Positions 1-64,000 of a stretch of 64,000 nucleotides of DNA are shown here, in pieces. Within the stretch, counting starts at the first letter, position 1; each line of letters opens with the position of its first letter. The notes below the pieces were generated by a model. The model was not told the DNA's origin. It ran no database searches and was given only the letters and a program-made list of their open reading frames with translations. The stretch covers positions 11,502-75,501 of the forward strand of contig CALXVS010000001.1 in assembly GCA_944392145.1 (NCBI GenBank), written 5' to 3'. A program made the position numbers and the translations under genes. Source of the DNA: an uncultured Alphaproteobacteria bacterium (GTDB lineage: Bacteria; Pseudomonadota; Alphaproteobacteria; CAAHEQ01; UBA3637).

Positions 1-520
1 TCAATGCCAATGTTAAAAAAATCGCCATCGGATCGTTAGAACCCGATTCCACTTCCAATGTCGCCCGAATCTTTTCGCGCAAAGCGACCCCTCGGGAGCG
101 CAACAAGAAAAAAACGGCCGCTGCATCGGTAGAACTGATCATTGCGGCCAATAAAAACGCCGCCCCCCAATCAAGGCCTAAAACCAATCGTGCGGCCGGT
201 GCCAATAAAACCATGGTTAGCACAACCCCAAGGGTGGCTAATAAAAATGCGGCTTTTGATGCCTTTTTCAAACTGTTTAAATTCGTGTGGAATCCACTGT
301 CAAACAAAATAACCGCCAACGCCGCTGATCCGATAAAAAAGGCGATCTTCGGCCGTTTAAATGCATCAAAAATTTCAAACCCGCCGGCACCTGCCACCAA
401 TCCCATACAAAGTAACAATAAAATTAAAGGCACCCCGACACGCAGCGATACAACACTTGTTAAAATACTTAAACTTAATAAAAGCGAGGCAACCAAAATC
501 GGCAGGTTGATGAATTCCAC
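1..520 (-). CDS. Cation/proton antiporter, CPA1 NhaP2/CvrA-like (N-terminal part; gene continues past the left edge)
   Basis: Absent from the ORF track because it has no stop in the window. Reverse-strand reading from GTG at 518-520 (GGGGGAAAG SD just upstream) gives VEFINLPILVASLLLSLSILTSVVSLRVGVPLILLLLCMGLVAG...ISSTDAAAVFFLLR...LEVESGSNDPMAIFLTLAL. It has several TM helices plus the STDAA and ESGxNDP motifs I associate with NhaP2-type K+/H+ antiporters. ORF 213..581(+) is its antisense shadow. Confidence 0.7.
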   Translation of the reverse strand, partial: MEFINLPILVASLLLSLSILTSVVSLRVGVPLILLLLCMGLVAGAGGFEIFDAFKRPKIAFFIGSAALAVILFDSGFHTNLNSLKKASKAAFLLATLGVVLTMVLLAPAARLVLGLDWGAAFLLAAMISSTDAAAVFFLLRSRGVALREKIRATLEVESGSNDPMAIFLTLAL

Positions 521-534
521 GTTCTTTCCCCCGG

Positions 535-1551
535 TTATTGCACACCGCGCCGGCGTTTTAAACGTGTTAACTTACGACTGACAACCGTTGTATCACGTCC
601 CGTTTTGCCAAGCCGATCATACATCCGTTCAATTTCCTTATTCAAATATGCGGTTTCAACGGCTTTTTTCAACCGTTTTTTTTGCACCAAAGTGCCATGT
701 TCAGACACCGCCGCCATATCTGCCAAAATCAATGCAATGCTTTTATCGGGGTATCGGCGTTTTTCTTCAATCACATACGGTAAATCATGAATCAGGTTTT
801 GAACCGCAACAAACCCTTGTTCCCGATCATTTGTTTTGCGATACAAGGCCGCCATCATATCAAAAGCCACCCCGGCTTCAAAACTGTCATCTACAACAAT
901 AAAAGGAATTGGATCGGCAAACCCCTTTAAATGAATATCTTTTAAAAATTCCAACAAGTGATGAAAAAAGCCCTCTACATTAAATAAAATAAACGGTTTA
1001 AAGGGCAAAAAACCATCCTGCATGGCCACGCAATCATAAACCAGCTCATCCAATGTCCCGACACCGCCGGGAGCAAAAATCACAAAATCGGCGGCCAATA
1101 ATTGCTTTTTGCGTTCTTCCAACGTATGGGCAACAATAATGTCCGATACCTGATCCAAAATTTCATCACTTTGATATAATGCCAAATATTCCGCCGTCGT
1201 TACCCCGTGAATCGGAATTTTATGCGAACGCCCTAATTCCACCCATGCATTTAAAACACCGCGCGCTACCGCTCCCATAATCCCTTTAGACGATAACCCG
1301 AAATCAAGACGATACTGCTTACGCCCGATTTCCTGCCCTAATAAAAACGCTTGTTTTTCATAAACCTTTGTCAGGCCGGGGCGTGACCCGCCCGCCACAA
1401 AAACACGCACAAGCCCTTGCTCGTTGTGCGTGATAAATTCGCTGGCCAATGTTCCCGGGACGGCACTTTTCTTACCTTTACGTGCTGTCCGTGCCAACAA
1501 GCCCGAACCGCGGTCAAGCAAGATCTGATTGGCAGATTCTTGTTTTGTCAT
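535..1551 (-). CDS. LOG/TIGR00730-family Rossmann protein (nucleotide 5'-monophosphate nucleosidase-like) with C-terminal extension
   Basis: 338 aa. It has FVAGGSRPG and the PGGVGTLDEL (PGGxGTxxE) motif typical of the LOG family. The extra ~140 aa C-terminal region is unassigned. Confidence 0.75.
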   Translation of the reverse strand: MTKQESANQILLDRGSGLLARTARKGKKSAVPGTLASEFITHNEQGLVRVFVAGGSRPGLTKVYEKQAFLLGQEIGRKQYRLDFGLSSKGIMGAVARGVLNAWVELGRSHKIPIHGVTTAEYLALYQSDEILDQVSDIIVAHTLEERKKQLLAADFVIFAPGGVGTLDELVYDCVAMQDGFLPFKPFILFNVEGFFHHLLEFLKDIHLKGFADPIPFIVVDDSFEAGVAFDMMAALYRKTNDREQGFVAVQNLIHDLPYVIEEKRRYPDKSIALILADMAAVSEHGTLVQKKRLKKAVETAYLNKEIERMYDRLGKTGRDTTVVSRKLTRLKRRRGVQ

Positions 1552-1694
1552 AACAACTCCTAAAAAACTATTTTTATTTTTTTAAATCATACAAAAAAAA
1601 TAAGAATGAAGCAAATTATATCTGGTGAACACTCCGAAAAAATGCTATATATAAGAACACTTATTTTACGCTTGAATGAAAGGCAGGACAAAAA

Positions 1695-2819
1695 ATGCAA
1701 AAAACGGGTTTGAAATTGGTCGCTTTGGCACTTGTTATCGCAGGTATCGGGGGATATTTTTACTGGCACAGACACTCCATTCAACCGACCGCGACCACCC
1801 AATATCCCGAAGTTAATGCCTTTCGTGTTGAAAGCGTACCGGTCAACCCCGAATCAAGCTTTGTTGCCAAAATTGAAGCGGAAGATTCTGTTGGCTTAAG
1901 GGCTCGTGTTACAGGTTTCTTGCAAAAACGCCTGTTTAAAGAAGGAGATATCGTTCAAGCGGGACAGCCTTTATTTTTGATTGAAAAAGTCAATTTTGAA
2001 TCAGCCGTGCGTGAGGCTGAAGCAAATTATACCAAAGCCCAAGCCAATGAAAAAAACGCCAAATCTCAATATGAACGCACCAAAACTTTGTTTAAAACAA
2101 AGGATGTATCTGAAGCACGTTTGGATGAAACCGAAGCGGCCTATCAAGCGGCACAAGCCGAAGTTGCCCAAATGAAAGCACGCTTGGACCTTGCCCGCCA
2201 GGATGTGGATTACACAGAAGTGAAAGCCCCCATGAACGGGAAAATCGGCGAATCGGAATTCTCTGAAGGGGAACTGATCGGGCCCGAATCAGGTGTCTTG
2301 GCAACGATTGTCACCGTCAATCCGATGGATGCGGTCTTTTCCGTCAGTGAAAACCAATTGTTAAGCTTGCGTGCCATTTTTGATAAAACAACCGCTATTG
2401 ATGTCTTTTTTGTAACTGCAGACGGCAAAACATACCCCCATAAAGGACATATTTCATTTGTAGATGTCAAATTGGACGAAGCCATGAATACCCTAAAACT
2501 GAAAGCCTCGTTCCCTAATCCCGACGGTCATTTGATTTCCGGTCAATACGGCCGTGTTATTTTAAAAGGTCAAACGCCTATTAGTCAAATCGTGATTCCT
2601 ATGCGTGCCGTTCAACGGGATATGACGTCATCGTTTGTGTATGTCATCACGCCCGAAAACATTGTTGAAAAACGCCCGATTAAAGAGGGAATAGAACTTT
2701 CCGATTTTCGGGTTATTGTCAATGAGGGCCTAATACCTGGTGATGTTGTCATTATTGATGGTTTCCAAAAAATCACGCCCCAGATGACCGTCACACCTGT
2801 TTTTAATACCACAAAATAA
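1695..2819 (+). CDS. RND efflux periplasmic adaptor (membrane fusion protein, AcrA/HlyD-like)
   Basis: 374 aa with an N-terminal TM anchor, a coiled-coil hairpin region (EAEANYTKAQANEKNAK...AQAEVAQMKARLDLA) and beta-barrel motifs. It lies immediately upstream of an RND permease. Confidence 0.85.
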   Translation: MQKTGLKLVALALVIAGIGGYFYWHRHSIQPTATTQYPEVNAFRVESVPVNPESSFVAKIEAEDSVGLRARVTGFLQKRLFKEGDIVQAGQPLFLIEKVNFESAVREAEANYTKAQANEKNAKSQYERTKTLFKTKDVSEARLDETEAAYQAAQAEVAQMKARLDLARQDVDYTEVKAPMNGKIGESEFSEGELIGPESGVLATIVTVNPMDAVFSVSENQLLSLRAIFDKTTAIDVFFVTADGKTYPHKGHISFVDVKLDEAMNTLKLKASFPNPDGHLISGQYGRVILKGQTPISQIVIPMRAVQRDMTSSFVYVITPENIVEKRPIKEGIELSDFRVIVNEGLIPGDVVIIDGFQKITPQMTVTPVFNTTK

Positions 2820-2843
2820 GCCGTTTTTTCTAAGGAGAAACCT

Positions 2844-5800
2844 ATGATCGCCGATGCTTTTATTAAACGCCCCCGGTTGGCCAGCGTTCTTTCCATTGTA
2901 ATTGTTTTGGCCGGGCTGTTGTCTTTGTTCGCTATGCCTGTGGAACAATATCCTAACATTGTTCCTCCATCGGTCAGCGTTTCAACAACGTATCCGGGGG
3001 CCAGTGCCGATGTGGTTGAATCAACCGTTGCCCAACAAATAGAATCGGCTGTCAATGGCGTAGAGAATATGCTTTATATGAGTTCAACCAGCAGCGATGA
3101 CGGTTCCTATGCCTTAACGGTTACGTTTAAAATCGGAACAGACCCCGACATGGCTTCGGTCAATGTGCAAAATCGCGTTAAAAAGGTTGAAAATAACCTG
3201 CCGGCCGAAGTATTAAAACAAGGTATTGAAGTAGAAGCCCGCATGTCGTCCATGTTGGAAATTTTTACGATTTCAGCAACAGATAATCAATATGATGATA
3301 AATTTTTAACAAACTATGTTTTGTTAAATGTAAAAGATGAATTGGCGCGCACAAACGGTGTCGGCAATGTGATGGTTTTTTCAACATTAGACTATAGCAT
3401 GCGTGTTTGGTTGAACAATGACAAGTTGAAAAGCCTGAAACTCTCAACAAATGACGTTTTGAATGCAATTGAAACACAAAATATTCAGGCTCCGTTGGGA
3501 CGAATCGGCGTTATGCCGTCAACCCCGGATCAACAGTTTCAATTCTCTATTACCACACAAGGACAACTGTCAACCCCCGAAGAATTTGGGAATATCGTTA
3601 TTCGCGCCAACAAAGACGGATCTTATTTGCTTTTAAAAGATATTGCCCGCATTGAATTAGGGGCAAAATCCGAATTAATGCGTGCCCTTTACAACGGGAA
3701 GCCGGCAGTCGGTATTGCTATTTTCCAAGCCCCCGGTTCCAACGCTGTTGACGTATCAACCGCTGTCAACAAAAAAGTGGCGGAACTTCAGAAAAAAATG
3801 CCTGATGGTATAATTTTCAATACCATTTTTGATAATGCCCAGTTTGTCAAAGACTCCATGAAAGAAATCGGTTCAACCGTCTTGGAGGCCTTTATCCTGA
3901 TCGTATTGGTTACCTATTTGTTTTTGGGAACGTTACGCGCAACCATTATTCCGACATTAGCGATTATTGTTTCGTTAATCGGCGCGTTTATCGGAATGAG
4001 TCTGTTCGGTGTCAGTGCGAATACGATTTCACTTTTAGCCCTTGTTTTGGCTATTGGTGTGGTGATTGATGATGCCATTGTGGTGGTTGAAGACGTAGAA
4101 ACCGTTATGCATGAAAATCCTAAAATGGATCCGGCAGATGCCGTGAAAAAATCCATGGATCGCATCACGGCACCAATTATCGCCATTACCCTTGTTTTGT
4201 TGGCCGTATTTGTTCCGGTCGCATTTATGCCCGGCATTTCGGGTATTTTGTATCGTCAGTTTGCCATTGCCATTTCATCGGCCATGGTTATTTCAGGGTT
4301 AAATTCGTTGACGTTGTCACCGGCTGTTGCCGCCGTTATCATGCGTGCGGGGAACAAACCTTATGCTTTTGTTCAAAAAGCCATGGACGGTGTTTCCTGG
4401 GCACGGGATAAATATGCCGCCGGCGTCAAAAAAATGGTTCCCGTGTCAAAAATTGCTCTTTTAATGGTTTTAGCGTGTGGTATCGGTGCCTATATTTTAA
4501 CACAAAAAATTCCCAGCGGCTTTTTACCGGCCGAAGATCAAGGCGCCTTTTTGATGGAAGTTCAACTGCCCTCGGGAGCCTCTTGGAATCGGACCCAAGC
4601 CGTTATGCAGGAAGTGCAGCGTCGCTTGGAAACCATTCCGGAAGTGCAATCCACTATGGCTATTATCGGCTATAGTATCATGTCCAGTGTCCAATCGGCA
4701 AGTAATGGCTTTTTCGCCGTTAAATTAACCCCTTATGACAAACGGACACGGCCTGATCAAAGTATTGATGCTTTAATCGGAAAAGTGTATATGATGATGG
4801 CCGATATCAAAGAAGCCCGCGTGTTTCCGTTTAACATGCCGGCGATTATGGGTATCAGTATTTCATCGGATATGGAATACATTTTGCAAAGCACAATGGG
4901 CGCCTCGCCCGAAGAACTGCTGCAAACAGCGCAAAGTCTTATTGAAAAGGCCAATATGAACAAAGATTTGGCGCGTGTTATGACCCTTTATACGGTTGAT
5001 TCGCCCCGTGTTCGCTTAAATGTTGACCGGCAAAAGGCTTTTGCTTTAGGTGTGCAAATATCGGATATTTTTGCCACCATGCAAACCATGTTGGGAGGCA
5101 CTTATATCAATGATTTCAGCCTTTACGGACGCACCTGGCAAGTCAATGTGCAAGGGGATGTGATGGAACGACGCACGCTGGATGACATTTTTAAAATCAA
5201 TATTCGCAACGACAAGGGGGAAATGGTGCCGTTACGTTCTTTGGTGAGTATTGAACGCACCATCGGTGCCCAAACCATTCAACGTTATAACAACTATCGG
5301 TCAATCAAAATTATGGTTACACCGGCTAACGGTGTCGGATCGGGGACAGCTATTGCGGCAATGGATGAAATCTCAAAAACCCTGCCGACCGGTTATCAAT
5401 ATGAATGGACCGGCATGGCGGTTCAAGAGCAGGAAGCGGCCTCACAGATTATTGCTATTTTCGGATTGGCCTTTTTATTCGCCTATCTGTTTTTAGTGGC
5501 TTTGTATGAAAGTTGGATTATCCCGGTTCCAGTGATGGTTTCAATTATCATCGGTTTATTCGGCGCTATGTTATTTTTATTTGTGCGGAACATTACAAAC
5601 GATTTATACGCCCAAACGGGTATTGTCGTTTTAATCGCTCTGGCGGCCAAAAATGCGATTTTATTGGTTGAATTTGCTCGAGATGAACATGACAAAGGTT
5701 TGCCGACAAAACAGGCCGCCATAAATGCCGCTCATATGCGATTCCGTGCGATTATAATGACCGCAATTTCATCGTTGTTGGGGTTCTTGCCACTGGTCAC

Positions 5801-5957
5801 TGCAACCGGTGCCGGCGCTATGGCACGCCAAGCGATCGGTTCCTCTATTTTCGGCGGTATGGCAATGGCTTCATTTATCGGTATCTTCTTTATTCCTTCG
5901 CTTTATATCGTGTTTCAAGGATTGATTGATACCTTTTGGCGAAAAAAGAAACGCTGA
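2844..5957 (+). CDS. RND efflux permease (AcrB/AcrD/AcrF family)
   Basis: 1037 aa with the canonical start MIADAFIKRPRLASVLSIVIVLAG, 12-TM architecture, two large periplasmic loops and the VIDDAIVVVE motif. Confidence 0.92.
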   Translation: MIADAFIKRPRLASVLSIVIVLAGLLSLFAMPVEQYPNIVPPSVSVSTTYPGASADVVESTVAQQIESAVNGVENMLYMSSTSSDDGSYALTVTFKIGTDPDMASVNVQNRVKKVENNLPAEVLKQGIEVEARMSSMLEIFTISATDNQYDDKFLTNYVLLNVKDELARTNGVGNVMVFSTLDYSMRVWLNNDKLKSLKLSTNDVLNAIETQNIQAPLGRIGVMPSTPDQQFQFSITTQGQLSTPEEFGNIVIRANKDGSYLLLKDIARIELGAKSELMRALYNGKPAVGIAIFQAPGSNAVDVSTAVNKKVAELQKKMPDGIIFNTIFDNAQFVKDSMKEIGSTVLEAFILIVLVTYLFLGTLRATIIPTLAIIVSLIGAFIGMSLFGVSANTISLLALVLAIGVVIDDAIVVVEDVETVMHENPKMDPADAVKKSMDRITAPIIAITLVLLAVFVPVAFMPGISGILYRQFAIAISSAMVISGLNSLTLSPAVAAVIMRAGNKPYAFVQKAMDGVSWARDKYAAGVKKMVPVSKIALLMVLACGIGAYILTQKIPSGFLPAEDQGAFLMEVQLPSGASWNRTQAVMQEVQRRLETIPEVQSTMAIIGYSIMSSVQSASNGFFAVKLTPYDKRTRPDQSIDALIGKVYMMMADIKEARVFPFNMPAIMGISISSDMEYILQSTMGASPEELLQTAQSLIEKANMNKDLARVMTLYTVDSPRVRLNVDRQKAFALGVQISDIFATMQTMLGGTYINDFSLYGRTWQVNVQGDVMERRTLDDIFKINIRNDKGEMVPLRSLVSIERTIGAQTIQRYNNYRSIKIMVTPANGVGSGTAIAAMDEISKTLPTGYQYEWTGMAVQEQEAASQIIAIFGLAFLFAYLFLVALYESWIIPVPVMVSIIIGLFGAMLFLFVRNITNDLYAQTGIVVLIALAAKNAILLVEFARDEHDKGLPTKQAAINAAHMRFRAIIMTAISSLLGFLPLVTATGAGAMARQAIGSSIFGGMAMASFIGIFFIPSLYIVFQGLIDTFWRKKKR

Positions 5958-5970
5958 TGTATTTGATATA

Positions 5971-6003
5971 AAAAAACCGCTTTTTAAAAAAAGCGGTTTT
6001 TTT
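5971..6003. terminator. Bidirectional intrinsic terminator between convergent RND permease and lipoprotein genes
   Basis: Perfect palindrome aaaaaaccgcttttt/aaaaaagcggttttttt: a GC core stem (ACCGC/GCGGT) flanked by an A-run and a T-run. Confidence 0.8.
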
Positions 6004-6017
6004 ATTAAAAGAGAATA

Positions 6018-6341
6018 TCAGTCTTCACGAACATTCAAAATGCATTGATTCCCGCGATATGTCCAGTCATAAACCCGATTGTCCCGCAATTTAAAAACAA
6101 TATCACAATAATGATAAATCCGTTCGGTCCAACCGCGTGTAATCATATCCGTATGATACAATAAGTGTCGTTCCCCATCGGGGAATAAAAAACCTTGCGT
6201 CGGCACACCGAAGTTTTCATACAAATCTTCAGCCGTTTGATTATACCATGTTGTTGAACGAGATTCAGTATTTGTCGGATGATCAGGCGCACAGGCCGAC
6301 ACCAACACCAAAATCGCCGCGAGTCCTAATATTTTTTTCAT
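6018..6341 (-). CDS. Small lipoprotein (possibly BamE/SmpA-OmlA-like)
   Basis: 107 aa with the lipobox LVLVSAC after MKKILGLAAI. The layout (FGVP..., later VFKLRDNRVYDW) loosely resembles the SmpA/OmlA fold. The family call is weak. Confidence 0.5.
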   Translation of the reverse strand: MKKILGLAAILVLVSACAPDHPTNTESRSTTWYNQTAEDLYENFGVPTQGFLFPDGERHLLYHTDMITRGWTERIYHYCDIVFKLRDNRVYDWTYRGNQCILNVRED

Positions 6342-6449
6342 AAAACTATCCTTTGACTTTATACCTAAGTTAAAAATACATCATTTTATAAAACATGTCA
6401 AATCTTTATTTGTGCCATTCTTCTTGGGCTCTCCCTTGACAGAATAGGG

Positions 6450-7001
6450 CTAATCCGCAACCGTATCGTCCTTTTCTGACACACAAACCGACTCATTAAC
6501 CGGTTCCGTGCGTCTGGAATCAACTGTGCGCGGAATCATACGCCGACGTGATTTAAACCCACTGTTTCGCACGGGGGCAATAGATAAAACCGGCTCTTCC
6601 GGCGAGGTTCCTTCTTCCGCAGCGGACGGACTTTCTTCTGTTAAAGCCGCTTGATTATTATCTTCCCCCTTTTCGGATACACTGTCACGCCCTTCATACG
6701 ATCGCGTATAATAGGCTGTGTTATTGGCTCTGAATGCTTGTTCATTAGCAATGGCAATATTTTGCAGACGCATATAATGATCGGCATACTGCAAACAACT
6801 TTCTGATAAAATCAAATCATTTTGCAACAAGGCATCTTTTGCCGCTGCCTGATACTTTTCAAACAACTGCAAAGCCGTCCCATGCAATTTACCGCACGGT
6901 CCCGAACTTTCTAACGCCGTATTGCGCATAATTGTTTGTGTACGGGTTGTGCGGGAATTGTTATACCGTCCCCCAAAACGGTTTTTTTGATTTTGTCTCA
7001 T
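6450..7001 (-). CDS. DUF4167 domain protein (alphaproteobacterial)
   Basis: 183 aa with a basic N-terminus (MRQNQKNRFGGRYNN), then GTALQLFEKYQAAAKDALLQNDLILSESCLQYADHYMRL. This matches my memory of the DUF4167 core (QLxEKYxxLARDA...AENYxQHAEHYxR). Confidence 0.7.
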   Translation of the reverse strand: MRQNQKNRFGGRYNNSRTTRTQTIMRNTALESSGPCGKLHGTALQLFEKYQAAAKDALLQNDLILSESCLQYADHYMRLQNIAIANEQAFRANNTAYYTRSYEGRDSVSEKGEDNNQAALTEESPSAAEEGTSPEEPVLSIAPVRNSGFKSRRRMIPRTVDSRRTEPVNESVCVSEKDDTVAD

Positions 7002-7106
7002 ATATCCTCAAAAAATAATCTTTACAATTACGCTTTTTCAACAAGCTCCCCAAAAGAAGAGGGCTTTATTTTAACAACATTTTCCCCGGATTATCAAAAA
7101 ACACCA

Positions 7107-8291
7107 CTAATAAATCGTGGCTGAATAATTATACAAAACCGGTTGTGACACCTGCTGCGGATAAACAGCCGGTTGCGATGCTGCTTGAACAGCCGGTTGT
7201 ATCATCGGTGATGGTGCCGAAACGGGAGTTGTCTGCTGCATCTGCATCAAGGGCAGCACTTGGGGTTGAACAGGCATGGGTGAAACATTTTGCGCCATAC
7301 CCATGGTTCCCGGATACGGTTGAACACCCTGCACCATCGGCATAGCCGTCATTTGCTGCTGCATAACGGGAACGGTCGGTGCCATTTGAGGTGCAGATGT
7401 TCCTAATTGCAAGACAACCGGCTGTTTTTGCACATACGTCGGCTGTTGTTGCATGACAAGGGGTTCTTGTTGCACAAAAGCAGGTTGACGTTGTAATGTG
7501 ACAGGCTGCTGCATGATAACGGGTTTGCGTACGACAACAGGTTGCTGCACAACAACCGGTTGTTGCACGGTTATTTCACGTTGAACAGAAACAGGATATT
7601 GAACCGATACCGGATATTGTTTTGTCACCGGATATTGAACTTTAATTGGTTGTTGCGTTTGTGTTAATTGGGTGGCCCCAACGAATGACTCTTGCACCAC
7701 CTGTTGCGGAGCCAGCGCCCCTTGAGCCACAGAAGACCGGCGCCGCACCAACTGAGGTGCCGGCGCAGGCACAGCCGGTGTAGTGGCCACTTGAACGCGC
7801 TGATTCATCGGCGCGGAAACCACGGGAGCTGTCGGTACCAAAGTCGGTGCGGCAACACGCGGTGCCGCATTTGGTATAGCACTTGGTTGCGGTTGTGTTG
7901 CCTGCTTGCCAGAAGAGACATTCGTTTCAACCGTTACCGGTGTATCCGCTGTTACATTGACAGATAAATCTTCTACAAACTCGGCCTCACTTTTTACTTT
8001 CGGGACAGGTTTAATTTCCCCTTCAACAGCCCCATAGGCACCACTTCTGTAAAAATTATTGATATTATCCGCATCGGAAAATGATACGTCTATAATTTCC
8101 TGTTTCGGTTTTTCGGGAACCGCTTTAACCACAGGCTGAACTGCTACAACCTGAGGTGCCGGATCTGCCGTCTCACTGCCCGTTGCATATGACCAATTGA
8201 TTGTATCATCCTGAAATGCTGCGGCGGAAAATGCGCCGGCGGTTGACGCCGCCAATACGGCCATCAAAAACGGAACAGGTGTTTTTTTCAT
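7107..8291 (-). CDS. Secreted Pro/Gln/Val-rich repeat protein, function unknown
   Basis: 394 aa with the signal peptide MKKTPVPFLMAVLAASTAGAFSAAA. The C-terminal two thirds are low-complexity repeats (QYPVTKQYPVSVQYPVSV, QQPVVVQQPVVVRKPVIMQQPV...). Confidence 0.7.
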   Translation of the reverse strand: MKKTPVPFLMAVLAASTAGAFSAAAFQDDTINWSYATGSETADPAPQVVAVQPVVKAVPEKPKQEIIDVSFSDADNINNFYRSGAYGAVEGEIKPVPKVKSEAEFVEDLSVNVTADTPVTVETNVSSGKQATQPQPSAIPNAAPRVAAPTLVPTAPVVSAPMNQRVQVATTPAVPAPAPQLVRRRSSVAQGALAPQQVVQESFVGATQLTQTQQPIKVQYPVTKQYPVSVQYPVSVQREITVQQPVVVQQPVVVRKPVIMQQPVTLQRQPAFVQQEPLVMQQQPTYVQKQPVVLQLGTSAPQMAPTVPVMQQQMTAMPMVQGVQPYPGTMGMAQNVSPMPVQPQVLPLMQMQQTTPVSAPSPMIQPAVQAASQPAVYPQQVSQPVLYNYSATIY

Positions 8292-8368
8292 GTATCACTC
8301 CTAAAAAAAACGCAAAAGTTTAAAAACATAAGGTTATGTTAAAACGACCTTAAAAAAAAATCAAGGAT

Positions 8369-8620
8369 TTATTCGGTAATCCCCAATAATTTTTTATATG
8401 AATCACGTAAAAACTCGGACTCGGCCCGATCCGCCGGGGTCATTTTCCTTAACCGCAAAATTTGCCGCATCGTTTTGGTGTCAAAGCCGTTTCCTTTTGC
8501 CTCGGCAAAAATCTCTCGCACATCTGCACCCAATTCACGACGTTCTTCTTCAAGCCGTTCAATCCGTTCAATATAGCTTTGCAGTTTTTGGCTTTCGCCG
8601 GGCTGTTGCATATCACTCAT
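8369..8620 (-). CDS. gapR: GapR-like nucleoid-associated protein (DUF2312/UPF0335)
   Basis: 83 aa. LQSYIERIERLEEERRELGADVREIFAEAKGNGFDTKTMRQILRLRKM is the conserved DUF2312 core as I remember it from Caulobacter GapR. Confidence 0.8.
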   Translation of the reverse strand: MSDMQQPGESQKLQSYIERIERLEEERRELGADVREIFAEAKGNGFDTKTMRQILRLRKMTPADRAESEFLRDSYKKLLGITE

Positions 8621-8638
8621 GCTGTTTTCCTTTTTAAG

Positions 8639-9163
8639 TTACGAGACTTTTTTTGCGGCCAATGCAATTTCTTTGTTCAAATCCGATTCGGAACATAATC
8701 CCAGTGTAACAGGGTTCCGCGGACGAATGTTGTGAATATTTTTATGCGTTTTATCACGAATTGCCGCAATTGTCGGCTTGGTCGTCCGTAATAACCGAAC
8801 AATTTGCGCATCAGATAACTCGGGATGATGCCGCACAATCCACGCAATACCGTCGGGACGTTCTGTCCGCTTGGCCTGGGACACATAACGAACGCCTTTG
8901 TGCAACAATCGCTCCACCTCGGGATTAGATAACAACGTCAATGTTGCGGTTGAATCTTTTTCGCACCGTTCAATTTCTGCCACGCTCAGTTGATTATTTG
9001 CAATCGGATTCAATCCCATAATGTTAAAAGCCACATCACCATCGGCAATGGCCTGAATCTCCAAAACATGCATGCCGCAAAAATCGGCAATCTGTTGAAA
9101 TGAAAGCGTTGTGTTATCAACAAGCCAAACGGCCGTAGCCTTTGGCATCAATGGTAAAGTCAT
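8639..9163 (-). CDS. DUF1013 protein (cell-cycle transcriptional regulator TrcR-like)
   Basis: MTLPLMPKATAVWLVDNTTLSFQQIADFCGMHVLEIQAIADGDVA is the typical DUF1013 N-terminus. I prefer the start at M5 of the track ORF (9163). Confidence 0.75.
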   Translation of the reverse strand: MTLPLMPKATAVWLVDNTTLSFQQIADFCGMHVLEIQAIADGDVAFNIMGLNPIANNQLSVAEIERCEKDSTATLTLLSNPEVERLLHKGVRYVSQAKRTERPDGIAWIVRHHPELSDAQIVRLLRTTKPTIAAIRDKTHKNIHNIRPRNPVTLGLCSESDLNKEIALAAKKVS

Positions 9164-9334
9164 AAGACACCTCACATGGTTAAAAAATGATTCGTTTATG
9201 TCAGTATAACCGTTTTCATCCGAATAATCAATAAAAAATACACGCTTGAAAAAATAAAATGATATGTTATACTGCTTTTTGTATTGAACAGGCCTGTTTC
9301 AAAACGGGTTTTATGTAATTGATAAGGAGTTATT

Positions 9335-9877
9335 ATGAAAAAACTGATTTATTCTTCTTTAATTGCCGCGGCCCTCGGATGGAGCATCCCGTCCCAAGCC
9401 GATTTTTATGCCGGTTTAGGATTAGGGGCCAGCTTTAATGATGGTTCCGTTAAAACAAACAACGTGAAATCATCCTATAAAGACACCCCTGTTTACAGTA
9501 TATCGGGCGGGTATGAATTGCCGTTGCCGATTTTGGATATTCGCGGAGAAGCCGAAATTTTGTATATGAAACCAAAGGTCAAAACCGGCCGTGACAGAAA
9601 ATTGCAATCCGTTATGTTTAACGGAATCGCTGTTATTCCGTTTGTGCCGTTTATTGACCCGTATGTCGGCGCAGGGTTCGGGTATGCCCGCTATGACCAC
9701 ACCAACGCCATCGCGGTTCAAGGGATGTTGGGTGTTGAATACGAATTGCCCATTGCACCAATGACGGTAGGTGCCGAATACCGATATTATAAGGTGAACG
9801 AGGGGACCGGTAAAACAAATTCGGAATCAAAGTTCCACACCAATATCTTAATGTTAAAAGCGAAATATTTGTTTTAA
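9335..9877 (+). CDS. Small outer-membrane beta-barrel protein (OMP_b-brl / opacity-porin-like)
   Basis: 180 aa with a signal peptide ending SQA, alternating hydrophobic beta-strand pattern, aromatic girdle residues and a C-terminal ...KAKYLF (terminal Phe). Confidence 0.7.
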   Translation: MKKLIYSSLIAAALGWSIPSQADFYAGLGLGASFNDGSVKTNNVKSSYKDTPVYSISGGYELPLPILDIRGEAEILYMKPKVKTGRDRKLQSVMFNGIAVIPFVPFIDPYVGAGFGYARYDHTNAIAVQGMLGVEYELPIAPMTVGAEYRYYKVNEGTGKTNSESKFHTNILMLKAKYLF

Positions 9878-9895
9878 AAGACTCTGTTAAAAACA

Positions 9896-9931
9896 CCCCC
9901 GCCGACGAAAAGCCGACGGGGGCTTTCTTTT
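9896..9931. terminator. Bidirectional intrinsic terminator between the OMP gene (+) and pilin-like copy 1 (-)
   Basis: cccccgccgacgaaaagccgacggggg hairpin followed by ctttctttt on the + strand. On the - strand the same stem is followed by tgttttt. Confidence 0.7.
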
Positions 9932-10001
9932 GCTGATCGGCGGGAATAGTTTTATGGGAGACACCCGCCCCAAGGCAAAAGAACCCGATTTATTTGTGCC
10001 T

Positions 10002-11435
10002 CTAATCCCCGACGCGGCACAAAGCGTAGTGGTTGGGGTCGCTGCCGCGATAGTAGTGGTCCACGAGACCATCGCCCAGATAGACGAGGTAAGCGCCACA
10101 CGCACTCCTCGAATCGCTTGTCCAATATGAACCACTCTCATCAAAGGCCCTTTGAAACGCCACCATATTCGCGGAGCGTGTCCCTTTGTCGGACGTTGTT
10201 GTATCCGTATTGCAATACCCCGTCTTACCTGCGCTCACATAATCATAGCCGCAGCCAAAATCAGCAACCGTAGCCATACGTCCCCCAATCGCCTCACAAT
10301 AGTTCTGTGCACTCCACCAGTTCATTTTGCTGCCGGATTTTTGATATGTCCCGACACCGGTAACTGTTACCGGTGTGCCCGAGGCGCTCTCACACGTGCC
10401 ATACGTCGGGGCTTCCGTGCAGGAAGAATTGTTTTGTTTTGAATCCAACTGACAATATTCCCCACTATCTATACCACAATCTCTGTTCGTTACGCACTCG
10501 GGCGTTACACATTCCTTTTTATCGGCATGATATACCTGTCCCGCCATGCACCCCGGAACGCAATAATTTTCAACTACCATCCGGCGTCCACACGCGCGGC
10601 ACAATTCATATTCATACTGACTGTAGATATAATAGCTCCCACTGCTGTCGCACGGATAGCATCGCCCCCCAGACGAAAATTCCTCTCCGGGTGTGCAGGC
10701 CTCACCGTCAAAAAAAGTTGTTTCTTCTTCTTCAAAACCCTCTTTTTCTTGATTTAAATCCGCCGTATACACAAACAACGTTTCCGGGGCTCCCTCACCG
10801 TCTTCTCCACATATGCTATAATTATCTGATCTCGGATCATAAACCTTCCCCGAAACGATAATCTGATACGGAATTGTGTAGTTCTTTAAAATATCCCGAC
10901 ACACCTCTGACGGATAATTGCTTAACGTCACTTCAAATTCGTCCGGATAATACGATTTTTTTGCTTCTATATCATAATCCAAAGCGGTTTTATCCCCAAA
11001 CTCGCCGTTGCTTAAAGTTTCTCCGGACCGTATCTCGTTATTTAAAACCTGTGTGGCATACACAACCGCCCGTTTGTTCAGTTCATCTATCGTCTCGTTC
11101 GCGCGGGATTTATCCATCGCATACCGATAGCCTGCAATCCCTCCAATACTTAATACGCCCACAATCGCCAACACGCCCAGCATCTCCATCATGCTCCGAC
11201 CCGTTTCGGATAGGCGGGGGCGACGGGATGTTACGGTCGGGGACAGGGTGTCCCTAGGCGTGGTATCGTCCCGGCCGTCATCCTTGCGAAAGTAAGCATC
11301 CAGCAACATTGAGACCGCTTTCCCCGCGATAGCGGACAACCAATGCCATGTCATCCTTGTGCTTGACACGAGGATCCAGGAAAATTGATTCCACTTTAAA
11401 AAAACACCTTTGTTGAAAAATCCCTTAAAACGCAT
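10002..11435 (-). CDS. Pilin-like modular protein, paralog 1: long leader + prepilin-type N-terminal motif + head region + Cys-rich module + C-terminal lectin-like (DUF1566/CTLD-like) domain
   Basis: 477 aa with SD AGGGAG 6 nt before the ATG. Residues 75-113 are LSETG|RSMMEMLGVLAIVGVLSIGGIAGYRYAMDKSRANETIDEL (Gly at -1, Glu at +5, ~20 hydrophobic residues, amphipathic continuation). There is one CxxC...CxxC six-Cys module, then KMNWWSAQNYCEAIGG...YWTSDS...HYALCRVGD. Confidence 0.8.
   Translation of the reverse strand: MRFKGFFNKGVFLKWNQFSWILVSSTRMTWHWLSAIAGKAVSMLLDAYFRKDDGRDDTTPRDTLSPTVTSRRPRLSETGRSMMEMLGVLAIVGVLSIGGIAGYRYAMDKSRANETIDELNKRAVVYATQVLNNEIRSGETLSNGEFGDKTALDYDIEAKKSYYPDEFEVTLSNYPSEVCRDILKNYTIPYQIIVSGKVYDPRSDNYSICGEDGEGAPETLFVYTADLNQEKEGFEEEETTFFDGEACTPGEEFSSGGRCYPCDSSGSYYIYSQYEYELCRACGRRMVVENYCVPGCMAGQVYHADKKECVTPECVTNRDCGIDSGEYCQLDSKQNNSSCTEAPTYGTCESASGTPVTVTGVGTYQKSGSKMNWWSAQNYCEAIGGRMATVADFGCGYDYVSAGKTGYCNTDTTTSDKGTRSANMVAFQRAFDESGSYWTSDSRSACGAYLVYLGDGLVDHYYRGSDPNHYALCRVGD
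11265..11393 (-). repeat. In-frame palindromic insertion element in the leader-coding region of paralog 1 (shared with paralog 2, absent from paralog 3)
   Basis: ~129 nt encoding WNQFSWILVSSTRMTWHWLSAIAGKAVSMLLDAYFRKDDGRDD. The core 11311..11384 (gagaccgctttccccgcgatagcggacaaccaatgccatgtcatccttgtgcttgacacgaggatccaggaaaa) is almost identical to 35695..35768. It contains the hairpins ccgcgatagcgg and atccttgtg-cttga-cacgaggat. Confidence 0.7.
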
Positions 11436-11647
11436 GTTTTATCTCCCTTTATAAAAATACCGTCCTTTGTCTTAAATAAAGGATCGTTTTTTTTAGACAT
11501 TCTGTCTTTAAAGAAAGAATACCCCCTTAAAAGATTCCTTTTCTTTGAAATTTCAATTCCTTATTTTTTTGTTGACACACTTTTTAAAACATGCTAATTT
11601 AACCCAAAAAGGCGTTACATTCTAACGATCCTTTTCTTTGGACATGC
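11436..11647 (-). promoter_or_regulatory. Conserved 5' cassette of the pilin-like family (copy 1): proximal leader block with SD, distal block with terminator-like hairpin
   Basis: Near-identical to 48089..48298. The proximal block is 11436..11500 and the distal block is 11559..11647. The 20-nt motif ggatcgttttttttagacat (11481) is repeated as cgatccttttctttggacat (11626), 145 nt apart. Hairpin aaaaaggcgtta-cattc-taacgatcctttt lies at 11606..11635. TTGACA-17-TAATTT sits on the + strand at 11572..11600. Confidence 0.6.
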
Positions 11648-11773
11648 TTTTTATCTTTACAACTTATTGATAAAAAACAATAAAAATACTTTTTTATATT
11701 CTTTTGGAATACCCGAAAAAATAAAAGACTTGCTTTTTTTTAAAAAATATGTCAGGATAACCTCACTTTAGAG

Positions 11774-11864
11774 GGATGGATGGCCGAGTGGTTGAAGGCG
11801 CACGCCTGGAAAGTGTGTTTAGGTCCAAAGCCTAACGTGGGTTCGAATCCCACTCCATCCGCCA
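11774..11864 (+). tRNA. tRNA-Ser (anticodon GGA)
   Basis: Manual fold: acceptor GGATGGA/TCCATCC, D arm GCC-GAGTGGTTGAA-GGC, anticodon stem CACGC/GTGTG with loop CTGGAAA, long variable arm (TTTAGGTCCAAAGCCTAAC), T arm GTGGG-TTCGAAT-CCCAC, encoded CCA. Confidence 0.9.
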
Positions 11865-11870
11865 GTTAAT

Positions 11871-11945
11871 GACCCTATCATCTAGCGGTTAGGATACAGC
11901 CCTCTCAAGGCTGGTACGCGGGTTCAATTCCCGCTAGGGTCGCCA
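11871..11945 (+). tRNA. tRNA-Glu (anticodon CUC)
   Basis: Manual fold: acceptor GACCCTA/TAGGGTC, anticodon stem CAGCC/GGCTG with loop CTCTCAA, T arm GCGGG-TTCAATT-CCCGC, encoded CCA. The D region TCTAGCGGTTAGGA is typical of Glu. Confidence 0.85.
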
Positions 11946-12021
11946 TTTTCTTTTTTCATTGACAGATTATATAAGGCGGCATATCCTGAACTTTAAAACA
12001 GATGTTAAAGGACTGTTATTT

Positions 12022-12918
12022 ATGTCACACGCGCAAGAATCAGAAACAAATCATCATCATTTACATGCAACGTCTAAAACGATTCGGGCTTTAAGCATTG
12101 CTTTTGTTGTAAACCTGATCTTATCGGGGGCTGAAATCATCGGCGGCCTTATTGCAGGCAGTGTTGCATTGATTGCCGACGCCTTACACAATACATCGGA
12201 CGCTTTTTCTATTTTAATTGCCGTTATTGCCTTTAAAATCGGTCAGAAAAAAGCGACAACAAAATATACCTATGGTTTTAAACGCGCCGAAATCATCGGC
12301 GGCTTTGTTAACTTAATTTTATTGTTTGTTTCGGGTCTTTATCTGATTTTAGAAGGTGGGGTAAAGCTGATTAACCCCGAACCGATTGAAGGCGGCATCA
12401 TTATTTGGGTATCCGTTTTGGCACTTGTCATTGATACCGTAACAGCCCGTTTGTCACACCATGGCGCTGAACATAACGCCAATATTCGCATGGTTTTTTT
12501 ACATAACATGGCAGACGCTTTAGGATCTGTCGGTGTCATCATTTCCGGGTTCTGTGCCCTTTACTTTAATCTTTATTGGGTGGATGGCCTGATTGCTTTA
12601 AGTATTGCCGCTTACATGATTTTTCAATCTATCCGTTCTTTTCCGGGATTCGTTGCCATCTTAATGAACGCGGCACCCGAATCGCCTGATACCGCGGAAA
12701 TCATACAGGCATTACAAACCCTGCCTGGTGTCAAAAATGCACATCACCTGCACATGTGGTGCTTAAGCGAGCATGAGATTGCCCTTGAGTGTCACCTGGA
12801 AACCAATCATCCCAAGGCAGCACAGGCGGCCGAAACACTTCTTAAAAACCGATTCGGGATTCGTCATTGCACGATACAAACAGAAAATCGCCTGCATTGT
12901 CCGTCATGCGACCTTTAA
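12022..12918 (+). CDS. Cation diffusion facilitator family transporter (CzcD/ZitB-like)
   Basis: His-rich N-terminus (ETNHHHLH), six TM segments, ADALHNTSD and HNMADALGS motifs, and a C-terminal cytoplasmic domain with HHLHMW. I prefer the start at M22 of the track ORF. A TTGACA-17-TATCCT promoter candidate lies at 11959..11987. Confidence 0.85.
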   Translation: MSHAQESETNHHHLHATSKTIRALSIAFVVNLILSGAEIIGGLIAGSVALIADALHNTSDAFSILIAVIAFKIGQKKATTKYTYGFKRAEIIGGFVNLILLFVSGLYLILEGGVKLINPEPIEGGIIIWVSVLALVIDTVTARLSHHGAEHNANIRMVFLHNMADALGSVGVIISGFCALYFNLYWVDGLIALSIAAYMIFQSIRSFPGFVAILMNAAPESPDTAEIIQALQTLPGVKNAHHLHMWCLSEHEIALECHLETNHPKAAQAAETLLKNRFGIRHCTIQTENRLHCPSCDL

Positions 12919-12951
12919 AGAAACGCCCGCGATAAGCGGGCGTTTCTTTTT
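12919..12951. terminator. Bidirectional intrinsic terminator
   Basis: agaaacgcccgc-gataa-gcgggcgtttct stem-loop followed by ttttt. It sits between convergent genes. Confidence 0.8.
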
Positions 12952-12952
12952 C

Positions 12953-13675
12953 CTATCGACCATTGCCGGCGGCTTTTTGAAGCATTGCCGCCTTTGACGG
13001 ATCACGCGTTACCTCATAAGCCTTTTTAAACTCCTCGGCCTGAATCATCCGAATACCGGCACTGTCTTTAATTAAATAAGCGCCCTTTTTATCCGCAATT
13101 TGCGGAGAACCCGTCGGTCCGCGGAATTTCGTTCCGGCAGGGACAAATACCGCCGAAACAGCTTCTTTATTTTTAACATAAGAACCTGCCTTACCCGGTT
13201 TGAAATCCTCTTTTTTCGGGGCATCCTTTAATCCCGCGGCAAAAGATAAATCCGAATCCCACAAATCTGCTTTACCCCCATCGTTGACAACATGTTTAGA
13301 CAAGTAATCCACAAAAGCAGCAACCTCTTTAGTATCTTTCAACGCGTCCGGATGTTCTTTCAAATAAGCATCTATTTTTTCTTTCCGCCCCGGTGCATCA
13401 TAACAAATCAGCACACCTTCGTTTTTCTTTAAAACCTGTTTTGAACCGTCTTTGGGGTTTTGAAAGGCGAACCCGTCTACTTCTTCTTCATACGGACCAT
13501 TTGGTCCCCATTCGCCACGCATATGTTTTTCGGCACCCTGAAATCCATAAACGGGAATAATAATCCGTTTCATATCCGACGGTACGGCCTCAATCGCTTT
13601 ACCCTTTTCAAATAAAACCTCGGCATCTTTTCCGCTTAATTCACCGGCAGCGGCACTTAATGTTTCTTTCATCAT
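12953..13675 (-). CDS. Hypothetical protein (no signal peptide, Lys/Asp/Glu-rich), no family recognised
   Basis: 240-aa ORF with clean coding appearance. I recognise no motif. Confidence 0.5.
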   Translation of the reverse strand: MMKETLSAAAGELSGKDAEVLFEKGKAIEAVPSDMKRIIIPVYGFQGAEKHMRGEWGPNGPYEEEVDGFAFQNPKDGSKQVLKKNEGVLICYDAPGRKEKIDAYLKEHPDALKDTKEVAAFVDYLSKHVVNDGGKADLWDSDLSFAAGLKDAPKKEDFKPGKAGSYVKNKEAVSAVFVPAGTKFRGPTGSPQIADKKGAYLIKDSAGIRMIQAEEFKKAYEVTRDPSKAAMLQKAAGNGR

Positions 13676-14091
13676 GGTTCTCTCCTTTTTACGTTAAACG
13701 CCATAAAGTTTATCTGTTACGGTTTTATTTTAGCATTGTTTTTGTAAAAAGTATACAAAAAAAGGTTTCCAAAAAAACGAATCGCTTTTAAAAAATTAAA
13801 TACCGTCCCCAAAGAGCCCCCTCCCTGTTTTAAAAATTTTTTTATAAAATATATTACAGAAAAATACCTGCAAAATTTGTTGTTTTCATAAAATTTGACT
13901 GACTTTCGGCTTCTGTCTAAAAAAATTTTTTTAAAATTTGTTTTTATATTTTTTTAAAAATCACCTTGATTTATTTAAAAAAAGTCTTATTTTAAAAAGA
14001 AAAGAACCAGAAGGGGTGGGCGAATCCTTATTTGGTATATTTAAAAAAAGATTTTTTAATTATTCTTTAACTTTTACATAAGGAGCGAAAC

Positions 14092-14325
14092 ATGACTAAG
14101 TCAATTTTTACGCCGGAATATCAATTATTTTTAAAACTGCTGTTGCAAGGCCGCAAAAAAGCAGGCATGACACAAGTTCAGTTGGCAGCACAGCTGAAAA
14201 AACCTCAATCGTTTGTTTGCAAGTTTGAAAAAGGTGAAAGACGATTGGATATCATTGAATTTTTGGAAATTGCGCGCATCTTAAATATTGATGCGGGTGA
14301 AATAATTCAACGTCTGCAAAAATAA
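14092..14325 (+). CDS. XRE-family helix-turn-helix transcriptional regulator
   Basis: 77 aa. GMTQVQLAAQLKKPQSFVCKFEKGERRLDIIEFLEIARIL is a classic HTH_3/Cro-C1 pattern. SD AAGGAG lies upstream. Confidence 0.8.
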   Translation: MTKSIFTPEYQLFLKLLLQGRKKAGMTQVQLAAQLKKPQSFVCKFEKGERRLDIIEFLEIARILNIDAGEIIQRLQK

Positions 14326-14327
14326 GG

Positions 14328-15014
14328 CTATTTGACCGAATCGCTTTCTTTCAAAACATACCCACGGCCCCAAACCGTGTGTATGTAATGTTGGCCGCCG
14401 GAAAGTTTTTCAATTTTGCGGCGGATTTTGCACAAAAAAACATCAATAATTTTCATTTCGGGCTCATCAATTCCCCCGTAAAGGTGGTTTAAAATCTGTT
14501 CTTTGCTTAAAACCCCCCCCTTACGCAAAGCCAGCAGTTCCATCAAAGCATATTCTTTGGCGGTTAAAGCAAGTTTTTGCCCCAAAACAGTTACGTTTTT
14601 TTGACTGAAATTGATTTCAAGCGCTCCGATTCGCACAACCGAATCGGGGTGTCCTTTAAATCGCCGCACAACGGCATCCACACGCGCTGTCAGCTCCCTC
14701 GGATCAAATGGAAAGATTAAATAATCATCTGCACCGGCATCAAAACACCGTAGTTTTTCTTCTAAATCATTATGGGTCGCCAACACAACCAACGGTACCG
14801 TTAAAGGCACCTGGCGAAGCGTTTTAATCATGTCGGAACAGATATCCCTCTCAAACAACGGTGACACAATAATTAAATCATAATCGTAAATACGGGCCAA
14901 ATCAACAGCTTCCGGAATACAGTGAACCACATCAACCATCATTGCACGTCCTTTAAGTAAAACCGACGCTGTTGTTATCAGTGGCCGATCCGATTCAACA
15001 GATAGAATACGCAT
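14328..15014 (-). CDS. CtrA-like OmpR-family response regulator with degenerate receiver domain
   Basis: 228 aa from MRILSVESD. It is colinear with Caulobacter CtrA as I remember it (DLARIYDYDLIIV..., GADDY, KEYALMELLALRKG, LNHLYGGIDEPEMKIIDVFLCKIRRKI, HTVWGRGYVL). However, the D51 position is Ser and the KPF Lys is Phe. Confidence 0.8.
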   Translation of the reverse strand: MRILSVESDRPLITTASVLLKGRAMMVDVVHCIPEAVDLARIYDYDLIIVSPLFERDICSDMIKTLRQVPLTVPLVVLATHNDLEEKLRCFDAGADDYLIFPFDPRELTARVDAVVRRFKGHPDSVVRIGALEINFSQKNVTVLGQKLALTAKEYALMELLALRKGGVLSKEQILNHLYGGIDEPEMKIIDVFLCKIRRKIEKLSGGQHYIHTVWGRGYVLKESDSVK

Positions 15015-15077
15015 GCTGTTTCCCCTTGCAATCAATGAAAGATAATTAAAAATATCTTAATAAACAGGATAAGGCAA

Positions 15078-15122
15078 GAAAAAACGGCCCTTTCTTAAAA
15101 AAAAGAAAGAACCGTTTTTTTT
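15078..15122 (-). terminator. Intrinsic terminator downstream of ileS (bidirectional shape)
   Basis: acggccctttctt-aaaaaaaa-gaaagaaccgt imperfect stem flanked by an A-run and a T-run. Confidence 0.6.
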
Positions 15123-15135
15123 AAACAACGCCGCG

Positions 15136-18100
15136 TTATACCCGAATTGAGAATGACACCTGCCCTTCACCCAATTCTTCGGTATGATCGGCCGCAGACA
15201 ACATTTGAATTCGTGTCAAAGTCAATGCCAACACCTGATCTTGAATATAAGCGGCATGATCGGCCAATGCTTCGGCCGCCAAAGGTGAGTCAACGGCATA
15301 GTCAACAAAAATCCGATCCGATATGTTCAAATTCTTTTCTTTACGCAATGCTTGCACCATGCGAACAAAATCACGGGCAATCCCTTCTTTTTCAAGAGTC
15401 GGATCCACACGTGTATCCAACTGCACCACGGCTGTATTATCCGGCAATGCCGCACCGTTTACCCCCTCTTTTAAAATCAGGCGCAACTCAAATTCTTCGG
15501 CACTTAAAACCTGTCCGGCAATATCAAGCTGACCATCCGGCAATAACCGCCATTCATTCGCTTTACCGGCGGCCATAATGTCTTTCATAAATCGTCCTAA
15601 CCGCTTGCCGATCAAGGGCGTTTTTAAATACAAATACGTATCCGCAACCGATGCCACGTCTTGTGTTAAAACAACGTCTTTAACATTTACCTCATCTTTC
15701 AGCAATTCCGTATAAACCGCTAAGTTCGGTGCTCTTTTACCCGCAACCGTCATACAAAACAACGGCAATCGGTTCCGTAACCGGTGTTCCTCACGAATCG
15801 CTTTAGCCGTTGAAGAAACCTGACGAATCAAATCCATATCGGCCATCAATTCAGAGGCATCCGCAAAAATTGTTTCGTCCGGGTAATCCGTTAAATGAAC
15901 CGATTCTTCCCCTGTCAAAGAGCGATAGACAAATTCGCTGAACATCGGCATCAAGGGGGCCATCAATTGTGCCACTGTGACCAAAACGGTATAAAGCACA
16001 TCAAAGGCTTCCTGCTGTGTTCCATCCCAAAACCGCGCCCGTGACCGACGAATATACCAATTGTTTAAAATATCCAAAAATTCGGCACAGGAGGCACAGG
16101 CCTGCGGCATATCATACGCCGTTAAATCCGCTTTGACAGAAATAATTAACTGCCTTAATTTTGATAAAATATATTGATCCAATACATTTTCGGCCCGAAC
16201 ACAACGATTCGCTTTTATGCTTTCCGCATTTGCATATAAACAAAAGAAATAAAAGGCATTCCAAAACGGCATCAACGCTTTACGGGCAGCCTTGGCGACT
16301 TCTTTCCCCTCTTTATCAACGGCAACCGTGCCGCCTTTAACAGCAGATGAAGAAATCAAAAACCAGCGCAAGGCATCTGATCCCATGGTTTCCAAAACCG
16401 CATACGGATCCGGATAGTTTTTCAGCTTTTTGGACAACTTGACTCCCCCCTCGGCCATCAACAGCCCCGTTGCCAAACAGGTTTTATACGCCGGTTTATG
16501 ATGCAAAGCCGCCCCTAACACATGCAATGAATAAAACCACCCGCGCGTTTGATCAATTCCTTCTACAATAAAATCGGCCGGAAAATGCGATTCAAACCAT
16601 TCTTTGCGCTCAAAGGGATAATGCACCTGGCCTTCGGGCATAGAACCTGATTCAAACCAGCAATCCAAGACATCCGATACCCGCCGCATCATGGTTTGAC
16701 CGCTGGGATCATCCGGATTAGGATACACCACATCATCAATCATCGGGCGGTGTAAATCCGTCACGTCAAAGCCCGTTTTTTCCTTAATTTCGGCAAGAGA
16801 GCCAAACACATCAATCCGTGGGAATTTCGGGTTATCCGACTTCCAAACAGGCAAAGGCGCCCCCCAAAACCGGTTACGCGAAATGGACCAATCCGGGGCT
16901 GTTTCAAGTCCTTTACCAAAACGCCCCTCTTTAATATGTTCAGGTGTCCAGGTAATTTGCTGATTTAAAGCAATCAATTCGTCCTTAAAGGCTGTAACAC
17001 GCACAAACCAACCGGACATTGCCTTGTAAATCAAGGGCGTATCCGTCCGCCAGCAATACGGATAACTGTGGACGATTTGCTCTTTCTTCACAAGCTTACG
17101 GTTTTGCTTCAACCACACCATAATCGGCTCGTTCGTCTCAAACACCTGCATCCCCTGATAATCGGGAACATCGGACGTAAAACATCCGGCTTCATCTACC
17201 GGACAAACGACCGGAAAAGCCGGATCCAATGCCCGACACACCTCAAAGTCATCCTGACCGAATCCCGGCGCAATATGCACCAATCCTGTTCCATCCTCAA
17301 CCGACACAAAGGTGCCCGATAAAACCTTAAAACATCCCTTGTCTTTCATATGACTGAAATACGGGAACATTGATTCATAAGACAAACCAACCAACTCGGC
17401 TCCTTTTAAAGTGCCGACCCGTGTGGCATTTTGAAGCTGTTGTTTATACCGGGGCAACAACGCCTCGGCCAAAACGTATTTTTCATCCCCTTCCTGCATC
17501 ACGGCATAATCAATATCTTGACCGACCGCAATCATTAAATTTGACGGTAACGTCCACGGTGTTGTTGTCCAAACCAATAAATTCAAACCGTTTTCTAACC
17601 GAAACAAAACCGTGATAGCCGTATCGGTTTTATCACGATAAGCCTGATTCACTTCAAAATTTGATACCGGTGTTTGTGCGGCCCAAGAATATGGTTGAAC
17701 GCGATAATCCTCATAAATCAATCCTTTGTCATACAAACATTTAAAGTTGTGAATGACCGATTCCATAAAGGGTAAATCCATCGTCTTGTAATCATGGGAA
17801 AAGTCAACCCAACGACCGATTCGGCGGAACATATCCGTCCAAATACCGGCATATTTCAACACATCTTTGCGGCAAAAAGCATTAAATTTTTCAATGCCGA
17901 ATGCTTCAATTGCTTTACGTCCCGATACACCCAGCTCTTTTTCGGCAGCCATTTCGGCCGGCAGCCCATGGCAATCCCATCCCAATCGCCGTTCAACACG
18001 CTTACCCGACATGGTTTGAAACCGTGCAATCGTGTCCTTAACATACGAAATCATGATATGGCCGTAATGCGGCAACCCGTTGGCAAACGGCGGACCGTCA

Positions 18101-18249
18101 TAAAAAACAAATTCTTCGGCCGTCCGTCTGTTTTCAACGGAACGTTCAAATGTTTTTTGTTCTTCCCAAGAACGAATAACCTCATGCTCCATCTGTGGGA
18201 AATCAATTTTAGCCTGTAAATCCGGGTAATGCTTCACTGTATTTTTCAT
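15136..18249 (-). CDS. ileS: Isoleucine--tRNA ligase, type 2 (eukaryote-like) form
   Basis: 1037 aa with HIGH-type motif PHYGHI, KMSKS-type KLSKKLKN and the CP1 editing insert. The N-terminus (FPQMEHEVIRSWEEQKTFERS) and the C-terminus without a Zn-finger tail look like the type 2 class. Confidence 0.92.
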   Translation of the reverse strand: MKNTVKHYPDLQAKIDFPQMEHEVIRSWEEQKTFERSVENRRTAEEFVFYDGPPFANGLPHYGHIMISYVKDTIARFQTMSGKRVERRLGWDCHGLPAEMAAEKELGVSGRKAIEAFGIEKFNAFCRKDVLKYAGIWTDMFRRIGRWVDFSHDYKTMDLPFMESVIHNFKCLYDKGLIYEDYRVQPYSWAAQTPVSNFEVNQAYRDKTDTAITVLFRLENGLNLLVWTTTPWTLPSNLMIAVGQDIDYAVMQEGDEKYVLAEALLPRYKQQLQNATRVGTLKGAELVGLSYESMFPYFSHMKDKGCFKVLSGTFVSVEDGTGLVHIAPGFGQDDFEVCRALDPAFPVVCPVDEAGCFTSDVPDYQGMQVFETNEPIMVWLKQNRKLVKKEQIVHSYPYCWRTDTPLIYKAMSGWFVRVTAFKDELIALNQQITWTPEHIKEGRFGKGLETAPDWSISRNRFWGAPLPVWKSDNPKFPRIDVFGSLAEIKEKTGFDVTDLHRPMIDDVVYPNPDDPSGQTMMRRVSDVLDCWFESGSMPEGQVHYPFERKEWFESHFPADFIVEGIDQTRGWFYSLHVLGAALHHKPAYKTCLATGLLMAEGGVKLSKKLKNYPDPYAVLETMGSDALRWFLISSSAVKGGTVAVDKEGKEVAKAARKALMPFWNAFYFFCLYANAESIKANRCVRAENVLDQYILSKLRQLIISVKADLTAYDMPQACASCAEFLDILNNWYIRRSRARFWDGTQQEAFDVLYTVLVTVAQLMAPLMPMFSEFVYRSLTGEESVHLTDYPDETIFADASELMADMDLIRQVSSTAKAIREEHRLRNRLPLFCMTVAGKRAPNLAVYTELLKDEVNVKDVVLTQDVASVADTYLYLKTPLIGKRLGRFMKDIMAAGKANEWRLLPDGQLDIAGQVLSAEEFELRLILKEGVNGAALPDNTAVVQLDTRVDPTLEKEGIARDFVRMVQALRKEKNLNISDRIFVDYAVDSPLAAEALADHAAYIQDQVLALTLTRIQMLSAADHTEELGEGQVSFSIRV

Positions 18250-18306
18250 AAGTTCCTCTTATAAGGTTAAATCCGTTATTCAATATGACAAAAAATCTTT
18301 TTTAAA

Positions 18307-18957
18307 TCAAGCTTGTTGTTGTAAAATGGCGCTTTCACCCAATATTTTTGCAACAGGGGCATAGCTTTTGCGGTGATGGGGTGTCACACCGTAAGCATGT
18401 AAAGCCCGCATATGTGCCGGTGTTCCGTAACCGGCATTTTTATCCCATCCATAGGCCGGATATCGGGCTGCCAATTCACACATAATCCGATCGCGGGTCA
18501 CTTTGGCAATAACAGAGGCCGCCGCGATAGAAAGCGACTTTGCATCCCCTCCGATGACCGTTTGACACGGCATCGTCCAATTTTTAGGCGCTCTGTTCCC
18601 GTCAATCAACACCGCTGCAGGTATATGTCCTTTTCCTCGAACATCATCCAACGCCCGGGACATGGCTAAAAACGTTGCCTGCAAAATATTATATGCATCT
18701 ATTTCGGCCGCCGACGCCTGCCCGACACCGATAAGAGCAGATGACGCATATATTAAATCAAATAATTTTTCCCGTCGTTTGGCGGTCAGTTTTTTAGAAT
18801 CATCAACCGTTTGGCGGATTTCATCGGGAATATTTAAGTCGGGCCAACACACACATGCCGCAACAACCGGCCCGCACCAAGGACCCCGACCGGCCTCATC
18901 CACTCCGAAAATCAAGCCGTTTGCCCCCATTTGGCGCTCATACATAAAATCCGGCAT
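18307..18957 (-). CDS. rnhB: Ribonuclease HII
   Basis: [17 protein letters not shown] (DEAGRG motif), DSKKL, and a C-terminal [11 protein letters not shown]. Confidence 0.9.
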
Positions 18958-18978
18958 ACAACGTTCTCCCTTATGCGG

Positions 18979-20241
18979 CTATGACTTATATCCCAACCGC
19001 TCACAAACGTGTTCATACGGCATCACATCACGAACAGGGCCCAATACGGCCAATGTCGGCCGTGTTTTTAAAATACGTCGGGAAATATCAACAACATCGG
19101 CAACCGTTGTTGATTCAATTTTACCCAAAATTTCCTCTTTCGGAACAAGACGCCCTTTAAATACCAAATCCAATGCATTGCTTTCCGCATGGGCCGCCCT
19201 GTTTTCAAGGCGCATTAACACGCGCGACTTTAATTGCGCTTTGGCACGGGCCAATTCCTCTTCATCAACATGATCCGTCATACCGATAATCACATCACAC
19301 AAAACGGGCATTAACTCAACAACCTCTTTTTCTCCGGTGCCGGCATAAACGGACAAAATACCCGTATCCAACTCACCCGAATTATGGGCATAAACAGAAT
19401 AAACAAGACCGCGTTTTTCGCGAATTTCCTGAAACAGGCGTGAGGACATTCCCCCACCTAAAACCGTTGCTGCCAATGCAGCCGGATAATAGGCCGAATC
19501 TTCATAAGCGCACCCTTCAAACCCCAGAACCAAATTCACCTGTTCATGCGGCTTTAGCACACGTGACTCACCCCCAACATATCGGGCCGGTTCAAACCCT
19601 GTATCCTTGTGTGTTGATATCCGTGTGAACAAGCGCTCACAATGTTCCGCAAACATATCATGCGAAACGGCACCCGATGCGCTGATAATGATCCGATCGG
19701 CCGTATAGCGCCGATGCATATAACCGGATAATTGTTCCGATGAAATACCGCGAACGGTCTGAGCCGTTCCCAAAATCGGCCGACCCAAGGCCTGATTCGG
19801 AAAAGCTGTCATTGAAAAATGATCATAAATCAATTCATCCGGCGTATCATTTTGCATATTGATTTCCTGAACAATAACGCCTTTTTCACGGGCCAACTCA
19901 TCCGGAAACATTTGAGAATCCTGTAAAATATCGGCTAAAATTTCAAGCCCCAGGGCTTGATCCTCTTTCAACAATCGCACATAATACGCCGTTACATCTT
20001 TCCCCGTATAGGCATTCATCACCCCGCCGACATTTTCAACATCACGCGAAATTTGTATGGCTGACCGCGTTGACGTTCCTTTAAAAGCCATATGCTCCAA
20101 CATATGCGAAATACCCCCGACATCGGGCGTTTCATATCGCGCCCCAATGCCGACCCAAACGCCCAAAGAGACCGTGTCAAGGGTTTGATCGGCATCCGTT
20201 ACAACACGAATGCCGTTTGATAAAAGACTTTGACGAATCAT
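18979..20241 (-). CDS. M16 (pitrilysin) family zinc peptidase
   Basis: 420 aa with the inverted zinc motif HMLEHMAFKGT (HxxEH) near the N-terminus and two M16 domains. Confidence 0.88.
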   Translation of the reverse strand: MIRQSLLSNGIRVVTDADQTLDTVSLGVWVGIGARYETPDVGGISHMLEHMAFKGTSTRSAIQISRDVENVGGVMNAYTGKDVTAYYVRLLKEDQALGLEILADILQDSQMFPDELAREKGVIVQEINMQNDTPDELIYDHFSMTAFPNQALGRPILGTAQTVRGISSEQLSGYMHRRYTADRIIISASGAVSHDMFAEHCERLFTRISTHKDTGFEPARYVGGESRVLKPHEQVNLVLGFEGCAYEDSAYYPAALAATVLGGGMSSRLFQEIREKRGLVYSVYAHNSGELDTGILSVYAGTGEKEVVELMPVLCDVIIGMTDHVDEEELARAKAQLKSRVLMRLENRAAHAESNALDLVFKGRLVPKEEILGKIESTTVADVVDISRRILKTRPTLAVLGPVRDVMPYEHVCERLGYKS

Positions 20242-20242
20242 T

Positions 20243-21301
20243 TTAATCCCCTAAATAAAGGATATTTAAAACATTGTTCCAAAACTTGGCCTTGCGATCC
20301 CCCGCATCACGCGACGCTTCAATCTCGTCACTGGTAACGGCCGGCGTTAAAATACCGCGGTACGTATACGGATTTTGATAGGGAACAACCCGCGTCCTGT
20401 TTTCAATAAATTCAGCTTGAACAATACCGTCATTATAAACGGGCATATATTCCACAGACATCGGCGCCACTTCAACGGGCATTAAAACCGAATCGGGTTC
20501 GCGTGTAATGGTTTCGGATACTTTTTTGCCGTTCACAAATTTTTCTTCCTTAACCGTATAGGTCCGCACCGGGGCAATCAAATCAGGTGCCGTATCTTTA
20601 TGCATAGCGGCCGGCGATACTTCGGCCGGCATACGATGCGGTGCCATAATATCCGTTGTATCCGGCATCTGCATCCGCTCGGTAAAGCGCATCAGCATAT
20701 AACCGGTCTTACCGCCACGGAACACTTCCCCCACTCCAATGGTATAATAAGCACCTAATACACCGTAATCAAAATCGACATAATCAATATGATAATTCAT
20801 ATTAAACTTTGTCGTTCCCGATGCCGTCAAATCACACCCAAATTCGGGCACGCTTAATAAAACCTTATCCACAAACGGAACACTCAACCGTGCTGCGGCG
20901 GCCTGACACCGCGGCTTTGTTTGATTAACAAACACTTTAAAATCCAAGATCAGGTTTAAATGCAAATTATCCTCAAGCTTGGCATCCACAATCGTCGCTG
21001 CCGGAATACGCGTGCGTGTCGGCACAATTCGGGAATCGGCCGGCATTTCCAAAGCATTATTGTAACAAACCCGTGCCGTAGGATCGGCATCACACAATAA
21101 AACGGCTTTTCCGCTGTTTTTTTCAAATAAATTTTCCAGCTTATTAAACAAAAACTCGCGTGTCATGGAATATTCGGCCAAAGCACACTGATGTGCCCGA
21201 CAAACCAGCACCGATGACTTCGGCGTTTGAACCCGCGCGTCAGCCGATGTTCCTGCCAACAGGGCAACGGCACCTAAAAAAAGCAAAATGTGTGATTTCA
21301 T
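20243..21301 (-). CDS. Secreted hypothetical protein
   Basis: 352 aa with the signal peptide MKSHILLFLGAVALLAGTSADA. Its stop is 1 nt from the M16 peptidase start, so the two are likely co-transcribed. No family recognised. Confidence 0.55.
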   Translation of the reverse strand: MKSHILLFLGAVALLAGTSADARVQTPKSSVLVCRAHQCALAEYSMTREFLFNKLENLFEKNSGKAVLLCDADPTARVCYNNALEMPADSRIVPTRTRIPAATIVDAKLEDNLHLNLILDFKVFVNQTKPRCQAAAARLSVPFVDKVLLSVPEFGCDLTASGTTKFNMNYHIDYVDFDYGVLGAYYTIGVGEVFRGGKTGYMLMRFTERMQMPDTTDIMAPHRMPAEVSPAAMHKDTAPDLIAPVRTYTVKEEKFVNGKKVSETITREPDSVLMPVEVAPMSVEYMPVYNDGIVQAEFIENRTRVVPYQNPYTYRGILTPAVTSDEIEASRDAGDRKAKFWNNVLNILYLGD

Positions 21302-21384
21302 AAATCCATCCTGTCAAATATTAAAAATAATATGTTCTTTTAACCACATTTTTAATGAAAATGCAATGCCTATCTGTCTTTTTT

Positions 21385-22089
21385 TCACTTTTTATCCGTC
21401 AAAAGAAACGCCCGACAGGCCAACGCAGCCAACGCCGCCGTTTCGGCGCGTAAAATTGTTTGACCTAAATGGCAAAAAACACCGTTTTTCACAGCGGCAA
21501 ACCGTTTTATTTCATCCGGCGTCCATCCTCCTTCAGGACCAATAACAAAACATGCTTTTTCGGGCGTAAAACAAGAACCGTTTGTTTGCCCCCGCTCGGT
21601 TAAAAAAATAAGTGTTTCATCCGATGCAACCGTCTTTAAAAAATCATCCGTCGTGATTGGGGCATCTACACGCGGCACGCATAGACGTTCGCATTGCTCG
21701 GCTGCTTCACGCACAATCAAACGGGCGCGCTCTAAATTAAATTGACGCACAACGGTGTGCCGCGTAATCAGCGGCTGAATCCGTGTAACACCCAGTTCTG
21801 TTGCCTTTTGCAACACCAAATCCATCGGTTCTTTTTTGATCAATGCAGGACATAACACCGTTACAGGCAATGCGGTCTGTGCCCGTGTCCGGTAACCGAC
21901 CGCCAACATAAATCGCTTTTTATCCAATTGCGAAACAACAGCCGCCCATTCACCGTCCTGACCGTTAAACAGCAATACCTGCTCCCCGACATCGCATCGC
22001 ATGACATTTTTTAAATAGTGAATTTGCTTTTCATCCGGCACAACCGCCGCCCCCGCATACAACCGGCTTTCAACAAACAATCTGATCAT
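21385..22089 (-). CDS. rsmE: 16S rRNA (uracil1498-N3)-methyltransferase RsmE
   Basis: MIRLFVESRLY...HYLKNVMR start typical of RsmE, with a C-terminal SPOUT region FVIGPEGGWTPDEI...LGQTILRAETAALAA. I prefer the start at M14 of the track ORF. Confidence 0.85.
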   Translation of the reverse strand: MIRLFVESRLYAGAAVVPDEKQIHYLKNVMRCDVGEQVLLFNGQDGEWAAVVSQLDKKRFMLAVGYRTRAQTALPVTVLCPALIKKEPMDLVLQKATELGVTRIQPLITRHTVVRQFNLERARLIVREAAEQCERLCVPRVDAPITTDDFLKTVASDETLIFLTERGQTNGSCFTPEKACFVIGPEGGWTPDEIKRFAAVKNGVFCHLGQTILRAETAALAALACRAFLLTDKK

Positions 22090-22183
22090 TCGCGGCCCTT
22101 TCATTTTAACCGTATTTTTATATAACACCTTTTAAAAGGACTGTGTCAAGCTTTTTAATTAATGCCGTTTTATCCACTGAATT

Positions 22184-24157
22184 TTATTCGTTAAATTTAA
22201 GGCATACAAGCGTCAAATCATCTGTCGGAGGGGGTGGTGAAACCGTAAAAAAGCGTTTAACAACATCATCTAAAAACCACCGAACAGAAGAAGAAACCAA
22301 CTTAAACGACGGTCGCATCATTCGCACAAACCAAGCATAAGACAACCGCCGTCCCGAACGGGTTTTTCCTTCAATCGCTGCATCACTGAACAAAATCAAA
22401 AAATCACCCGGCTGAAAAGCATGTGTTTGATTTTCATAAACAGGATGCGTTTGAATCCCCAACGGAACCCCGCGCGCCTTTAAATAAACCTCCCGCCCCT
22501 GATGCATCAAAATCGGCGGCACCGATCCGGCCCCGGCATACGTGATCGTTTGTGCGGCAACATCAATCACCCCGCAAAAAAATGTCGTGAACTGCCCGCG
22601 CGGCAACAAATCATACAATCGTTCATTTAAAAACCGCAGCAACTCGGCAGGATCAGACGCTAAAGATATATCAATTCCTTTTGTTAAAGTATGCAGTCGG
22701 AACGTATTTAATGCGGCGGACATACCATGTCCGGAAAAATCACTGACATAAAAACAAAGGCGATTCTTGGAAAGTTTAAAAATTTGCCAAAAATCACCTC
22801 CCAAAACGGATGATGGCACAAAATAATGTGCGATTTCAAGATGATATTCTTTTTTTAATGCATTTAAAAAAGGAACACTCGGTAATAACCCGACTTGCAT
22901 TTGTTGGGCAGCATATTGTTCATTTTTAATGTTGCTTAACTGTGTTTGCAGGTTTTTAATCAACAATTTATTTTGCAAATGAACACCGACACGAGTCAAA
23001 AATTCGGCCGGCACAATCGGTTTTTCAATAAAATCCACCGCACCGGCAATCAACACCTCGCGCCGAACACGCGGTGCCGCGGCCGGAATTTTTGCCAAAA
23101 CGGGAATATCGGTGCCGTCCGGATCCGCTTTTAAATGTTCCAGTAAGCGCACCCCGGGATCCTCGGTTTTTAATACATCCAAAATAACTAAATCCGGATT
23201 AAATTGCAAAATATCTCGGACTTTTGCAAAATCCGTATCCCCTGTTTTGATAAACGTCACCCCCATGGATTTTAACAACTGCGTGACAAGCTGCACCCGA
23301 ACGGGATTTTTTTTGGCAACAAAAACACGGGCCCTTGAAAAATCCGGTCGGTGCGGCATCAGATACGGTTTACCACCGGACGTTAAAAAAGAACGCTTGT
23401 CCGTGCGTCGGAAAGACAGTGTGATTTCCCGACCGTAATCCGAAACCGTACAGGCATCCGCTACGTCGGCAATGATTTTAAGCCCGCGCCCCGAGGCCGC
23501 ATAAAGTTCCGACCGTGCCCGTGCCGTGGGGGTGACACAATAACCGACTCCTTCGTCTTGAATTTTAATTTCCAACAAATTGTCGGTCCATTGGGCACGA
23601 ATGCGTACAGACTTTTGCGCGAACGTTGGGTCGTTCAACCGAACTGTCAGCATACGGGCATATTTAAAAAAATGCTTACCATCCCGTCTGAGTGAACTGG
23701 ACAATCGCAAATTTCCGTGAATGAGTGCATTAACAAGCGATTCATGCACAACCATACGAATGGCATCAAAATCCGCCGCCGAAAAATTCAACCGATCGGC
23801 CAATGCACGTGTAAAAATAAAGGCAATATCGGCCGTATAAAGTGCTTGCCCCGTTAATAATAAACTTAAAGATGGTACCAGTGCCGCCCGGCGTTCATTT
23901 TGAAAAAAACACGCCACGGATGCATCCGATGCCATTGTGTCAATAACACCTTTTAACGGTAAACGTAACTGTTCGCAAAGACCTTCCTGATCCGTCCGTG
24001 CCGTTAACGCATAACAATTTTTCGGCCACGGTCGGGGCGGACGCATTGTCCACACGGGATTATCACGACTTGGCCACGGAATCAAGCGAAACCGGTTTGC
24101 AAGCTGAATCAACCGAATATCCGACGGATAATCGGTCGTAATATAATATCGGCGCAT
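22184..24157 (-). CDS. Multidomain signalling protein: N-terminal unknown region + RsbW/SpoIIAB-like HATPase + receiver (REC) + PP2C/SpoIIE phosphatase
   Basis: 657 aa. VHESLVNALIHGN...GRGLKII suggests an anti-sigma-type Ser kinase fold. RVFVAKKNP...DLVILDV...GAVDFIEKPI is a receiver with Asp and Lys present. GGDFWQIF...FYVSDFSGHGMSAA...LILFSDA is a PP2C/SpoIIE domain. Confidence 0.8.
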   Translation of the reverse strand: MRRYYITTDYPSDIRLIQLANRFRLIPWPSRDNPVWTMRPPRPWPKNCYALTARTDQEGLCEQLRLPLKGVIDTMASDASVACFFQNERRAALVPSLSLLLTGQALYTADIAFIFTRALADRLNFSAADFDAIRMVVHESLVNALIHGNLRLSSSLRRDGKHFFKYARMLTVRLNDPTFAQKSVRIRAQWTDNLLEIKIQDEGVGYCVTPTARARSELYAASGRGLKIIADVADACTVSDYGREITLSFRRTDKRSFLTSGGKPYLMPHRPDFSRARVFVAKKNPVRVQLVTQLLKSMGVTFIKTGDTDFAKVRDILQFNPDLVILDVLKTEDPGVRLLEHLKADPDGTDIPVLAKIPAAAPRVRREVLIAGAVDFIEKPIVPAEFLTRVGVHLQNKLLIKNLQTQLSNIKNEQYAAQQMQVGLLPSVPFLNALKKEYHLEIAHYFVPSSVLGGDFWQIFKLSKNRLCFYVSDFSGHGMSAALNTFRLHTLTKGIDISLASDPAELLRFLNERLYDLLPRGQFTTFFCGVIDVAAQTITYAGAGSVPPILMHQGREVYLKARGVPLGIQTHPVYENQTHAFQPGDFLILFSDAAIEGKTRSGRRLSYAWFVRMMRPSFKLVSSSVRWFLDDVVKRFFTVSPPPPTDDLTLVCLKFNE

Positions 24158-24344
24158 ACCCCCTCCTTGGTCGTTATATAGTCCTTTGTCTTATATAGGG
24201 TAAAAGCAAAGTAAAATCAAAAAAACAGGTTAAAAAGGTTTTTTAAAGCCGGAATATTCGGCTTGCTTTTTTTAAAAAAATATTGTATAAAGAAGCGGTT
24301 ATTTAACCCGGCAAACAGGGGTGTTTGCCATTCAGGAGAAAAAA

Positions 24345-25898
24345 ATGAAAAAACTTAATTCAATCATTCTTTCCGGGCAGGAAGTTATCCCGCTGATTGA
24401 GGGCGGCAAAGGGATTGCCGTTTCCGACGGAAAATCATCCGGTGCGTGGGCCAAGGCGGGGGCCGTGGGCACACTTTCCGGCGTTTTTGCCGATATTGTT
24501 GACGACAAAGGACATATCGTCCCAAAAGTCTATACGCGCCGCTCACGCGCCGAAAGGCACAACGAGTTGATTGAAATGTCAATTAAAGGCGGCATTTCAC
24601 AAGCTCGGATCGCCCATGAAATTGCCGGCGGCAACGGCCGAATTCACATGAATGTGTTATGGGAAATGGGCGGCAGTATTCCCATTTTGGAAGGGGTCAT
24701 GGATTCATGCGAAGCGTGGGTCAAAACCTTAAAAGAAAAAACACCCGAAAAATACCAGGATAAAATTGCCGCCGTCGGCGAAAAAGTGCAACAAACTTTG
24801 GGGACGTTGCGGTTTCAGTACCAAAAACGTTTAAATGATACCGTACCGGTCGTTGACGGGATGTTGGGGGAAGTTAAAAATTTAATTCACGGTATCACCT
24901 GCGGGGCCGGCATGCCCTATAAATTAGCCGAAATCGCTTCAAAATTCGGTATATACTATTACCCGATCGTTTCATCGGCACGGGCATTCAGGGCGCTATG
25001 GTTACGCTCATATAAAAACTGCCCCGAATATTTGGGGGGTGTGGTTTACGAAGATCCGTGGTTAGCCGGCGGTCATAACGGTTTATCCAATTCCGAAGAT
25101 CCGACAAAACCCGAACGCCCCTATGAACGTCTGATTGCGTTACGCCGTCAGATGCGTGATTTTAAATTAGATAATGTTCCCATTATTTTGGCCGGCGGCG
25201 TGTGGAATTTAAGCGAATTTGAAGATTATATTGATAATCCCGACATCGGACCTTTGGCATTTCAATTGGGCACGCGACCTTTACTGACACAGGAAAGTCC
25301 GGTTGCCAAAGCGTGGCAAGGGTGTTTGCGCAGCCTTAAAAAAGGGGATGTGGTGCTGCAACAATTTTCTCCGACAGGCTTTTATTCCTCTGCTGTTCGG
25401 AACAAGTTTTTGCAAAATTTGTTTGACCGTAAAGATACGGAAATGCCCTATAAGGAAGCACCTGAAGGAATTTTTGTGCATCCGTATCAATTGGGAACAC
25501 ATACGGTTTATTTAACGGCACATGATAAAAAACGCACCGCCGAATATGCCCAAAACGGCAAACCCGTTGCCCTACGCACACCGGATTCATCCTTAATCTT
25601 TGTTTCAAAAGAAGAAGAAGCAAAAATTAAAGCCGATCGGGCAGATTGCGTCGGTTGTCTCTCCGCTTGTGCCTTTTCGGGTTGGTCTCAGGCAACGGGT
25701 CATTTAGACCGCTTACCCGATTCGCGATCATTTTGCATCACGAAAACATTAACGGCTATTGCCCATGGAGAAAGCATTGATAACAACCTGATGTTCGCAG
25801 GTCATGCCGCCTATCGGTTCGGAACGGATCCCATGTATAAAAACGGATACATCCCGACGGTTGCGGAATTGATTGATGCCTTATTGAAAGGAAAATAA
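24345..25898 (+). CDS. Nitronate monooxygenase (NMO/2-nitropropane dioxygenase-like) family flavoprotein, long form
   Basis: Start at ATG 24345 after AGGAGA. IPLIEGGKGIAVS, ITCGAGMP and ILAGGVW motifs indicate an FMN TIM barrel of the NMO family. The C-terminal ~150 aa extension is unassigned. Confidence 0.7.
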   Translation: MKKLNSIILSGQEVIPLIEGGKGIAVSDGKSSGAWAKAGAVGTLSGVFADIVDDKGHIVPKVYTRRSRAERHNELIEMSIKGGISQARIAHEIAGGNGRIHMNVLWEMGGSIPILEGVMDSCEAWVKTLKEKTPEKYQDKIAAVGEKVQQTLGTLRFQYQKRLNDTVPVVDGMLGEVKNLIHGITCGAGMPYKLAEIASKFGIYYYPIVSSARAFRALWLRSYKNCPEYLGGVVYEDPWLAGGHNGLSNSEDPTKPERPYERLIALRRQMRDFKLDNVPIILAGGVWNLSEFEDYIDNPDIGPLAFQLGTRPLLTQESPVAKAWQGCLRSLKKGDVVLQQFSPTGFYSSAVRNKFLQNLFDRKDTEMPYKEAPEGIFVHPYQLGTHTVYLTAHDKKRTAEYAQNGKPVALRTPDSSLIFVSKEEEAKIKADRADCVGCLSACAFSGWSQATGHLDRLPDSRSFCITKTLTAIAHGESIDNNLMFAGHAAYRFGTDPMYKNGYIPTVAELIDALLKGK

Positions 25899-25913
25899 TT
25901 TTTAAACATTATA

Positions 25914-25944
25914 AAAAGGCGACTGACATAAGTCGCCTTTTTTT
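25914..25944 (+). terminator. Intrinsic terminator after the NMO-family gene
   Basis: aaaaggcgact-gacata-agtcgcctttttttt. Confidence 0.8.
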
Positions 25945-25986
25945 ATGATAATATTCCAACAGAATAATTTTTTACTTTTCCCTTTT

Positions 25987-26586
25987 TTATAAATACTTCA
26001 GCAATAAAAACCCACCGATTAACAACGCAAAAAACAACACCGATAACCATCCCAAGTTTTTTTCAATAAAGGCTTTCATCGGCACTCCGAATTTCCACAA
26101 TAACCATGCTACCAAATAAAACCGCATGCCACGTGCAATGACAGAGGCAATAACAAAAACCCAAAAATTCAAATGCGTGACACCGCTGGCAATTGTGACA
26201 ATTTTATACGGAAACGGTGTCAATCCCGCGCCGAATACAATCCAAGCACCCCATTCGTTATAATACGAACAAAATGTTTCAAACTGTTGTGTATAATGGT
26301 AAAAATTTAAAATTTTAATACCGATTGAATCGTATAAAAACCAACCGATAGCATACCCGAAAACACCCCCCAACACACTGGAAACAGTTGTGTAAAGGGC
26401 TATTTTAAATGCTTCATTCCGCCGCGCTAATACCAACGGAATTAAAAAAACATCCGGTGGAATCGGGAAAAAAGAGCTTTCTATGAACGATACGGCACAC
26501 AAAATCATCAATCCGTTAGGGTGCGCTGCAATATTCATAGCCCAATCATACATTTTTCTGATATAATCACGTCCCATTTTCAACAT
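25987..26586 (-). CDS. DedA/YqaA-family (SNARE-associated) membrane protein
   Basis: 199 aa, multi-TM, with FIESSFFPIPPDVFLIPLV characteristic of the YqaA/DedA family. Confidence 0.75.
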   Translation of the reverse strand: MLKMGRDYIRKMYDWAMNIAAHPNGLMILCAVSFIESSFFPIPPDVFLIPLVLARRNEAFKIALYTTVSSVLGGVFGYAIGWFLYDSIGIKILNFYHYTQQFETFCSYYNEWGAWIVFGAGLTPFPYKIVTIASGVTHLNFWVFVIASVIARGMRFYLVAWLLWKFGVPMKAFIEKNLGWLSVLFFALLIGGFLLLKYL

Positions 26587-26661
26587 TTATTTTGACTTTC
26601 GCGCTGATTTTCCCTATTCTTATAATGAAAAGCAGTTTAACTTTTTTTTAAAGGAAAAGCA

Positions 26662-27126
26662 ATGAAAAAATTTTCATCAGTTTTACTTTTATGCGGGGCA
26701 TTGGCCGCATGCGGCATCGGCGATACGAATACAACTTACGAACGTTCGGAAATCGGTGCGCAAGCCTATGTTGAATATGGAACCATTGTCCAAATGAATC
26801 CGGTTAAAACCGCCGGAACAAGCACCGTCGGCACGCTGGCCGGAGCCGGTGCCGGTGCTGCGGCAGGTTCTATGATCGGCGGAAACACGGCGGTCAACAT
26901 CATCGGCGGCATTGGTGGTGCTTTAGTCGGCGGCATGGTCGGTTCGGCAGCAGAAAAAAATCTGACATCTGACACGGCTTATGAATTTCTTATCCGCAAA
27001 CAAAACGGCTCAATGGTGTCAATCGTCCAATCAAATGAATTGGGTTTAAGACCGGGTGAAAACGTCATTTTAAGCACTTTATACGGCACAACCCGTATTC
27101 GGGCCCGGGCAGGAAATTTAAATTAA
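26662..27126 (+). CDS. Outer-membrane lipoprotein with glycine-zipper domain (SlyB / 17-kDa antigen-like)
   Basis: Lipobox LLCGALAAC followed by the glycine zipper GTLAGAGAGAAAGSMIGGNTAVNIIGGIGGALVGGMVGSAA. Confidence 0.8.
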   Translation: MKKFSSVLLLCGALAACGIGDTNTTYERSEIGAQAYVEYGTIVQMNPVKTAGTSTVGTLAGAGAGAAAGSMIGGNTAVNIIGGIGGALVGGMVGSAAEKNLTSDTAYEFLIRKQNGSMVSIVQSNELGLRPGENVILSTLYGTTRIRARAGNLN

Positions 27127-27207
27127 AAAAAACACCTCTATTTACCATTACAAAAACCCCCGCTGAAAATATCCCGCGGAGGTTTTGCCAAAACCGGCTG
27201 TTTGTTC

Positions 27208-27411
27208 TTACTGCAAAACCAGGTTTGTGGCACAGGTTTTGCCGTTTTCTTCTTTCAAATCATAGGAAATGGGTTGTTCTTCTCGCAACGCATTTAAATT
27301 TGATGCGCGCACGGCCGTGATATGCACGAACACGTCTTTTCCCCCTTCATTCGGTGTAATAAATCCGAATCCCTTTTTAAAATTAAACCACTTCACTTTA
27401 CCGGAATACAT
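27208..27411 (-). CDS. cspA: Cold-shock protein (CspA family)
   Basis: 67 aa. GKVKWFNFKKGFGFI (RNP1) and DVFVH (RNP2). A ~230-nt gap upstream is consistent with a long csp leader. Confidence 0.92.
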   Translation of the reverse strand: MYSGKVKWFNFKKGFGFITPNEGGKDVFVHITAVRASNLNALREEQPISYDLKEENGKTCATNLVLQ

Positions 27412-27639
27412 AAAAAAACTCCTTTATAAAAATACCTTATCATCGGCAACGATTTGATGTGTTAGCCTGACGCGGCACACAAAACAAGAGCTATTTTCCG
27501 TATTGAATACGCTTATCAGATAAATCCTGCTCTGCCTTGTTCGTTACAACATCAAAGACCTTTTTTATATAAGCTTTTTTGCACCAAAATACAAGGTAAA
27601 AAAATGAAAAACCGTGCGTTATTTAGAATCTGCCCTTAT

Positions 27640-27858
27640 TTAATGCACACTTTGCGCATTAAAATCGTTTTGCAACGCCACCATCAAAGCTGCCTCACGC
27701 GTGGCCGTATAAGCGATTTGTTCGCCATCGGGATTATAAATGGACCAAACATTTTCATCATTGATTTGTTCACGCTTGATATACACGGCCGCTGTATCTC
27801 CCAAAAAAACCGTTGGTGCATCGGGCAGCAGGGATTGCTTCCTTTTATTTTTTTGCAT
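27640..27858 (-). CDS. DUF1150 family protein
   Basis: AAVYIKREQINDENVWSIYNPDGEQIAYTATREAALMVALQNDF matches my memory of DUF1150, which commonly follows hsp20 in alphaproteobacteria. I prefer the start at the internal Met (27858). Confidence 0.65.
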   Translation of the reverse strand: MQKNKRKQSLLPDAPTVFLGDTAAVYIKREQINDENVWSIYNPDGEQIAYTATREAALMVALQNDFNAQSVH

Positions 27859-28303
27859 GCGTCTTCCCCTTTGTCTGAACAGGTGATACTTTATTTGAAT
27901 GGGCACGGATATTGATGGTTTGTGCCTGTGGCCGGCGTTGCGGCCGTTTTAAATCAACATGCAACAACCCATTTTCAAGCTGTGCCCCCAAAACAGTCAT
28001 ACCATCGGCTAACACAAATGATTTTACAAAACTGCGTCCCGCAATCCCTTTATACAAATAACACCGCTCTTCGGCCGATTCTTGCCGCCCGCGAATGGTC
28101 AGTTGACTTTCTTCAAACGTCACGCTTAAATCATTCTCACTATATCCGGCAACCGCCAACGTGATACGCACATCTTTATTTTCCAACTGCTCAACATTAT
28201 AGGGGGGAAACCCTTCGGCATTTTTGGAAATACGGCTTAAAATTTCCTCAAGGGCATCAAATCCAACCATAAACGGCGGATTAAAGGGTGTATTCGCGGT
28301 CAT
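27845..28303 (-). CDS. Small heat-shock protein Hsp20/IbpA family
   Basis: FNPPFMVGFDALEEILS...FPPYNVEQLENKDVRITLAVAGYSENDLSVTFEESQLTIRG is the alpha-crystallin domain. Confidence 0.88.
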   Translation of the reverse strand: MTANTPFNPPFMVGFDALEEILSRISKNAEGFPPYNVEQLENKDVRITLAVAGYSENDLSVTFEESQLTIRGRQESAEERCYLYKGIAGRSFVKSFVLADGMTVLGAQLENGLLHVDLKRPQRRPQAQTINIRAHSNKVSPVQTKGKTHAKK

Positions 28304-29681
28304 GCGTCTCCCCCTCTTTTAATTTTTGACTTAACACGGCAATATCTGTTTTCATTTGGGTATCCCGTGTCATCAGCCCCTCAATCGTTTTCACGGCGTG
28401 CATAACGGTTGTATGATCACGCCCGAAAAAGGCCGCAATATCCGGCAGGGATAAAGACGTCAGTGTCTTTGCTAAATACATGGCGATTTGGCGCGGACGG
28501 GCGATTCGCCGATCACGCCGTGTTGATTTCAAATCATTCAGCGACACCCCGAAATAACGGGCGGTCATTTGTTGAATATCCGGCACCTGCACCGGTTTAT
28601 CATAGGCATTTAAAATATCCCGCAATACGGTTCGTGTCGTTTCAATGCTTACCGCACCGCCGATCAATTCGGCATGCGCTACAATACGTTTCAACGCGCC
28701 TTCCAACTCCCGCACATTGGACGTAATTGTCTTGGCCATAAAATCCAACACATTTTCGGGAACAGCAATCGGCATACGCGCCGCCTTTTCCTGCAATATA
28801 CCCAAGCGTAGCTCATACGACGTCGGATGAATCCCGACCACAAGACCTTGCGCGATTCGCGTTTTTAAACGATCCTCAATCCCTTGTAAATCCAATGGTG
28901 ACGAATCGGATGACAAGATAATTTTTTTACCGCGCGCGATTAAATCATTAAAGGTATGAAAAAACTCTTCCTGCGTCGCTTTTTTACCGATAATAAACTG
29001 AATATCGTCAATCATCAAAACATCAACCGACCGAAACAAATCACGAAACGAATCGGTTGTATTGGATCGCAGTGACTTAATAAACCGATGAAAAAACTGC
29101 TCGGACGATAAATACAAAACACTTTTTTCGGGCGACAACCGCTTGATTTGCCACGCGATGGCATGCATCAAATGCGTTTTTCCCAATCCGACAGAACTAT
29201 GCAAATAAAGAGGATTAAAGGTAACAGAAGTATCCTCGGCCACTTTACGGGCGGCCGCATAAGCAAACTGATTCGGCTGCCCCACAACAAATGATTCAAA
29301 CGTATGGGTCGGATCCAAAAGTGACACCATATCCTCATCCGACGCACCCGATTCAGCCAAAATCGGTAAAGAAGGAACAACCTCCGGTGGAACGGGATGA
29401 GACGAATCGGCCAATTCCGGACGATGCAACTGAAACGTTAAACCGCCAACTGCCGGATTACGATCCCGCCACAGTGATAAAATTTGATCCGCATAATTCT
29501 GCTTAACCAATTCATGAATACAGGGCGAGGGAACAAACAACGTCACTTTGTTGTTTTCCATTCGGTCCGGCACGATTTTTTTCAGCCACCTGAGCGCGAT
29601 TTTATCACCTAACTCTTGCCGCAGCTGACCGTAAACAGCCTCCCATTGCCCCTGTAACGCTTCTTGAGAACAATCTGACAT
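28281..29681 (-). CDS. dnaA: Chromosomal replication initiator DnaA
   Basis: AAA+ Walker A GLGKTHL, box VII, and a C-terminal DNA-binding domain (IARPRQIAMYLAK...SLPDIAAFFGRDHTTVMHA). The likely start is MSDCSQEALQGQWEAV at 29681. The track ORF extends 54 codons further upstream. Confidence 0.92.
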   Translation of the reverse strand: MSDCSQEALQGQWEAVYGQLRQELGDKIALRWLKKIVPDRMENNKVTLFVPSPCIHELVKQNYADQILSLWRDRNPAVGGLTFQLHRPELADSSHPVPPEVVPSLPILAESGASDEDMVSLLDPTHTFESFVVGQPNQFAYAAARKVAEDTSVTFNPLYLHSSVGLGKTHLMHAIAWQIKRLSPEKSVLYLSSEQFFHRFIKSLRSNTTDSFRDLFRSVDVLMIDDIQFIIGKKATQEEFFHTFNDLIARGKKIILSSDSSPLDLQGIEDRLKTRIAQGLVVGIHPTSYELRLGILQEKAARMPIAVPENVLDFMAKTITSNVRELEGALKRIVAHAELIGGAVSIETTRTVLRDILNAYDKPVQVPDIQQMTARYFGVSLNDLKSTRRDRRIARPRQIAMYLAKTLTSLSLPDIAAFFGRDHTTVMHAVKTIEGLMTRDTQMKTDIAVLSQKLKEGETHDREYTL

Positions 29682-30101
29682 GACTCCAACCACAAAAATT
29701 TTTGATAACGAGAATAGGTCTATTGTAAAAATTCTTTTCAAAAAAGGCAACCGAATTTTTTTCCGAAAGACAAATATTTTTCTTGACGCAAGATATGGAT
29801 AGTGTGATTCAATATCTGCCTTATACAGGAACTTTTCTGTCAACTAACTTTTCAAAAAGAAAATCTTTTTCCAACAAAAACTCATTTTAAGAAATCAAGC
29901 TGAATTTTTATCATTTTTTTCGTTACAATAAATCGCTTTGATACCAACGAACATACTATTCTGATAAAAAACCGATGTTATCCCAACCCATGATATTATT
30001 CGTCCCGTTTGTTCCCAAAACTGTTTCAATTGATATTAAAAACCAATAAAGCCTTGGCAGACAATCTTGACAAAGCACGGTAATTTTCTTAAACTATCGG
30101 T

Positions 30102-31235
30102 ATGCATAACAACACGCCGCATATAACTTGCACACGCGACGCGGCGCACAAAAAAATACTTGTGACGCTGTCAGGATGTTTTTGTCGTTTTGATGATCAA
30201 AATCAAAAACAAGCGCTGCATCAAATGGTCACGGATAATCCCCATAACACAATCATCGTGCATTCTGACCACTTGGAATCATGGGATTCATCCTTGGTTA
30301 TTGTTTTAACAAGCCTTATTCAAACAGCGCAACAGCAAAAGGTAAAGCTTGATTTATCCAGGTTACCGAAAGATTTAAACGCCTTATTGACATTGGTCTT
30401 TGCCGTCAACCGTCATCCCCCGACAGCAAAAATAATACAATCTGATTTTTTAACCCGCTTGGGGAAGGCCGGTATCAATTGTTATCAAAGCACCCGTCAA
30501 GGATTAAATTTTATCACGGACACACTGGTGTCATTCGGACGAATGATGACGGGACGTGTGGTATCACGCCCCATTGATTTTTGGTTCGCATTGGAAGACA
30601 GCGGCCCCAAGGCTGTGGGAATTGTTGCGCTTATCAGTTTTATGGTCGGCCTGATTTTAGCATTCGTCGGTGCCATTCAGTTACAAACATTCGGCGCTCA
30701 GATTTATGTTGCCTCATTGGTAACCATTGCCATGACCCGAATCATGGGTGCCATTATGTGCGGCGTTATCATGGCTGGACGGACAGGCGCCTCCTATGCC
30801 GCCGCCATCGGCACCATGCAGGTAAATGAAGAATTGGATGCGTTAAAAACCATGGGCATTCCCATCACCGACTTTTTGGTATTACCGCGTTTCGTAGCGC
30901 TAATCGTGACCATGCCTTTATTGACCTTGCTGGCCGACTTTGCCGGGATGTTGGGCGGGGCCTTTGTCGGCATCAGCATGTTGGATATTGCGCCTCAGGA
31001 ATATTTAAAATATTCCGTCAACGCATTCAATATCACGAATTTTTTAGTCGGCATTTTTCATGGATTTGTGTTCGGTATCGTTATTGCCCTGTGCGGGTGT
31101 TATTATGGCGCAACGGCCGGCCGAACGGCTGACAGTGTCGGTGTCGCCGCCACAAAAGCTGTTGTATCGGCGATTGTGTGGATGATTGTTTTAACCGGTA
31201 TTATTACCGTTATTTTTAAGGTGATCGGCATATGA
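30102..31235 (+). CDS. MlaE-family ABC permease with ~110-aa N-terminal STAS-like extension
   Basis: The C-terminal 260 aa carry typical MlaE TM topology (GPKAVGIVALISFMVGLILAF..., EELDALKTMGI). The N-terminal part is soluble. Confidence 0.8.
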   Translation: MHNNTPHITCTRDAAHKKILVTLSGCFCRFDDQNQKQALHQMVTDNPHNTIIVHSDHLESWDSSLVIVLTSLIQTAQQQKVKLDLSRLPKDLNALLTLVFAVNRHPPTAKIIQSDFLTRLGKAGINCYQSTRQGLNFITDTLVSFGRMMTGRVVSRPIDFWFALEDSGPKAVGIVALISFMVGLILAFVGAIQLQTFGAQIYVASLVTIAMTRIMGAIMCGVIMAGRTGASYAAAIGTMQVNEELDALKTMGIPITDFLVLPRFVALIVTMPLLTLLADFAGMLGGAFVGISMLDIAPQEYLKYSVNAFNITNFLVGIFHGFVFGIVIALCGCYYGATAGRTADSVGVAATKAVVSAIVWMIVLTGIITVIFKVIGI

Positions 31236-31999
31236 CAGACAATAAAATCACGGTTAAAAATTTAAGCGTCGGATACGGATCATTTGTTTTGTTAAAAAAC
31301 ATCTCGTTTGACGTTAAACGCGGTTCTGTTTTTATCATCATGGGGGGCAGCGGCTGCGGCAAAAGTTCTTTGCTGCGCGTGCTGACGGGATTAAATGCAC
31401 CGCTTGGCGGATCGGTTTGGATTGACGGCAAGAATTTAACCACCGCACCGGAAGCGGAAAAAAATGCCCTGATGCGCCGTGGCGGTATTTTATATCAAAG
31501 CGGGGCATTGTTTTCCTCTATGACATTGGCCGAAAACATTGCTCTGCCGCTGCAGCAATATACAGATTATTCCCCTGCTGCCGTCAAAGAGTTGGTTTCA
31601 TTAAAATTAAACCTGGTGGGATTGGCCGGTTTTGAAGATTTTTATCCCGCTGAAATCAGCGGCGGCATGAAAAAGCGTGCCGGACTGGCCCGCGCTTTGG
31701 CGTTGGATCCCGATATCGTTTATTTTGATGAACCGTCCGCCGGATTGGATCCCATCAGTTCAAAACACTTGGATGATTTAATTTTAAATATTTCCGAAAC
31801 ATTGGGCACCACCATTGTCATTGTGACCCACGAATTGGCATCTATTTTTTCCATTGGCACAGACTCTATTTTTTTGGATGCAGATGCCCATGGTATCACG
31901 GCCCGCGGCAATCCTAAAGAGCTTTTGAAAAATCCGCCGAATAAAATCGTTTTTGACTTTTTAACCCGAGGAGATCCCCATGCGCAAAAACCCGAATGA
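31232..31999 (+). CDS. MlaF-like ABC transporter ATP-binding protein
   Basis: Walker A GGSGCGKSS, signature ISGGMKKR and Walker B IVYFDEP. There is a 4-nt start/stop overlap with the permease. Confidence 0.9.
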   Translation: MTDNKITVKNLSVGYGSFVLLKNISFDVKRGSVFIIMGGSGCGKSSLLRVLTGLNAPLGGSVWIDGKNLTTAPEAEKNALMRRGGILYQSGALFSSMTLAENIALPLQQYTDYSPAAVKELVSLKLNLVGLAGFEDFYPAEISGGMKKRAGLARALALDPDIVYFDEPSAGLDPISSKHLDDLILNISETLGTTIVIVTHELASIFSIGTDSIFLDADAHGITARGNPKELLKNPPNKIVFDFLTRGDPHAQKPE

Positions 32000-32765
32000 A
32001 AAAATGATCGGCCTGTTTTTACTGATCGGCCTGATTGCTTTCTTTGGTATTACCGGCAAATTTATGGCTGATAAGATTATTTCTCAAGATGACGAACAAG
32101 TTGTCATGTATTTTGACGAATCTGTTAAAGGGTTAAGCGTTGGTTCCCCTGTCGTGTTCAAAGGCGTTGAAATCGGGAAAGTATCAAAAATAGAGCTGCG
32201 CGCCGCATTGGACAGCATGGATTTCAGTATTCCCGTTTATGCCCGCATGTTACCAAACCAAGATATCAACCCTTGGTATAAAAGTTACGAGTTCCGCAAA
32301 AAATCATTGGATCATTTTATTGAAAAAGGCTTGCGTGCCCGCCTGGCAACACAAAGCTATTTAACGGGTCAATTGATGGTTGAATTGGAAATCATCCCCA
32401 AAGCCCCCATTGTCTTACGTCATAAAAAGCAAGGAAACGTGTTGGAAATTCCAACGGTTTTATCTCCGATCGGCGAATTGTCAAAAGACGTTAAAAACCT
32501 GCCCTTAAAACAAATTACGGAACGTATTAATACAATTTTGGGCGATTTGGAACGGCAACTTCCTCAAATTTTACCGCATTTCGCGGCCATGTCCCAAAAA
32601 ATGGACCGCCTTGTCAGCAAAAACGGTCCGGCCTTGACAGATGTTCTGACAAACCTGAATAAAACACTTTACGACATCTCAAATGCCGCAAAATCATTTA
32701 AAAACGTGGCTGATTATTTGGAACGGCATCCCGAATCCCTGATTCGCGGTAAGAAAGGATATTAA
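31980..32765 (+). CDS. MlaD/MCE-domain protein (PqiB-like, single MCE)
   Basis: N-terminal TM anchor, then the MCE domain FDESVKGLSVGSPVVFKGVEIGKV. Confidence 0.8.
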   Translation: MRKNPNEKMIGLFLLIGLIAFFGITGKFMADKIISQDDEQVVMYFDESVKGLSVGSPVVFKGVEIGKVSKIELRAALDSMDFSIPVYARMLPNQDINPWYKSYEFRKKSLDHFIEKGLRARLATQSYLTGQLMVELEIIPKAPIVLRHKKQGNVLEIPTVLSPIGELSKDVKNLPLKQITERINTILGDLERQLPQILPHFAAMSQKMDRLVSKNGPALTDVLTNLNKTLYDISNAAKSFKNVADYLERHPESLIRGKKGY

Positions 32766-32766
32766 A

Positions 32767-33327
32767 ATGAAAAAAATTATTTTTCTGATACTGTGTATTT
32801 TCTTAAGCGGTTGTTTCGGCACAAGCAAACCGGCTGATTTTTACGTGTTACAACCCCAAACACGCCTTTCCCCCATTCAAACGACCCATTTTAATATCGG
32901 TGTTGAAGCCGTGGAACTGCCAACCTATCTTGACCGACCGCAAATCGTGTGGCAAAAAGATGATTCCAGTGAATTGAAAGTGTCCGAATTAAACCGGTGG
33001 GGCGAACCTTTATCCGAGATGATTCAACGCACCCTTACCGGTGACCTGGCCCGATTATTACCCAACGCATTCATCAAACCCAAAACATTCAGCCGCGATG
33101 GCTTTAATCGTATTATTTTGGTTGAAATTGATCGTTTTGATGCCATTGAAGGGAAAGAAGCCTTTTTAAGCGCTTGGTGGTCCGTTTCAAATGCCGAGGG
33201 CGCAACACTGATGCAGGACAAAACCGTTTTAAGCGCCCCGACAACAGGAACTTATGAAAATTATGCGCGTGTGCAAAGCGACCTGATCGCACAATTGGCC
33301 GAACAAATCGCAAAAAAAATAAAATAG
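32767..33327 (+). CDS. ABC-type transport auxiliary lipoprotein (DUF330/PqiC-like)
   Basis: Lipobox IFLSGC followed by PADFYVLQP, with LPTYLDRPQIV typical of this family. It is the last gene of the Mla/Pqi-like operon. Confidence 0.75.
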   Translation: MKKIIFLILCIFLSGCFGTSKPADFYVLQPQTRLSPIQTTHFNIGVEAVELPTYLDRPQIVWQKDDSSELKVSELNRWGEPLSEMIQRTLTGDLARLLPNAFIKPKTFSRDGFNRIILVEIDRFDAIEGKEAFLSAWWSVSNAEGATLMQDKTVLSAPTTGTYENYARVQSDLIAQLAEQIAKKIK

Positions 33328-33385
33328 CTCCCACAGGTATTGCCTTTTTCGCGCACCCGCCTTATGTAACAAGTAAGGGGGCCAT

Positions 33386-33604
33386 ATGAAGATACGTGAT
33401 ATTTTGGAAATAACCGAAACGATTTTAACAATCCTTGTATCACTGACAGCGTTAAGCGGCACTTTTATCGCTTATAAAAACGGTTTTTTCCATAAACTGA
33501 AACACGTAGTTGACCATTACCACGAAGTCGCTTTAAAAGCCGAAAGCGACCTTCAAAAAGAACCGCTTTTTAAAATTATCCCCCTTAAAAAGCAGGATAA
33601 ATAA
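33386..33604 (+). CDS. Small hypothetical membrane-anchored protein
   Basis: 72 aa with one hydrophobic segment (ILTILVSLTALSGTFIAY) and AAGGGGG upstream of the ATG. No homology recognised. Confidence 0.35.
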   Translation: MKIRDILEITETILTILVSLTALSGTFIAYKNGFFHKLKHVVDHYHEVALKAESDLQKEPLFKIIPLKKQDK

Positions 33605-33623
33605 GCCCGTCACTTCGCCTGTT

Positions 33624-35993
33624 CTATTGCGGCAAAATGCAAGCCCCGTCTTCTACCAAGCGATTGGGACACGATTTACAGCTGTCCACCTCGTCATCGG
33701 TTATGACGGCAGGGGCTTCAAGCGTGGTGCAAGGATAACAATAATCCCCCGCAAAAAAACGCCGGGTCGTATTACAGGAACGACACATATCACGATGCCC
33801 CTGCGTATCACCGATTTCAACGGGATCCACCAAATCACATGACATACAAAACTTATAATTCGTTGTGTTTCGCCGCCGAAATTCACTGCCTTTCGTGCAT
33901 GAATCGGGAGTCATACATAGTGGGGTATTACCGTCTGACGGCCTCACAACATAATTGCCACATGCCTCACAATACGTCCGACTGACATCTGTATGACCAC
34001 CACCCGGCGTATACCCTTCGTGATAACCGCCACAGGAATAACAACTGTAATTATTGCCTGTATATCCGATTGAATGGGTTTTAAGCGTGCAGGCTTCCAT
34101 ACATGTGCCCCCTGTTTCTTCATTACCGTAATTACCAACCCACAACCGCTTGGGTGTTTGGCACAAATCACATTGGGCTTTGGTCGCTTTAAAGTCCGTC
34201 GTGCCGTCACACGGATAACAATTGCCGTCAATTTCAACGAAAGCACCGGATGACGTATCACAAACAAGTTGGCAATACGTTTTACCGTCACTGCCCGTTA
34301 CTTCCGCCCGCCCGCAAGCGCTATCCGTGCAACCGGAGCCGGCATTCACCTGTCGTTTCGTGGTATCTGTGCACAAATAACAGCGACCGTCCGCCCCCAA
34401 AAATTCACCCGAATCACACTTGCTTTTGACACATCTGGGATAGTTTCCACTCACATAAGTGCGGTTGTGGTCCCCCGCCTCATTTTGGCAGGCATTACAA
34501 TATTCTTGAAACAATGTTCCTCTTGCTAAAAAAGTTTCGTGACCGGTCATTGTATCACATGAAACACATTGCAATAATCCCGTCCAGGCCGCATTATCAA
34601 AAATAAATTCACTCCCCTGATCACACATTGTGGGCAAAACACAATAAAAGCTGTTATAATATCCCCATGCCGTCTGCCGACCGCAATCGGTACACAATTT
34701 AATTGAGGTTTCGTCCCGTCCGATCGCATAACCGTTTTTGCTATCACAGGGCACACAGCTCCCGCCTGATCTCCGAAAACTTTCCTTTGACACACAGTTG
34801 TTTTTTTCCGTGTTCACACAAGATACAAAACCCGCACCCGCTTCAACAACATCCCGGATTTGTTCGCCCGCTTCATTCTGGCAAGCACGACACAAGGCCC
34901 GCTGACGATCATCCACTGCAATATCATATGTCGCCGTTTCGGTACAGGGAATGCAGCCGTTATCTAAAGATTCAAAATATCCTTCTTGGCAAATTGTCTC
35001 AATACAATCATGTTCGTCTTCACTCCAAATATGGCCGATGGGGCATTCACAAGCATTCGTATCTATATTGATATAAGCCTTTCCCGAACAATGGCATGAT
35101 AAGGTGTCCGCATCAAATTCTGCTTTGGCACCGCATTCCGTATAATTGCTTAAATCATTTGCAAAAATAAAAGCCAAAATATTATCATCGGCCGTCTGAC
35201 ACAACGTTAAATCATTTATATAGCGTGTTTCGTTTATAAAAAGAATGTTTTCGGATTCATACATGCGTGCAATCTGTCGGCATAAATCATATGGCACTTC
35301 AGATAATTGAATTTTAAAATAATCCCCATTACGCGCCATAATGGCTGCTTCGGCCGGATATCCCAACGCCGTTTTTAAAGGGTATGCTGTCTTAAGTGAA
35401 GCCCCCCATTCAATATCAGTTATATGCTCTAACTGTGCGGAAATATCAATCGCCCGCGCCCGAACCTCTTCAATCGTTTCATTGGCGCGATATGTCACCA
35501 ACGCCCACCGATACCCGGTGACGGCAGCAATACTTAACACGCCGATAATGGCCAACACCCCCAACATCTCTATCATAGAGCGACCTGTTTCGGACAAAAG
35601 GGGACGATAGGAGGACACGGACGGGGACGGGATGTCACTATCCGCGACGCATCTCCACCCGTCATGCTTGGCGTTGCGCGCATCCCGAATAAATGAGACC
35701 GTTTTACCCGCGATAGCGGACAACCAAGTCCATGTCATCCTTGTGCTTGACACGAGGATCCAGGAAAAATGATGCCGCTTTTTTTGATTCTGAACATCCC
35801 GCATAAATAAGGAATTATTGACACTGGATCCTCGCATACGCAAGGATGACCGCCGGGGAAGGCGTTGCGGGGAAAGGGTTCTTTCACCATTCGTGACGTC
35901 TCCCCCGTCGGCATAACCGATGTTGCAAGCATCCGACAAAACCGCTTTAACCCCTTTTCCCTTAACCCATACCTTTTTAAATACGTTCCACAT
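33624..35993 (-). CDS. Pilin-like modular protein, paralog 2 (largest): very long leader + prepilin-type motif + head region + EGF-like entry + ~7.5 six-Cys modules
   Basis: I prefer the start at ATG 35993 (GGGAGG upstream). The track ORF begins at a TTG at 36023. It carries LSETG|RSMIEMLGVLAIIGVLSIAAVTGYRWALVTYRANETIEEV, with the Gly codon at 35583..35585, and repeated C-x3-5-[EF]F-x-C-x2-C-x10-15-C-x2-C-x9-16-C modules through to the C-terminus. Confidence 0.8.
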   Translation of the reverse strand: MWNVFKKVWVKGKGVKAVLSDACNIGYADGGDVTNGERTLSPQRLPRRSSLRMRGSSVNNSLFMRDVQNQKKRHHFSWILVSSTRMTWTWLSAIAGKTVSFIRDARNAKHDGWRCVADSDIPSPSVSSYRPLLSETGRSMIEMLGVLAIIGVLSIAAVTGYRWALVTYRANETIEEVRARAIDISAQLEHITDIEWGASLKTAYPLKTALGYPAEAAIMARNGDYFKIQLSEVPYDLCRQIARMYESENILFINETRYINDLTLCQTADDNILAFIFANDLSNYTECGAKAEFDADTLSCHCSGKAYINIDTNACECPIGHIWSEDEHDCIETICQEGYFESLDNGCIPCTETATYDIAVDDRQRALCRACQNEAGEQIRDVVEAGAGFVSCVNTEKNNCVSKESFRRSGGSCVPCDSKNGYAIGRDETSIKLCTDCGRQTAWGYYNSFYCVLPTMCDQGSEFIFDNAAWTGLLQCVSCDTMTGHETFLARGTLFQEYCNACQNEAGDHNRTYVSGNYPRCVKSKCDSGEFLGADGRCYLCTDTTKRQVNAGSGCTDSACGRAEVTGSDGKTYCQLVCDTSSGAFVEIDGNCYPCDGTTDFKATKAQCDLCQTPKRLWVGNYGNEETGGTCMEACTLKTHSIGYTGNNYSCYSCGGYHEGYTPGGGHTDVSRTYCEACGNYVVRPSDGNTPLCMTPDSCTKGSEFRRRNTTNYKFCMSCDLVDPVEIGDTQGHRDMCRSCNTTRRFFAGDYCYPCTTLEAPAVITDDEVDSCKSCPNRLVEDGACILPQ
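35695..35882. repeat. Inverted pair of the palindromic leader element inside paralog 2 coding sequence
   Basis: 35695..35768 is the same element as 11311..11384. 35824..35882 (ctggatcctcgcatacgcaaggatgaccgccggggaaggcgttgcggggaaagggttc) is a diverged copy in the opposite orientation. The matching arms are cgaggatccag/ctggatcctcg, gtcatccttg/caaggatgac and acccgc/gcgggg. Confidence 0.65.
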
Positions 35994-36023
35994 GTAACCT
36001 CCCATAAAACAGCTTGGTTTCAA

Positions 36024-36207
36024 CCTGTTCTTTATGTTACATAAAGGAACCTTTTTGTAACGCCCGAATCGGGCAAAAACAAATAATGGGATTTTTTTGT
36101 CCTAACACACTTATTTAAATGCAAAATCAGCTAATTTTTCTTTTTTTCAAAAACCATAAAAAAACAGTTGCAAAAAAAGGTTCCTTTTTGTAACGGTTTT
36201 TTTACAC
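36024..36207 (-). promoter_or_regulatory. Diverged version of the family 5' cassette (copy 2)
   Basis: It has the same layout as copies 1 and 3. The paired 19-nt motif is ggaacctttttgtaacgcc (36046) and ggttcctttttgtaacggt (36179), 133 nt apart. Between them, aacacacttatttaaatgc...gctaattt aligns with gacacactttttaaaacatgctaattt of copy 1. There is also a palindrome gttaca-N14-tgtaac (36036..36061) and a GC hairpin gcccgaatcgggc (36062..36074). Confidence 0.55.
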
Positions 36208-36251
36208 TAAAAAACAAGAAGATAAGGCCTAGAAAATTACAAAAATCTTAA

Positions 36252-36755
36252 TCAACGGCGACTGGGATTTTGTGCCACACCGGCCTCAACAAATCGTTCC
36301 CACGGGAATAAAATACCCGGGTCTTGCTTCCGACCGGGGGCAATATCGCTGTGCCCGACAACATTTTCGGGTGCAATTTTATACATATTACATAACAAAC
36401 GACACAAGCGAATGCCCGCTGCAACTTGTTTTTGCGTAAATCCGCCCAATGCACCGGCCTTAACCGGACACTGAAACTCAATACCGATTGACACCCCATT
36501 TATATCGTTTCCCATTCCCGGCCAGGTGGATACGCCCGCATGCCAAGCACGCTTATCATCCGCGACAAGTTGATAAATCGTGCCGTCACGGTCAATGACA
36601 TAATGTGCACTGACCCGATTCGGCGCTTTTGAATCAATCAAATACGACCATGTTTGTGCCAAATTTCGGGTTGCCGTCGCATGTAATACAAGCATTTGAA
36701 TAGGCCCCGTGCGCGCATCATAATGCAAAGAGCGAACGGTTTTTAAAATTTTCAT
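36252..36755 (-). CDS. ampD: N-acetylmuramoyl-L-alanine amidase, Amidase_2 (AmpD-like)
   Basis: LVLHATA...SAHYVIDRDGTIYQLV...AWHAGVSTW...NGVSIGIEF. I prefer the start at 36755, which makes an ATGA overlap with the ruvC stop. Confidence 0.8.
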   Translation of the reverse strand: MKILKTVRSLHYDARTGPIQMLVLHATATRNLAQTWSYLIDSKAPNRVSAHYVIDRDGTIYQLVADDKRAWHAGVSTWPGMGNDINGVSIGIEFQCPVKAGALGGFTQKQVAAGIRLCRLLCNMYKIAPENVVGHSDIAPGRKQDPGILFPWERFVEAGVAQNPSRR

Positions 36756-37255
36756 CGGCGCACCAATCCCCCCAATGTTTGACGCATAAACCCATGACAC
36801 AAGGCAATTGCCAATGCGTCTGAGGCATCAGGGGGAATATGTTCGGGGACGGTCTTTAATAAAGTGCGCACCATCATATCCACCTGATTTTTATCGGCAT
36901 GTCCGGCCCCGACAATCATTTTTTTAATCTGATTCGGCGTGTATTCTGCAACCCGCAACCCTTTTAATGCGGGAACCAATAATACCACACCGCGCGCCTG
37001 CCCCAATTTTAAAGTAGATGTCGGATTTTTATTAACAAACGTTTCTTCAACCGCGGCTTCATCCGGAGAAAAATTTTCAATAACCTGATGCAACTGCTCA
37101 TACAATTCGGCCAACCGGTCACTTAGTGATCGTGTTTCATCCGGATTGATAACACCGGCGGCAATAAACCGCAACCGTGTGTTTTCTTTTTCAATAACAC
37201 CCCATCCCGTGTGGCGCAGCCCCGGATCAAGTCCTAAAATCCGAACGGGCATCAA
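36752..37255 (-). CDS. ruvC: Crossover junction endodeoxyribonuclease RuvC
   Basis: ILGLDPGLRHTGWGVI..., C-terminal DASDALAIALCH. Confidence 0.92.
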   Translation of the reverse strand: MMPVRILGLDPGLRHTGWGVIEKENTRLRFIAAGVINPDETRSLSDRLAELYEQLHQVIENFSPDEAAVEETFVNKNPTSTLKLGQARGVVLLVPALKGLRVAEYTPNQIKKMIVGAGHADKNQVDMMVRTLLKTVPEHIPPDASDALAIALCHGFMRQTLGGLVRR

Positions 37256-37261
37256 CAGCCC

Positions 37262-38014
37262 CTAGGCATCCAATTTTGCCAAGATCTCTTCGGGGATATC
37301 GGCATTTGTAATGACCCGTTGCACATCATCATCTTCATTTAAAAGTGCAATAAAATTCATCAGTTTTTGCGCTGTTTCGGTATCTGAAACAGGGGTTTGA
37401 ACCATCGGTTTCCAATCAAGACGTGCAATGTTCGGCGTTCCCAGTTTTGCTTCTAACGCCTCGCGCACCGCACCCAAATCATCGGGGGCACAGGTGATTT
37501 CGTGCGTTTCATCCGTTGAGACAACATCTGCCGCACCGGCTTCCAGTGCTACTTCAAACAAAGCATCAGGCGTAGCAACAGTTGCCGGATATTCAATATA
37601 CCCGATTCGTTCAAAGTTAAAGGTCACCGAACCCGTTTCCCCTAAAGCCCCGCCGTTTTTGGAAAACATAGACCGCAACGCCGGAGCCGTACGAGCACGG
37701 TTATCCGTCAACGCCTCCACAATTACAGCCACTTTGCCGGGACCAAATCCCTCATAGCGCACTTCTTCGTAATTGGTGGTATCGGCCCCTTGCGTTCCTT
37801 TTAAAATAGCGCGTTCAATGTTGTCTTTAGGCATGTTTTGCGAACGTGCATTTTGAATGGCTAAACGTAACCGTGGATTCATATCCGGATCAGGCAACCC
37901 TGTTTTAACGGCCACGGTAATTTCACGAGCCAATTTGGAAAACACTTTGGCACGCATTTTGTCCTGTGCCCCTTTACGATACATAATGTTTTTAAATTGT
38001 GAATGTCCTGCCAT
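37262..38014 (-). CDS. yebC: YebC/PmpR family DNA-binding transcriptional regulator
   Basis: [37 protein letters not shown] is the canonical YebC N-terminus. Confidence 0.92.
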
Positions 38015-38057
38015 AACGACTCCTTAAAAAAAATAAAAACGAATAAGCGATATTATA

Positions 38058-38870
38058 TCATAAGACAATTGTATTTTCAAGATGGGCGCCAACCCGAACA
38101 GGGAAAATTTTATCGGCTGTCGGTTCTTTTCCGTCCCATTCTACAACGACACCGCAAAAAGTCCCCTCCTGCTCCGCCGGAGCCAGCCGATTATTTTGTT
38201 TTGGCGTTAAAAACCGGGATAAGGCCGCATCTGTCTGCATCCCAATAACGGACATATAATCACCACACATACCGACATCGGTCATATAGGCTGTTTTTCC
38301 CGGCAACAAACAGGCATCCGCCGTCGGAATATGCGTATGCGTCCCGACAACCATTAACGCCTTTTTGTCCAAAAAAGCGCCCATGGCGCGTTTTTCGGCC
38401 GTCGCCTCGGCATGAAAATCAACGATCAAAGCATTATAATCTACCCCTTGATGAAACTGTCTCATCCATGATTCAATCGCTTTAAACGGATCAGAGACCG
38501 ATTTCATAAAAACCTGCCCCAACAGTTGAACAACCGCAATTTTACAGCCATTCGGCAACGTGTGAAATACAAAGCCGCGTCCTATCGTATTTTCGGGATA
38601 ATTTAAAGGACGAACAATCGGTGCATCGGTTTCAAGTATCTTAACAATATCTTTTTTGTCAAACGAATGGTTCCCCAACGTTACCACATCGGCGCCGCTT
38701 TGAATTAACTCACCATAAATTTTCGGGGTTAAGCCAAATCCATGCGCGGCATTTTCCCCATTGACGATAACCGCATCCAATTGCAACCGCTGACGCAAAA
38801 GCGGCAAAACGGCTGCTAAAATCCGTCGGCCCGCTTTGCCAACAACATCACCACAAAACAAAACTCTCAT
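38058..38870 (-). CDS. YmdB-like (TIGR00282) metallophosphoesterase
   Basis: MRVLFCGDVVGKAGR..., NGENAAHGFG, GNHSFD and VGTHTHIPTAD motifs. Confidence 0.85.
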   Translation of the reverse strand: MRVLFCGDVVGKAGRRILAAVLPLLRQRLQLDAVIVNGENAAHGFGLTPKIYGELIQSGADVVTLGNHSFDKKDIVKILETDAPIVRPLNYPENTIGRGFVFHTLPNGCKIAVVQLLGQVFMKSVSDPFKAIESWMRQFHQGVDYNALIVDFHAEATAEKRAMGAFLDKKALMVVGTHTHIPTADACLLPGKTAYMTDVGMCGDYMSVIGMQTDAALSRFLTPKQNNRLAPAEQEGTFCGVVVEWDGKEPTADKIFPVRVGAHLENTIVL

Positions 38871-39175
38871 ACATTTAAACTGTCGCTTAACGCTGTTATT
38901 TTTTCGGCCAGTGCCTTAATGGTTCCTGCCGTTTTTTCGGCCAATACGGCTGATTCGCTTGAGACCATTTGCTTTTCCAACAACAACTTTTCTTCCGCTA
39001 ATAAAAGACAAATCATCGCCAACAACTGGCCTTCCTGCATAAATCCCAACGAAGCAGTTAACTGTCCGGCTTTTTTATCCAACATATCGGCCAGCTCTTT
39101 CATATGCACTTCTTGTCCGTCATTACAAGAAAACTTGTAAAATCGCGATCCGATTTTTAACGAAACAACGGCCAT
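38867..39175 (-). CDS. zapA: Cell division protein ZapA
   Basis: 102 aa. VSLKIGSRFYKFSCNDGQEVHMKELADMLDKK followed by a coiled-coil tail. Confidence 0.8.
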   Translation of the reverse strand: MAVVSLKIGSRFYKFSCNDGQEVHMKELADMLDKKAGQLTASLGFMQEGQLLAMICLLLAEEKLLLEKQMVSSESAVLAEKTAGTIKALAEKITALSDSLNV

Positions 39176-39363
39176 TATTCGTCTCCTTTCTTAAAAGAAG
39201 TCAAAGCATTATCCAATCGGGTATAGGCTGTTTTAATAACCTCTTTTAAGTCAACAATCTGCTTGTTCGCTTGAACGGTATTTTTTTTATGCACATACAC
39301 GGCCTGTTCCAAACGGACAACGGCCTCTTCCAATGTTTTTAAAGCGTTCCTAACCTGCTCCAT
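39175..39363 (-). CDS. Small coiled-coil protein (DUF4164-like)
   Basis: 62 aa, all-helical with heptad character, overlapping the zapA start by 1 nt. The family call is from synteny memory only. Confidence 0.5.
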   Translation of the reverse strand: MEQVRNALKTLEEAVVRLEQAVYVHKKNTVQANKQIVDLKEVIKTAYTRLDNALTSFKKGDE

Positions 39364-39465
39364 ACATTTTTCCTTAAAACTTTAAAAAAATATAGCATAT
39401 TTTCCCATGAACGTCCAGTAAAAAAATAAGACAGACCTACCGGTTTTTTTAATAAAAAACGGGAG

Positions 39466-40065
39466 TTAAGTATTTAAACGTCGCCGTGCATTAAAAGCCA
39501 TTTGCAACGTTCCGTCATCCAAATAATCCAACTCTCCACCAACCGGCACCCCGCGTGAAAGCATAGAAACCGTCACATTTAAATCAGCCAACCTGTCAGA
39601 CAGATAATGCACCGTTGCTTGCCCTTCAATCGTAGCGGGCAATGCCAACACAACCTCGGATACATTCTGGTTCACAACACGGTCAACCAATTCCTGAATT
39701 TTTAATTCTTCCGGGCCAATTCCATCCAAAGCTGACAACACACCGCCCAAAACGTGATAAACACCTTTAAAGGCACCGGCACGCTCCAATGCCCACAAAT
39801 CGGCAACATCCTGCACCACACACACCTGCCTTTGGTTGCGGGATTCATTTTGACAAATAGCACAAGGTACGGTCGTATCCATATTACCGCAAACGGGGCA
39901 AGCCGAAATATTATCCAACACCTGATGCATGGCTTCAATCAATGGGGCAAAATGGCTTTCCCGTTTGTTTAAAAGGTATAAAACCGCCCGCCTTGCCGAG
40001 CGTGGTCCCAACGCGGGCAACTTGGACAACAATCCGATTAATCGTTCAATTTCCGGTGCGGACAT
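39466..40065 (-). CDS. recR: Recombination protein RecR
   Basis: LSKLPALGPRSARR HhH, the zinc finger CPVCGNMDTTVPCAIC, and a Toprim domain. Confidence 0.92.
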   Translation of the reverse strand: MSAPEIERLIGLLSKLPALGPRSARRAVLYLLNKRESHFAPLIEAMHQVLDNISACPVCGNMDTTVPCAICQNESRNQRQVCVVQDVADLWALERAGAFKGVYHVLGGVLSALDGIGPEELKIQELVDRVVNQNVSEVVLALPATIEGQATVHYLSDRLADLNVTVSMLSRGVPVGGELDYLDDGTLQMAFNARRRLNT

Positions 40066-40074
40066 GAAATTCCA

Positions 40075-40398
40075 TTAAAACGGCAACTTAAATCCCGCGG
40101 GCAATCCCAAAGACGCCTGAATTCGTGTCATTTCCGCATCCATAGCGGCTTGCGCTTTTTCTTGGGAATCGCGAATCGCCAAAATAATTAAATCTTCCAA
40201 CGTTTCCACATCGTCTTTATCCACCACGGCCGGTTCAATGGTTAATTTGACCGGCGCCCCTTTTCCCGTCATCAAAATTTTAACGGCACCACCACCCGAT
40301 TGCCCTTCAAATTCCATTTTTTCCATTTTTGTTTGCAAAATACTCATCTGTGATTGAACAGACTGCGCTTTTTTCATTAATTCACCGATATTTTTCAT
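40075..40398 (-). CDS. ybaB: YbaB/EbfC family nucleoid-associated protein
   Basis: MKNIGELMKKAQSVQSQMSILQTKM...GGGAVKILMTGKG. Confidence 0.9.
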   Translation of the reverse strand: MKNIGELMKKAQSVQSQMSILQTKMEKMEFEGQSGGGAVKILMTGKGAPVKLTIEPAVVDKDDVETLEDLIILAIRDSQEKAQAAMDAEMTRIQASLGLPAGFKLPF

Positions 40399-40551
40399 GA
40401 TTGCCTCCTTAAAGTAATAAAAAAAATCATGTCTTCATCATATCAGGTTTTATAAATTTCACAAGATTTTTTCTGCCTTTGCTTGCTTTTTTTTTATTTT
40501 CGGATAGAATAGGAGGGCATTTTAGCTGTATTTAAAGAAAAGAGTTTTTAT

Positions 40552-42354
40552 ATGACCGACCTGTCCCATATTCGCAATTTTTCCATTGTCGCCCACATTG
40601 ACCACGGCAAATCAACCTTGGCCGATCGTTTGATTCAACGCTGTGGCGCTGTTTCTGACCGCGAGATGAAAGAACAACTGTTAGATAACATGGATATTGA
40701 ACGGGAACGCGGCATTACGATTAAAGCACAAACCGTGCGCCTAAACTACACAGCCCGAAACGGGGAAATGTATGTTTTAAACCTGATTGACACACCGGGG
40801 CATGTGGATTTCGGATATGAAGTCAGCCGATCTTTGGCGGCGTGTGAGGGATCTTTGCTGGTGGTTGATGCAACACAAGGCGTTGAAGCACAAACATTGG
40901 CCAACGTTTATAAAGCCTTGGATGCCAATCATGAAATCGTGCCGGTCATCAATAAAATTGATTTACCCGCCGCCGATCCCGATCGCGTTAAGGCTCAAAT
41001 TGAAGATGTGATCGGCATTGACACGACTGATGCCCCCTTAATTTCTGCCAAAACAGGTATTGGGATAGAGGAAGTATTGGAAACCATTGTTACACGTCTG
41101 CCGGCACCGCAAGGACAACCGGAAGCACCGCTTAAAGCCATGTTAGTTGATTCATGGTATGATGCTTATTTAGGGATTATCGTATTGGTGCGCGTTGTGG
41201 ACGGCGTGTTAAAAAAAGGCAGCGAAATTCAAATGATGGCCTCGGGTGCTTCCTATAAAGTTGACAGGGTCGGTTATTTTTCCCCGAAAATGACAGATAC
41301 AACTGATTTAAAAACCGGTGAACTCGGTTTTATTATCTGTGGCATTAAATCTATCGGTGAAACAAAGGTTGGTGATACAATTACAACAACCAAAAACCCG
41401 GCTGCCGCCCCCTTACCGGGCTTTAAACCCAGTCTGTCGGTTGTGTTTTGCTCTTTGTTTCCGGTTGATATGAGCGATTATGAAAACCTAAAAGAGTCCC
41501 TTGGCAAATTGCAACTGAACGACGCCAGTTTTCAATTTACGCCCGATAAATCACTGGCTTTGGGGCAAGGGTTTCGGTGCGGTTTTTTGGGATTGTTGCA
41601 TATGGAGATTATTCAAGAGCGTTTATCCCGAGAATTTAATTTGGACTTGATCACAACGGCACCGTCTGTTGCCTATAAGGTGCATTTGACAAACGGGCAA
41701 ACGCTGACCATGCATAATCCTGCCGACATGCCTGACATTACCTCAATTGCTTCTATTGAAGAACCTTGGGTGAAAGCAACCATTATGACACCCGACGAAT
41801 ATTTGGGCGGAATCTTGCAACTATGCACCGAACGCCGCGGCATTCAAAAGGATTTAACCTATGTCGGCAATCGTGCTATGGCGGTTTACCAATTACCCTT
41901 AAATGAAATTGTCTTTGATTTTTACGACCGCTTAAAATCCCTGTCCAAGGGGTATGCCAGCTTTGACTATGAATTGGCCGACTATGCGGCCAGCGATTTG
42001 GTACGCGTTAATATTTTGGTGAATGCCGAACCGGTGGATGCGTTGGCCTTTTTGGTGCATCGCACACAAGCCGAACGCCGCGGCCGCCAAATTTGCGAAC
42101 GGTTAAAAGACTTGATTCCCCGGCATCAGTTTAAAATTCCGATTCAGGCCACGATTGGCGGCAAAATTATCGCGCGTGAGGATATTTCCGCTTTCCGCAA
42201 AGATGTAACGGCGAAATGTTACGGGGGCGATATCACCCGTAAACGTAAATTGCTTGAAAAGCAAAAAGAGGGGAAAAAACGTATGCGTCAATTTGGTAGT
42301 GTGGAAATTCCACAAACCGCGTTTATTGAAGCCCTTAAAATCGGTGATGAATGA
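40552..42354 (+). CDS. lepA: Translation elongation factor 4 (LepA)
   Basis: [34 protein letters not shown] and a C-terminal LepA_C. Confidence 0.95.
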
Positions 42355-42631
42355 TTATGATGACTGAACCTTTTATAAAATTTCTTGTAAAAAGCTGTTT
42401 AATATCATAATTTTCAGGGTATTTTTCAATCCCAAGCAACAAATTTACAAAAGGATAAACCAGACCAAAAGGAATATAAACCGGTAAAACAAAATCGGAA
42501 TTTGCTTGGATACGCAGTTTGAATGTTTTAATTACCCAAGCGTTTATTCTTTGGTTTCACAAGTCAAAACCGAATTTACAAAACAATCCCTTAAAAAAAT
42601 GGCTTTTGACAACAACCGCTTTGAAAATGTC

Positions 42632-42670
42632 TAAAAAAGAATGCCTTTCCGATCATAAACCGGAAAGGCA
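42632..42670 (-). terminator. Intrinsic terminator of eno
   Basis: On the - strand, tgcctttccg-gtttatga-tcggaaaggca (10-bp stem) is followed by ttctttttt. Confidence 0.85.
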
Positions 42671-42694
42671 CCTTTAATCCCTAAAGATATCGGA

Positions 42695-43996
<1,302 letters not shown>

Positions 43997-44006
43997 TTAT
44001 GACGAA

Positions 44007-44843
44007 TTACAACACTTTCTGAAATGTTTTGGCCACGGCATCCAATGCCTTTAACTGGGCCAAAACCGCCGGCAGATTTGCCGTCGGAATCATGTTTGGC
44101 CCGTCACTGGGGGCCGTATCGGGCGTGTGATGCGTTTCAATAAACACACTTGAAATCCCCGTCGCAATCGCGGCATTCCCCAAAATCGGGGCAAACTCTC
44201 GCTGCCCGCCGCTGCTGTTCCCTTGGCCGCCGGGCTGCTGCACACTGTGCGTTGCATCAAACACTACGGGATAGCCGGTTTGTTTCATAATCGGTAAAGA
44301 CCGCATATCCACCACCAATGTGTTATACCCGAATGAAACACCCCGTTCGGTCAGCAAAATACGCCGATTGCCCGTGCTTTCAATTTTGGCAACCACATTT
44401 TTCATATCCCAAGGGGCCAAAAATTGCCCTTTTTTAACGTTGACAGCACAATTGGTTTGCCCTGCCGCCAAGACCAGATCCGTCTGACGGCACAAAAACG
44501 CCGGAATCTGCAAAATGTCTACCACCGCAGCGGCCTCGGCACACTGATACGGTTCATGCACATCTGTCAAAACGGGGCAACCATAGCGTTTTTTTATTTC
44601 TTCAAATGCCTTTAAAGCCTTTTCCAATCCCATGCCGCGCACGCCGTTTACGCCGGTGCGATTCGCTTTATCAAACGAGGCTTTAAAAACAAACGGAATG
44701 TCCATTTTTGCTGTCAGCTCGGATAAAAAACCGGCCATGTCTAACCCGTGTTCCAAACTTTCCATTTGGCACGGTCCGGCAATCAAGACAAACGGCCGTT
44801 CGTTAGAAAAACAAACGTTCCCGACTTGAACACACGTTTGCAT
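44007..44843 (-). CDS. kdsA: 3-deoxy-8-phosphooctulonate (KDO-8-P) synthase
   Basis: [36 protein letters not shown]. Confidence 0.92.
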
Positions 44844-44849
44844 CAGTGC

Positions 44850-45149
44850 TTACTCCCGGGGGCCGTCTGCCGATTGTTCGGCCGAAATGGGAATCAATGA
44901 CGGGGCTGTTTCAACCGGTGTTTTTTTGGCCAAAATCACCAGCGATAAACTGGTGATCACAAAACCAACAAACAAATAACTGGTCGCTTTGGTTAAAAAA
45001 TTACCCGCCTGACGTCCCGTGAACAGGCCGGACGCTCCCTGACCACCGCCTAAAGCCCCCAATGCCCCACCTTCCGAACGTTGCATCAACACCAAAATTG
45101 TAATAAAAACCGCCAATAAAATATGAATTGTCAATAAAACCGTATGCAT
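44850..45149 (-). CDS. secG: Preprotein translocase subunit SecG
   Basis: 99 aa with two TM segments and LMQRSEGGALGALGGG. Confidence 0.85.
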   Translation of the reverse strand: MHTVLLTIHILLAVFITILVLMQRSEGGALGALGGGQGASGLFTGRQAGNFLTKATSYLFVGFVITSLSLVILAKKTPVETAPSLIPISAEQSADGPRE

Positions 45150-45161
45150 ATTATCCCTCTC

Positions 45162-45920
45162 CTATTTTTGCGTTTCGGCAATTGCCAAAAAATCGGCAGC
45201 CTTTAAACTGGCACCACCGATTAAGGCCCCATCCACATCCGAAACAGACAACAACTCGGCCGCATTGGCGGGTTTAACCGATCCACCATATAAAATGCGC
45301 ACGCGTTCGGCCGCCTCATGCCCCAACAGGTCATTTAACCGCGCCCGAATAGAGGCATGCATTTCGGCTACATCCGCTGTTGTGGGAACTTTACCTGTCC
45401 CAATCGCCCAAACGGGTTCATACGCTACAACCAAATTTGTGCCATCCGTTTGTGTCGGGCAAGAATGCATCACCTGCTCTCCGACAACAGCCAACGCCTG
45501 CCCGGACTCACGTTCTTCCAATGTCTCCCCAACACACACAATTGCCGTTAATCCGGCTTTCAGCACATTTTCGGCTTTTGCCCGCACAACGGTATTGCTT
45601 TCACCATACATGGCACGCCGTTCCGAATGGCCGACAATCGCATATGTCGCCCCGATATCGGCCGCCATTTCGGCGGAAATCTCACCGGTATAGGCGCCAC
45701 TTGATTTCGGGGCATCCGAAACATCCTGAACCCCGACACAAATCGGACTTCCCTGCACGGCCACCGCGACAGATGCCGTCAACGTAAAGGGCGGACAAAT
45801 TAAAATATCCGCCGAAACGGGAGTAGCCCGCAACCCCGATAAAATACCCGCAACCAATTCCTGTGAATCGGCTTTCAAGCCATTCATTTTCCAATTGCCT
45901 GCAATAAGCTTTTGACGCAT
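45162..45920 (-). CDS. tpiA: Triose-phosphate isomerase
   Basis: LIAGNWKMNG, VGHSERR, AYEPVWAIGTG, YGGSV. Confidence 0.95.
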   Translation of the reverse strand: MRQKLIAGNWKMNGLKADSQELVAGILSGLRATPVSADILICPPFTLTASVAVAVQGSPICVGVQDVSDAPKSSGAYTGEISAEMAADIGATYAIVGHSERRAMYGESNTVVRAKAENVLKAGLTAIVCVGETLEERESGQALAVVGEQVMHSCPTQTDGTNLVVAYEPVWAIGTGKVPTTADVAEMHASIRARLNDLLGHEAAERVRILYGGSVKPANAAELLSVSDVDGALIGGASLKAADFLAIAETQK

Positions 45921-46036
45921 GTTTTCTCCTTTTTCAAAAAAATGATGTTTTTACATATCACGTTTTTAAAAAATTTTCAAGCGCGAACTTTCTTTTTTAA
46001 GCAGCCGTTTTGCCTTTATCAGAACACCGCTTATTT

Positions 46037-48088
46037 TTACACACTTGTGACCAAGGCACATTTGTCGTCTTTCACCTGACGAATAGCCCCACAGGAAAGG
46101 CAACGCGCCTTTTCTTCATCTGTTGTCACCTTCGGTGTTTCGGCCGAATCGCACCGATAACAATAATCTCCCACCCAAAAGCGATCCACCGTCGTGCACG
46201 CGTCACATTGGTCTTTGCCTAACGCATAAGGAACCTTAACACCTTCCGTTATATTGCAATTGGCACAACCGATATGGTTAAAGTCCAAATCAGTTAAAAA
46301 TGTCTCTCCCGGGGCACAAACATCTTGGGGAATACAAAATCCACCCACAACCTGTCTTTTTAAAGTTGAACAATTTAAACATCTTTGCACAAGATATGGG
46401 TCTGAACCAACGGAATAAGGGCTTTTATCACCGCATGACCGACAATAATCGCCGGCATCAATAAAATGCTCTTCTTTACATCCCTCCGGATAAATGCAAT
46501 AAGACCCCACCACCACACGGTCACAGGCTTCACACGAAGCTTTTTCGACCTCGCTTTTTACGGTAATATGATTGCCCCATCCCGAATAATCACAGGGATA
46601 ACACGCCCCGTTATCCAACCGGACACCCTCACACTCTTTTATTTGACAATAACCGTCGTTTGTTACCTCACGATTACCGCAGGCAATACACATATCCGTT
46701 AACTCTTTATCTGTTCCAACAGCAATGGATGTTATCTCGCTGCACGCATAGCACCCACCGTCGGTCCCCTTAAATTCATTTTCTGAACAAACGATTTTTG
46801 TGCAATAACTGCCAATGACTTTACGTGTTTGAACACCGTTTTCTTGGCAGGCATTACACAAAGCTGATGAATCACTGCCACTGCTGTCTATATGAATTCG
46901 ATTACGCGAATTGGAACATGCCGTGCAGATTCGGGCATACCCGGTTGTTGAATCTGCTAAAAAATAGGCACCGGGTTGATCCTTTCCTAAACCATAACAA
47001 TATGTATTTTTGATACAAAACCACCCGTCAATATTCGTCCTTTGCGTCCCGCATTTATTACATTCGTCATTTGAAACCGGCGCCGGTCGGTTGTCAGAAT
47101 CACACGGATAACAAGTTCCGTAACGATCCATAAATTCATCTTCACCACAATTTTTAACACACTTTAAAACACCATTATATGAATTTAACTGACGATTACC
47201 GCATTTTAAGCACGTATTGCGCGCTGCTGTATTATCATTGATTTGAAGTTTACTGTCTTCATCGCACGGCACACAAGCTCCGGAAAGGCTTTCAAAAAAG
47301 CCCGGATCACACAAACTTTCAAAGCAAGCATTTGTATCGTCATTCCATTGATATCCGGCCGGACATTCACAGGCTCCCTTGTCCACATACGTGCCTCCCC
47401 CGCAGTGACACCGATAATCTCCGGGGTTAAATTCTGATCGCGCCGGACAGCTCCTCTCCCCGTTCACCAAATCGTTATTATAGATAAACGCCATGTCTAC
47501 CTCTTCGTCACTCCCGCATTGGCTCTCATCTATCAAGCACGCCTCCCAATCCGTCCCGCTCCCTCTCTCTCCCGCAACGATACATAACGGCGTCAGATAA
47601 TCTTTCATCAACTGACGACACTCTTTCGATCCTACCCCCTCTACATATATCTCAAAATAATCCAATCCCGGACACCCCAAATACGCATTCACACGATACC
47701 CTAAACCTGTCTCCTCTGAAAACCCGTCCGTTAAATCTTTTTCACACAGCGCATTTAACTCCTCACGACTGTAATTCCCTCCGATTAACTGATGCGACAA
47801 CGACAACGCCCTCATGTTCAGTTCATTCATCGTTTCATTTGCGCGATACTTCACCAACGCCCACTGATAGCCCCCCACACCTGCAATACTTAACACGCCG
47901 ATAATGGCCAACACACCTAACATCTCTATCATGCTGCGTCCCGTTTCGGACAAAAGGGGACGGCGGGGGGACGTTACAGTTGTGGACGATTTATCGCTAT
48001 CTGTAAGGCACCTCTGTCCGGCATGATATACTGTCCCTGATGCCGCTTTAAAAAAAACAAGCTTGTTGAATAATCTTTTGAAACGCAT
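46037..48088 (-). CDS. Pilin-like modular protein, paralog 3: 50-aa leader + prepilin-type motif + head region + EGF-like entry + ~7.5 six-Cys modules
   Basis: 683 aa with SD AAGGAG 7 nt before the ATG. MRFKRLFNK...PRRPLLSETG(50)|RSMIEMLGVLAIIGVLSIAGVGGYQWALVKYRANETMNEL. By my count it has about 59 Cys. The C-terminal ~45 aa are homologous to paralog 2. Confidence 0.85.
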   Translation of the reverse strand: MRFKRLFNKLVFFKAASGTVYHAGQRCLTDSDKSSTTVTSPRRPLLSETGRSMIEMLGVLAIIGVLSIAGVGGYQWALVKYRANETMNELNMRALSLSHQLIGGNYSREELNALCEKDLTDGFSEETGLGYRVNAYLGCPGLDYFEIYVEGVGSKECRQLMKDYLTPLCIVAGERGSGTDWEACLIDESQCGSDEEVDMAFIYNNDLVNGERSCPARSEFNPGDYRCHCGGGTYVDKGACECPAGYQWNDDTNACFESLCDPGFFESLSGACVPCDEDSKLQINDNTAARNTCLKCGNRQLNSYNGVLKCVKNCGEDEFMDRYGTCYPCDSDNRPAPVSNDECNKCGTQRTNIDGWFCIKNTYCYGLGKDQPGAYFLADSTTGYARICTACSNSRNRIHIDSSGSDSSALCNACQENGVQTRKVIGSYCTKIVCSENEFKGTDGGCYACSEITSIAVGTDKELTDMCIACGNREVTNDGYCQIKECEGVRLDNGACYPCDYSGWGNHITVKSEVEKASCEACDRVVVGSYCIYPEGCKEEHFIDAGDYCRSCGDKSPYSVGSDPYLVQRCLNCSTLKRQVVGGFCIPQDVCAPGETFLTDLDFNHIGCANCNITEGVKVPYALGKDQCDACTTVDRFWVGDYCYRCDSAETPKVTTDEEKARCLSCGAIRQVKDDKCALVTSV

Positions 48089-48298
48089 CTGCTGTCTCCT
48101 TTTATAAAAATACCGCCTTTTGTCTTAAATAAAGGATCGTTTTTTTTAGACATGGTTTTTTCATAAAAAAAGAAATACACAAAAAATACGTTTTCTTATT
48201 CAATTACAATAACTTATTTTTTCATTGACAGGGATTTTAAAACATGCTAATTTAATCCAAAAAGGCGTTACATTCTAACGATCCTTTTTTTTAGACAC
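48089..48298 (-). promoter_or_regulatory. Conserved 5' cassette of the pilin-like family (copy 3)
   Basis: The proximal block is 48089..48153 and the distal block is 48213..48298. Both are near-identical to copy 1. The 20-nt motif ggatcgttttttttagacat (48134) is repeated as cgatccttttttttagacac (48279), again exactly 145 nt apart. Hairpin aaaaaggcgtta-cattc-taacgatccttttt lies at 48259..48290. TTGACA-17-TAATTT sits on the + strand at 48225..48253. Confidence 0.6.
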
Positions 48299-48439
48299 TT
48301 CTAAAATTAAAGTTTTCCCTTATAAATCAAAGTATGCGAATACAATCGCTCTTATATTTTTATTTTCAACTTTTGTAATACGAACAACGTCTTTTTTATA
48401 TACCATAAAAAAGACATCAACCTATTTACAAAAATAAAA

Positions 48440-49090
48440 TTACAAAATAGAATCTAAAAACTTTTCAACGCTTGGCAGAACATTTTCAACCATAATCCCG
48501 ACTCCTTTTGCACTGGGGTGCACATGATCACTTAACAGGTTATCATTCGGCATTTGCATGGCAATCAAGCCGGTTCCGCGAAAAACACCCTCCATAAAAA
48601 ACGGGTATAAAATTAAATTGTTTTTTGCAGCCAAATCCGCATACATTTTTTTAAATTGCTGTGCATACGGGGCCGGTTTGACAAGCGGCACCTGCATCCC
48701 GATTAACATAACCGGAATATGATTTTTCCGAAACGCATCAATTATTTTTTGCAGGTTTTCTTGAATCACGGTAATATTTTCATCCCTGAGCGCATCATTG
48801 ATACCCAATTCCAACAAAACGGCATCGGGTCTTTGCGCCAATGCTTGTTGTATTTTACGAACACCGCCGGCGGCTGTTTCCCCCGACCGACTGAAATTCA
48901 AAACACGAATATTATCATATTTTTCGGCTAATGCCTGTTCCAATCGGCTATAAAACGCCTCTTTTTTATTTAAACCATGTCCGACACTTAAACTGTCTCC
49001 CATTACCATTAAATGAAACGGTTCAGCCCGAACCGGGCTTGTCATAACACACAGGCAACATAAAAAGACAACTTGAAAAAAACGTTTCAT
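48440..49090 (-). CDS. SGNH/GDSL hydrolase (arylesterase / TesA-like), secreted
   Basis: Signal peptide MKRFFQVVFLCCLCVMTSPVRA, GDSL block VMGDSLSVGHG, GINDA, and a C-terminal DHVHPS (DxxH). The start at 49090 follows GGGGAG. Confidence 0.85.
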   Translation of the reverse strand: MKRFFQVVFLCCLCVMTSPVRAEPFHLMVMGDSLSVGHGLNKKEAFYSRLEQALAEKYDNIRVLNFSRSGETAAGGVRKIQQALAQRPDAVLLELGINDALRDENITVIQENLQKIIDAFRKNHIPVMLIGMQVPLVKPAPYAQQFKKMYADLAAKNNLILYPFFMEGVFRGTGLIAMQMPNDNLLSDHVHPSAKGVGIMVENVLPSVEKFLDSIL

Positions 49091-49147
49091 ATTCAAACTC
49101 CCCTTTAAAACAAATATACGGCCTTTTACATCAAAGAACAAGTATTT

Positions 49148-50710
49148 TTATGGTCGTGTCACGGATATTCTGTTTTCAAACCGATTGAAAGAAACAACAC
49201 CCTGCAGTGCCCGTCCCATTACCTCCCGTATATCGGGGGCAAAAACCGTTTGTTCCCGTTGAACGGGAAATCCGTCCCCGCCGTCAGCTAAAAATGACGG
49301 CATGGCTACCCGATATATTTTGCCGGGTTCAACTGGTTGTCCTTGAATATTTATACGAATTATTTGACGCGTATCGGGATTAAATGTATAAGAAAACCCC
49401 GCCGGTAATATAAAAGCATTTGTCCGCGCACCCGGCGTATATTTTTTTAATCCATGCGTCACAAATGCGTTTAGGGCTTGCCCGTTCATTTCAACGATCA
49501 CTGCCGATGAATTAAACGGATATGCCTGAATCAAATGCCGATAGGTTATCTCCCCCGCCGGTAAGGCCGCCCGAACACCCCCGGCATTTAAAATCGCCAC
49601 ATCTGCCCCAAATGATTTAGCCGCAGACAACAAGGCGTCACTCAACACCTCTCCCACAGGGCAAGATACCCCGCAAAAAGATTTGTTTGGTGTCAATGAA
49701 ACATTTTGTGACGTAACGGCAAGCGATTGATCCAGTGTTTGTTCCAATATTTGGGAAACCGCCGCAATATCTGATTGAAACGCCGTATCGGGTGAAATGT
49801 TCATATCCACGGGAACCGAATCCCCTTTAAAAGCAATAATCCGCCCGTCATCATCAAACGTGACGTCAAGACGGCCGACAACGCGCCCTCCCATACCCGC
49901 CGTCACAATCAACGTTTTATCCCCCGTTTTTGACACGACTGCAATCGGATAAGGCCCTTCGGCCGTTTTATCATCCGAATCATTTGATAAAAAACTGTGC
50001 GAATGTCCGCCGATAATCACATCCAATTCGGGAACGACCCGGGCCAATGCCTGATCTGCCTTAAGCCCGATATGCGTTAAAGCGAAAATAACGTTAATCC
50101 CTTGTTGTTTGAAATGCATCACCTCACGGCGAACGGCTTGTGTCACATCTGTCAGATCAATGTCCCCGGCGCCGGCACATTCGGTTTTTGTCTCCTCACT
50201 TAAAACACCGATCAGGCCGATTTTCATCTGTCCGCGTGTTAAAACAACGGATGAAGTCACACGTTTTTTTAAAGGACTTGTATCCGGAAAAGTGACATTA
50301 GCCGCCAAAACAGGGGCAGAAACTGTTTTTAAAAAAGAGGTTAACTCCTCTAACCCATCATCAAAATCATGATTTCCCAACGCAAGAGCATCATATCCCA
50401 ACTGTTCGGTCAAACGGGCAATATCCTGCCCTTTACGCAGGGTATAAAACGGCGTTCCGGAAAACCGATCACCGGCATCCAAAAAAACCAAATCGGGAAC
50501 ATCTTGCCGCCATTGATCAATCAATCCTTTTAAGCGGGCATATCCCCCGCGACAATCAAAAGAAGTATCATTTTCCATGCATTCTTGCCCATCTGACCGA
50601 AACGGCACCAAATGGGCGTGCAAGTCATTTGTATGCGCGACAACCAATGTGTTATCTGCCCAAACCTCAAAAGATAAAAAAAACAAAAACAATACCGCAG
50701 CAAAACGCAT
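49148..50710 (-). CDS. Bifunctional metallophosphatase/5'-nucleotidase (UshA-like), secreted
   Basis: Signal peptide, then HTNDLHAH, DAGDRFSGT, GNHDFD, GGHSH and a C-terminal 5'-nucleotidase domain. The start at 50710 follows AGGAGA. Confidence 0.88.
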   Translation of the reverse strand: MRFAAVLFLFFLSFEVWADNTLVVAHTNDLHAHLVPFRSDGQECMENDTSFDCRGGYARLKGLIDQWRQDVPDLVFLDAGDRFSGTPFYTLRKGQDIARLTEQLGYDALALGNHDFDDGLEELTSFLKTVSAPVLAANVTFPDTSPLKKRVTSSVVLTRGQMKIGLIGVLSEETKTECAGAGDIDLTDVTQAVRREVMHFKQQGINVIFALTHIGLKADQALARVVPELDVIIGGHSHSFLSNDSDDKTAEGPYPIAVVSKTGDKTLIVTAGMGGRVVGRLDVTFDDDGRIIAFKGDSVPVDMNISPDTAFQSDIAAVSQILEQTLDQSLAVTSQNVSLTPNKSFCGVSCPVGEVLSDALLSAAKSFGADVAILNAGGVRAALPAGEITYRHLIQAYPFNSSAVIVEMNGQALNAFVTHGLKKYTPGARTNAFILPAGFSYTFNPDTRQIIRINIQGQPVEPGKIYRVAMPSFLADGGDGFPVQREQTVFAPDIREVMGRALQGVVSFNRFENRISVTRP

Positions 50711-50851
50711 TTTAATCTCCTGTTTCATAAAATAGTATGTTTAAACTCCTCTTGATTACAAGAGAAAAAAAGACTTTTCCAAAGATAAAAAATAATTGAC
50801 AAAACAAAAAATCAGCATTACAATTATTTAAAAAAATACGAAAGGAACAAT

Positions 50852-51379
50852 ATGCCTTATCCCGAATATTTGTATCCGCCTTGCAAAGAAACAAATCGCA
50901 AAGGGTATCAACAATATCAAAAAACAAAAAAGACACCCGTGTTTATTTACCCTTATGTTGCATATGCATTTAATGCTGATAAAGCAGTGTTGAATAACCA
51001 GCCGATAGATTTACAAGTTGTCTGTGACGGACAGCGCCCGCAAGACAACCTTGTTTTTCACGAAAAATTGATGAAAGATGCAGGTATTAGCCGTGATCAA
51101 TTACAACATCATGTTATTGAAGTCGGTATTATGGGCGTGGACGATAAAGGAAAACTGTTTCCGGTTTCCCGGTCCCACTTCGGGGTTGTTCCATATAATC
51201 ATAAAATTGCAAAAAGTAACTTAAAAAAAATTAAGAATAAAATCAATTTTTTCAGATTAAACAGACTCCAAAAACCGAATTTGCGCAACACGTTAAAAAA
51301 GGCACAAGAAGATCTGCCAACCTCAAAATTACCCGAAACAACTCAACGCCTTTTCCCAAAAGAAAACAAGGAACGTTAA
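50852..51379 (+). CDS. Hypothetical protein with Lys-rich C-terminus
   Basis: 175-aa ORF with no signal peptide and no recognised motif. Confidence 0.45.
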   Translation: MPYPEYLYPPCKETNRKGYQQYQKTKKTPVFIYPYVAYAFNADKAVLNNQPIDLQVVCDGQRPQDNLVFHEKLMKDAGISRDQLQHHVIEVGIMGVDDKGKLFPVSRSHFGVVPYNHKIAKSNLKKIKNKINFFRLNRLQKPNLRNTLKKAQEDLPTSKLPETTQRLFPKENKER

Positions 51380-51436
51380 ATACAATTTGCCCCAATTTGT
51401 AACATTCCACAAATCAGGGCAAATTAAAAATCAATC

Positions 51437-53866
51437 TTACTTTACAACAAGGCTGATCAATTTTTTCGGCACCACAATTGTTTTCACAATTTCTTTACCG
51501 TCTGTAAACGCTTGAACCGTCGGCAGGGCAAGGGCCATTTGTTTTAACGTTTCCTGATCCGTTTCGGGGGCTACGTTCAATTTCCCACGCACTTTACCGT
51601 TCACCTGAACCACCAACGTGATTTCATCACGCACCAAAGCACCTTCATCCACCACGGGCCATGATTGTTTAAAGACCGATTCAGTGTGTCCCATACGTTC
51701 CCATAATTCTTCACTTAAATGCGGTGCAAAGGGGGCTAACAACACAATATATGTATTTAAACACGCTTTTAAAAAGGATTTATTGACAGGTCCTTGCATA
51801 TATTTTACCAAGGCATTTAAATATTCCATCAATCGGGCAATGGACGTGTTAAATTGAAATAAATCCACATCCCGCGTGATTGATTTAACAGACGTGTTCC
51901 GCACAAAATCCAATTCCTTTTCTGCGGCACCCATATCCTGATGCGCCTCGGACAAAGTATCGTATTTATCAAACAACCCTTCAATCCGTTTGACAAACCG
52001 CGCCATCGCTTCAATCCCCGTATCACTCCACGGACCACCGTCGGTATAGGAAAAAGCAAATTCCAAATACATGCGCATCACATCCGATCCCATTTTTTGA
52101 ATATACGGATCCGGGGTAATGGTATTCCCTTTTGATTTAGACATTTTTTGCCCGTCCGGTCCCAAAATCATACCTTGATGCACCAAGGACTTAAACGGTT
52201 CGTCAAAATTCAAATATCCCATATCGCGCAACGCTTTTGTGATAAACCGCGCATAAAGCAGATGCATGGTGGCATGTTCTTGACCACCGACATATTTGTC
52301 AACCGGCAATAATTTATTGATTTTATCAGAATCAAATGCGGCGGTTTTATTTTTATTATCGGGAAACCGCAAAAAATACCAACTGGAATCCACAAACGTA
52401 TCCATTGTATCCGGATCACGCCGCGCCGCTTTGCCGCATTTGGGACAGGTCACATTCATAAACGCGGCACACCGTGCCAAAGGTGACTCACCGTCGGGAC
52501 GAAATTCCACATCATAGGGCAATTTAACGGGCAACGCCTCCTCGGGCACCGGCACAACACCGCAATGCGGGCAATGAATTACCGGTATCGGTGCCCCCCA
52601 ATACCGCTGCCGTGAAATCAACCAATCCCGTAACCGGAACATGGTTGTTAACTCCCCTTTCCCTTCGGTCGCTAACTTGGCCACAATAGCCGGAATCGCC
52701 TCTTCGGTTGTCATTCCCGTAAATTCCGCACTGTTAATCAATTGACCATGTTCACAAAACGGCAACGGCTGTTCTTTCCCGTTTTTATCAACAATAACGC
52801 GTGTTATCGGCAATCCGTATTTGGTTGCAAAATCAAAATCACGTTCGTCATGGGCTGGAACCGCCATCACAAAACCGGTGCCATACGTAGCAATCACATA
52901 ATCAGCCACCCAGACCGGCACTTTTTTACCGTCAACGGGATTGATTGCATAAGAACCCGTAAAAACCCCCGTGCGTTCCCGTTCGGTTGACATACGGTCA
53001 ATTTCGGCAACCTTGGCCGCTTGTGTTACATACGCGTCAACCGCTGCTTTCTGTTCGGGCGTTGTTAAACGCGCTACCGCCTCATGCTCCGGCGCAATCA
53101 CGACATAAGACAGCCCGTATAACGTATCGGCACGTGTGGTAAAAGCCTGCAACTTCATACCGTTATCAATATCAAATGAAATCAGAGCTCCCGTTGATTT
53201 TCCGATCCAATTTTTTTGGATTTTTTTGGTTTTTTCGGGCCAATCCAACGCATCAATGTCTTTTAACAACTCATCGGCATAATCCGTGATTTTAAAAAAC
53301 CATTGTTTCATTTTACGTTGCGTAACTTCAGACTTGCACCGTTCGCAATGCCCGTCTATTACCTGCTCATTGGCTAAAACGGTTTGACAACTGGGACACC
53401 AATTGACCGGCGCCTCTTTTTGATAGGCCAACCCTTTTTCATACAACTTTAAAAACAACCATTGCGTCCATTTATAATAATCCTCGTCGCACGTGCTTAA
53501 AAAGTAATTCAGGTCATAGCTGCCCCCCAACTGTTGATATTGTTCCAACATGGTTCTGATACTGGCATTGGTGGAATCTTGCGGATGCGTGCCGGTTTTA
53601 ATCGCATAGTTTTCCGCCGGCAACCCGAATGCATCAAACCCTTGCGGATGAAAAACATTGTATCCCTGCATCCGTTTAAACCGCGCCCACGTATCCGTTA
53701 CACCGTAATTATACCAATGACCGCAGTGCAAACTGGCCGCCGATGGATAAGAAAACATCTCCAAACAATAAAGTTTTTTATCTGTATTTTGTTCATCAAA
53801 GCGATACAAATCCGCATCCGCCCACTTTTTTTGCCATTTCTTATCCACATCAATTGAATATGCCAT
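51437..53866 (-). CDS. leuS: Leucine--tRNA ligase
   Basis: 809 aa with a HIGH-region variant [16 protein letters not shown] and the CP1 editing domain. Confidence 0.95.
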
Positions 53867-53962
53867 ATGTTTTTCCTTTCGGCTTAAAAAAATTAAAGTG
53901 GGTTTATTTTACTTGAAAAACCCGTAAATTTCAAGAACAAGTTTCACGAAAAACGTGTTTTA

Positions 53963-53991
53963 TTGACTTTTCATTCTGTTTAACATATCAT
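53963..53991 (+). promoter_or_regulatory. Candidate sigma70-type promoter for the eptA-like gene
   Basis: TTGACT (53963-68), a 17-nt spacer, then TATCAT (53986-91), about 25 nt before the ATG at 54017. Confidence 0.4.
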
Positions 53992-54016
53992 AGCATCATA
54001 TTTTTTTGAGGTATAA

Positions 54017-55633
54017 ATGATCAACGTTTTTTCATTTTTTTTACAGCCTTTCACACGAGGCATATCGTTTTTTTCATTTAATATAATCTATACCGCCGTT
54101 GTGTTGGGAATAGCGAATCTGACTTTTTTCAAAGCGTTATTTAAAGCGACTGCCCCTGAAGGATTTATCCTGTCGGCTGTGTGCTTTTTCTTGGCGTTTT
54201 TAAGTATACACGCCCTTTTGTTTTGGCGACCGGTGACCAAAATTTTGGCGGGCTTTTTCCTGATCGGTAACGCGGTTGCCTCGTATTTCATTTCAACATA
54301 TAATGTTTTATTGAATAAAACCATGTTGATGAACGTGGTGGATACAAATATGACCGAAGCTTGCGATTTTTTCAACGCCTCTTTCTTTGGTTATGTGTTT
54401 TGGGCGGGGGTGCTTCCCCTTATTTTATTGTTTTTCTTAAAAATCACATATGCTCCTTTTCCTAAAGAATTGGCAAAACGGCTTTTGTTAATTGCAATCA
54501 GTTTAAGTGTTATTGCCGGTGTGGCCTTACCACAAAAAAAAGAATTGAAAGTCTTTTTGCGCGAAAATTTTAATTTGCGCTATCAACTTGTCCCCACAAG
54601 CTATGTTTCATCCGCGATCGGTGTTTTTAACATCTTGTTTATAAAAAAAGCCGTCATTGATGATGTGACCAAAGGATTTTACGCCACCCGTTATTGGAAA
54701 CAGGACGGCAAAAAGAATCTGATTGTCTTTGTGTTGGGGGAATCAGCACGCGATGCCAACTTTTCTTTAAGCGGATACAATCGCGATACCAACGCCCCTT
54801 TAACCCCTTATCTTAAAGATTTAATTGTGTTTCACAAAACTGTTTCTTGCGGTGTTGTGACACGCGTATCACTGCCCTGCATGTTCAGTCATTATAAACG
54901 AACGGAATTTCAAGATGACCGGATAACATATACCGAAAACGTGCTGGATTTAATCAAACGAGCGGGATATAACGTAACCTGGATTGAAAATGAAATCGGA
55001 TGCAGTAAAGTCTGCCGCCGGATTGAAACGCTTTACACGTGTCAGGATCGTGATTGTTACGATGAAAGGTTAAATGATGCGTTTAAAGCCGCTGTTCCCA
55101 ACCTTGATAACGATGCTGTTTTTGTATTGCATCAGCGCGGATCACACGGCACGTTATATCATCAGCGATACCCCCAAGCATTTGAGCGTTATTCCCCCGT
55201 CTGTCAAACCGGTGATATCGGCCGCTGCCGATACGACGAATTGGTCAATGCTTATGATAACACTCTTTATTACACAAGTTTTCTTTTGGCCGATTTAATG
55301 GCGTATTTAAGCACCCTGACCGACCGATTTAATCCGGTTTTAATTTATATATCGGATCATGGCGAATCATTGGGGGAAGAACGCATTATGTTGCATGGCG
55401 GTGATTGGGAAGATGCACCCGATTATCAAAAACAGGTTCCCTTTTTAATTTGGATGCCGGCCGAATCGCGTGCCGCGTTCGGATTAAATCAAGCCTGCCT
55501 GACCAATCAAACCGCCACACAACGCTCGCATGATTACATCTTTCATTCACTGCTGGGATTAAGCGGCGTGTTTGTGGATGTATATGATAAAACGCTTGAT
55601 TTGTTCACGCCCTGTCGCGAACAAATGCCTTAA
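54017..55633 (+). CDS. eptA: Phosphoethanolamine--lipid A transferase (EptA/sulfatase family)
   Basis: 538 aa with an N-terminal 5-TM domain (DUF1705-like) and a periplasmic sulfatase domain (VLGESARDANFSLSGY, ISDHGESLGE). Confidence 0.85.
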   Translation: MINVFSFFLQPFTRGISFFSFNIIYTAVVLGIANLTFFKALFKATAPEGFILSAVCFFLAFLSIHALLFWRPVTKILAGFFLIGNAVASYFISTYNVLLNKTMLMNVVDTNMTEACDFFNASFFGYVFWAGVLPLILLFFLKITYAPFPKELAKRLLLIAISLSVIAGVALPQKKELKVFLRENFNLRYQLVPTSYVSSAIGVFNILFIKKAVIDDVTKGFYATRYWKQDGKKNLIVFVLGESARDANFSLSGYNRDTNAPLTPYLKDLIVFHKTVSCGVVTRVSLPCMFSHYKRTEFQDDRITYTENVLDLIKRAGYNVTWIENEIGCSKVCRRIETLYTCQDRDCYDERLNDAFKAAVPNLDNDAVFVLHQRGSHGTLYHQRYPQAFERYSPVCQTGDIGRCRYDELVNAYDNTLYYTSFLLADLMAYLSTLTDRFNPVLIYISDHGESLGEERIMLHGGDWEDAPDYQKQVPFLIWMPAESRAAFGLNQACLTNQTATQRSHDYIFHSLLGLSGVFVDVYDKTLDLFTPCREQMP

Positions 55634-55637
55634 ACAC

Positions 55638-56411
55638 CTATTGCGTCGTCGTTGCAATCAGGTTTTCCAACGCCTGCACCCCGCAAACGACCGGGCGCAT
55701 ACCAGCCTCAATTTGATACAAGCCCAAGGGTGAAACACGCTGAAGATTACCTTCTAAATCGGTGCAGGTATTTTCCGTAACATGTCCGTTTTCATAGGTT
55801 ACACGGGCAACCGTATTACCGTTTTGATCATATAAAAGAACCTGACCGTCTATCACCCCGTTTGTATAGGGGAGAACCGATCGCAAATTTCCCCGCGTGT
55901 CATAGCGTTTTTGAACACCGTTCCGCTGCCCGTTTTCATAGTGTTCGGTCACATGAACGTTTTGATTGTCATGATACATGACCGCCTCCCCTTCCCGCTG
56001 CCCGTTTTGATAGGTCAGTCGCATTTTAACATTGCCGTTCGGAAAATATGTTTGCACCACACCGTTGATGCGACCGTCCTGATACGGGATATCTGCCAAC
56101 AGGGAACCGCTCCTGTAAAAAAAGCGCACGGAACCGTTTAAATGATGATTGACAACGGGAAATTTCACAAAGGCGGAATGATTGTTATAAAAAAATGTTT
56201 GCTCCTTATTCTGATTTAAATCCGGTACCGGCATATTCCCCAACCATCCGGATTGTGCCAGTTCCGTTTGCACCGCCGCCAAAACCGGCCGTTGGGTCAG
56301 ATCGTAAAAAACATCCTGCCCGTAAAGAATATCATACGGAATGGCGGCCGACTGTGCCCAAGCACCAGACGCTGCCATCCCGAATAAAAAAACCGGTAAA
56401 AAGAGTTTCAT
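55638..56411 (-). CDS. Secreted MORN-variant repeat protein (YwqK-family-like)
   Basis: Signal peptide MKLFLPVFLFGMAASGAWA, then repeated units of the form Y-x-NG-x-(R/I)-x-G such as YQDGRINGVVQTYFPNGN, YQNGQREGEAVMYHDN, YENGQRNGVQKRYD. Confidence 0.7.
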   Translation of the reverse strand: MKLFLPVFLFGMAASGAWAQSAAIPYDILYGQDVFYDLTQRPVLAAVQTELAQSGWLGNMPVPDLNQNKEQTFFYNNHSAFVKFPVVNHHLNGSVRFFYRSGSLLADIPYQDGRINGVVQTYFPNGNVKMRLTYQNGQREGEAVMYHDNQNVHVTEHYENGQRNGVQKRYDTRGNLRSVLPYTNGVIDGQVLLYDQNGNTVARVTYENGHVTENTCTDLEGNLQRVSPLGLYQIEAGMRPVVCGVQALENLIATTTQ

Positions 56412-56526
56412 CTGTTTTTTTAAATAGTGAAACCACCGACAAAAATCAAGCCCGCTTGACAGATGTTAAAATCATGATAATATGCTTAAAAAACATAATC
56501 TCTGTCAAAAAAAGGCAAAAATACAC

Positions 56527-58884
56527 ATGAAACGATACATAACACTTTTTTTAATGGTTTTGTGTTTAGGGTTCGGCACACCGCTTGCGGCCGCCGAAAC
56601 AGCTGCACCGGATGTCGGGTCTTTGGAAAAGCAAATAGACACGGTTCGGCGGGAAGTCACCAAAACCGAAACATCGCGAAACTTGTCGGACTTTATCACA
56701 CAACTCAGTACCATTCAAGACGGCCTTATTTTGTTAAAAAATCAGGCACAGGAACAACTTGAAACCATCAATAAAAAATTACAAGCCCTGGGTGATGCAC
56801 CGACCGATAATCAAACCGAGCCGGCACAATTGGCGACACAACGCCGCACCTTAAATAAAGAGCAAACCGATACAAAAGCCCTTTTGGCCCGGGCCGACCT
56901 GGCATTGGCCAAAATTGATGAAATCAACGGACAAATTGTGCGCAAGCGCACCGCCGCATTGGTATCTATGTTGACCTATCGGCAACAACCGATTTGGGAT
57001 GTTAAAAATTTTGGATCTTCCCTTATGGGATTTTGGGCCTTTTTTTACGACGTATTAACTTCTCCCGCCGATTGGTATCGGGCACTGGATGCCGAAAAAC
57101 GCGATTTGCTGAAAAGTCGCGGCATTGATACGCTCTTTTTGATCGGATTCGGTCTTGTCGTTGCATTCTTTTTAAGTGTGCTGATTCGGCGGTATTTCGG
57201 CTATCGCACAACACCGCAAGCCCCGACCTATGCCCAAAAAACAACCAGCGCCTTAATGATGTTCATGGCCCGTGCCGTTATTCCGGCCGCAATTTTAGGA
57301 GCCGGTTTATTCTTTTTATATCAGCATCAGGATTTTGTAAACGGCCCGTTCGGGATTTCGTTACGCCTCACGTTGATTTATGCTTTGTATTTCCTTATCT
57401 GCGGTGTCGGCATCAGTGTTTTGTTACTGCCCCGTCATCCGGCCTGGCGATTGATTGAGGTATCGGATCAAACCGCCCGCCGTTTAAGTGTCTCCCTGTT
57501 ATCGGCCGTCTTTTTAATCGGATTATTTTCTTACTTTCACACATTGGCGGTTTTGCTTAATCAAACACCGGATGTTCTATATGCCTTACGCGTTTTAAGT
57601 AATGCGGCCAAAGCCGGATGCATTGCTTTTGTTGCCGCACAGTTTGTTTTTCCATCGGCCCCTGCATCCGGCACAACCGATACAACATCACACCCGTTCG
57701 GGTTTGTTTCCAAAACGGCGATTTTTTTAATTTTTGCCGCGGCCGTTGTATTTGCCTTTACCGTATTCGGATACATTCGGTTAAGCGAATTTATTTTAGA
57801 CCGGTTTTTATTTTCTGTTTTGGTTCTGGGTATTTTTTACATCATTCGGCAGTTTTTATTGGGCCTGTTTCACCACGTGGCAACCCGCACCTTTTGGCGC
57901 AACAGATTGAACCTGTCGGATCGGTTGATCAGACAAACGGAATTTTGGATCGGGCTTCTTTTGACACCGATTTTACTGATTGTCTGCGGCCTAATTTTAA
58001 TGGCGGTATGGGGGGCCTCGGTTGATGTCTTGCTTCAAAATACCAAAAAGTTTTTAACGGGCTTTGACATCGGCGGGATGCACATTTCCATTGTTTCAAT
58101 TATTTTGGGGATTGTAACATTCTTTATCTGCTTGGCCCTGATTCGTGTGTTTAAGGCCAGCCTGCTTACCGGACGCCTGCAATACATCAGTCCCGATGCC
58201 AACATCCGCAGTTCGTTGGCGGCAGGGGCCGGTTTTTTCGGCATTGTGCTGTCCGTGTTATTCAGCATTGCCGTCATGGGGGGCAGTTTGCAGGGTATCG
58301 CGTTAATTGCCGGCGGATTATCCATCGGGGCCGGATTGGGGCTTCAAAACGTTATCAACAACTTTGTTTCGGGCCTGATTTTATTATTTGAACGCCCGAT
58401 TAAAATCGGCGATATCGTTAATATCAACGGATATGAAGGAACCGTTCGTCAAATCAACATGCGTTCAACGCAGGTGGAATTATGGAACCGCTCCAACGTG
58501 ATTATCCCCAACGCCGATATTTTATCGCAAAGCGTCGTCAACATGACCTATAAAAACCGCATGGCACGCGCGGACATTACCATTGACGTTGATTGGGACA
58601 GTAATCCGGCCGTGGTGGAACAACTGTTATTGGATATCACACGCTCTGTGGATAACGTTGCGGCATTCCCCGAACCGTTTGTCGTTTTTTCGGATATTGC
58701 CGAAGGGCGCTTGCGGTTTCAGGTCAGCTGTTATACCGCCGATATTTCAAACCGAATCGGCATTTCAAATAAAATTCGTGCAGGTATTTTAACACGTTTT
58801 AAAGAAGCCGGCATATCCCTGTTCGTTCCGCAACGTGTTATTTCCGTGCAAAATAATTCAACTGATGGAGAAAAACCGCTGTGA
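56527..58884 (+). CDS. Mechanosensitive ion channel, MscK/KefA-like large MscS-family protein
   Basis: Signal peptide, periplasmic coiled coil, multiple TM segments, and the MscS core GLGLQNVINNFVSGLILLFERPIKIGDIV. I prefer the start at ATG 56527. Confidence 0.88.
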   Translation: MKRYITLFLMVLCLGFGTPLAAAETAAPDVGSLEKQIDTVRREVTKTETSRNLSDFITQLSTIQDGLILLKNQAQEQLETINKKLQALGDAPTDNQTEPAQLATQRRTLNKEQTDTKALLARADLALAKIDEINGQIVRKRTAALVSMLTYRQQPIWDVKNFGSSLMGFWAFFYDVLTSPADWYRALDAEKRDLLKSRGIDTLFLIGFGLVVAFFLSVLIRRYFGYRTTPQAPTYAQKTTSALMMFMARAVIPAAILGAGLFFLYQHQDFVNGPFGISLRLTLIYALYFLICGVGISVLLLPRHPAWRLIEVSDQTARRLSVSLLSAVFLIGLFSYFHTLAVLLNQTPDVLYALRVLSNAAKAGCIAFVAAQFVFPSAPASGTTDTTSHPFGFVSKTAIFLIFAAAVVFAFTVFGYIRLSEFILDRFLFSVLVLGIFYIIRQFLLGLFHHVATRTFWRNRLNLSDRLIRQTEFWIGLLLTPILLIVCGLILMAVWGASVDVLLQNTKKFLTGFDIGGMHISIVSIILGIVTFFICLALIRVFKASLLTGRLQYISPDANIRSSLAAGAGFFGIVLSVLFSIAVMGGSLQGIALIAGGLSIGAGLGLQNVINNFVSGLILLFERPIKIGDIVNINGYEGTVRQINMRSTQVELWNRSNVIIPNADILSQSVVNMTYKNRMARADITIDVDWDSNPAVVEQLLLDITRSVDNVAAFPEPFVVFSDIAEGRLRFQVSCYTADISNRIGISNKIRAGILTRFKEAGISLFVPQRVISVQNNSTDGEKPL

Positions 58885-59594
58885 CAAAACCGCTGATCGG
58901 CATTGTGGCCAAAGAAAAAGATATTCGCTTTCACGGGTGGAGCGTCAACACCACCAGCAACGAACTGCGCGCGGCATTGGTTGCGGCCGGCGCGCGGGTA
59001 ATTGCCCTGTTACCACCGCACCACAAGCGGTTTATCACACCGTTTCCCGATGCAGAAATCCTCTCTCCCGCAGAACAATCGGATTTAAACGAAACATTAT
59101 CCTTATGCGACGGCGTGGTCTTACAAGGCGGCACCGCCGTCTTTCGGTATGAAGAAGCCGTTGTGTTACAGGCTCTGTCTTTAAAAATACCGTTTTTGGG
59201 AATCTGTGCGGGATTAAACACCATGGCGCGCGCCGTCGGCGGGCGGGCTGATTTAATCCCCGAACCGCACAACCACTATCACCCCGAACAACAAACGACA
59301 CATGATATACACTTAACCCCCGATTCATTATTGGCTCGCATCGTCGGACAAACACACTTTTCAGTCAACAGCATTCACCACAACACCGTTTACGACACGG
59401 GCCTTTACCGTCCCGTCGGCACAACGCCCGACGGCTTAACGGAAGCCGTTGAGGGGCCTGCCGACACATTCCATATCGGCGTCCATTTCCACCCCGAATT
59501 GGATTGGGAAACAAACCCACCCTCTGCCCGATTGTTCCGCGCCTTTGTCACCGCCGCCGATGAATACAGAAGGGGAAAGGGATGCCAGATTTAA
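58881..59594 (+). CDS. Class I glutamine amidotransferase-like peptidase C26 (gamma-glutamyl-GABA hydrolase PuuD-like)
   Basis: Nucleophile elbow FLGICAGLN and the HFHPE His/Glu motif. The GTG start overlaps the channel stop. Confidence 0.75.
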   Translation: MTKPLIGIVAKEKDIRFHGWSVNTTSNELRAALVAAGARVIALLPPHHKRFITPFPDAEILSPAEQSDLNETLSLCDGVVLQGGTAVFRYEEAVVLQALSLKIPFLGICAGLNTMARAVGGRADLIPEPHNHYHPEQQTTHDIHLTPDSLLARIVGQTHFSVNSIHHNTVYDTGLYRPVGTTPDGLTEAVEGPADTFHIGVHFHPELDWETNPPSARLFRAFVTAADEYRRGKGCQI

Positions 59595-59908
59595 AAGGAA
59601 TCCCTTTCTTCCATTAATATACTTTTATAATTATGTTCACAGATTCAATAAAAACCATTATCATATAACAACAGCAATGACTTAAGCATTTACACAATTA
59701 TAATCTGTTTGTAATTAAACAGAAAATTGTTACTTAAAGCTTTGGATGAATTTTTCGATTCGGATATTTTAAGGAAAAATAAAACTATACCCCCCAAAAA
59801 AACATTTTTTTGGGGGTAACTTATCCGAAATAAATCTTTTTAATACGACTTAAACAACGGTTTCCCTTGCAGGGGGTATTTTTAAAAATGTAATTCATTT
59901 ATAACAAA

Positions 59909-59940
59909 CCCCCGCCGGGGAGGAGCCAAGCGGGGGTTTT
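59909..59940. terminator. Intrinsic terminator downstream of pnp (works in both directions)
   Basis: cccccgc-N14-gcggggg followed by tttt on the + strand. On the - strand it is followed by tttgtt. It lies 14 nt after the pnp stop. Confidence 0.7.
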
Positions 59941-59953
59941 GAAAACGAAAAAA

Positions 59954-62110
59954 TTATTCGGCGGGTGCCTCTTCCTTTTTCCGTTTTTCACGAGGTTCAT
60001 GCGGTATTTCCGCACCGGTTTCCTGATCAATGTATTTCATTGACAGTTTTACCTTACCCCGGTTGTCCATGCCGATGCATTTAACTTTGACGGTATCGCC
60101 TTCGTGCAATACATCGGTCACTTTTTCAATGCGGTGCGGTGCGATTTCAGAGATATGAACCAATCCGTCACGGCTGCCCATAAAGTTGACAAAGGCACCG
60201 AATTCCATAATCTTGACGACTTTACCGTCATAAATCTGACCGACTTCAGGTTCCGATACAATGTCTTTAATCCACGCCAACGCTTTTTCGCCGCTGTCGC
60301 CGGAAACGGACGCGATTTTGACCAATCCTTCATCGTCAATATCAATTTTTGCACCCGTTTTTTCCACGATTTCGCGAATCACTTTACCGCCCGTGCCAAT
60401 CACATCACGGATTTTGTCTTTGTCAATTTGCAATGAAATAATCCGCGGTGCGTTCGGACTTAATGTGTCGCGGGGGGCTGCCAATGTTTCGGCCATTTTG
60501 TTCAAGATAAACATCCGGCCTTCTTTGGCTTGCTTTAACGCGGTTTCCATAATTTCCTTTGTAATGGATGTAATTTTAATATCCATTTGTAAGGCTGTCA
60601 CACCGTCTTTGGTGCCCGCCACTTTAAAGTCCATATCGCCCAGGTGATCTTCATCCCCTAAAATATCGGATAAAACAACAAATTGATCTTGTTCTTTAAT
60701 CAGCCCCATGGCAATACCGGCCACCGGTTTTTTCATCGGAACACCCGCATCCATTAACGCCAATGTGGATCCGCACACCGTTGCCATAGATGATGATCCG
60801 TTTGATTCCATAATTTCCGATACAACCCGAATGGTATAGGGAAATTCCTCTTTACTGGGAATCATCGCATGCAGCGCGCGCCAGGCCAATTTACCGTGCC
60901 CGATTTCACGCCGCCCCGGCGATCCCAACCGCCCCACTTCACCGACCGAATACGGCGGGAAGTTATAGTGTAACAAAAACGGTTCCTTATATTCACCGGT
61001 CAAGGCATCAATAATCTGCTCATCTTCACCGGTGCCCAGTGTTGCGGTTACCATCGCTTGCGTTTCCCCACGGGTGAACAGAGCCGACCCGTGTGTTTTG
61101 GGCAATAGTCCGACTTCCGTTTCAATCACGCGAATTGTTTTTGTGTCACGCCCGTCAATACGAATGCCCGTGTTTAACACTTCATCCCGCATAATACGCG
61201 CTTCCAACGCATGGAAAACCTTATCGCACACGGCGTCTTCATCGGGGCGTTCGGTAAACAAAGCATGCGCCTTTTCCCGCACGGCATCAATCGCGGCCAA
61301 GCGTTCCAGTTTAACACGAATACGATAGGCGGCCTTTAACTCCTCCCCTAATTTTTCCAAAATTTCCTGACGTGCTGTTTCATAGGCAACAGGCTCTTCT
61401 TTCACCGGCCAGGGTTCTTTGGCGCATTCTTCAGCCAAGGCAATAATCATTTCAATCACGGGCTTTAATTGCTCGTGCCCGAATGATACGGCACCCAGCA
61501 TCACTTCCTCGGATAATTCCTTTGCCTCGGATTCAACCATTAACACACCTTCCATCGTGCCGGCGACCATTAAGTCCAGCGCGGTCTGTTTCATTTGACC
61601 GATTTCCGGATTCAATACATATTGCCCGTCAATGTATCCGACACGCGCCCCGGCAATCGGGCCCAAAAACGGAATACCCGACAACGTCAGTGCCGCCGAT
61701 GCAGCAATCATGGCCGGCACGTCGGGTTGGGTTTTTAAATCATGGCTGATTAACGTTACAGTCACTTGTGTTTCGTTGTTAAACCCTTTAACAAACAAGG
61801 GGCGAATCGGGCGGTCAATCAAACGTGATGTTAATACTTCGGCCTCACTGGGTTTGCCCTCGCGTTTAAAAAATCCCCCCGGAATCCGACCGCCCGCATA
61901 GGCTTTTTCTTGATAATTAACGGTCAGCGGAATAAAATCTTCAAATGTATCAGGTGCTTTTTTGGACGCACACACGGCAGCATGCACCACGGTTTCTCCA
62001 TAGCGCACAATCACGGCACCGTCGGCTTGACGTGAAATTTTTCCCGTTTCAATGCAAAGCGGTTTGCCGCCCCACATCATTTCTTTTTTAAATGTTTTAA
62101 AAATGGTCAT
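59954..62110 (-). CDS. pnp: Polyribonucleotide nucleotidyltransferase (PNPase)
   Basis: Two RNase PH domains, a KH domain (GGKVIREI) and an S1 domain ([18 protein letters not shown]). I prefer the start at [10 protein letters not shown] (62110). Confidence 0.95.
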
Positions 62111-62140
62111 ATTTTCTTCTTCCTTCAAATACAAACGTCA

Positions 62141-62168
62141 AGGGAGGGAATTTTAACGTTCCCTCCCT
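62141..62168 (-). promoter_or_regulatory. rpsO terminator / pnp leader stem-loop
   Basis: agggagggaa-ttttaacg-ttccctccct is a perfect 10-bp stem in the rpsO-pnp spacer. In E. coli the equivalent hairpin is the RNase III-processed autoregulatory site (established knowledge). Its function here is inferred. Confidence 0.6.
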
Positions 62169-62178
62169 GATCAAAGAA

Positions 62179-62448
62179 CTATTTACGCAAGTTCAGGCGG
62201 GTAATTAAAGCATCATACCGTTTCGGATCCTGATTTTTCACATATTTCAGTAACTTACGCCGATTGGCGACCATTTTCAACAACCCGCGGCGGGAGTGAA
62301 AATCCTTGACATGTGTTTTCATGTGTTCCGACAGGGCCACAATTTTTTCCGTTAAAACGGCGATTTGAACTTCCGGTGAACCGGTGTCCCCTTCTTTAAT
62401 GGCAAAATCGGCAATTACCTGTTGCTTTTTTTCTTTTGTCAACGACAT
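62179..62448 (-). CDS. rpsO: 30S ribosomal protein S15
   Basis: 89 aa. [17 protein letters not shown]...HLKTH.KD.HSRRGLL pattern. Confidence 0.95.
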
Positions 62449-62462
62449 CGTTTGATCCTTTC

Positions 62463-63380
62463 TTAAATAGTTGTCGTAAAAATGCGCAGCGGACGAATCG
62501 CCCCGCTGACGCTGTGCACAAGCGCAACCAATTGATTGGAAAAAAACACTTTAAACACGGTATTTTCCGGCACACCGGTCGGATACTGCGTCATAAAAAG
62601 CTTTCGGGACAACGCTTGCCCCTGTATCAATCGGCGGATATCTTCCTCTTTAACGGCCAGAACCAAGATGTCGTCCAGTACGGTCTCAAGCGGCAATACC
62701 CATTGCGCCGTTTCCTTATACTCTGTTTTTTCACAAGTTGCAAGTAAAATCGCGTCCTGCACCCGAAACGGTCCGCATTTAAGGCGTCTTAAATGCGTGA
62801 TGTGTCCGTAACACCCCAATATGCGTCCCAAATCACGCCCCAGGGCGCGCACATAAGTTCCTTTACCGCACGTCACGCAAAAACGTGTGACCGCCGGTGT
62901 ATGCCTGCTTATTTCAAGGGATTTAATCAAAACAGGGCGTTCTTTTAACTCAACCGTTTGTCCTGCACGGGCCAGGTCATAGGCACGCTTTCCGTTGATT
63001 TTAAGGGCTGAATATGCCGGTGGCATTTGCATTACCTGCCCGATAAACCGCGGCAAAACCGATTCCAATTGTTCTTTCGTCGGCCGATTGGGGGAGGTAT
63101 ATGTTACGATTCCTTCCGCATCATCCGTATTCGTTTCGCTGCCCCATGTAACATCAAACTCGTATATTTTTTCACCGTCCATGGCATAAGGAATCAACCG
63201 GGTTGCTTTGCCCAGCGCAATCGGTAAAACACCGCTTGCCAAGGGGTCCAATGTGCCCGCATGCCCGATTTTCATGGGGTGCAACAACCGTTTTAAGGTG
63301 CTGACAACCTGCGTTGACCCCATGCCTTCAGGCTTGTCAATCACAAGCCACCCGTCAATCGCGTTTTTTTGAATCGCCAC
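62463..63380 (-). CDS. truB: tRNA pseudouridine(55) synthase TruB
   Basis: [34 protein letters not shown] (catalytic Asp motif). Confidence 0.93.
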
Positions 63381-63402
63381 GGTTTATCCCCGCCCGATTT
63401 GT

Positions 63403-63819
63403 TTATGCATCATCCGATTCGTCCCGTTCGGCCGCCTGACGCACATCTGCCTGAACGGTCGGTGAATTTAATAAATCGGCAATATGTGTTACTTCATCAA
63501 AACTAAGGTCCGGTTTGAAAACCAATTCCGGCACCAGGCGCAACCGTATAGACTTACCCACCCGATACCGAAACGGTCCCTTATGGGCATTCAATAAATC
63601 AACTTGTTCTTGTGTATCCACAGGTGACATCGCACGCACAAATACACTGGCATAGGTTAAATCGGGACTGATCCGCACTTCTGTAATCATCAGGTAGGAC
63701 GCTTTTAACCCCTCAATAAACAAATCGTCTTGACTTAACATCCGCGCCAAAACATGGCGGATTTCTTCGGCGACGCGTAACTGCCGCTGTGACGGACCGG
63801 ATATTTGTGTTTTTTTCAT
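63403..63819 (-). CDS. rbfA: Ribosome-binding factor A
   Basis: QRQLRVAEEIRHVLARML...ITEVRISPDLTYASVFV. Confidence 0.9.
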   Translation of the reverse strand: MKKTQISGPSQRQLRVAEEIRHVLARMLSQDDLFIEGLKASYLMITEVRISPDLTYASVFVRAMSPVDTQEQVDLLNAHKGPFRYRVGKSIRLRLVPELVFKPDLSFDEVTHIADLLNSPTVQADVRQAAERDESDDA

Positions 63820-63829
63820 TTGCTCCCCT

Positions 63830-64000
63830 TTATAAATCCAATTTTACGGCGACCTGCTCCATTTCAAAGCACTCAATTGTATCTCCGACTTTTAAGTCGT
63901 CATAATTTTCAAAGCTCATGCCGCATTCAAAACCTTCTTTGACTTCTTTCACATCATCTTTAAAGCGTTTTAATTGCGATAAGGCGCCTTCGTGAATCAC
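63830..64000 (-). CDS. infB: Translation initiation factor IF-2, C-terminal end (gene continues past the right edge)
   Basis: Not in the ORF track because it is partial. Reverse translation reads ...[56 protein letters not shown], matching the IF-2 C-terminal consensus (LxRFKDDVxEV..GxECG). It also fits the infB-rbfA-truB synteny. Confidence 0.8.

Follow-up and report, generated by a model that had tools for sequence, protein, structure and literature searches.

CtrA is a cell-cycle master response regulator that is phosphorylated on Asp51 through the CckA-ChpT relay, and this phosphorylation is regarded as the central switch by which Alphaproteobacteria control their cell cycle and motility. 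The CtrA(D51E) variant is the classic laboratory phosphomimetic in Caulobacter genetics. For their Rhodospirillales cluster, Brilli et al. 2010 (PMC2877005) reported a CckA-ChpT-CtrA relay 'missing at different degrees', with CcrM and GcrA kept, and ctrA is present in 72-82% of Rhodospirillales genomes, as against only 27-36% for chpT, cckA and divL (Tomasch et al. 2021, PMC8116508). Both studies scored gene presence and absence, and neither comments on what residue stands at the acceptor position. Among atypical OmpR-type regulators, many (HP1043, ChxR and GlnR) are constitutive dimers, assembled mostly via α4-β5-α5, and there are documented cases of pseudo-receivers regulated indirectly, by way of partner proteins (PMC12632262); this 2025 review of pseudo-receivers does not mention CtrA.

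The locus described here lies in a 64,000-nucleotide stretch of DNA, referred to as the window, and its ctrA belongs to an uncultured alphaproteobacterial lineage, probably from the animal gut. The gene and its two domains are as follows.

14328..15014, minus strand: ctrA-like gene, 228 aa plus a TAG stop (open reading frame, Pfam and NCBIfam)
14649..15014, minus strand: pseudo-receiver domain, residues 1-122, with S8, S51, A79 and F101 in an intact (βα)5 fold
14331..14648, minus strand: linker and winged-helix DNA-binding domain, residues 123-228 (Trans_reg_C, 76 bits)

Receiver and DNA-binding domain of the window CtrA

The gene occupies the coordinates given in the first-pass annotation, which did not state the strand. 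Translation starts at the ATG at 15014 (MRILSVESD), which is preceded by an AAGGGGA ribosome-binding site. A TTG start at 15035 is disfavoured by this site and by the N-termini of the homologues, all of which begin MRIL or MRVL. Pfam recognises Response_reg (PF00072) at residues 3-112 with 44.7 bits and Trans_reg_C (PF00486) at residues 145-221 with 76 bits, both above the cut-offs, and the receiver fold combined with a C-terminal winged helix, seen in Pfam and in an AlphaFold model, places the product in the OmpR/PhoB family. The proposed membership of the CtrA family was borne out, as CtrA is the top NCBIfam family for the protein (256.8 bits, compared with 125.7 for the next, PmrA). The score does not reach the 350-bit equivalog cut-off of the CtrA model NF045991. 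Other members of the clade described below score in the same range (246-296 over the clade), while the model gives 327 bits to a Gluconobacter CtrA with Glu51, 373 to the canonical P0004 protein and 421 to the Brucella protein. A score below the cut-off is not diagnostic, because the canonical CtrA of the related metagenome-assembled genome (MAG) RGIG1600 also falls short (316 bits). Each half of the window protein matches CtrA best on its own, the receiver with 92.3 bits (63.9 for the next family) and the DNA-binding domain with 150 bits (70 for the next family), indicating that the receiver derives from a CtrA receiver and that no domain swap has occurred. The DNA-binding domain (residues 123-228) shares a mean identity of 64-72%, and a maximum of 74-81%, with those of canonical CtrAs, and its NHLYGGxDEPExKIIDVFxCKxRxK and TVWGRGY motifs are invariant when aligned with the CtrAs of Brucella and Caulobacter and with gut CtrAs, in agreement with the strong conservation noted at first reading.

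The catalytic residues were mapped in three ways, by HMMER alignment to PmrA/BasR structures, by MAFFT alignments that took in canonical CtrAs including those of Brucella and Caulobacter, and on the AlphaFold model, and the three are in agreement. The acidic pair Glu7-Asp8 is Glu7-Ser8 in the window protein, such that the Mg-binding aspartate is replaced by serine; the acceptor position at the end of strand β3 is Ser51; the Ser/Thr position at the end of β4 is Ala79 instead of Ser79, within 'LATH'; and Lys101, after β5, is replaced by Phe. In addition, the β3-α3 loop, LPDMxG in canonical proteins, reads FERDIC. The first-pass annotation had listed Ser51, ESD for EDD, LATH and Phe for the Lys of KPF from inspection of the sequence, and each was upheld by the formal alignment it called for and by the model, no aspartate being placed in the acceptor column. 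Four of the five canonical phosphotransfer residues are thus replaced, and the window protein does not have the phosphorylatable active site of CtrA (Asp51, acidic pair, Ser/Thr and Lys). As the receiver is still recognised by Pfam and in the structure model while four catalytic residues are gone, the domain is a pseudo-receiver as defined in PMC12632262.

The AlphaFold model (pLDDT 86.7) contains a complete (βα)5 receiver, with strands at residues 2-7, 26-30, 47-51, 75-79 and 97-100 and helices at 10-22, 33-42, 58-68, 84-92 and 105-119, followed by the winged helix. In a fold search the receiver matched that of Brucella CtrA (4qpj_C) with a TM score of 0.88. The domain arrangement resembles those of DNA-bound PmrA (4s04_A, TM 0.84) and CosR (TM 0.79), a likeness between model and structures that may be taken as a hint and no more.

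A search of 5.8 billion proteins returned a near-identical allele (P0001) and two more distant relatives, P0002 (65% identical) and P0003 (57%); from about 54% identity downwards the matches were almost all canonical. A further relative, P0156 (NCBI MAG GCA_965324315.1), came from a search of 1.84 billion representatives with a receiver profile. Multi-receiver proteins dominated the best-ranked matches, and the search served only to find P0156 and other CtrA-like proteins without the aspartate. In a neighbour-joining tree the window protein, P0002, P0003 and P0156 form one clade with long branches. Residues 8, 51, 79 and 101 are S/S/A/F in the window protein, S/S/E/C in P0002, T/G/G/Q in P0003 and R/N/S/Y in P0156. 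As to the same Asp-to-Ser change, for which a survey had been suggested, Ser51 recurs in P0002, P0003 has Gly and P0156 has Asn. That the catalytic residues differ from lineage to lineage is the pattern expected once these positions have escaped selection. Ser51 was considered as a substitute phosphorylation site and ruled out by the variation at this position across the clade.

The remainder of the receiver is constrained. There are no indels in the clade receivers and the reading frame is whole in all four lineages. Of 66 positions with at least 90% conservation among canonical CtrA receivers, they keep 35-37. Strands β1, β3 (YDYDxI) and β5 (GADD) and helix α5 (PFDxRELxARxxAxxRR) are retained. 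Losses cluster in the active site, the β3-α3 loop, the N-terminus of α2, α4 and α1, the last being the main docking helix of receivers for kinases and phosphotransferases. Several substitutions are common to the clade: D35E at the N-terminus of α2, and V88L and G90C in α4, are present in all four members, and K86E, also in α4, in three of them. A search of genome and metagenome collections with the clade-specific pattern EKLxCFxxGADD recovered only unrelated OmpR-family regulators (27-33% identity) and no new clade members, showing that the α4 motif is not unique to pseudo-receivers.

Between species the receiver has a dN of 0.39 and a dS of about 2, giving an ω of about 0.2 or lower, which is an upper bound as dS is saturated. 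The ratio of receiver to DNA-binding-domain dN is 2.5-3.1 in the clade compared with 1.1-2.3 in the nearest canonical relatives, suggesting a modest acceleration of the receiver. The window protein and P0002 share 0.80 identity in the DNA-binding domain and 0.53 in the receiver, a much larger receiver divergence than in canonical pairs that are equally diverged in the DNA-binding domain, whose mean receiver identity is 0.77. Within the species, 12 alleles contain three variable sites (two synonymous and one nonsynonymous, A16V), too few to give power to a within-species dN/dS estimate. In the assembly collection, at least 61 sample blocks encode a protein identical to that of the window. The substitution data show that the pseudo-receiver is under purifying selection.

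Loss of Asp51 in other CtrA lineages

Catalytic positions were mapped in all fetched CtrA loci. In cultured acetic-acid bacteria (loci L003-L080) CtrA has Glu51 together with Ser, Thr or Asn at position 8, with Ser79 and Lys101 mostly kept. The genera concerned are Gluconobacter (for example G. japonicus, L004 10001-10684), Asaia (for example Asaia sp., L012), Saccharibacter, Neokomagataea, Swaminathania, Tanticharoenia, Brytella and most Bombella; Bombella pollinis (L039) has Ala51. Other Acetobacteraceae MAGs encode a canonical CtrA. A second gut-metagenome clade (P0025, P0048, P0102 and P0089; loci L168 and L169) has Glu or Ala at 51, Arg101 and a D-x-D at residues 7-9, and there is no CtrA box upstream of the gene. 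This clade nests among canonical gut CtrAs, indicating an independent loss of the acceptor aspartate. On the alignments and tree, Asp51 has been lost at least three times in CtrA, and a CtrA without its phosphosite is accordingly not a unique case but occurs in at least three lineages, the cultured acetic-acid bacteria included. The additional losses make the window protein less singular and the phenomenon more general. In the literature searched, which did not extend to subscription-only papers, no published description of a CtrA lacking Asp51 was found.

Orthology, promoter and alternative explanations

The features of the window that bear on the identity and control of the gene are listed below.

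15136..18249, minus strand: ileS, directly upstream of ctrA, the synteny anchor
15079..15118, minus strand: hairpin and T-run past the ileS stop, terminator-like by eye and not called by a consensus scan
15046..15060, unstranded: full CtrA box TTAAGATATTTTTAA, 31 nt upstream of the ctrA ATG, a putative autoregulatory site
14092..14325, plus strand: XRE-type HTH gene, 77 aa, convergent with ctrA (Pfam HTH_3, 36.9 bits)
22184-24157, minus strand: SpoIIE fusion, 657 aa, HATPase_c_2-REC-SpoIIE, syntenic in the clade and also found at L167 140-2137
8639-9175, minus strand: trcR (Pfam TrcR, 178.8 bits)
8369-8620, minus strand: gapR (GapR_DNA-bd seen in orthologous contigs)

The ileS-ctrA adjacency is present in three lineages, those of the window, P0002 (L081-L084) and P0003 (L085/L086). 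The window and the P0002 organism have in common a longer block comprising SpoIIE-REC, rsmE, an M16 peptidase gene, rnhB, ileS, ctrA, the convergent HTH gene and a 240-aa gene. At the P0156 locus ctrA directly follows an NMO gene, with SpoIIE-REC on the far side of NMO; in the window ctrA and these two genes are about 7 kb apart. The gene order is for the most part not shared with canonical ctrA loci, of which only L097 has ileS nearby, at a distance of about 4 kb. Between the window and the P0002 organism the DNA-binding domain is 80% identical, IleRS 84% and the M16 peptidase 79%. The divergence of the DNA-binding domain thus tracks that of housekeeping genes, which favours an orthologue over a paralogue. 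Neither the 64-kb window nor about 10 kb past its left edge contains a second ctrA, a HisKA kinase gene or a ChpT-type gene, and no CckA-ChpT relay was found in either. Other cell-cycle genes, dnaA, trcR and gapR, are kept in the window, and a CcrM-like methyltransferase gene (L250 15282-16409; N6_N4_Mtase plus RAMA, 524 bits on the CcrM model) lies about 5 kb past its left edge.

The box at 15046-15060 is invariant in 11 conspecific alleles. At the orthologous L081 locus a CtrA box is located at 9957-9971, 29 nt upstream of the gene, while L085 has two boxes upstream of ctrA; overall, each of the three clade lineages in which ctrA has its own promoter has a TTAA-N7-TTAA box, situated about 31-46 nt upstream of the ATG. 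The nearest canonical relatives, gut and rumen MAGs (L001, L002, L087, L088 and L098), have the box at -31 to -45. Over all loci, a box within 200 bp upstream is infrequent, being present at 16 of 113 canonical loci and 5 of 47 Glu51 loci. The promoter architecture common to the window gene and its nearest canonical relatives argues that the gene is a ctrA orthologue whose product would still recognise CtrA boxes. The hairpin past ileS gives a tentative indication of a separate ctrA promoter within 15015-15078. By count, the window shows no significant enrichment of CtrA boxes (5 where 3.9 are expected, and 4 in intergenic DNA where 2.35 are expected, P about 0.21). The counts thus give no support at the level of a regulon, and the evidence used here is confined to the conserved position of the box in the ctrA promoter. 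In the clade, the 200 bp upstream of ctrA contain no GANTC (CcrM) site. Further boxes in the window are located at 14056-14070, which precedes the ATG of the XRE-type HTH gene by 22 nt and is not conserved in L081 (P0002); at 26637-26651, a full box in the divergent promoter between a VTT-domain gene and a 154-aa gene; and at 8339-8353, between gapR and a 394-aa gene.

We consider it likely that the window gene is an orthologous CtrA that has turned into a phosphorylation-independent, autoregulated transcription factor. The first-pass annotation had left the choice between a phosphorylation-independent CtrA and a decoy paralogue; its general proposal is supported, and of its two versions synteny, the promoter box, the divergence of the DNA-binding domain and the single ctrA in the window and ~10 kb of flank favour the orthologue. 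A divergent paralogue acting as a decoy, with a canonical CtrA also encoded in the genome and modulated through competition for boxes or mixed dimers, is unlikely. It would fit the long branches of the degenerate clade, the mostly unconserved synteny with canonical ctrA loci and an equivalog score of 257 bits against a cut-off of 350, and the part of the genome covered is the 64-kb window with about 10 kb of flank. However, no second ctrA occurs in that DNA, the promoter box occupies the position seen in front of canonical ctrA in the nearest relatives, the DNA-binding domain has diverged in step with IleRS and the M16 peptidase (80% against 84% and 79%), and the canonical RGIG1600 protein is also sub-threshold at 316 bits. 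Moreover, in the cultured Gluconobacter and Asaia loci the CtrA match recovered in each is the Glu51 form.

It is also possible, although improbable, that the pseudo-receiver has gained a new input (the HTH partner, the SpoIIE/PP2C-receiver-kinase fusion, Ser/Thr phosphorylation or a small ligand) and is still switched post-translationally. Purifying selection on a receiver with clade-specific conserved substitutions (D35E, V88L and G90C throughout the clade, K86E in three members) is consistent with such an input, and partner-mediated control of pseudo-receivers has a precedent (PMC12632262). Candidate partners are encoded close by. The HTH gene is a conserved convergent neighbour that stops 2 nt from the ctrA stop codon, its L081 orthologue is 66% identical and overlaps the 3' end of ctrA, and its product may be a co-regulator. 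The 657-aa fusion gene is syntenic, and in P0156 NMO alone lies between it and ctrA. Against this, the P0003 and P0156 loci lack the HTH neighbour, and no candidate modification residue is conserved in all four members, position 51 being S/S/G/N. The remaining alternative, that ctrA is non-functional and decaying, rests on the loss of four catalytic residues from a faster-evolving receiver and is very improbable, being effectively refuted by a frame intact in four lineages, a receiver free of indels with an ω of about 0.2 or lower, an identical protein in at least 61 sample blocks, a confident AlphaFold model of an intact fold, and a conserved ribosome-binding site and promoter box.

Several other genes of these loci are worth recording. 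The receiver within the SpoIIE fusion, whose HATPase_c_2 part is an anti-sigma-type kinase domain, keeps the acceptor aspartate and the lysine and has lost the acidic pair (AKK for EDD). The P0003 organism encodes, convergent with its Gly51 ctrA, a 312-aa soluble HisKA/HATPase_c kinase without a sensor domain (L085 2171-3109, minus strand) that has weak DivJ/PdhS-like matches. The 240-aa gene (window 12953-13675, minus strand), which is lineage-specific and lies downstream of the HTH gene, shows 83% conservation in the P0002 organism and is split into two ORFs in several conspecific strains (L257, L261 and L263); it may be frameshift-prone or phase-variable. The leuS gene of the window (51437-53866, minus strand) has its closest matches, at 78% and 74%, in two alphaproteobacterial MAGs from the gut. 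Next come Clostridia and other Bacillota (about 58-63%) and not other Alphaproteobacteria, suggesting that leuS was acquired horizontally from Firmicutes in this gut lineage. A large Chlam_PMP-like autotransporter is encoded just beyond the window (L250 18304-21017), and the window encodes a MORN-repeat protein (55638-56411, minus strand); both types of protein are common in host-associated bacteria and fit the gut and rumen provenance of the nearest relatives.

The proposed phosphorylation-independent CtrA and known systems

As a proposed phosphorylation-independent orthologue, the window CtrA would not be phosphorylatable by a relay of the CckA-ChpT type. The β5-α5 face, together with the remodelled and clade-conserved α4, may form a dimerisation surface that does not depend on phosphorylation, and the resulting dimer would bind TTAA-N7-TTAA sites, that in its own promoter included. 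Indirect support for such activity comes only from the retention of β5-α5 and the conservation of α4 within the clade. With no phosphorylation in this scheme, activity would be set instead by the abundance of the protein, through autoregulation, other transcription factors and proteolysis.

A wider reading is plausible but tentative, namely that CtrA has been made phosphorylation-independent repeatedly, in at least three independent conversions (the window gut clade, the second gut clade and the Gluconobacter-Asaia-Bombella group). The conversion would be complete in the window clade, where this protein would be the sole CtrA, CckA-ChpT would be gone, the pseudo-receiver would be only a constitutive dimerisation module, and the regulon would be controlled by transcription and turnover.

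Conserved and probably autoregulated CtrA orthologues that are unable to use the Asp51 switch imply that the cell-cycle network can be rewired without it. The same loss in cultured and genetically tractable Gluconobacter and Asaia makes phosphorylation-free CtrA control, and its targets, accessible to laboratory tests. A CtrA without Asp51 also accounts for the older finding that some lineages keep ctrA without cckA or chpT, and it cautions that the homology label 'two-component response regulator CtrA' over-predicts phosphosignalling. Atypical OmpR-type regulators were already known; what appears to be new here is a CtrA orthologue that has become an atypical pseudo-receiver regulator, as one instance of a recurrent event.

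The window protein has the architecture, length and recognition motifs of the CtrAs of Caulobacter, Brucella and Sinorhizobium, and its gene likewise carries a TTAA-N7-TTAA box in its own promoter. It differs from them in the absence of Asp8, Asp51, Ser79 and Lys101, in an α1 helix and a β3-α3 loop that are not conserved, in a score below the equivalog cut-off and in a locus that shows no phosphorelay genes nearby. In common with CtrA(D51E) and the natural Glu51 and Ala51 CtrAs, the window clade has the acceptor aspartate replaced. The Glu51 proteins represent a mimic-type change and mostly keep Ser79, those of the Acetobacteraceae also keeping Lys101, whereas in the window clade a small or neutral residue at 51, combined with the loss of the lysine, provides no charge mimicry of phosphate.

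HP1043/HsrA of Helicobacter pylori and ChxR of Chlamydia trachomatis resemble the window protein in being OmpR-type orphan regulators of host-associated bacteria with receivers devoid of phosphotransfer residues, and 2hqr is among both the sequence and the fold matches of the window CtrA (25% identity in the fold search). Their relation to CtrA is, however, only at the superfamily level, and they have other DNA targets and no link to the alphaproteobacterial cell cycle. The orphan CtrAs of Rhodospirillales-type lineages provide a further parallel, as the window locus also combines a ctrA with no detected relay (in the window and ~10 kb of flank) with the retention of a ccrM-like gene, gapR, trcR and dnaA. 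Unlike those lineages as scored in PMC2877005 and PMC8116508, the window CtrA has a receiver that is itself shown to be degenerate.
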